This document shows positions 1 to 11,941 of a DNA stretch of 11,941 bases, piece after piece. The stretch comes from Candidatus Thorarchaeota archaeon (GTDB taxonomy: Archaea > Asgardarchaeota > Thorarchaeia > Thorarchaeales > Thorarchaeaceae): contig JAEORO010000231.1 of NCBI GenBank assembly GCA_016840855.1, positions 1-11,941 on the forward strand, read 5' to 3'. The position numbers were made by a program, and so were the translations under genes. Within the stretch, counting starts at the first letter, position 1, and the number at the start of each line of letters is the position of its first letter. The notes beneath the pieces were generated by a model, which made no database searches, had not been told where the DNA came from, and saw nothing but the letters and a program-made list of their open reading frames with translations.

Positions 1-1
1 A

Positions 2-234
2 GGATTGTTCCTTACGTCTTGTGAAACTGTCGTGTCAATAAATCAAGAGTCTGGAGCGACTGCACATGTTGGGTACCATCTCGTTTCAGCAAAGCGGGCT
101 ACATGCAGCGACTGTGTTCGAAGAGAGGGGAAAGCAATATTGAACACTCAAACTTTCAGGAGAGAGCATTAGTATTTCAAAACGCTACTTCAAATTCTTT
201 GATTTGTCATAACTGTGGAAAATCAATCTCTTAG
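2..234 (+). pseudogene. 3' part of a possible zinc-ribbon protein, apparently frameshifted near 154-156 and truncated by the window edge
   Basis: Manual translation. Frame 2 is open from base 2 (GLFLTSCETV...ATCSDCVRREGKAILNTQTF) and stops at 170-172. Frame 1 continues ...QERALVFQNATSNSLICHNCGKSIS, stop at 232-234. One extra T in the TTT at 154-156 would join CSDC and CHNC into a CxxC...CxxC pair. Confidence 0.35.
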
Positions 235-462
235 AAGTAATTTCAGTGAACATTCAGGAGTGATTGAAATTCTGGCAAAACTTTTCTCTCTGGAATTGAT
301 ACTTAGTTAAGAACCTTTTAGGAGGTATCTAGAATAGAGAGTGATTCACGAAAGGATGGGGAAAGGCATTCACAAACTAGATGTCAATGGTGTGGCCGAA
401 CCCTCGATATACGTTTTCGTGATCCAGTCAGTCAATGGTCATTCTGTTCTTTTCGATGTAGA

Positions 463-699
463 ATGGCTGGACTTTTCCACCGCGGAATATGCTTCGCGCT
501 AATCATGACTTTCTTCTCTTTGTCCGTTGTCTACTTCTTTCCAGTTATGATGATAGAGCTCCCTTATGCTGAATTAGCCGCGATTTCCATTTGGACATTG
601 ACACTTATTGTCTGGTATGGAGTCTTTATTGGATACAGGATGAGATCTGCAGCTAAACAAGATAGAGAGCCATCTTCTGGTGAAGCAATGCGGGTTTAA
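463..699 (+). CDS. Small hypothetical membrane protein (2 predicted TM helices)
   Basis: 78-aa ORF with ATG start, two hydrophobic stretches and a charged tail. Confidence 0.6.
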   Translation: MAGLFHRGICFALIMTFFSLSVVYFFPVMMIELPYAELAAISIWTLTLIVWYGVFIGYRMRSAAKQDREPSSGEAMRV

Positions 700-700
700 T

Positions 701-713
701 AGAAAGAATGGTG
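701..713 (-). repeat. Possible highly eroded tRNA-Ala 3'-end remnant
   Basis: AGAAAGAATGGTG is identical to 11757-11769 (tRNA trailer, CCA and discriminator) and begins 2 nt after the stop of 463..699. The rest of the repeat does not match. Confidence 0.35.
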
Positions 714-910
714 ACTCGCTCAAGGTTTTCCAGGTGAAGACTTCTTACTGAGTTGAATTTGTAATCGTTTCTAAAAAGCTCGAAACCCGCGTTACTGTAC
801 TTTACAAACTGGGAAGGGAAGGAATACTCCATGCTGGTAATAGGCACAATTATTGTTCTTATCATCAAACGCAAGTATGCTAAAGCTAGTGCAAATTGAT
901 TAGAAACAGA

Positions 911-933
911 TAGTGGACCACATTTGATTCAAA
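911..933 (-). repeat. Degenerate tRNA-Ala 3'-end copy (putative att site, type B-like)
   Basis: TAGTGGACCACATTTGATTCAAA, 16/23 to type B consensus TGGTGGACCGGGCGTGATTCGAA. Intergenic, with a purine-rich left flank like the other copies. Confidence 0.6.
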
Positions 934-951
934 TTATCTGTCATGAAAAAT

Positions 952-1647
952 CTAATTCTGGGTTCGCGATGCACTGAGCCTGTTGTGCATCTCTACTATT
1001 TCTCTCTTCATCTCATCTGAGAATTCGACAATCAACTTGTCTTTCAGTTCCTTAGTAAGTTCCTCTCCTGCAGCGATTTTCTCTCCCGCAAGTTTTACAG
1101 CATTAAGAAAATCTGAGAGCTGCTTCTTTCCCCTTTCATAGAACAATAACTGCGCAGCTGGAAGAAAGATAGGTAGTGCCATTGGATAGAGGGCTCTCAC
1201 TATATCGAAGTTGCTCGTGTCAGGGAATCCACATGTCGCAGCCAAAACCATGCGTGGAAATCTACGTATTCTACCTGGGTGCCGTGTTTCTCCATCATGA
1301 TTCACCATCTCAGGAAGTGTGAATACAAAGGTCCGTTCCAACAACTTCTGTAAATAGTGAGTCACGTTGCGACCATAGATTGGTGTGCCAAATAGCATCA
1401 CATCTGCATCTGCAATAGCAGGCAGGATTTTTTCCATATCGTCCTTTTGTACACACTTGCCAGGCGTGACCCACCAGCAGTTGAAACATCCACGGCATCC
1501 ATTAATATCTAGGTCGACGATGTGATATTTTTCAACATCTGCCCCCGACAATCTTGCTCCCTCAATGAATGTTTCTAACAGCACATCTGTCGTGCCATTG
1601 GATTTTCTAGGACTGGCATTGAACACTAGAAGCTTCATGTACTGCAC
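952..1647 (-). CDS. Iron-sulfur flavoprotein / NAD(P)H-dependent FMN reductase (flavodoxin-like fold)
   Basis: N-terminal FNASPRKSNGTT FMN-binding loop, CRGCFNCW-x5-C cysteine motif followed by DDM, and ADVMLFGTPIY. True start may be the ATG at 1638. Confidence 0.9.
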   Translation of the reverse strand: MQYMKLLVFNASPRKSNGTTDVLLETFIEGARLSGADVEKYHIVDLDINGCRGCFNCWWVTPGKCVQKDDMEKILPAIADADVMLFGTPIYGRNVTHYLQKLLERTFVFTLPEMVNHDGETRHPGRIRRFPRMVLAATCGFPDTSNFDIVRALYPMALPIFLPAAQLLFYERGKKQLSDFLNAVKLAGEKIAAGEELTKELKDKLIVEFSDEMKREIVEMHNRLSASRTQN

Positions 1648-1722
1648 CAGCTGTTCTCTTCCTTATAGGTTACAGGTCTAAGCAATACTTTTGTCTTGAA
1701 AGATTTGCCAAAGATAACCAAG

Positions 1723-1745
1723 TGGCGGACCGGGCATGATTCGAG
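1723..1745 (-). repeat. tRNA-Ala 3'-end copy (putative att site, type B)
   Basis: TGGCGGACCGGGCATGATTCGAG, 20/23 to type B consensus; intergenic. Confidence 0.85.
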
Positions 1746-1849
1746 TTCGCCACGATTTCTCTCTTAGTGATTTAAGAAACGATTGAACGGATGATTATTA
1801 ACCAACAGCGGATATTGTAGTTCCGATTGGCTAGGGAAAAGGGGCTGTC

Positions 1850-3307
1850 TTGATGAAACGACGCGAACTGCTTGTAGTTACATCTTTTGTACTCGCGCTT
1901 TTGCTAGCTTCGCTCTTGTATCTTGCATCACAAGGATTTTGGAATAGTACAACTGATTCTTCGCCTGATATAATCATACATAATGGTCAAATCCTGACTA
2001 TGGAGCAATCTCCGGCGCAAGTTGAGGCAATAGCCCTCCAAGGTGAGTATATTGTCGCCGTAGGCAGCGAGAGTGATATCCTCACGATGGCAAGCGCAAA
2101 CACCCAGTTCATTGACCTAGAAGGAAGGACACTCCTACCGGGTTTCAATGATGCTCATTCTCATCATATAGGTGACCGGAGTTATGTGAACCAATCATCG
2201 TCAGAGGAAGTGATTGAATCACTACTTAGTTTAGGATGGACTAGCATCTCAGAACTCTTTGTGAATCAAGAACGTTTGGATGGGCTCATATCTTTGGATC
2301 AACAGGACAACCTTCGCATTCGTGTAAATGCCTATCTTCCACTAAGCTGGCAGTTTGAGAGGTTCGGTGATTGGTATCTGACCTATCAACCCGGCCAGGA
2401 ATACAGTTCAAAATTAAGGATAGGAGGTGTGAAGATCTTTATGGACAGTTGGTATACCAATCCACTTCATTACTTTTCTCAAGCCGAACTGAACTCATTA
2501 GTGCAACAAGCTCATGACGATGGATTTCAGATTGCTATTCACAGTGTAGTAGATAACTCTACAGACATTGTTCTAAACGCTTTAGAATCAGCCTTGGATG
2601 GACAATCAAATCAACAATACCGACATCGAATTGAGCACCTTGTCCTACTCAGAAACGACCAGATACAGAGAATTGCTGATCTAGGAATTTTAGCCTCTTT
2701 CCAACTCACTTGGATTAATTCAGACTGGATGGAAGCAGTATCATGGCCGGTCTTGCAGAATTACTCACACCTTGCAGGTAGATGGAGAGATATTCTTGAT
2801 GCAGGGATCCCCTCACTTGGGAGTACCGACTATCCCTGGATTTTTGGTACAGAGCGATCAGTCATGTCTGTGATTTCGAGTGCCGTAACTAGGGTTGGTG
2901 AACTCGGACTCACGCCGTCAGATTGGATGTTAAACCAGACTATTAATGTAGAACAAGCTCTACGACTACTAACAATCGACGCAGCTTATGGGACATTCCA
3001 GGAGAACGTGAAGGGGAGCATCAAGGTGGGCAAATTTGCAGACCTAGTAATTCTTTCAGATAATCCTTTAACAGTTCCAGAAAATACTCTTGCTGAAATT
3101 GAAGTACTAATGACAATGGTGGGTGGGATTGTGGAATACACTGCTCCCGGACATCAGTTTCTATCGGCAGGTTGCGTGGGCGCCATCAGTCAAACGACGG
3201 AAAAAACAAACCCACTGATCAAGATGGAGATGATAGACACTCCGAATAAGAATGAGGAGTGGCGGACCGGGCTTGATGCGATTACCTTCATTTGGAGTTA
3301 TTCCTAA
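1850..3307 (+). CDS. Metal-dependent amidohydrolase (YtcJ-like, Amidohydro_3) with N-terminal signal peptide or membrane anchor
   Basis: Motifs IDLEGRTLLPGFNDAHSH, QIAIHSVVD, RHRIEH, GSTDYP and KGSIKVGKFADLVIL; basic then hydrophobic N-terminus. Confidence 0.9.
   Translation: MMKRRELLVVTSFVLALLLASLLYLASQGFWNSTTDSSPDIIIHNGQILTMEQSPAQVEAIALQGEYIVAVGSESDILTMASANTQFIDLEGRTLLPGFNDAHSHHIGDRSYVNQSSSEEVIESLLSLGWTSISELFVNQERLDGLISLDQQDNLRIRVNAYLPLSWQFERFGDWYLTYQPGQEYSSKLRIGGVKIFMDSWYTNPLHYFSQAELNSLVQQAHDDGFQIAIHSVVDNSTDIVLNALESALDGQSNQQYRHRIEHLVLLRNDQIQRIADLGILASFQLTWINSDWMEAVSWPVLQNYSHLAGRWRDILDAGIPSLGSTDYPWIFGTERSVMSVISSAVTRVGELGLTPSDWMLNQTINVEQALRLLTIDAAYGTFQENVKGSIKVGKFADLVILSDNPLTVPENTLAEIEVLMTMVGGIVEYTAPGHQFLSAGCVGAISQTTEKTNPLIKMEMIDTPNKNEEWRTGLDAITFIWSYS
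3260..3282 (-). repeat. tRNA-Ala 3'-end copy (putative att site, type B) inside the 3' tail of the amidohydrolase ORF
   Basis: TGGCGGACCGGGCTTGATGCGAT, 19/23 to type B consensus; ends about 20 nt before the stop codon of the convergent gene. Confidence 0.8.
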
Positions 3308-4428
3308 TCACTTTCAAACTGAACGCATCTTACTCCTCCCTTAAGTCCAGCTGCAAAACAACGGTTACAGGATATGCATCTAGCAATCTCTTGCGTCCCT
3401 ACTTTTGCTTCTTCAGTCCACCGACGCAGAAGTGCTGGTTCACTGATTATAGGACGACTAAGCTGAATTACGTCGAAAGCAGCAGCTAAATCTCCATTCC
3501 CCGTTAGTAATTTGATAACAGTCTTTGGAGACCGGATACCACCCACCAAACCGAATAAGAGACCACTATCATGTACAGTGGAACGGATAACCATTGCATC
3601 ACCCAAAAAATATGCATCTTCCAAATCTTTTGGTTTCTGAGTTGGGTTTGGACCACTGAATATCACACAATATGCGCCTGCTTCAGCCAGTTTCTTTGTT
3701 AGCTCGCCTACTTCTTCGGGTTTGACGGTGTCAGAGCTTGAATCTACCTTTACTTGGATTGGAATATCAACTGTGTTTTTGATAGCTCGCACAGCATCCA
3801 CCATTGCTTTGCTGCGTCCTTCAATTGATGTTCCTGTATACGGGTCATTCTCTGGGCGATGATTATACGATGGATCAAAGAATTGCCAAAGACCATAATG
3901 ATGAGCTCCGTGAAGCTCAATCACATCAAACCCTGCACTTTCTGCCCGTTTCGCCGCATTTGCATAAGCCTGAGTGACCTCTTCGACGTGGTCTACTGTC
4001 ATCGCTTTTACCTGAACACCTTCTCCCTTAAGACCAGAAACTTCCATCTCACTGGGACCAAATATATCGTTGCCAGAATATTTGGGCAAACTCTTACACC
4101 CACAATGCACCAATTGAGCCGCTGCTAAACCCCCTGATGAATGAATTATTCCTGCTAAGCGTTTTAGACCCTCAACATCTGTGGGCTTTGAATTCGAGAT
4201 CATCCGCCGAACTGACTGTCCCTCTTCCATCACATATTGAAAACCAGTCACCACGATACCCGCTCTGATTTTACTATATGTTTCGAAGATGGTGTTACTG
4301 CAAGTTCCATCTTCTTCTGCCTGCCCCATCCAAGTAGCAGCCCGCATTATTCGGTTGGAGGCTTTCACTCCATTTGGAAGTTCAAATTCCTGAAGCACTG
4401 TACTCTCCCAGGTTTTCTGGTCTACCAT
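3304..4428 (-). CDS. NADH:flavin oxidoreductase (Old Yellow Enzyme family)
   Basis: Motifs NRIMRAAT, AQLVHCG and AGFDVIELHGAHHYGLWQF, plus a C-terminal CISCNRC-x11-C motif. Confidence 0.92.
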   Translation of the reverse strand: MVDQKTWESTVLQEFELPNGVKASNRIMRAATWMGQAEEDGTCSNTIFETYSKIRAGIVVTGFQYVMEEGQSVRRMISNSKPTDVEGLKRLAGIIHSSGGLAAAQLVHCGCKSLPKYSGNDIFGPSEMEVSGLKGEGVQVKAMTVDHVEEVTQAYANAAKRAESAGFDVIELHGAHHYGLWQFFDPSYNHRPENDPYTGTSIEGRSKAMVDAVRAIKNTVDIPIQVKVDSSSDTVKPEEVGELTKKLAEAGAYCVIFSGPNPTQKPKDLEDAYFLGDAMVIRSTVHDSGLLFGLVGGIRSPKTVIKLLTGNGDLAAAFDVIQLSRPIISEPALLRRWTEEAKVGTQEIARCISCNRCFAAGLKGGVRCVQFESD

Positions 4429-4461
4429 TAAATCAGCTCAAATCCCAAGTCACATGACCCG

Positions 4462-4467
4462 TATATA
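4462..4467 (-). promoter_or_regulatory. Putative archaeal TATA box for the OYE gene
   Basis: TATATA about 34 nt upstream of the ATG at 4428, inside the unit boundary. Confidence 0.5.
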
Positions 4468-4494
4468 GGCTTGATGTGATAGACTCGGAAAAAA

Positions 4495-4517
4495 GTTTGG
4501 ACCGAGTGGGGTTCGAA
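4495..4517 (-). repeat. Degenerate tRNA-Ala 3'-end copy (putative att site, type A-like)
   Basis: GTTTGGACCGAGTGGGGTTCGAA, 17/23 to 11765-11787; intergenic, A-rich left flank. Confidence 0.75.
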
Positions 4518-4550
4518 CACCAACATTCTCTCGTCAGAATGGATTACTTC

Positions 4551-5060
4551 TTACAGACTATATTTCTCATGGATTCCTTCGATTTCTACTACAATTTCTT
4601 CATAGTGTGCAATCAGATCAGGTTTCCCAGATTGAATTGCGTGAGATTTTGCCTGATCGAGCAATGCAAGAAGAGCTGTTGTTTTTTCAACAATCTCAGG
4701 ACCTAGCTTTTGCTGTTTCTTGGGTTTTTCGTTATATTTGGCGATTGTCTTCGCGATACTCTGTCTTTCTTTTGAAATCTTCTTGTCCATGTCCAATGTT
4801 ATCATCTTGTCCAGTTTTTCAAGAGAGTCTTCTTCAGCATCAGCAACTGGAGTTGGTTCCTTTTGTTGAGTTGAGAGTCCAAGAACTCGTTTCAGATCAT
4901 CTCGGAAGAAACTGATAAGGAACCCTATGAAGATGACAACAACTCCCGCAAGAAAGCCCTCTAAGCTGGATAACAGATAAGCGATGATACTCACAATGAC
5001 GAGAATTACAATGAGTACTATTAGTCCTTTCCAAGAGAAACTGTTAGATTCGCTATTCAA
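4551..5060 (-). CDS. Hypothetical membrane protein: 2 N-terminal TM helices and a charged helical C-terminal domain
   Basis: 169-aa ORF (TTG start) filling the interval between two repeats; hydrophobicity pattern. Confidence 0.75.
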   Translation of the reverse strand: MNSESNSFSWKGLIVLIVILVIVSIIAYLLSSLEGFLAGVVVIFIGFLISFFRDDLKRVLGLSTQQKEPTPVADAEEDSLEKLDKMITLDMDKKISKERQSIAKTIAKYNEKPKKQQKLGPEIVEKTTALLALLDQAKSHAIQSGKPDLIAHYEEIVVEIEGIHEKYSL

Positions 5061-5198
5061 TGCATTCTCACAAAGTGCACTAGGTGTGGTTTGATTTAAC
5101 TATGTTTCTAGGATTCTGAAGGCTGATTTGAACCTTTCAAGAACTAAAGGGATGACAATCGTTTCTCAGTTAGTTGTTGTGATATTTTGAACAAAGAG

Positions 5199-5221
5199 TG
5201 GTGGATTGGGTGAGATTGGAT
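5199..5221 (-). repeat. Degenerate tRNA-Ala 3'-end copy (putative att site, type A)
   Basis: TGGTGGATTGGGTGAGATTGGAT, 18/23 to 11765-11787; ends 6 nt from the stop at 5227. Confidence 0.8.
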
Positions 5222-5226
5222 TGTTC

Positions 5227-5988
5227 TCATGAGCATCTTCTACGATGATAGATTACCGCTACTAATAGAAAAACACCTGCTACACTGAAAGTTATGAGAG
5301 TAATCGCCAATCCCAAATTGATATTGTTCCAACTCTGAATCAGTGGAAGAATGTTTGTATCATTCAGTGTTTCTAACACTGATACTTCTGCATTGAGAAC
5401 ACTACGATTGGTTTCAATCATTAAGATAATCCCTGTCTGTTGATCATAATACCGATTCATCTGATTCCCCGTCGAGAATACATTTTCAGTCATCCAACAT
5501 ATTCGCGTGGTGGGCAAGCAATCAAACTTTAGCGGTCCAACAGATACAGGATATTCATTTGTTTCATACATCGTGTTAATCGCCGTACTCTCGTTTGTTT
5601 TAGTTGAAATCCAGAATGCTATCTTCTTACTCACTGGATATCCCTCAATCTCAGAGCCATTTGGGTGAAATGCACTCAGAATAAATAATGAATCTCTATC
5701 GACTATCAATCTCCCACCACCGGGAATAATGGTAAACGATTCAGTAGTGGAATTGAAAATCAGACCATGGGAGCGAATTTCAATCTCGATAGTACTTGGT
5801 TCCACTGATGTTATTTTCCAATACAACTCATAGGTATCACCATTTGAGAACTCCTGTTTGTACTGAGCATATGAACCAATATCCAAGAACTCAGGAAGAC
5901 CTGCTTGATTCTGTGATAGAATTGGATGTGGCTGCGTCAGAATGATAGAACAGATGAGAATGAGTAAGAGAAAACGAATCGACATCAC
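5227..5988 (-). CDS. Hypothetical secreted/cell-surface protein with C-terminal membrane anchor
   Basis: N-terminal signal peptide, several N-x-S/T sequons, C-terminal TM helix followed by HRRR. GGAGGTG lies next to the start (ATG at 5985 or GTG at 5988). Confidence 0.8.
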   Translation of the reverse strand: MMSIRFLLLILICSIILTQPHPILSQNQAGLPEFLDIGSYAQYKQEFSNGDTYELYWKITSVEPSTIEIEIRSHGLIFNSTTESFTIIPGGGRLIVDRDSLFILSAFHPNGSEIEGYPVSKKIAFWISTKTNESTAINTMYETNEYPVSVGPLKFDCLPTTRICWMTENVFSTGNQMNRYYDQQTGIILMIETNRSVLNAEVSVLETLNDTNILPLIQSWNNINLGLAITLITFSVAGVFLLVAVIYHRRRCS

Positions 5989-6044
5989 ACCTCCATGTTA
6001 TATTTACATGGAATAGGAAAAGAGTTTCGAACAAAGAAATGAAA

Positions 6045-6067
6045 TGGTGGACTAGGTGGGATTTGAA
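6045..6067 (-). repeat. tRNA-Ala 3'-end copy (putative att site, type A)
   Basis: TGGTGGACTAGGTGGGATTTGAA, 21/23 to 11765-11787. Confidence 0.9.
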
Positions 6068-6075
6068 AACCTGTG

Positions 6076-6089
6076 TATAAAGATTATAA
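6076..6089 (+). promoter_or_regulatory. Putative TATA box(es) for 6130..6669
   Basis: TATAAA (6076-6081) and TTATAA (6084-6089) just right of the repeat; GAGG Shine-Dalgarno-like motif at about 6113. Confidence 0.45.
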
Positions 6090-6129
6090 CCATTCAATAC
6101 ATCTTTGGATTTGAGGTTTCGTTAATTAG

Positions 6130-6669
6130 ATGGGTTCCGAACCTTTGTTTGAAGGAACTTTGAGAGGGTCTACTATCTCAAAAGCGATTCTAGGTCTTTC
6201 CTTTGTTCTGCCATATCTCATTGACTGGTTGAATAGGAGTAGTTATCCTCATCTAATGATTTATGCACCAACTTGGCTACTGCTTGAAAGCGAATGGGAA
6301 TCTTTCATAGGACCCACTCCCATGGCTTTACTCATGTTTGCCTATTGGCTACCATATACCTATGTGGGATTTCAATCATACAGGTTCTCGAAAGGAAAGT
6401 ACTCAAGCGTCAATCGCTATGTTGTTGGAGTCGTTTTTGTTACCTCTCTAGCAATCTTATTGACAATTCCCTTGATGATATCTCCATCAGTTTGGGAAGA
6501 TGGAAGAGTTTTCCATTCCACTGTGATTCCACTACCGCTGGTTTCGATTTTGGCTTTGCTATTAATACCAGTTCTGCGCCCAGTTTTGCTACTATCGCCA
6601 TGGGAAGACGTTAAAGAGAATGTTTTCTCGCGCAATGATTCAATGAATTCAGAACGAAGTATTGATTGA
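6130..6669 (+). CDS. Hypothetical polytopic membrane protein (about 4 TM helices)
   Basis: 179-aa ORF with ATG start and several hydrophobic segments; stop 10 nt before the next repeat. Confidence 0.75.
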   Translation: MGSEPLFEGTLRGSTISKAILGLSFVLPYLIDWLNRSSYPHLMIYAPTWLLLESEWESFIGPTPMALLMFAYWLPYTYVGFQSYRFSKGKYSSVNRYVVGVVFVTSLAILLTIPLMISPSVWEDGRVFHSTVIPLPLVSILALLLIPVLRPVLLLSPWEDVKENVFSRNDSMNSERSID

Positions 6670-6679
6670 AACGAATAAA

Positions 6680-6702
6680 TGGTGGACCGGGCGTGACTCG
6701 AA
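6680..6702 (-). repeat. tRNA-Ala 3'-end copy (putative att site, type B)
   Basis: TGGTGGACCGGGCGTGACTCGAA, 22/23 to type B consensus and 19/23 to the resident tRNA. Confidence 0.9.
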
Positions 6703-6715
6703 GGATGTGATTAGC

Positions 6716-7153
6716 CTAATGATCGTCTGATGTAATGGTTTCCCAAAGTTTCGACAAATACATTGAGGTTAGCCAGAAACCCACGAGAGAAAAGATCAAG
6801 CCAAGTGGAATTGCAAAAGGTCGTAGGTCTGATCCTACGAATCCAATTACAAATGCATAGATAGATGGTATAGCAGCAAAAGTGTACATGAGAACAGCTG
6901 GACCCATGATGTTATTCGACTCGACTCTTTTTCTAAAATGACGATATGACAGGTAGATGAGTAGAATCTCGATGGGCATCAAAATAATCATCAACCATGA
7001 AACAGCATCAGGTAGATTATTACCAGCAGGAAGTTCGGATTCTGGTATTAGGAGTACAATGAAAATCATTACAATGGAGTAGAATAAAATCAGAATTCCT
7101 AGTAGTCTGGCTTTTCTGAGTGATGACATACTGTTGGGATGTTCAGAATCCAT
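6716..7153 (-). CDS. Hypothetical membrane protein (4 TM helices)
   Basis: 145-aa ORF with four hydrophobic segments; BRE/TATA-like GAAAACTTAAA on the minus strand at 7189-7199. Confidence 0.78.
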   Translation of the reverse strand: MDSEHPNSMSSLRKARLLGILILFYSIVMIFIVLLIPESELPAGNNLPDAVSWLMIILMPIEILLIYLSYRHFRKRVESNNIMGPAVLMYTFAAIPSIYAFVIGFVGSDLRPFAIPLGLIFSLVGFWLTSMYLSKLWETITSDDH

Positions 7154-7219
7154 TATACATCCACCAATCTCAGTAAGCAGGGCTTCAGTTTAAGTTTTCA
7201 GTATCTAATAGCGAAGTAG

Positions 7220-7242
7220 TGGTGGACCGGGTGGGATTTGAT
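7220..7242 (-). repeat. tRNA-Ala 3'-end copy (putative att site, type A)
   Basis: TGGTGGACCGGGTGGGATTTGAT, 22/23 to 11765-11787. Confidence 0.93.
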
Positions 7243-7248
7243 ATAATA

Positions 7249-7287
7249 GGAAAAGAAGGGGGGGCTCGATTCAAGTTAAGCCCCTTT
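7249..7287 (-). terminator. Possible terminator for the 7760-to-7309 operon
   Basis: GGGGCT (7261-7266) and AGCCCC (7279-7284) form an inverted repeat, followed on the minus strand by the pyrimidine tract CTTCTTTTCC. Confidence 0.4.
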
Positions 7288-7308
7288 GCGAATCGACATT
7301 TTATAAAA

Positions 7309-7497
7309 TCAAGCAACATTGCTCTTACCGCGCGAACACATTATAGCACCTATGGTCACGAAGATTAAAAGTCCGAGTAGAATCACTAGAAACGGGTCAA
7401 TCACACCTAAGCCAAAGTAGTTACACAATATTCCACCAATGACCACGAAGATTGCTATCATAAGCACTATAATTGCTGCTTTATCTCTTAACTGCAT
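7309..7497 (-). CDS. Small membrane protein (2 TM helices)
   Basis: 62-aa ORF with a strong Shine-Dalgarno GGAGGTGA (minus strand, 7504-7511); overlaps the end of the upstream ORF, suggesting translational coupling. Confidence 0.75.
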   Translation of the reverse strand: MQLRDKAAIIVLMIAIFVVIGGILCNYFGLGVIDPFLVILLGLLIFVTIGAIMCSRGKSNVA

Positions 7498-7760
7498 TTA
7501 GAATCACCTCCTGCACATTTGTTTTTCGTATCTATAACTGAAATCTCACTTTTCCTCAAATGCAACCTCAGAAAACCATAACATCCCTTTAGCTCGAGTA
7601 TTTCAGGTTCTATGAATAAGGCGTGTTGCAATTTTCCAAGGGTTCCTTCTATTAGGATGGCATCATTCACGTCTGTTGAGAGAACTGAGAGTCGGTGCCT
7701 GTTACAAGTGAGTTCGATTGAGAAGTCACACTCACCGTTTTCATTTTCTTGGTTGTTCAT
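7488..7760 (-). CDS. Small hypothetical protein, probably beta-rich
   Basis: 90-aa ORF with ATG start, divergent from the regulator. The FSIEL...ILIEGTLG...ILELKG..G.LRL pattern resembles archaeal hypothetical proteins (from memory, not searched). Confidence 0.7.
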   Translation of the reverse strand: MNNQENENGECDFSIELTCNRHRLSVLSTDVNDAILIEGTLGKLQHALFIEPEILELKGCYGFLRLHLRKSEISVIDTKNKCAGGDSKCS

Positions 7761-7809
7761 CTCTTGTTCCTCGAAACAATAGGTGCTAGATATTTTTGAT
7801 AAGCTTTAA

Positions 7810-8625
7810 TTGACAAGTTTGCGAAAGATTTTGGATAGGTGCGAAATTATTACTACGCCAAACAATGAAGATGAAGAAGAGATCTCGAAGGTTCTCTTTG
7901 AACTTGCAAGTAACCGAAGAGCAAGTATTCTCTTTGAGGTGGAAAAGAAGAGTCTCAAGATGCAACAAATAGCTAAATCTTTAGACATGAATGTCACTGA
8001 AACCTTCAGGCATCTGCAGAGGCTCAGTAATGCAAAACTTGTTGAGAAACAAGTTGACGGCACCTATGCAACAACTTCCTTGGGCACTCTGACGATTGGT
8101 CTTCTCTCAAGTCTGAATTTTGTTTTGAAACATGGAAACTTCTTCTTGGGCCACGATGTTTCTTGTCTTCCATATGAGTTTGTTAACAGACTTGGCGAGT
8201 TGGAAGATGCAGAGTTTTGTGGAGATACAGTGACCACCTTAAATCGGGTCAGAGAGATTGTTTGTGAGGCAAATGAGTACATTTGGACTATGGCCGAGCA
8301 AGTTGATTCTACTAATGTTAATACTGTGAACGAGCAGGTGGCGAAAGGGCTTGATTTCCGTTTCATTATGCAGGAAGAACTTGCAAGAACTATCAAAATC
8401 ACACCTGAGTTTGAGCACCTGAAACAAAGGAAATCTCTCGGTCGTGTGTGTCTCACTCTCCTAGTCACTGATAAGGAGGCGTCCATTAGTTTACGCAGAC
8501 ATAGCGGAGAAACGGATTACATCGGTTTTATCGGAAAAAATGAAAGATTTCGTAAATGGACCCGAGACCTATTCAATTACTACTGGGAAAGAGCTGAACC
8601 ATGGTATCGAGGCATGCAGAAATAA
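7810..8625 (+). CDS. Archaeal transcriptional regulator: ArsR-like winged HTH plus DUF1724/FilR1-like C-terminal domain
   Basis: LFELASNRRASIL...MQQIAKSLDMNVTETFRHLQRLSNAKLVEKQVDGTYATTSLG winged HTH, HDVSCLPYEFVNRLGEL linker, and C-terminal FRKWTRDLFNYYWERA. Start uncertain. Confidence 0.85.
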   Translation: MTSLRKILDRCEIITTPNNEDEEEISKVLFELASNRRASILFEVEKKSLKMQQIAKSLDMNVTETFRHLQRLSNAKLVEKQVDGTYATTSLGTLTIGLLSSLNFVLKHGNFFLGHDVSCLPYEFVNRLGELEDAEFCGDTVTTLNRVREIVCEANEYIWTMAEQVDSTNVNTVNEQVAKGLDFRFIMQEELARTIKITPEFEHLKQRKSLGRVCLTLLVTDKEASISLRRHSGETDYIGFIGKNERFRKWTRDLFNYYWERAEPWYRGMQK

Positions 8626-8682
8626 TAGCTGCCATTTAATTCAGCGATAACTGCATTATCTCACAAATCAGAAAGAATTGGA

Positions 8683-8705
8683 TGGTGGACCGGGTGGGAT
8701 TTGAA
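8683..8705 (-). repeat. tRNA-Ala 3'-end copy (putative att site, type A, perfect)
   Basis: 23/23 identical to 11765-11787. The left flank also contains TCAGAAAGAA, as does the tRNA trailer. Confidence 0.95.
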
Positions 8706-8725
8706 GTGGGAATACGTCCGATCTA

Positions 8726-8735
8726 TTTTTTTTTT
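8726..8735 (+). terminator. Oligo-T tract, possible archaeal terminator
   Basis: Run of 10 T about 100 nt downstream of the regulator stop codon. Confidence 0.35.
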
Positions 8736-8816
8736 GCGTAAAATTGTGGGCCAAGCAAGATTTGATATTGCAAGAGTATGATTAAGTAACTAGTCCTTGT
8801 TTCGGATGTACGAAAT

Positions 8817-9128
8817 TTGAACAGTGAAGAAGAGGATATCCAAATCGTATTCAATCCTGAAGCTGCAAAATCACTTGGCCTCAAGATTATTGTAATGTTG
8901 GCAGTTTTATTTCTCCCAATTCTTCTCATCTATTGGTTTCAAGAAATTCTGCGACCTTTGTATGGCGATCCTACTCCTCTCTCACCAGTCTATCTAAGCT
9001 TGTTTGCCCTCTTCGTAGGATGTTGGGTGTTTGGATTTGGAATCTTTTTACCATGGGCCGGTAGACGTATCGATGCGTTCATAGAAAGCAAGACTCATTA
9101 CAATAATGATTCAGAATTAGATAACTAA
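8817..9128 (+). CDS. Hypothetical membrane protein (2 TM helices)
   Basis: 103-aa ORF (TTG start) occupying the interval between two repeats; two hydrophobic segments. Confidence 0.7.
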   Translation: MNSEEEDIQIVFNPEAAKSLGLKIIVMLAVLFLPILLIYWFQEILRPLYGDPTPLSPVYLSLFALFVGCWVFGFGIFLPWAGRRIDAFIESKTHYNNDSELDN

Positions 9129-9154
9129 GAGAAGCTGTGTGAGTGAGAGAAAAG

Positions 9155-9177
9155 TGGTGGACCGGGCGTGATTCGAT
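9155..9177 (-). repeat. tRNA-Ala 3'-end copy (putative att site, type B)
   Basis: TGGTGGACCGGGCGTGATTCGAT, 22/23 to type B consensus and 19/23 to the resident tRNA; followed by TATA-like TTTAAG at 9181-9186. Confidence 0.92.
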
Positions 9178-9229
9178 TTGTTTAAGTCTTGGCAACTGAC
9201 ATCTCTCTCGTTGTGGAGTTAGGAAGATA

Positions 9230-9907
9230 ATGAAGACATACATCCTTCTGCCAAGAATGAAACGAGGTATGCTTCCTGAAGAGTTTCAAGATGATGATGT
9301 TAGGTCCGCGGAGTTTCTTTTGGAGTATTTTATCGAGCATTTCACACAACCAGGTGATACTGTCTTCGATCCATTTGCTGGATTTGGTACAACACTCCTT
9401 GTTGCTGAAAGAATGAAACGAATTCCATTCGGCATTGAAGCCGATGAACGACGATATGGGTATACTCGTTCAAAGCTGACAATGAAGGATAACATCATCC
9501 TTGGGGACTCTCGTAAACTGGATACATTTCCCCTACCAAATATAGACTTTGTATTCACCTCTCCCATCTTCATGGGATGTGATGAAACCAAAAACCCTCT
9601 TTCTGGATTCAAGGAGTACGGCACCTATCAGGTATACCTTGACCAGATTCAGGATATATTTCGAAAGTTGGATGCGTTTCTAAACCCAGCAGCTAGGGTG
9701 GTTGTTGAGGTCTACAACCTAGCCCCAAGAGATGGCCGACCGATGACCCTCCTGGCTTGGGATATGACTTATGCGATATCTAAAGTTCTCAGATTCGAGA
9801 AAGAGATTATTGCATGTTGGCAAGGCGTGGATGATGAAAACACCGGTGAAACCCCAATGGGTGTTGGGTATGACCATCACTACTGTCTTGTTTTTGTAAA
9901 AGATTGA
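9230..9907 (+). CDS. SAM-dependent nucleic-acid amino-methyltransferase-like protein (N6/N4 DNA methylase or Trm11-like)
   Basis: FTQPGDTVFDPFAGFGTTL SAM-binding motif I, GDSR, and IDFVFTSPIF at the position of the catalytic SPPY motif. Confidence 0.85.
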   Translation: MKTYILLPRMKRGMLPEEFQDDDVRSAEFLLEYFIEHFTQPGDTVFDPFAGFGTTLLVAERMKRIPFGIEADERRYGYTRSKLTMKDNIILGDSRKLDTFPLPNIDFVFTSPIFMGCDETKNPLSGFKEYGTYQVYLDQIQDIFRKLDAFLNPAARVVVEVYNLAPRDGRPMTLLAWDMTYAISKVLRFEKEIIACWQGVDDENTGETPMGVGYDHHYCLVFVKD

Positions 9908-9911
9908 GAAG

Positions 9912-9934
9912 TGGTGGACCGACCGCGATTCGAA
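9912..9934 (-). repeat. tRNA-Ala 3'-end copy (variant of type B)
   Basis: TGGTGGACCGACCGCGATTCGAA, 20/23 to type B consensus; 4 nt after the methyltransferase stop. Confidence 0.85.
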
Positions 9935-9959
9935 CTCGTACCTTGTGAAAACGAGTTTC

Positions 9960-9985
9960 ACGGAGTCACGCGACCGCCTCCACTT
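9960..9985 (+). repeat. Inverted tRNA-3'-end-like copy
   Basis: Plus strand GAGTCACGC-GACCGCC-T-CCA-CTT. The reverse complement matches the 6680 copy at 14/23, including an exact GCGTGACTC and correctly spaced CCA. Confidence 0.5.
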
Positions 9986-10047
9986 TGGATTTGTGCCAGT
10001 GTTTAGCTTTTGGCAAAGACCTGTTTATCAAAATCATCAATAGTCAA

Positions 10048-10863
10048 TCAATGTTTTCGTGTCAGAATCCCGGTATCAAAATGAAGCATCTGATGTCGGA
10101 CTCTTCTTCTAAGTTTAACACCAGACTTAGAATTCTCAAATATACTTTCACCTGCTAGTATCAAATCGTTGACTAAGTTCTGAGTTTCTATATCTGGACA
10201 ACGTTTAAGCCAATGAGTTAGATTCTCGAGTTCTTTTCGAATAAGTTTCATAACTGTCCTAGTGGGCTTACCATTATCAATAAGATCAACTCTCATCATT
10301 TCCTGACCCAGATAATGATATAATACCTTCAGAGAAATCAATAGAATTCTCCGACATGTGACGAAATCACCTCTTGCATTCCCTGGTCCTCTAAGGGCCA
10401 ATCTTTCTGCTCTACCAGTATAGTACCACTCTATCGGATCTTCATTATGCCCAATCTTCTCAATTACTATTTGACAGAGTTCTATGGGTGTATAGTCTTT
10501 CCTTGATAGGTACATCGTTGCAGATGGCAAACCAGGGATGTCTGTTTTGTCGAATCTAATTGGGAGAATCCCTCCATGCAATACTTTGACAGTATCCGAG
10601 AGTGTAGATCTTTTCTCAATTGTTGGATAGAATTTTTCTGCATAGTGCTTAGAGATGAACATGACACAGTATCTGCAACCATTTTCAAAAACATGGTGAA
10701 GAAACTCCACAAGATTTTCTCCCCACATCTTCGTCGTTTCAAATTCATCGAAAAAAACTTTGACTCCACTATTTCTCAAACAAATAGCGACGTCTCGCAC
10801 ATATTCTCTCTCTTCTCCAGCAAAAGATAGTGCAACATCATATTCTCGTTCTTTATCCTCCAC
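10048..10863 (-). CDS. TIR domain-containing protein (TIR_2-like N-terminus, unknown C-terminal domain)
   Basis: YDVALSFAGEEREYV...LRNSGVKVFFDEF...CVMFISKHYAEKFYPTIE, with Glu at the usual catalytic position, and ILPIRFD. GTG start with Shine-Dalgarno AGGTGA. Confidence 0.9.
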   Translation of the reverse strand: MEDKEREYDVALSFAGEEREYVRDVAICLRNSGVKVFFDEFETTKMWGENLVEFLHHVFENGCRYCVMFISKHYAEKFYPTIEKRSTLSDTVKVLHGGILPIRFDKTDIPGLPSATMYLSRKDYTPIELCQIVIEKIGHNEDPIEWYYTGRAERLALRGPGNARGDFVTCRRILLISLKVLYHYLGQEMMRVDLIDNGKPTRTVMKLIRKELENLTHWLKRCPDIETQNLVNDLILAGESIFENSKSGVKLRRRVRHQMLHFDTGILTRKH

Positions 10864-10878
10864 TCAAATCACCTATTG

Positions 10879-11691
10879 TCATTTATTATCATGAATCTCG
10901 TTTGCTGAAACCGTTTCATTCTCTCCTGTATAATTACTGAATGAAGTTGCCACAGAATCAACTACTCTCTTGTCAATTGATACAATTCCAGTTTCCCACG
11001 TGTCATTCTCGGAATTCCTAGTGAAATTCATTGAAGAAACAATAGCCACTTCATTGTCCACGATGACCAATTTCGAGTGAACTCCCCCTGCACCTCCTTT
11101 CCTCCCGGAATAGTACATGTCAACTCCTTCAGCTATTAGAGTCTTGTGAAACTCCCATCTCTCAGGGTCTCTCTTTGGTCGTCTAGTGATTAGGGAAACC
11201 TCGACTTTTCTCTTTGCAGCGCTACGAAGTGCTGTGCCCAATGTAGCTCCATCCACAAATGGATTGACAACCACAATGCTTGCTTTTGCACGATCCATTA
11301 GACGTCGGGTGATATCTGTGAGATTGGGTCCCTCTAAAAAGAAATGATGATTGTCGAGTGATACATTCACCCCAGCTGTACTAATCCACTGCTTAATCCA
11401 GTCGATATGTTCACTGGTCTGTTCTTTCTCAGGTTTGGTTACTTGTTCCACTGGGTTTGACTGATACTGCCTTTTCAATTCGTGGTCGATAATTCGAAAC
11501 CTTTTGATGCCTTCAATCTCCTCATAGGCGATTGTTTCTGAATTTCTTAGCTCTTTGACTGCCTTTAACATCTGGTTCTGAGAGAGTCCGGACTTTTCTC
11601 GAACATCCTTCCAATGGTCTGCAGCATCAAAGATGATAGCCCGGAGTATTTGGCCTTTCCAGGAGTCCCAGTATTTTGGCTTGTCTGACAT
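10879..11691 (-). CDS. Phospholipase D superfamily (HKD) protein, nuclease-like, with N-terminal winged-HTH-like domain
   Basis: Single HSKLVIVD (HxKxxxxD) motif followed by SSMNFT and ETG; AKASIVVVNPF and VEVSLITR; HTH-like N-terminus (WKDVREKSGLSQNQMLKAVKEL). Confidence 0.85.
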   Translation of the reverse strand: MSDKPKYWDSWKGQILRAIIFDAADHWKDVREKSGLSQNQMLKAVKELRNSETIAYEEIEGIKRFRIIDHELKRQYQSNPVEQVTKPEKEQTSEHIDWIKQWISTAGVNVSLDNHHFFLEGPNLTDITRRLMDRAKASIVVVNPFVDGATLGTALRSAAKRKVEVSLITRRPKRDPERWEFHKTLIAEGVDMYYSGRKGGAGGVHSKLVIVDNEVAIVSSMNFTRNSENDTWETGIVSIDKRVVDSVATSFSNYTGENETVSANEIHDNK

Positions 11692-11764
11692 TTTCTAATC
11701 CCCTACGCACGTGAATTGATTGGATTATCTCTGTAAGAACTCCCTCAAATACCTTCAGAAAGAA

Positions 11765-11841
11765 TGGTGGACCGGGTGGGATTTGAACCCACGACCTCCT
11801 CCATGCCAAGGAGGCATTCTACCAGTCTAAACTACCGGCCC
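11765..11841 (-). tRNA. tRNA-Ala(GGC) with encoded CCA
   Basis: Reverse complement GGGCCGGTAGTTTAGACTGGTAGAATGCCTCCTTGGCATGGAGGAGGTCGTGGGTTCAAATCCCACCCGGTCCACCA. Acceptor stem has G3:U70, anticodon arm is CCTCC-TTGGCAT-GGAGG, T-arm is GTGGG-TTCAAAT-CCCAC. Confidence 0.98.
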
Positions 11842-11873
11842 ATGATGCTGGTTCGCAATCCTTGATGGAACGG

Positions 11874-11879
11874 TTAAAA
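11874..11879 (-). promoter_or_regulatory. Putative TATA box of the tRNA gene
   Basis: TTTTAA on the minus strand about 33 nt upstream of the tRNA 5' end. Confidence 0.5.
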
Positions 11880-11941
11880 GAATTGTGGAGTGAACTGAGA
11901 ACTCCTACATCCTACGAAGGGAATATGCTTTTCTAATAGAC

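Follow-up and report, generated by a model that had tools for sequence, protein, structure and literature searches.

Archaeal integration at tRNA genes is familiar from the SSV- and pNOB8-type integrases, and the T-loop and the anticodon loop are reportedly the two classic sublocations of tyrosine-integrase crossover. On Acinetobacter plasmids, dif modules are bordered by inverted XerC/XerD sites and depend on the host Xer. In Heimdallarchaeum, HeimV1 and the aloposons are integrative elements at tRNA genes, and the part of that report available to us contains no description of single-gene cassette arrays (PMC8813620). Tycheposons, according to the accessible part of their description, are several kb long and carry tyrosine recombinases as well as replication modules (10.1101/2020.12.28.424599).

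The locus considered here differs from these systems in that short units, most of them with a single gene, are strung between fragments of one tRNA. The window, 11,941 nucleotides in length, is an entire contig of a Thorarchaeota MAG (G000; 3.36 Mb, 92% complete) and ends only 100 nt upstream of a tRNA-Ala gene, behind which lie 11 copies of the last 22 nt of that tRNA, all on the minus strand, i.e., in tRNA sense. Its features are:

911..932, minus strand: repeat copy, degenerate, 4 mismatches
933..1722, minus strand: cassette A, flavodoxin-like FMN reductase (952-1647; Pfam FMN_red, 2e-14)
1723..1744, minus strand: repeat copy
1745..3259, plus strand: cassette B, amidohydrolase (1850-3307; Pfam Amidohydro_3, 9e-47)
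3260..3281, minus strand: repeat copy into which the 3' end of ORF 1850-3307 extends
3282..4495, minus strand: cassette C, Old-Yellow-Enzyme-type NADH:flavin oxidoreductase (3304-4428; Pfam Oxidored_FMN, 3e-30)
4496..4517, minus strand: repeat copy, degenerate, 70% in repeat family D2
4518..5198, minus strand: cassette D, 169-aa protein without assigned function (4551-5060)
5199..5220, minus strand: repeat copy, 3 mismatches to the degenerate pattern
5221..6044, minus strand: cassette E, 253-aa protein without assigned function (5227-5988)
6045..6066, minus strand: repeat copy whose acceptor part has the variant CTAGTCC
6067..6679, plus strand: cassette F, 179-aa protein without assigned function (6130-6669)
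6680..6701, minus strand: repeat copy
6702..7219, minus strand: cassette G, 145-aa membrane protein without assigned function (6716-7153), no match in a Pfam scan
7220..7241, minus strand: repeat copy, its 22 nt identical to the tRNA end, one mismatch in the 23-mer
7242..8682, both strands: cassette H, FilR1-like wHTH regulator (7810-8625, plus; Pfam FilR1_middle, 5e-9, and HTH families) and two small minus-strand ORFs (7309-7497, 7488-7760)
8683..8704, minus strand: repeat copy identical to the tRNA end
8705..9154, strand unassigned: cassette I, one small ORF without assigned function, either 8817-9128 (plus) or 8723-8929 (minus)
8744-8765, within cassette I: extra degenerate copy, 61 nt from 8683
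9155..9176, minus strand: repeat copy TCGAATCACGCCCGGTCCACCA
9177..9911, plus strand: cassette J, small DNA methyltransferase (9230-9907; Pfam N6_N4_Mtase, 8e-14)
9912..10005, minus strand: long repeat copy, its last 22 nt at 9912-9933
9934..11764, minus strand: cassette K, PLD-like protein (10879-11691; Pfam PLDc_2, 8e-19) and TIR-domain protein (10048-10863; Pfam TIR_2, 3e-11), a defence-like pair (PADLOC MkoB/DrmC-like, PDC-S66)
11765..11841, minus strand: tRNA-Ala(GGC), anchor of the array, intron-less with encoded CCA, the only gene found by ARAGORN (Rfam tRNA, 65.5 bits)

The original prediction had placed same-orientation copies of the tRNA-Ala 3' end at the boundaries between units. 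These were confirmed and all 11 spacings were reproduced exactly; every listed copy was found, with one start corrected from 4495 to 4496 and the degenerate copy at 8744-8765 added. Searching with the 23-mer of the tRNA 3' end at up to 3 mismatches gave 4 matches, against 0.00 expected from 200 shuffles, at 8683 and 11765 (no mismatch), 7220 (1) and 6045 (2). The degenerate pattern TCRARTC-N4-CCGGTCCRCCA fits 1723, 6680, 7220, 8683, 9155 and 11765 without mismatch, 3260 and 9912 with one, 6045 with two, 5199 with three and 911 with four, and the copy at 4496 is weaker; good copies are present in relatives at the junctions homologous to 911 (locus L060; congener G022) and to 4496 (loci L046, L052 and L063). 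The long copy at 9912 is what remains of the 3' half of a tRNA-Ala with introns, including part of the 37/38 intron and a T-arm intron, as seen when it is aligned to the tRNA-Ala genes of G012 and G013, which bear introns as well (BLAST to G012: 76 nt, 79%). With respect to gene content, a proposed minus-strand operon at 7806-8486 is probably spurious and the plus-strand ORF 7810-8625 encodes the FilR1-like regulator. The claim that no unit carries a recombinase was borne out by Pfam scans of the window ORFs, which found neither a tyrosine recombinase nor any other recombinase, nor a primase/helicase replication module.

The repeat unit extends from T-loop position 55/56 to CCA, with about 7 pyrimidines appended, and has a sharp 5' edge: in a profile of 65 sites from 22 loci, selected on the 11-nt core alone, the information content is at most 0.3 bit ahead of the T of TCGAATC and reaches 1-2 bits precisely at that base, and positions +1 to +7 after CCA are 82-95% pyrimidine. 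One fixed 5' edge at all sites is what would be expected of an att identity block. As for a palindrome or a pairing partner, no conserved upstream sequence was seen at the 65 sites and no local inverted repeats at the copies in the window. Across 98 repeat-to-repeat distances from 54 loci, the median is 940 bp and 90% are below 2.5 kb, with the longest ORF occupying a median of 77% of the cassette. Most cassettes have a single gene and a few have two or three, pointing either way (34 in tRNA sense and 19 opposite among 53 Ala-array cassettes), and this mixed orientation suggests that they probably bring their own promoters.

Comparison with relatives, for which BLAST matches of at least 150 nt on 20 contigs from 18 congeneric species were counted, supports the view that the units behave as discrete cassettes that are shuffled between species. 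All but one of the 50 matches were confined to a single cassette, whereas random placement gave 21.2 +/- 3.0 and none of 2000 trials reached 49; in orientation relative to the nearest repeat, 40 were concordant, none was discordant and 10 were untestable. Gene order was not conserved, the relatives showing J-B-A-C, B-G-J-B and C-A-G as opposed to A-B-C...J in G000, with B-C in G004 as the sole retained adjacency. As in integrons, relatives differ in which cassettes they have and in what order, the breakpoints falling at the sites, and the proposal of discrete, exchangeable modules with limits at the repeats stands. By comparison, congeners are collinear with a 12-kb core region of contig C257, where single matches reach 12 kb and identities are 72-88%.

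Homology stops at the repeats in the alignments of cassettes J, E and G. Repeat-to-repeat matches were obtained for J (85-88% in G013, G016, G018 and G019) and E (86% in G005 over 5199-6057), and the matches of B in G013, G010 and G006 stop at 3281. Cassette G is the most widespread in the genus (at least 12 congeners), A is matched over 956-1686 in at least 10 congeners, and C occurs at 19 loci of named Thorarchaeota and related MAGs. Further matches cover 4546-5130 of D (82-86% in G004, G006, G007, G018, G021 and G022), 7320-8622 of H (G007, G017, G019, G012 and G006) and 8755-9174 of I (83% in G009). Some cassettes of relatives are without a recognisable fragment on one or both sides (L044, L061, L062; the distal side of C).

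The sequence identities also argue for exchange. The closest species, G043, has a core identity of 86-88% and has only F (76%) and two short pieces in common with the array, whereas J reaches 86-88% identity in G018, G019 and G013 against 72-79% for the core, and D, A and G are 83-86% identical in G004 against 71-75%; a stronger constraint on the cassette genes could explain part of this excess. At the population level, Logan contigs of run X8 contain a joint 9911->11765 without K beside a contig with K, a weak hint, as each X8 joint is a single contig with sides of 20 and 30 letters, a length for which the tool itself advises caution, and on the tRNA side the 20 letters match copies 7220 and 8683 as well. 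The same run has a joint 5217->9146, likewise from a single contig, and another contig in which J has a different distal neighbour. Excised circles with one repeat, which the original prediction had led one to look for, were not seen, and none of 32 metagenome loci gave a circular contig.

The pattern is not restricted to tRNA-Ala, as there are several arrays per genome, each behind a tRNA and with the fragment of that tRNA. In a second array on contig C209, which lies between a conserved MiaB/oxidoreductase flank and a tRNA, cassette-sized matches stop at Leu-type fragments and fall on different contigs in relatives; none of its 7 genes points in tRNA sense. The fragments begin in the T-loop for Leu, Gln and Glu and in the anticodon loop for Val and Asp; the 9912 copy, with its start within the 37/38 intron, is of the anticodon-loop type. 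These arrays share with tRNA-targeting elements both the identity blocks that begin at the T-loop (65 Ala sites) or the anticodon loop and the same-orientation direct tRNA 3' repeats downstream of an intact tRNA.

The likeness to integrons that had been proposed, and that to CALINs (attC clusters lacking an integrase), holds for the modular, shuffled cassettes: they are short and mostly single-gene, have one site at a fixed end and a constant orientation relative to the sites, differ in order and content between close relatives, include paralogs within one array and carry no mobility gene. It does not extend to the site, which consists of a 22-nt tRNA 3' end and its trailer, direct and without a palindrome, instead of a folded attC, to the anchor, which is a tRNA gene and not attI, to gene orientation, which is mixed here, or to the number of arrays, of which a genome has several, each marked by the fragment of the tRNA to which it belongs; and no IntI or other tyrosine recombinase was found. 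The Xer-dependent dif modules are similarly small, non-autonomous units of one to few genes with short sites and a recombinase encoded elsewhere, but the sites here are direct tRNA fragments and a Xer-type recombinase was undetected in G000. As far as the available part of the tycheposon report goes (10.1101/2020.12.28.424599), those islands also show an intact tRNA followed by same-orientation partial tRNAs, newcomers that displace older DNA, and metabolic and defence cargo that is hypervariable between relatives; the present units, in contrast, have a median of 0.94 kb, lack an integrase and recur as the same modules in shuffled order. Archaeal integrative elements, in the portion of the literature accessible to us, likewise sit next to or in tRNA genes, with identity blocks from the T-loop or anticodon loop, but each of them is an autonomous virus or transposon that spans many kb and encodes an integrase. 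No published description of a system like the present one was obtained from literature searches, subject to the limits of these, in line with what had been supposed.

From our point of view, the array is best read, with a probability of roughly 50%, as a tRNA-anchored series of small non-autonomous cassettes that are exchanged by site-specific recombination supplied in trans. Read in tRNA sense, each cassette opens immediately behind a CCA with a short trailer rich in pyrimidines, and it closes with an att-like copy of the 22 nt at the end of tRNA-Ala. Site-specific recombination between the copies and the tRNA gene could bring about gain, loss and reordering; the cassettes would probably travel as small circles with one copy each, and every insertion would rebuild the tRNA 3' end and a terminator-like trailer while older cassettes are displaced outwards. 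The crossover may lie near the T-stem/acceptor junction, as suggested by the one informative pair (E in G000 and G005), the profile analysis being too noisy for this purpose.

Since a recombinase is absent from the cassettes and was undetected in the assembly, it would have to be supplied in trans, be it from an unbinned episome or virus or by an enzyme family invisible to the searches used. Tyrosine, serine and Y1 recombinases (PF00589, PF00239, PF01797, PF16795) had no match in G000 at its 92% completeness, and across the genus just 9 out of 28 genomes gave a PF00589 match. Eighteen of the 19 integrase loci scanned were free of tRNAs and of 3'-end-like fragments, while at the remaining one, L033, there is one fragment, from a different type of tRNA. 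An HMM trained on 15 of the genus integrases, which recovered two control genes, both from its own training set, detected nothing in 91 loci (739 kb) that came from such arrays or were retrieved via the repeat, and no virus or plasmid with the repeat site was found. Of the proposed capture of minimal cassettes by a recombinase acting in trans, the cassette behaviour of the units has support; the recombinase, and with it the integron analogy, is unproven.

These searches are also what lends weight to the strongest alternative, which we regard as unlikely though worth serious consideration, namely that no dedicated enzyme is involved and repeats of about 29 bp act as portable homology by which the RadA machinery deletes, re-inserts and exchanges cassettes. 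It, too, would predict that orientation is kept and that breakpoints fall in CCCGGTCCACCA, the longest stretch of identity, and exchange seems limited to close relatives with the same repeat. However, it leaves unexplained how each new gene first acquired its repeat, why the T-loop 5' edge is sharp and uniform at 65 sites and why other tRNAs show anticodon-loop edges, which is an integrase pattern. Moreover, 22-29 bp is short for RadA-type recombination.

It is improbable that the array consists of inert scars, i.e., cargo and displaced tRNA ends left by the decay of successive larger integrase-bearing elements, with no movement of single genes today. Junctions 911, 4496 and 8744 are degenerate and K borders on a long 3'-half remnant of the kind that classical integration typically leaves, and the accessible part of the Prochlorococcus tycheposon work shows tandem integration and scattered partial tRNAs (10.1101/2020.12.28.424599). 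However, independent decay would not yield the same single-gene units and limits in different orders in 18 species, and the change from A-B-C to B-A-C requires rearrangement, not loss; in addition, the search of 739 kb of array and repeat loci gave no integrase remnant and the median spacing is just 940 bp.

A very improbable reading is that the copies are functional RNA or transcription elements, such as tRNA-like 3' ends or terminators at gene ends, instead of recombination sites. While each copy is followed by a pyrimidine-rich run resembling a tRNA trailer and most lie 10-45 nt from a stop codon, the genes face both directions (34 and 19 in Ala arrays, 0 of 7 in tRNA sense in C209), the complementary strand for an acceptor/T-arm helix is absent with nothing conserved upstream, the Rfam scan of the window matched no RNA besides the real tRNA, and shuffling at the copies would not be accounted for. 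Finally, a dispersed REP/MITE-like repeat of tRNA origin or an assembly artefact, as the short repeats and the end of the contig 100 nt upstream of the tRNA might suggest, can be dismissed as contradicted by the recurrence of the arrays in independent MAGs, one complete chromosome and contigs of four public runs (four studies), and by a genome scan that answered the question of clustering in favour of the array, with 8 of 50 matches to the core CCGGTCCACCA (at most 1 mismatch) in the 3.36-Mb genome falling within this 11.9-kb contig behind the cognate tRNA and the remainder being tRNA genes or lone chance-like matches without the T-loop part.

The way in which Asgard archaea come by their many accessory and bacterial-type genes is an open issue, with consequences for models of how eukaryotes arose. 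Here, flexible genes (redox enzymes, hydrolases, membrane proteins, a methyltransferase and a TIR/PLD defence-like pair) reside in discrete modules, which species swap at 22-nt sites of defined extent located behind tRNA genes, and the presence of the same modules in other orders in related species suggests integron-like gene swapping. One could tentatively go further and speculate that the Thorarchaeia possess a dedicated platform for cassette capture and shuffling, a functional analogue of the integron with tRNA genes as docking sites and their last 22 nt plus trailer as the recombination site, in which at least one trans-acting recombinase, possibly of an unrecognised family, would move promoter-bearing single-gene cassettes within and between species and provide a main route for accessory genes in this Asgard lineage. 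If a trans-acting enzyme is indeed at work, this would be an archaeal cassette system independent of IntI and attC, and genetic tools, of which this lineage has none, would gain a natural docking site. Under general recombination, too, the arrays mark the locations of gene flow, with exact breakpoints that can be traced in metagenomes.

Every copy of the 3' end of the tRNA-Ala(GGC) gene lies downstream of that gene and in its sense, as was originally predicted, and the eleven spacings quoted at that time are exact. All of the copies listed then also stand, but one further degenerate copy had been missed (8744-8765).

tRNA-Ala(GGC) and copies of its 3' end in the window (23-mer: at most 3 mismatches, 0.00 matches expected; degenerate pattern: at most 3 mismatches unless stated)
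911, minus strand: weak copy, 4 mismatches to the degenerate pattern
1723, minus strand: copy, degenerate pattern
3260, minus strand: copy, degenerate pattern
4496, minus strand: copy weaker than the others
5199, minus strand: copy, degenerate pattern
6045, minus strand: copy, 23-mer
6680, minus strand: copy, degenerate pattern
7220, minus strand: copy, 23-mer
8683, minus strand: copy, 23-mer
8744-8765: further degenerate copy
9155, minus strand: copy, degenerate pattern
9912, minus strand: copy, degenerate pattern
11765-11841, minus strand: tRNA-Ala(GGC) gene (ARAGORN), matching the 23-mer at 11765

At the two weak sites (911 and 4496), relatives carry good copies at the homologous junctions. 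The copy at 9912 is indeed a tRNA-Ala fragment, but a longer one than had been thought, namely the 3' half of an intron-bearing tRNA-Ala, which includes part of the 37/38 intron as well as the T-arm intron (window 9912-10005).

We find support for a cassette array in the structural and in the evolutionary sense. The window, 11,941 bases long, makes up all of contig C201 in a genome of 3.36 Mb (G000; 259 contigs, 42% G+C), and BLAST comparison with 40 relatives, all of the compared genomes being MAGs, returned cassette-size matches with ends at the repeats (for example 5199-6057, 9152-9910, 9156-9934, 1723-3288 and 6669-7221). In 20 contigs from 18 congeners, 49 of the 50 matches with a length of 150 nt or more were confined to one cassette, as compared to 21.2 +/- 3.0 upon random placement, and none of 2000 trials reached 49; match orientation relative to the nearest repeat was concordant in 40 cases, discordant in none and untestable in 10. 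Gene order, which the original prediction had proposed to compare across relatives, is not conserved: the cassettes, A to K from 911 to the tRNA in the window, occur elsewhere as J-B-A-C, B-G-J-B, C-A-G, A-G and others, with breakpoints at the repeats, and the sole adjacency kept is B-C, in genome G004. When the junctions were aligned for J (four species), E (two) and G (four), homology was seen to begin just past the CCA of the proximal copy (for E, within the acceptor part of that copy) and to stop at the CCA of the distal copy, past which the sequence is unrelated. Per-position identity profiles were too noisy to place the crossover, with a global-alignment background of 0.5-0.6 identity. 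A 12-kb core stretch of contig C257, used as control, is collinear in 27 of 27 congeners (single matches of up to 12 kb, 72-88% identity), so that divergence of the sequences does not account for the fragmentation, which belongs to the array itself.

The identity values further suggest that cassettes have been exchanged between species, since cassette identity exceeds that of the core in distant species (J, 86-88% in G018, G019 and G013, core 72-79%; D, A and G, 83-86% in G004, core 71-75%), while the closest species, G043 (core 86-88%), has only cassette F (76%) and two short pieces in common with the window. The high cassette identity could in part reflect a tighter constraint on the genes that the cassettes carry. 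The stretch is present in 20 public runs from six studies of marine sediment, mangrove and soil metagenomes, for which the population data are assembled Logan contigs. One contig of run X8 joins 9911 to 11765, omitting K exactly from repeat to repeat, with a shorter side of 20 letters, 10 of them ambiguous, and a 1903-nt contig of the same run carries K with zero differences; another joint connects 5217 to 9146, and a further contig has J preceded by other sequence. These joints weakly fit cassette-level polymorphism, each being a single contig with short sides, and the 20-letter side next to the tRNA fits the copies at 7220 and 8683 as well. The depth holes in run X5 (5188-6384, 7582-8379 and 9976-11571) prove nothing.

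The anatomy of the site was read from 65 sites at 22 loci (G000 itself, 18 congeners and a single complete chromosome), chosen by an 11-nt core alone, which limits bias. Conservation sets in sharply at T-loop position 55/56, the T of TCGAATC, and continues through to CCA, which is followed by about seven positions with 82-95% pyrimidine, and no conserved sequence was found upstream of the repeat at these sites. Because of this block and its pyrimidine trailer, with nothing conserved upstream, the unit is about 29 bp long, direct and non-palindromic; the four variable bases within the repeat are the 3' strand of the T-stem. Fragments of other tRNAs likewise start at the T-loop (Leu and Gln as well as Glu, like Ala) or at the anticodon loop (Val and Asp), which Williams (2002) is said to have named as the two usual identity-block positions of tyrosine integrases. 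That the edge of the site is sharp and uniform and starts at the T-loop or anticodon loop argues for site-specific recombination as the origin of the array, as far as sequence can tell.

Congeners carry tRNA-Ala genes with two or three introns (D-arm, 37/38, T-arm), of which two are located as follows:

Intron-bearing tRNA-Ala genes of congeners
about 9424-9600, locus L056 (G012:C38): intron-bearing tRNA-Ala
about 6674-6860, locus L045 (G013:C12): intron-bearing tRNA-Ala

The functional tRNA-Ala(GGC) of the window has no intron and a different T-stem and D-loop, and the displaced remnant at 9912 resembles the genes with introns. The arrival of K therefore seems to have brought a replacement of the resident tRNA, or at least of its 3' half. 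The tRNA count is 24 without and 42 with an intron search, consistent with many intron-bearing tRNA genes, and ARAGORN predicts a tRNA-SeC (tca) at 35074-35164 of G000:C72.

As originally stated, none of the window's cassette genes encodes a recombinase. They include an FMN reductase, an amidohydrolase, an OYE flavin oxidoreductase and a small DNA methyltransferase; five cassettes code for small proteins without an assigned function, some of which look membrane-like in sequence, and a wHTH regulator shares its cassette with two small ORFs. The relatives of the OYE gene all come from MAGs that carry the label Thorarchaeota or that of the related Promethearchaeota and Hermodarchaeota, which places the organism in the Thor lineage of the Asgard archaea. 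ORFs formerly read on the minus strand at 7806-8486 are probably spurious, as a FilR1-like regulator is encoded on the plus strand at 7810-8625. The two-gene cassette adjoining the tRNA (10048-11691) pairs a PLD-like (MkoB/DrmC-like) with a TIR (PDC-S66-like) gene; both match defence-system profiles, and the cassette may be a defence system. The amidohydrolase ORF (1850-3307) runs through the repeat at 3260-3281 to a stop 26 nt past it, and its Pfam domain reaches only to about residue 427 of 485, so that the cassette junction may supply its C-terminal tail and stop codon.

Elsewhere in G000, further contigs carry arrays made of other tRNAs' own 3' ends. On contig C209, six Leu-type copies lie between the tRNA and a conserved MiaB-like/oxidoreductase flank, and the units (SSB-like OB-fold, DUF2284, cupin, CxxCxxCC, alpha/beta hydrolase and unknowns) match congeners one by one, on different contigs in relatives, with the match ending at the copies. 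Across 98 spacings in 54 loci, some possibly duplicates, the median is 940 bp and 90% are below 2.5 kb; the longest ORF takes up a median 77% of the cassette, and 34 ORFs run in the tRNA sense versus 19 opposite to it. In C209, the ORFs are opposite in 7 of 7 cases. A complete Thorarchaeota chromosome (G044) carries five copies in 4.1 kb, where the 35 kb examined show neither a 5' part of tRNA-Ala nor its promoter motif, and arrays can therefore sit apart from a recognisable tRNA. Among 151 genomes of the phylum, at least seven pattern matches occur in 9/9 of the genus, 3/18 others of the family and 1/124 of other families, the pattern being tuned to the tRNA-Ala of this lineage, so that low counts elsewhere do not equal absence.

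The SSB-like OB-fold family adjoins tRNA-fragment arrays at G000:C209 3442-3978, C161 8109-8639 and C18 594-1085; every congener has several paralogues, with many matches to C209 3260-4062. Fragments of the 5' side are repeated as well, comprising the conserved tRNA-Ala promoter ACTCCACAATTCTTTTAACC and the first 17-40 nt of the tRNA, with small genes between (G000:C63 3538-3610 and 3967-4025, locus L068; G009:C151; G011:C125; G016:C38; G004:C110 909-981), an arrangement that resembles a mirror image of the 3' arrays, placed 5' of tRNA genes.

The tyrosine recombinase that had been suspected elsewhere in the genome was not detected: in G000 (92% complete), neither tyrosine (PF00589, PF16795) nor serine (PF00239) nor Y1 (PF01797) recombinases were found with searches that do match control genomes. 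In the genus, PF00589 matches occur in 9 of 28 genomes, mostly on short contigs, with none in the other 19, G000 among them; if not due to incompleteness, the archaea of these 19 genomes would be without a XerA-type recombinase. The congener integrases were rejected as the missing enzyme, as 18 of 19 scanned loci have neither a tRNA nor a 3'-end-like fragment and the remaining one (L033) has just one fragment, from a different type of tRNA. A profile HMM trained on 15 of these integrases found nothing in 91 array-derived or repeat-found loci (739 kb) and did find both positive controls, which belong to its training set. A short congener contig holds three tandem tyrosine-recombinase genes (G020:C116 394-2727; L032, L041), which we take to resemble a recombinase-in-trio element. 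Among 365 ORFs within 6 kb of fragments in G000, the only families to recur on at least three contigs were a NosD-like beta-helix, the SSB-like OB-fold and one unannotated family, and the first two, when scanned, are not recombinases. Viral contigs with the site (24 loci) were dismissed: each contains clustered tRNA genes and has the look of a large phage, the site match falls inside a predicted tRNA gene in at least 20, and none resembles G000 by blastn. Excised circles, a further expectation, did not appear as terminal overlaps in 32 assembled metagenome loci holding the site; episomes may be missing from the genomes, since these are MAGs.

That no integrase turned up within the arrays or close to them speaks for non-autonomous cassettes, and from our point of view site-specific recombination supplied in trans has a probability of about 0.5. 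That homologous recombination at the repeats moves the cassettes appears rather unlikely, and inert scars would be a more doubtful explanation still; the little that is left goes to an RNA-level function or an artefact. A retro-element copying its tRNA primer by reverse transcription was rejected, as the 9912 copy retains introns absent from mature tRNA and copies reach 5' of position 58, and a casposon or transposon by the lack of terminal inverted repeats.

Set beside known systems, the array resembles an integron in the broad way it works, and the proposed analogy holds for the cassettes and their shuffled order; however, neither IntI nor attC was found, and genes lie in mixed orientation where integron cassettes are by definition co-oriented and promoterless, so that it stands outside the integron family. 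With tRNA-targeting integrative elements and, in the accessible part of their description, tycheposon-type islands (10.1101/2020.12.28.424599) it has the att logic in common, but neither their integrases nor their size. In the parts accessible to us, work on Asgard mobile elements describes autonomous viruses, plasmids and aloposons, and such arrays appear neither there nor in those parts of PMC8813620, PMC11529989, PMC13247210, PMC9897764 and the tycheposon study. Supplements and most subscription journals aside, full-text searches of the literature brought up no account of them either, in agreement with the earlier statement that no system of this sort was known. The chance is substantial that the array represents a distinct gene-capture system.

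Follow-up and report, generated by a model that had tools for sequence, protein, structure and literature searches.

The window analysed here, a stretch of 11,941 nt, is an entire contig of a metagenome-assembled genome (MAG; labelled G000) from a thorarchaeote, an uncultured Asgard archaeon. It contains a tRNA-Ala(GGC) gene followed downstream by ten 23-nt copies of that gene's 3' end, from T-loop to CCA and all in one orientation, so that 11 kb is divided into mostly single-gene units of 0.45-1.8 kb, at a density of about one partial tRNA per kb. The tRNA gene itself (11765-11841, minus strand; ARAGORN; Rfam tRNA, 65.5 bits) is intact and intron-less, encodes its CCA, anchors the array, and is the only tRNA match that Rfam returns within the window. 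Its T-arm, GTGGG / TTCAAAT / CCCAC, defines what we call type A. The locus is syntenic in the genus, with a tRNA-Phe/AhpC/TPR block on one side and PUA and helicase genes on the other, the latter forming the right-hand flank (contig C5). A literature search found no description of such an array.

Nearest the tRNA lies a minus-strand two-gene unit (9935-11764) encoding a wHTH-PLD nuclease (10879-11691; Pfam PLDc_2) and a TIR-domain protein (10048-10863; TIR_2), to which PADLOC assigned MkoB/DrmC-like and PDC-S66 identities; this unit looks like a defence module, has a single weak DNA match across the genus and contains no recombinase. Beyond it follow cassettes for an N6/N4 DNA methyltransferase (9178-9911, plus strand; gene 9230-9907; Pfam N6_N4_Mtase), for a 103-aa membrane protein with homologues in G009 and G043 (8706-9154, plus; gene 8817-9128), and for a FilR1-like wHTH regulator (7243-8682, plus; gene 7810-8625; Pfam), which also holds two small minus-strand ORFs and has copies of 72-75% DNA identity elsewhere within the genus. 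Next come three cassettes: a 145-aa membrane protein, TM145 (6703-7219, minus; gene 6716-7153), the commonest cassette family over loci (14 loci in its cluster, cluster 0); a 179-aa membrane protein (6068-6679, plus; gene 6130-6669); and a 253-aa secreted or membrane protein, Sec253 (5222-6044, minus; gene 5227-5988), with an 86% identical copy within the array of G005. Past a block of different provenance, treated last, the array continues with an Old-Yellow-Enzyme-type NADH:flavin oxidoreductase, OYE (3283-4455, minus; gene 3304-4428; Pfam Oxidored_FMN), found as 74-85% identical copies in 13 genus genomes, an amidohydrolase (1746-3259, plus; gene 1850-3307; Pfam Amidohydro_3), whose match in G006 runs from repeat to repeat (1723-3288), and an NADPH-dependent FMN reductase (934-1722, minus; gene 952-1647; Pfam FMN_red; alignment with G005).

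The repeats themselves are not in doubt. Allowing at most one mismatch, the type A 14-mer occurs at 6054, 7229, 8692 and, in the tRNA, at 11774, four matches against 0.01 expected, and at least four were reached in 0 of 200 shuffles; the 14-mer of a second kind, type B, has no exact match anywhere in the window and two at one mismatch (6689 and 9164), against 0.00 expected. The coordinates cited in the earlier note are starts of the 23-nt units on the minus strand, and the 14-mers begin 9 nt later. When the 23-mers were typed by mismatch count against the consensus of each type, three of the five sites that note had listed as type A stood: 8683-8705, an exact copy of the tRNA end, 7220-7242 (one mismatch) and 6045-6067 (two). 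The copy at 5199-5221 is degenerate, with five mismatches to type A and five to type C, the type common in the genus, and is thus not typable (its homologue in G005 has CTCGC); the fifth site, 4495, belongs to the block considered last. Type B proper is represented at 9155-9177 and 6680-6702, each with one mismatch, and 1723-1745 and 3260-3282, also claimed for it, are only B-like (three and four mismatches, respectively), ending in GCCA rather than ACCA; the amidohydrolase frame that reads through the latter is the sole window ORF to run across a repeat. The eroded copy proposed at 911-933 has seven mismatches to B, yet is a true cassette junction, since G005 matches its left neighbour as far as the equivalent repeat and then carries a different cassette. 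All of these 23-mers lie on the minus strand.

The remaining copy, which had been read as a variant of B, differs at three positions from B and likewise at three from C, and forms the end of a longer relic. By comparison with the intron-bearing resident tRNAs of G014, G013, G004, G012, G001 and G010, the 88 nt at 9912-9999 (minus strand) are the displaced, intron-bearing 3' half of a tRNA-Ala(GGC), either an earlier or a foreign one, comprising an anticodon-loop remnant, a 37/38 insert and a T-stem 5' strand, GCGTG, of type B, then an insert of about 31 nt at 53/54 followed by the decayed 23-mer.

T-loop position 57 distinguishes type A from type B. B and C, only one base apart, both have the loop TTCGAAT; B could therefore be a point-mutant lineage of C. 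Position 57 is linked to stem type at 8/8 clearly typed sites of the window, a count that includes the tRNA and leaves out 9912, 5199 and 911. As had been remarked from the letters of the sequence, U70 is retained in both A and B, and the CACGC strand of B would mispair with the resident GTGGG, giving one mismatch and one G-U pair.

The search proposed in the earlier note, for a tRNA-Ala that ends in the type B sequence and has an array downstream, has a positive answer in the genus. The exact B 23-mer (23/23) ends the tRNA-Ala(GGC) of the congeneric G006, and this gene anchors an array with homologues of the amidohydrolase, methylase and TM145 cassettes of the window; the same 23-mer ends an intron-bearing tRNA-Ala-like gene of G003, mislabelled by ARAGORN. 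Type B is thus, as supposed, the tail of another tRNA-Ala, and because it is the exact 3' end of a GGC tRNA in two congeneric species, no source in the TGC or CGC isoacceptors, which the note had offered beside another species, is needed. That cassettes shuttle between isoacceptor loci of a single genome, with B the tail of its TGC or CGC gene, we regard as improbable. In its favour, acceptor strand and CCA are common to all three tRNA-Ala genes, the GGC array of G004 contains a 23-mer identical to a CGC gene end, and a block from a tRNA-Met locus did enter the window array. The TGC comparison rests on G001 and G012, the G000 assembly being without a tRNA-Ala(TGC): their TGC genes have the CACGC stem and match B at 22/23 positions, but the one difference is A57, where B, like the GGC alleles in G006 and G003, has G57, and no Ala-type fragment occurs in about 18 kb downstream in either of the two genomes examined. 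The CGC gene of G000 differs from B at 2/23 positions and is followed by no array, and neither another tRNA nor another contig of that genome comes nearer to B than two mismatches; the CGC genes of G022 and G024 have one fragment each. We infer instead that A and B are alleles of one tRNA-Ala(GGC) T-arm, A being the present resident allele and B that of the sister species G006 and G003. B was probably also the allele of the window lineage's own earlier gene, whose displaced half retains GCGTG. Two repeat kinds that are sister-species versions of one tRNA point to gene swapping between species.

Comparison across the genus bears out the suggestion that cassettes move between hosts. Every one of the 27 other genus genomes shares segments with the window, at 66-88% identity and in different orders; G002, for instance, has the methylase, amidohydrolase, FMN reductase, OYE and TM145 in succession. 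The homology limits of the methylase unit coincide with the 23-mers in five genomes, between unrelated flanks, and 85-88% identical copies in G013, G016, G018 and G019 start and stop at the 23-mers; the FMN reductase cassette, present in G000, is absent at the same junction of G005, with limits exactly at the repeats. At third codon positions, a crude clock, the closest cassette copies exceed flanking core genes in likeness for the same genome pairs: against G018, identity is 42-49% for four core genes and 73% for the methylase, 61% for OYE and 58% for TM145; against G005, 49-52% for three core genes and 78% for Sec253; and against G004, 50% for one core gene and 59-80% for four cassettes. Some copies have diverged like the core in certain genomes (methylase 46-56%, FMN reductase 40-42% third-position identity), and these are distant copies or paralogues.

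The array is not an artefact of assembly, since a closed Thorarchaeota chromosome has five same-strand fragments within 4.1 kb, adjoining a masked stretch, and an independent 2322-nt contig from run X13 covers 5026-7347 across four junctions with one difference. Population evidence consists of contigs only; one, from run X1, joins 5217 to 9146. The two alternative joints of that run do not demonstrate excision, as they either come from a relative of about 90% identity or are unassigned.

These observations are most easily reconciled with a hot spot, which is probably what the window represents, where small integrase-less units are inserted site-specifically at the tRNA-Ala(GGC) 3' end and re-sorted by recombination. 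Several known systems offer partial parallels. Archaeal 'gene capture' by SSV-type integrases has reportedly been described, and integration in tRNA genes is said to have a T-loop sublocation. As in gene capture, the elements lie trapped at a tRNA between tRNA-fragment repeats; unlike it, where the integrase gene carries attP and is split, with its int(N) and int(C) halves at the borders, the window has neither PF16795 nor PF00589 matches and no integrase halves at its junctions, and the only ORF to cross a repeat is that of the amidohydrolase. Tandem islands of tyrosine integrases are alike in that the 3' part of the tRNA is duplicated as a direct repeat with each insertion, the intact gene being regenerated at one end, and in a symmetric core of T-stem and 7-nt loop whose re-use yields arrays. 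They differ in extending over 5-100 kb and in encoding an integrase next to the att site, whereas the window has one-gene units of about 0.5-1.5 kb, re-sorted among species, with no integrase in any unit, nor in most genomes. Islander/TIGER is presented as a resource for such genomic islands at tRNA genes. Integrons, of which archaeal examples have been reported (Ghaly et al. 2022, PMC9668308), share with the array a fixed chromosomal platform and a row of mostly one-gene cassettes, bounded by recombination sites, common to genomes and re-ordered. Unlike integrons, in which attC sites fold on one strand into imperfect hairpins and mostly promoterless cassettes share an orientation behind a common promoter, the array has no IntI-type tyrosine recombinase beside it, its sites, being tRNA tails, form no attC-type hairpins, and its cassettes are not co-oriented (7 named genes minus, 5 plus); with genes in both orientations, a common promoter is not implied. 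The tycheposons of Prochlorococcus (Hackl et al., 10.1101/2020.12.28.424599) are tRNA-anchored flexible islands with partial tRNAs, in which arrivals push older elements inward and cargo includes defence and niche genes; they bring their own recombinase, a tyrosine (910/937) or large serine enzyme, frequently together with genes for replication, and the window array, with partial tRNAs far denser at about one per kb, has no such recombinase or replication module.

The latter islands, with their scattered partial tRNAs, lend some weight to an explanation by tandem accretion and decay, in which larger integrase-bearing viruses or plasmids would have inserted at the tRNA and later lost their integrase and replication modules, leaving cargo between att scars, with species differences arising by homologous recombination or deletion and no mobility of single cassettes. 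Archaeal and bacterial elements are known to re-use one att site in tandem (PMC6563490); the proximal unit has left a long scar of anticodon-loop type, as classical elements do; and integrase-bearing elements occur in 8/28 genus genomes, and metagenome contig L147 has one next to a tRNA-Ala(CGC). We nevertheless consider this course of events unlikely, given units of 0.45-1.8 kb with mostly one gene, the recurrence of one-gene units with identical ends and different neighbours in many genomes, and 23-mers that are sharper than the cassettes they bound. In addition, Pfam detected no integrase or recombinase domain, whether among the 16 ORFs of the window or among 20 representatives of the array ORF clusters, and no array examined contains an integrase. 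The PF00589 matches of the eight genomes all lie away from the Ala arrays, and the closed chromosome encodes a single tyrosine recombinase, which lacks homologues in the genus.

In G000 (92% completeness) no match was found to PF00589, PF16795, PF00239, PF01548, PF01797 or PF01867, that is, to a tyrosine or serine recombinase, IS110-type or Y1 transposase, or Cas1. This absence counts against site-specific insertion; since mobile elements are often missing from MAGs, it is weak evidence. It would nonetheless suit a process without any dedicated recombinase, in which the repeats (23-30 nt) serve as short homology anchors for general recombination of DNA taken up from sister species, as would the lack of PF00589 in 20/28 genus genomes and of attC-like hairpins, 7/7 repeat regions folding as DNA no better than shuffles (z -0.19 to +1.68). 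Such a process appears quite unlikely, in part because arrays of direct repeats would also be deleted by it. Moreover, 61 short fragments, taken from 29 loci and selected without use of T-stem columns or trailer, show an information content near zero until the base preceding the T-loop and high over the 23 nt, so that the repeat boundary falls sharply at the first T-loop base; a trailer of about 6 nt retains 0.4-1.1 bits. On a related metagenome contig, L172, one 1.5-kb unit is flanked proximally by GCGAG-loop-CACGC and distally by GCGTG-loop-CTCGC, a clean pair of reciprocal B x C hybrid T-arms whose exchange point falls within the 7-nt loop. Sharp boundary and reciprocal pair alike resemble the work of a fixed cleavage site, and the hybrids place the crossover in the T-loop.

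Site-specific insertion at the tRNA end would then use the T-arm as its core site, with crossover within the T-loop, and each event would leave a copy of 23 nt, made up of the T-loop, the 3' strands of T-stem and acceptor, and CCA, followed by a short pyrimidine trailer, through an enzyme that presumably works in trans from a gene outside the array. As position 57, the point of difference between A and B, falls in the presumed overlap region, the two would be poor mutual partners and could coexist as separate site lineages; B and C, sharing their loop, should be able to recombine. T-loop variants A54 and A/G57 travel with the cassette, and the T-stem strand varies. The idea that cassettes insert at internal repeats gains support from L172, where the T-stem arms form a symmetric core around the 7-nt loop and a displaced fragment, rather than the live tRNA, underlies the proximal junction; the window itself yielded neither. 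Type A repeats do lie distal to the displaced B half here, an order that growth at the tRNA alone cannot give.

The block at 4456-5198, to which no single strand applies, derives by comparison and alignment from a tRNA-Met locus. It encodes TM169, a membrane protein of 169 aa (4551-5060, minus strand), whose homologues in other genomes follow a tRNA-Met gene; the plus-strand segment 4456-4544 can be aligned with that gene and is a decayed pseudogene, as it has no Rfam match. The supposed Ala repeat at 4495 falls in this pseudogene, on the opposite strand, with at least 16 mismatches to every Ala type. Homologues of TM169 abut tRNA-Met(CAT) in G004, G006, G007 and G018, and lie 0.8 kb from it in G022. 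Cassette traffic between tRNA loci, set aside above for the alanine isoacceptors, therefore does occur, in the form of this pseudo-tRNA-Met and TM169 block.

The contig under study, C201, is complete at 11,941 bp and belongs to a metagenome-assembled genome (MAG), G000, of 3.36 Mb in 259 contigs, with 42% G+C, 92% completeness and 6% contamination. Its single tRNA, identified by ARAGORN and Rfam, is a tRNA-Ala(GGC) at 11765-11841 on the minus strand, and copies of tRNA-Ala 3' ends divide the contig into units of 0.45-1.8 kb, the majority of which contain a single gene. The sites assigned in an earlier note to two repeat families, type A (the resident allele, with T-loop TTCAAAT and stem strand CCCAC) and type B (TTCGAAT and CACGC), are the starts of 23-nt units comprising, in the tRNA sense, the T-loop, the 3' strand of the T-stem, the 3' strand of the acceptor, the discriminator and CCA. 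That observation largely stands overall, with 9912, 5199 and 4495 requiring another reading. A type A 14-mer has four matches in the window at no more than one mismatch, against 0.01 expected; the corresponding type B 14-mer has no exact match and two with one mismatch, against 0.00 expected. Compared with the 23-nt consensus sequences, type A is borne out at 8683, 7220 and 6045 (0, 1 and 2 mismatches, respectively) and type B at 9155 and 6680 (one mismatch each), and the sites at 1723 and 3260 are better described as B-like, with 3 and 4 mismatches to type B and a GCCA end in both. Position 5199, listed as type A, is too decayed for typing. The supposed type B variant at 9912 is the final 23 nt of an 88-nt piece (9912-9999) that begins at an anticodon-loop remnant, carries a T-stem 5' strand, GCGTG, that is the partner of type B CACGC, and, in common with intron-bearing tRNA-Ala genes resident in several congeners, contains inserts at positions 37/38 and 53/54; judged from its sequence, it is a displaced tRNA 3' half. 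The repeat at 911, noted as eroded, is nonetheless a true cassette junction, as the difference there between G000 and G005, another genome of the genus, is exactly one cassette and one repeat.

The remaining site, 4495, also listed as type A, is no Ala repeat at all. The plus strand of 4456-4544 aligns with a tRNA-Met(CAT) gene that directly precedes the gene for a 169-aa membrane protein (TM169) in four relatives (G004, G006, G007 and G018); in G022 the two are 0.8 kb apart. A block comprising tRNA-Met and the adjoining gene was therefore copied into the Ala array, where the tRNA then decayed. The pseudo-tRNA-Met has no Rfam match. The stretch 4456-5198 is thus a block moved between different tRNA loci, a tRNA-Met pseudogene with TM169 inside a tRNA-Ala array.

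Along the plus strand, the units encode in order an FMN reductase, an amidohydrolase, an OYE-type flavin oxidoreductase and the tRNA-Met/TM169 block, followed by four membrane or secreted proteins with a FilR1-like regulator, an N6/N4 DNA methylase and a PLD nuclease and TIR pair adjoining the tRNA; genes lie in both orientations. The amidohydrolase ORF (1850-3307) runs through the 23-mer at 3260-3282, so that the repeat and the bases beyond it supply the codons for its last ~16 residues. The tRNA-proximal unit (10048-11691), nearly unique to G000 within the genus at the DNA level, pairs a TIR-domain protein (PADLOC PDC-S66-like) with a wHTH-PLD nuclease (MkoB/DrmC-like) and may be a two-gene defence module.

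Comparison with the 28 genomes of the genus revealed matches to the window in all 27 others, cassette by cassette, at 66-88% identity, with match ends that coincide with repeats and with cassette orders and combinations that differ between genomes. In 28 fetched loci, the array lies constantly between a conserved block (tRNA-Phe, AhpC, a membrane protein, a methyltransferase and a TPR protein) and tRNA-Ala(GGC), beyond which follow PUA and then a DEAD helicase; the flanks of the G000 array were found on its contigs C168 and C5. In five genomes, the methylase unit is similar from the CCA-side end of one 23-mer as far as the next, and the sequence outside these 23-mers is unrelated. Could such arrays be artefacts of assembly? 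A closed Thorarchaeota chromosome carries five fragments on the same strand within 4.1 kb, beside a masked stretch, and an independent 2.3-kb contig from another run crosses four window junctions with one difference; the arrays are therefore not assembly artefacts. Logan contigs of a further run (X1) contain a joint from 5217 to 9146, skipping 3928 bases, and a back-joint in which 9910 connects to 6064 through 19 fragment-like letters; the latter joint runs backwards, the pattern expected of a circle or a permuted array. We reject these joints as proof of excision and regard them as alternative cassette orders in the environment. Larger rearrangements were also seen: between G003 (L036) and G006 (L032), the entire array and its tRNA are inverted relative to the conserved flanks, and contig C110 of G004 holds fragments in both orientations.

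The position of the exchange can be narrowed from the repeats themselves. Among 61 short fragments from 29 loci, selected without the T-stem and trailer columns, information is about zero until the base preceding the T-loop and high across 23 nt, and the trailer after CCA, about six pyrimidine-rich bases, carries 0.4-1.1 bits. Variants of the T-loop follow the cassette that adjoins the loop, all methylase units having A at 54 and all units of a 103-aa membrane protein A at 57, and the adjacent T-stem strand varies by genome. A metagenome contig, L172, assigned to the Ala locus by its flanks, contains a 1.5-kb unit with a proximal bound GCGAG-loop-CACGC and a distal bound GCGTG-loop-CTCGC; these are the two reciprocal products of a T-loop exchange between a type B T-arm and one of type C, the genus-common form (CTCGC). 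The proximal junction sits on a displaced tRNA half and not on a live gene. In the metagenome scan, which took 80 loci from at least 120, the majority of those examined were ordinary tRNA-Ala genes of other organisms and only L172 and a second contig, L147, were informative. Tyrosine recombinases typically have a core site in which a symmetric stem encloses a spacer of 7 nt, and partner sites must agree in this spacer. In the window, position 57 is linked with stem type at 8 of the 8 clearly typed sites (9912, 5199 and 911 left out), which fits a failure of A (TTCAAAT) and B/C (TTCGAAT) sites to recombine with each other, so that they would persist as two interleaved lineages.

Where type B originated bears on the further claim that cassettes move between tRNA-Ala isoacceptor loci or between hosts. 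Its end occurs on none of the 42 ARAGORN tRNA calls of G000, and the other G000 contigs hold no closer copy than a CGC gene with two mismatches. The exact B 23-mer ends the tRNA-Ala(GGC) of G006, as well as an intron-bearing tRNA-Ala-like gene of G003, and so type B is indeed the tail of another tRNA-Ala allele; the array anchored by the G006 gene includes homologues of three window cassettes. The tRNA-Ala(TGC) genes of G001 and G012 have the type B stem, with A at loop position 57, and no Ala-type fragment was found in ~18 kb downstream of them. With the B end on a GGC gene and no fragments behind these TGC genes, isoacceptor loci are probably the wrong route.

Traffic between hosts fared better. 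Third-codon-position identity, a crude measure, was compared between cassettes and six flanking core genes in the same genome pairs. The core genes reach 36-62%, and the closest cassette copies exceed this: 73-76% for the methylase (G013, G016, G018 and G019), 78% for a 253-aa secreted or membrane protein (G005), 80% for a 145-aa membrane protein (G004) and 67-71% for the OYE protein (G002, G004, G014, G016 and G042). Other copies have diverged like the core genes (for example, 46-56% for the methylase in five genomes and 40-42% for the FMN reductase in two) and are probably paralogues. These values favour a movement of cassettes from species to species that postdates speciation.

Genus-wide, the T-stem 3' strand of tRNA-Ala(GGC) occurs in at least six forms (CTCGC, CACGC, CTCGA, CTCGT, TTCGC and CCCAC), several of which are often combined in a single array; type B is one base from the commonest, C. 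So many alleles of one T-stem within a genus suggest that the gene is repeatedly rewritten by insertion, at the expense of the host. Of 251 phylum genomes sampled, 13 contain the type A 28-mer, which none of the 16 other genus members sampled shares; of ten tRNAs examined that carry it in other genera, seven were TGC, three CGC and none GGC. A recent import of type A was considered and not adopted; the G007 gene shares the 5' half of the G000 gene (70/77 identical). The resident tRNA-Ala(GGC) of five congeners (G014, G013, G004, G012 and G001) also contains an insert of ~31 nt at 53/54, exactly the border of T-stem and T-loop, which was located at L053:2519-2632, in L040, L046, L057 and L058, and in window piece 9912-9999. 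It forms a hairpin whose stem varies between species with pairing apparently kept (judged by eye), its 3' end mimics the variable loop and T-stem 5' strand, and the 3' exon of genes that bear it is the 23-mer repeat. The insert may be an intron that is spliced out, or else what remains of a cassette arm.

No unit of the window encodes a recombinase, and G000 has no match to PF00589, PF16795, PF00239, PF01548, PF01797 or PF01867, although it holds one TnpB-like gene. Matches to PF00589 occur in just 8 of the 28 genus genomes, all away from Ala arrays. The other 20, some of them 93-97% complete, lack any PF00589 tyrosine recombinase, even of the Xer type. The 20 array ORF families tested are enzymes, transporters or unknown membrane proteins. 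Several leads were discarded: the one tyrosine recombinase of the closed chromosome lies 650 kb from the array on that chromosome and has no homologue in the 28 genus genomes; the PLD-wHTH protein adjoining the tRNA is not conserved in the genus at the DNA level and matches defence nucleases; and seven IMG/VR loci with an attP-like 22-mer are all tRNA genes within phage tRNA clusters, and irrelevant. L147 carries a small tyrosine recombinase beside a tRNA-Ala(CGC), a lead only, which shows that such pairs occur in these samples. Because mobile elements are often missing from MAGs, the simplest guess is a trans-acting integrase from an unbinned element.

In its working, the array resembles both tandem accretion at a tRNA T-loop site and tycheposon islands, and in its outcome an integron. 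All three are defined by a recombinase that is element-borne or adjacent, however, and none was found here; the array further departs from integrons in cassette orientation and in attC hairpins, as 7 of 7 window repeats fold as single-stranded DNA no better than shuffles and are thus not attC-like. The searched portions of the literature yielded no account of arrays like these in Asgard archaea; they included PMC8813620, PMC9897764, PMC6563490 and the tycheposon preprint, whose supplements might hold examples. Fragments are not confined to Ala: a genome-wide blastn-short search of G000 detected 3' fragments of Ala, Met, Glu, Cys, Asp, Val and Gln tRNAs and of a Leu/Ser-like gene, with six behind the last on C209 and two behind Cys on C225. 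It is conceivable, if on the whole rather unlikely, that Thorarchaeota possess a system for capturing and exchanging cassettes across the genome, equivalent to the integron in function but built from other components. In it, the stretch from T-arm to CCA at the end of many tRNA genes would be docking site and cassette boundary alike, and single-gene units would circulate among species; which sites can pair would depend on the T-loop sequence, allowing one array to contain several site lineages. Acting in trans, the recombinase would fall outside all families searched, perhaps as a new family, and the 53/54 insert, with its 3' exon exactly the 23-mer, would be what is left of a cassette arm after domestication. 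The locus offers a concrete, testable route: on a fixed chromosomal platform, with a 23-nt tRNA tail as the site, accessory genes are gained, lost, re-ordered and passed between species one by one, among them genes for redox enzymes, hydrolases and membrane proteins, a DNA methylase gene and a TIR/PLD defence pair. Should the enzyme turn out to be new, it would represent a compact site-specific recombinase whose target is universal and can be predicted.

Across all G000 contigs, CCA is encoded at the end of 41 of the 42 ARAGORN tRNA calls, the exception being an implausible call with a 1157-nt intron; the intron mode of ARAGORN misnames several genes, and anticodon names were kept only where the sequence supports them. 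On six contigs (C209, C225, C161, C249, C100 and C127), tRNA genes are followed by copies of their own 3' ends, 20-26 nt long and spaced 0.3-1.8 kb apart.

Follow-up and report, generated by a model that had tools for sequence, protein, structure and literature searches.

A probable integron-like stack of small mobile cassettes downstream of a tRNA-Ala gene in a Thorarchaeota genome

Integrons carry compact, mostly single-gene cassettes with an attC site at one end, a fixed attI site and the integrase IntI, and their cassettes are reshuffled. The window analysed here, the whole 11,941-nt stretch from a Thorarchaeota metagenome-assembled genome (MAG; 92% complete, referred to as G000), is probably an integron-like stack of small mobile cassettes downstream of a tRNA-Ala(GGC) gene. 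As in integrons, compact cassettes with a site at one end are stacked by a fixed entry site, the cargo includes defence, surface and metabolic genes, and cassettes are reshuffled between relatives. In contrast to an integron, the site here copies 23 nt of the tRNA tail, and ORFs lie on both strands. A folding attC was not found at the cassette ends, as the copies, read from the sequence, hold one strand only of each tRNA stem and no inverted repeats at cassette ends were present among the 25 longest inverted-repeat pairs of the window. No intI was found in the window, where the contig stops 100 nt past tRNA-Ala, or in G000.

The array also resembles islands and prophages in tRNA genes. In the published outline of the Islander signature, a complete tRNA gene precedes copies of its 3' part in the same orientation, with tandem stacking, and the accounts available report a repeat from the T-loop to the CCA end for many bacterial islands; both are seen here. 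The Thorarchaeota units differ in being 0.45-1.8 kb, in keeping no symmetric stem and in that no integrase was found in them or in their genome. Papers citing Williams (2002) describe three classes of tDNA sublocation, namely the anticodon loop, the T-loop and the asymmetric 3' end. Mycobacteriophage Ms6 uses the same tRNA species, tRNA-Ala, with an attP/attB core from the T-arm to the 3' end. As summarised for this phage, the 26-bp core contains both T-stem strands, and strand exchange is proposed to take place in the loop, whereas the Thorarchaeota copies start inside the loop and do not hold both T-stem strands. Tycheposons of Prochlorococcus share the tRNA-seeded stack, but encode their own tyrosine or serine recombinase and replication genes, of which the Thorarchaeota units carry none. 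Of the casposon features, Cas1 was not found in G000 and terminal inverted repeats were not found at the cassette ends of the window, while the one-sided linkage described below speaks against a target-site duplication.

Layout of the array and its relatives

The tRNA-Ala(GGC) gene is the seed of the array, with its 3' end toward the cassettes. Its last 23-24 nt recur ten times on the + strand of the window, with 16-23 of 24 bases matching, and no tRNA-tail copy was found on the minus strand. A degenerate pattern allowing at most 3 mismatches gave 10 matches, all on the + strand, where 0.06 would be expected by chance; none of 200 shuffles reached 10 matches, and an independent repeat search of the window returned the same family (D1-D5). 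The 11 copies counted in the earlier, sequence-only reading of this DNA correspond to these ten plus the tRNA gene itself. The copies divide the contig into 11 compact cassettes, with 1-3 ORFs apiece that are intact and occur on the + and - strands, as follows:

934..1722, - strand: FMN reductase/flavodoxin-like protein (952-1647) cassette; Pfam; homologues in G016, G001 and G066
1723..1745, + strand: tRNA-tail copy, TGGC variant, maybe 5 nt longer; pattern and alignment
1746..3259, + strand: amidohydrolase cassette (ORF 1850-3307, crossing the next copy); Pfam; homologues in G006, G013, G004, G066 and G076
3260..3282, + strand: tRNA-tail copy, TGGC variant, inside the 3' end of the amidohydrolase ORF
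3283..4494, - strand: NADH:flavin oxidoreductase (old-yellow-enzyme family, 3304-4428) cassette; Pfam
4495..4517, + strand: tRNA-tail copy, degenerate, end ambiguous; 18/24, repeat family D2
4518..5198, - strand: 169-aa ORF (4551-5060) cassette; weak PADLOC '1TM effector' match
5199..5221, + strand: tRNA-tail copy, degenerate; pattern and alignment
5222..6044, - strand: 253-aa ORF (5227-5988) cassette, no family; 86% identical to G005 over 859 nt
6045..6067, + strand: 23-nt tRNA-tail copy, acceptor variant GGACTAG common to the G005 homologue
6068..6679, + strand: 179-aa ORF (6130-6669) cassette, no family; ORF list, Pfam
6680..6702, + strand: 23-nt tRNA-tail copy, GCGTG type; pattern and alignment
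6703..7219, - strand: 145-aa ORF (6716-7153) cassette, no family; homologues in G016, G014, G011 and G005
7220..7242, + strand: 23-nt tRNA-tail copy, 22/23; pattern and alignment
7243..8682, both strands: cassette with 62-aa and 90-aa ORFs (-) and a FilR1/HTH regulator (7810-8625, +); homologue in G012
8683..8705, + strand: 23-nt tRNA-tail copy, 23/23 identical to the gene's end; pattern and repeat search
8706..9154, + strand: 103-aa ORF (8817-9128) cassette, no family; ORF list, Pfam
9155..9177, + strand: 23-nt tRNA-tail copy, GCGTG stem type, loop ATTCGAT, heading the methyltransferase cassette
9178..9911, + strand: N6/N4 DNA methyltransferase (9230-9907) cassette; Pfam
9912..9983, + strand: long tRNA-Ala remnant (reverse complement of the tRNA); alignment, BLAST 79% over 76 nt
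9984..11764, - strand: tRNA-proximal cassette with two defence-like genes; Pfam, PADLOC
10048-10863, - strand: TIR-domain protein; Pfam TIR_2, PADLOC PDC-S66
10879-11691, - strand: PLD-family nuclease-like protein; Pfam PLDc_2, PADLOC DrmC/MkoB-like
11765..11841, - strand: tRNA-Ala(GGC) gene, CCA encoded; ARAGORN, Rfam tRNA 65.5 bits

Read on the + strand, a unit consists of the 23-nt copy (CCA, discriminator base, 3' acceptor strand, 3' T-stem strand and T-loop), a body of 1-3 ORFs in either orientation and a purine-rich tail of about 9 nt that adjoins the next copy. The purine-rich tract, which played no part in the selection of sites, carries 0.35-0.95 bits at positions -9 to -1. Both copies bordering the amidohydrolase cassette (1723 and 3260) carry the rare TGGC variant. 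A weak extra copy lies at 8744, within the 8706..9154 cassette, and another weak copy at 911 makes the left border of the 934..1722 cassette uncertain.

Similar fragments occur at other tRNAs of the source MAG (contigs C209, C138, C127 and C161), and clusters of at least 3 same-strand copies form 20 arrays in 17 of the 30 genomes sampled by loci. The amidohydrolase, old-yellow-enzyme, FMN-reductase, methyltransferase, 145-aa and 253-aa cassettes are found again, 67-88% identical, in other arrays, where their neighbours differ. For example, cassettes homologous to the methyltransferase cassette are found in G013 (86%) and G018 (88%) with differing neighbours, and the old-yellow-enzyme gene has homologues at 19 loci of archaeal MAGs, of which 15 are titled Thorarchaeota. 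Cassette families are also present in other genera (G066, G082 and G076), and some cassettes are 75-82% alike between genera compared with 63-71% for flanking DNA. The arrays explain the tendency of these MAGs' contigs to break beside tRNA genes.

The inner end of the copies

It had been claimed from the sequence that all repeats stop at the T-loop. This observation was partly confirmed, as the T-loop is the modal end: similarity is lost at repeat position 21-23 (tRNA nt 54-56) in seven of the ten window copies (3260, 5199, 6045, 6680, 7220, 8683 and 9155), and the continuations quoted for three of them (GTGGG at 8683, ATAAT at 7220 and AACC at 6045) are correct. The claim does not hold for the remnant at 9912, which covers the CCA to the T-arm including the other T-stem strand, followed by a 32-nt intron-like insert. 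This remnant breaks off in the anticodon loop, about 49 nt past the T-loop, and can be aligned to the tRNA-Ala genes of G012 and G001, which contain an intron. The copies at 1723 and 4495 have ragged ends, the former with a possible 5-nt extension, TTCGC, as in the intron-type tRNA-Ala of relatives.

A wider sample of 136 sites from 30 related genomes, comprising 40 full T-arms and 96 fragments, was picked on the acceptor part alone (at least 10 of 11 bases), therefore the later repeat positions are unbiased. The first departure from the expected tRNA fell at position 22-25 in 62 of the 96 fragments, earlier in 28 and at 26-27 in 6. Information content was 1.29 bits at position 21 and dropped to 0.56, 0.29, 0.39 and 0.14 at positions 22-25; with 0.04-0.39 bits at positions 23-27, the copies do not retain the second T-stem strand. 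Base pairs with the stem averaged 3.0 of 5 against 2.2 in the control, in a sample that includes some long copies.

As in the T-loop class of sublocations, the repeat is thus the 3' part of the tRNA from the T-arm or T-loop (62/96; 7/10 in the window), whereas both T-stem strands around a 7-nt loop, expected in the core of that class, were not found. The shared, non-random inner end and the single orientation bear out the preference of the sequence-only reading for a site-directed process over random tRNA decay, and its interpretation is partly supported to that extent. The T-loop end looks like the outer edge of a block common to the partner sites and not the exchange point; where a tRNA-derived repeat stops on its inner side is not necessarily where the crossover took place.

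Linkage of copies to cassettes

The same reading took each fragment to have come with the cassette on its left, and the comparison of homologous cassettes points the other way. In pairs where only the right flank was homologous, 10.2 of 12 bases were identical at positions 11-22 (40 pairs), compared with 9.1 where only the left flank was homologous (40 pairs) and a background of 8.8. The right class exceeded the left (p = 0.001) and the left was close to the background (p = 0.27), the pairs being non-independent. The closest pairs matched at 11-12 of 12 in the right class (8 pairs) and at 9, 10, 9, 12 and 9 in the left class (5 pairs). Compared by cassette family (9 vs 9), the values were 10.0 and 9.4 (p = 0.08), which makes the linkage test a weak one when non-independence is taken into account.

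Individual loci follow the same pattern. The loop ATTTGGC stays with the right cassette in G012 and G001, a truncated copy in G004 and G009 has right flanks that are 98% identical, and in both cases the left flanks are unrelated; the ATTCGAT variant recurs with methyltransferase-homologous cassettes in G005, G018 and G016 next to different left neighbours. Between G012 and G001, which are 92-94% identical, the tRNA-proximal cassette and the copy before it differ while the tRNA end is unchanged, although this difference can be read as two deletions.

These alignments are suggestive only; they link the T-stem/T-loop part of a copy to the right-hand cassette, beyond the T-loop, which would place the exchanges near the CCA end. 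Position by position, linkage passes from the left to the right cassette within the interval from about -6 to -1; because the acceptor part hardly varies, the exchange point is resolved no finer than about -6 to +13. One case, the window copy at 6045 and its G005 counterpart, hints at exchange at positions 10-13. Exchanges near the CCA end would resemble the 'asymmetric 3' end' class more than the T-loop class, as these classes are summarised in the citing papers. The mapped exchanges may represent later homologous recombination between copies, not the original integrations.

Competing explanations and proposed mechanism

The sequence-only reading proposed that a tyrosine integrase makes the crossover in the T-loop, a 7-bp spacer flanked by symmetric stem strands. 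Such an enzyme would exchange strands in the 7-nt T-loop, the new tail would displace the old one, and the fragment would be a former tRNA end belonging to the left cassette. The direct repeat from T-loop to CCA and its sharply modal end are consistent with this, as are the classical rule, in the outline given with Islander, that an island regenerates the gene, with the displaced fragment marking the island end, and the reduced integration of phage Ms6 in tRNA-Ala, as summarised for this phage, when the loop is mutated. However, the second T-stem strand is lost, positions 11-22 are linked to the right and not the left cassette (family-level p = 0.08), and the proximal cassettes of G012 and G001 differ next to the same tRNA tail. 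Searches for such an enzyme were also negative: a Pfam search gave no tyrosine integrase in the window, and G000 (92% complete) yielded no match to PF00589 or PF16795 and nothing with phmmer when ORFs of Thorarchaeota integrase loci were used as queries. Among relatives, PF00589 matched 6 of 21 congeneric genomes, where the hits lie on small contigs lacking tRNA-tail sites, and 1 of 5 further genomes; the single-contig G076 has none, and no match lies beside a tRNA-tail copy. A T-loop integrase is therefore already strained as an explanation and is quite unlikely.

It is somewhat less improbable, but still unlikely, that the copies are old att scars of larger elements whose integrases were lost or never binned, with diversity arising through homologous recombination and deletion between 23-32-nt repeats and no cassette movement today. 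The exchange interval covers the longest invariant stretch, the acceptor part, as expected for homologous recombination, two deletions suffice for the G012/G001 difference, cassette identities of 67-88% lie mostly within the range of species divergence, and the long remnant at 9912 is evidence that another kind of event also occurred. Old scars do not account well for cassettes that are all compact, retain intact ORFs and contain no remains of integrases, for the same short end at several tRNAs in several genera, for cassettes 75-82% alike between genera with flanking DNA at 63-71%, or for the species pair with a 98% identical right flank and unrelated left flanks. Casposons target tRNA 3' ends, and staggered cuts at the T-loop and the CCA end by a transposase or casposase-like enzyme could duplicate the 23 nt. 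The tendency of stem type to match the resident tRNA and the TGGC variant on both sides of the amidohydrolase cassette fit a duplication, which predicts symmetry; linkage is one-sided, adjacent copies of an array are hardly more alike than non-adjacent ones (20.5 vs 19.9 of 23, p = 0.09), and neither Cas1 in G000 nor terminal inverted repeats at cassette ends were found, making this origin very improbable.

The probable explanation thus remains the integron-like stack. The repeats, their modal end, the compact cassettes and the reshuffling among genomes are observed, whereas movement of the cassettes as units, the exchange point and the integron-like logic are inferred. The tRNA-tail copy of a cassette would recombine with the 3' end of the tRNA gene or with another copy, the tRNA end taking the role of attI and the copies that of attC; units would therefore stack, swap and drop out. 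Exchanges would occur on the other side of the block, from about 6 nt outside the CCA end to the acceptor/T-stem junction, so that the cassette beyond the T-loop would keep its copy and the T-arm of the tRNA itself would be untouched. The recombinase responsible could have escaped recognition or could reside on elements that were not binned, and recombination at short homologies in the invariant acceptor part may assist it. Against this explanation, no recombinase, circular form or clean empty site was seen. In addition, a copy travelling with its cassette does not explain the match of stem type to the resident tRNA: the GTGGG type is found in G000 only, CTGGG in 5/5 copies of G066, and a loop variant in 4/5 copies of G082.

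There is a minor, though appreciable, possibility that Thorarchaeota have their own cassette-capture system, with the tRNA 3' end as the entry site, a 23-nt copy per cassette and a recombinase class not yet recognised. Such a class is considered because searches of the 92%-complete MAG for tyrosine and serine recombinases, Cas1, Y1 transposase, IS110-type enzyme and reverse transcriptase were negative, and the single-contig relative has no tyrosine recombinase. The one-sided site, with 23 conserved nucleotides against a purine-rich tract, would suit an enzyme binding one side of the cut.

If the stacks are active, they would be a main route by which flexible genes are gained and swapped in Thorarchaeota, and the cargo seen includes TIR and PLD defence-like genes, a methyltransferase, surface proteins and redox enzymes. 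If this is true, integron-like gene capture would occur in Asgard archaea, in a lineage seemingly without the usual integrases, which would point to a new recombinase.

The array and the ends of its tRNA-tail copies

The window constitutes the whole of contig C201 of its metagenome-assembled genome (MAG), G000 (3.36 Mb in 259 contigs, with completeness put at 92% and contamination at 6%). The plus strand has ten copies of the final 23-24 nt of the tRNA gene, each reading from its CCA end towards its T-loop with 16 to 23 of 24 bases matching the tRNA end; no copy was found on the minus strand.

11765-11841, minus strand: tRNA-Ala(GGC), CCA encoded, at the right end of the contig
1723, 3260, 4495, 5199, 6045, 6680, 7220, 8683, 9155 and 9912, plus strand: start positions of the ten tRNA-tail copies

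A degenerate-pattern search of the window returned 10 matches against 0.06 expected, and repeat-finding recovered the same family. Three weaker matches, each at 15/24 (8744-8766, only 38 nt past copy 8683, 911-933 and 5073-5095), may be eroded copies or chance.

Between the copies are 11 units (cassettes) of 0.45-1.8 kb, each with 1-3 ORFs on either strand. Their cargo includes an FMN reductase, an amidohydrolase, an old-yellow-enzyme (OYE) oxidoreductase, a DNA methyltransferase, a FilR1-type regulator and several small ORFs without a family. The tRNA-adjacent cassette (10048-11691) encodes a TIR-domain protein together with a nuclease-like protein of the PLD family (DrmC/MkoB-like), an arrangement that looks like a two-gene defence module. 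The amidohydrolase ORF (1850-3307) extends through the copy at 3260-3282, so that the copy and the sequence downstream of it code for the final 16 residues. This copy is of a rare TGGC variant, which also flanks the homologous amidohydrolase cassette on the corresponding side in another genus (G066, contig C99).

The sequence-only reading had proposed that all repeats stop at the T-loop, and the example sequences it quoted after the copies are correct. The shared end is real and is the modal one, but it is somewhat ragged and not universal, as similarity is lost at repeat position 21-23 (counted from the CCA end; tRNA nt 54-56) in 7 of the 10 copies. Copy 1723 may extend 5 nt further, and copy 4495 is too degenerate for an endpoint to be called. 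Copy 9912 (9912-9983) extends across the second T-stem strand and an insert of 32 nt before stopping in the anticodon loop near 9983, and it is therefore a second, longer class of repeat. The insert resembles the intron carried by tRNA-Ala(GGC) in two relatives (G012 and G001), and is lacking from the live tRNA gene of the window. The array at locus L143 of another relative, G082, consists mostly of long copies of this kind.

In order to remove selection bias, sites were chosen by their acceptor part alone, both in the window and at 54 loci from relatives, giving 136 sites from 30 genomes (40 full T-arms and 96 fragments). Of the fragments, 62 first depart from the expected tRNA at position 22-25, 28 do so earlier and 6 at 26-27; in a smaller fragment set, 31 of 64 did so at positions 22-23. 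At position 21 the information content is 1.29 bits, and by position 25 it has dropped to 0.14. The 9 nt preceding each copy, which played no part in the choice of sites, are purine-rich (0.35-0.95 bits), corresponding in tRNA orientation to a pyrimidine-rich trailer after the CCA. An argument that the stem variants of the fragments are incompatible with the present tRNA was dropped, as 4 of 5 pairs can still form in most variants.

Copies tend to share the stem type of the resident tRNA of their genome, which would call for local birth of the units or gene conversion. In two arrays, every copy carries the genome's own variant (loop ATGTGAA at L143 on contig C9 of G082; stem CTGGG at locus L140 on contig C9 of G066); here, copies and tRNA evolve in concert. 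When tested for target duplication, adjacent copies scored 20.5/23 and non-adjacent copies 19.9/23 (p = 0.09).

The place of strand exchange

If crossover took place at the T-loop edge, a copy should move together with its left-hand cassette, whereas crossover on the CCA side should link it to the cassette on its right, beyond the T-loop. Copies were therefore compared between genomes according to which flank was homologous, with flanks called at least 22 nt (left) or at least 40 nt (right) from the copy. Over positions 11-22, identity was 10.2/12 for pairs with right-only flank homology (40 pairs), 9.1/12 for left-only pairs (40 pairs) and 8.8/12 for the background (4,314 pairs); right differed from left with p = 0.001 and left from background with p = 0.27, the pairs being non-independent. 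When each cassette family contributed a single value (9 vs 9), the means were 10.0 (right) and 9.4 (left), with p = 0.08. Position by position, linkage was to the left flank up to about -7, outside the CCA end, and to the right flank from about -5 on. Where the flanks were at least 87% identical, the right-class values were 12, 11, 12, 12, 11, 11, 11 and 12, compared to 9, 10, 9, 12 and 9 for the left class, although one of the eight right-class pairs is the intron-bearing tRNA gene itself and some involve the commonest copy type, which is little informative.

Some individual loci are telling. An odd loop, ATTTGGC, stays with an oxidoreductase cassette in G012 and G001 while the left flanks are unrelated, and a truncated copy stays with a right flank that is 98% identical in G004 and G009. 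Between G012 and G001 the tRNA-proximal cassette differs, as does the copy fronting it, whereas the tRNA's own tail is identical, which is the reverse of the pattern predicted for T-loop crossover. The inference of site-directed recombination is still reasonable, but the specific crossover in the T-loop is not borne out, since stem and loop positions track the right cassette, albeit at the family-level significance mentioned; nor is an arrival of fragments together with their left-hand cassette supported, left-only pairs being near background. As the acceptor part is nearly invariant, the exchange can be placed only in an interval of about -6 to +13, and one case suggests positions 10-13. The mapped exchanges may represent later recombination between copies rather than first integrations.

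Public sequencing runs were checked through their short Logan contigs, with 15 runs containing at least half of the window's sampled words, and no circle junction was found among these contigs. One contig from run X14 joins 9911 to 11765 (one side is covered by just 20 nt, of which 10 fit both places), and loose contig ends were seen at 9153 (X14) and 4490 (run X13), each adjoining the CCA side of a copy. These were discounted as evidence of recombination, because the repeat itself or related organisms can produce them.

The search for a recombinase and comparison with known systems

The window encodes no recombinase. Within G000 there was no match to PF00589, PF16795, PF00239, PF01867, PF01797, PF01548 or PF00078, leaving it without detected tyrosine (two families) or serine recombinases, Cas1, Y1 transposases, IS110 enzymes or reverse transcriptases. 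Within the genus, 6 of 21 genomes had a PF00589 (Phage_integrase) match, located on small contigs; 1 of 5 further genomes also had a match. There were zero matches to this family in G000, G076, G041, G046, G066 and 15 of the 21 genomes of the genus, therefore not even an Xer-type recombinase was detected in them; G076 is a single-contig genome of 3.16 Mb. The tyrosine-integrase loci of relatives have no tRNA-tail site, and phmmer searches with the ORFs of these loci as queries found no integrase in G000. An integrase acting in trans is possible, because MAGs lose mobile elements.

The phmmer search exposed a multi-copy protein family sitting in cassettes beside tRNA fragments (G000 contigs C127, 8478-10106, and C12, 1360-3093, among others). 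Its members are beta-helix repeat surface proteins of 420-1,100 aa with a C-terminal membrane anchor, and were rejected as a recombinase on those grounds. With two of them placed immediately after a tRNA gene or fragment, they count as cassette cargo.

Islands at tRNA genes have a classical signature that the window layout matches, repeats extending from T-loop to CCA are common in bacteria, and the Ms6 core contains both T-stem strands. What defines the T-loop class of integration sites is symmetry on either side of the loop; the window copies do not contain both stem strands and therefore fall outside it, and an 'asymmetric 3' end' class may fit better. Integrons are nearest to the stack in topology, and the tRNA-seeded islands of Prochlorococcus in ecology, but both encode their own recombinase. 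Aloposons and the Atabeyarchaeia elements are distinct from these arrays. No arrays of this kind turned up for Asgard archaea in our literature search, which covered parts of main texts.

Arrays elsewhere in the genome and the family

Tail fragments of other tRNAs in G000, which occur as stacks or single fragments, likewise stop within the T-loop or shortly past it:

C209, 4871-9518
C138, 1043-2854
C127, 556, 797 and 10242
C161, 4562 and 7974

Many tRNA genes of G000 are located at contig ends. Clusters of at least 3 same-strand copies were found as 20 arrays in 17 of the 30 sampled genomes. Such clusters are seen in further genera of the family as well (G066, G082 and G055), and a small array is present in the single-contig G076. 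The copy pattern occurred in 79 of 79 genomes of the family f1 and 0 of 1 of f2, with matches including the tRNA genes themselves. All 60 pattern-bearing loci on viral contigs were examined; none had a Thorarchaeota context and most were intact tRNA genes. Near 19 OYE homologues, a crude scan in which many copies were degenerate found a copy within 250 nt in 7/19 on one side and 3/19 on the other.

All-against-all BLAST of the arrays showed that cassette families recur from genome to genome in a different order and beside different neighbours; the methyltransferase unit, for example, recurs in G013 (86%) and G018 (88%). Between genera, several cassettes share 75-82% identity, compared to 63-71% for the flanking DNA of the same loci. 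This higher identity hints that cassettes could have been transferred between genera, although the enzymes they encode are conserved ones.
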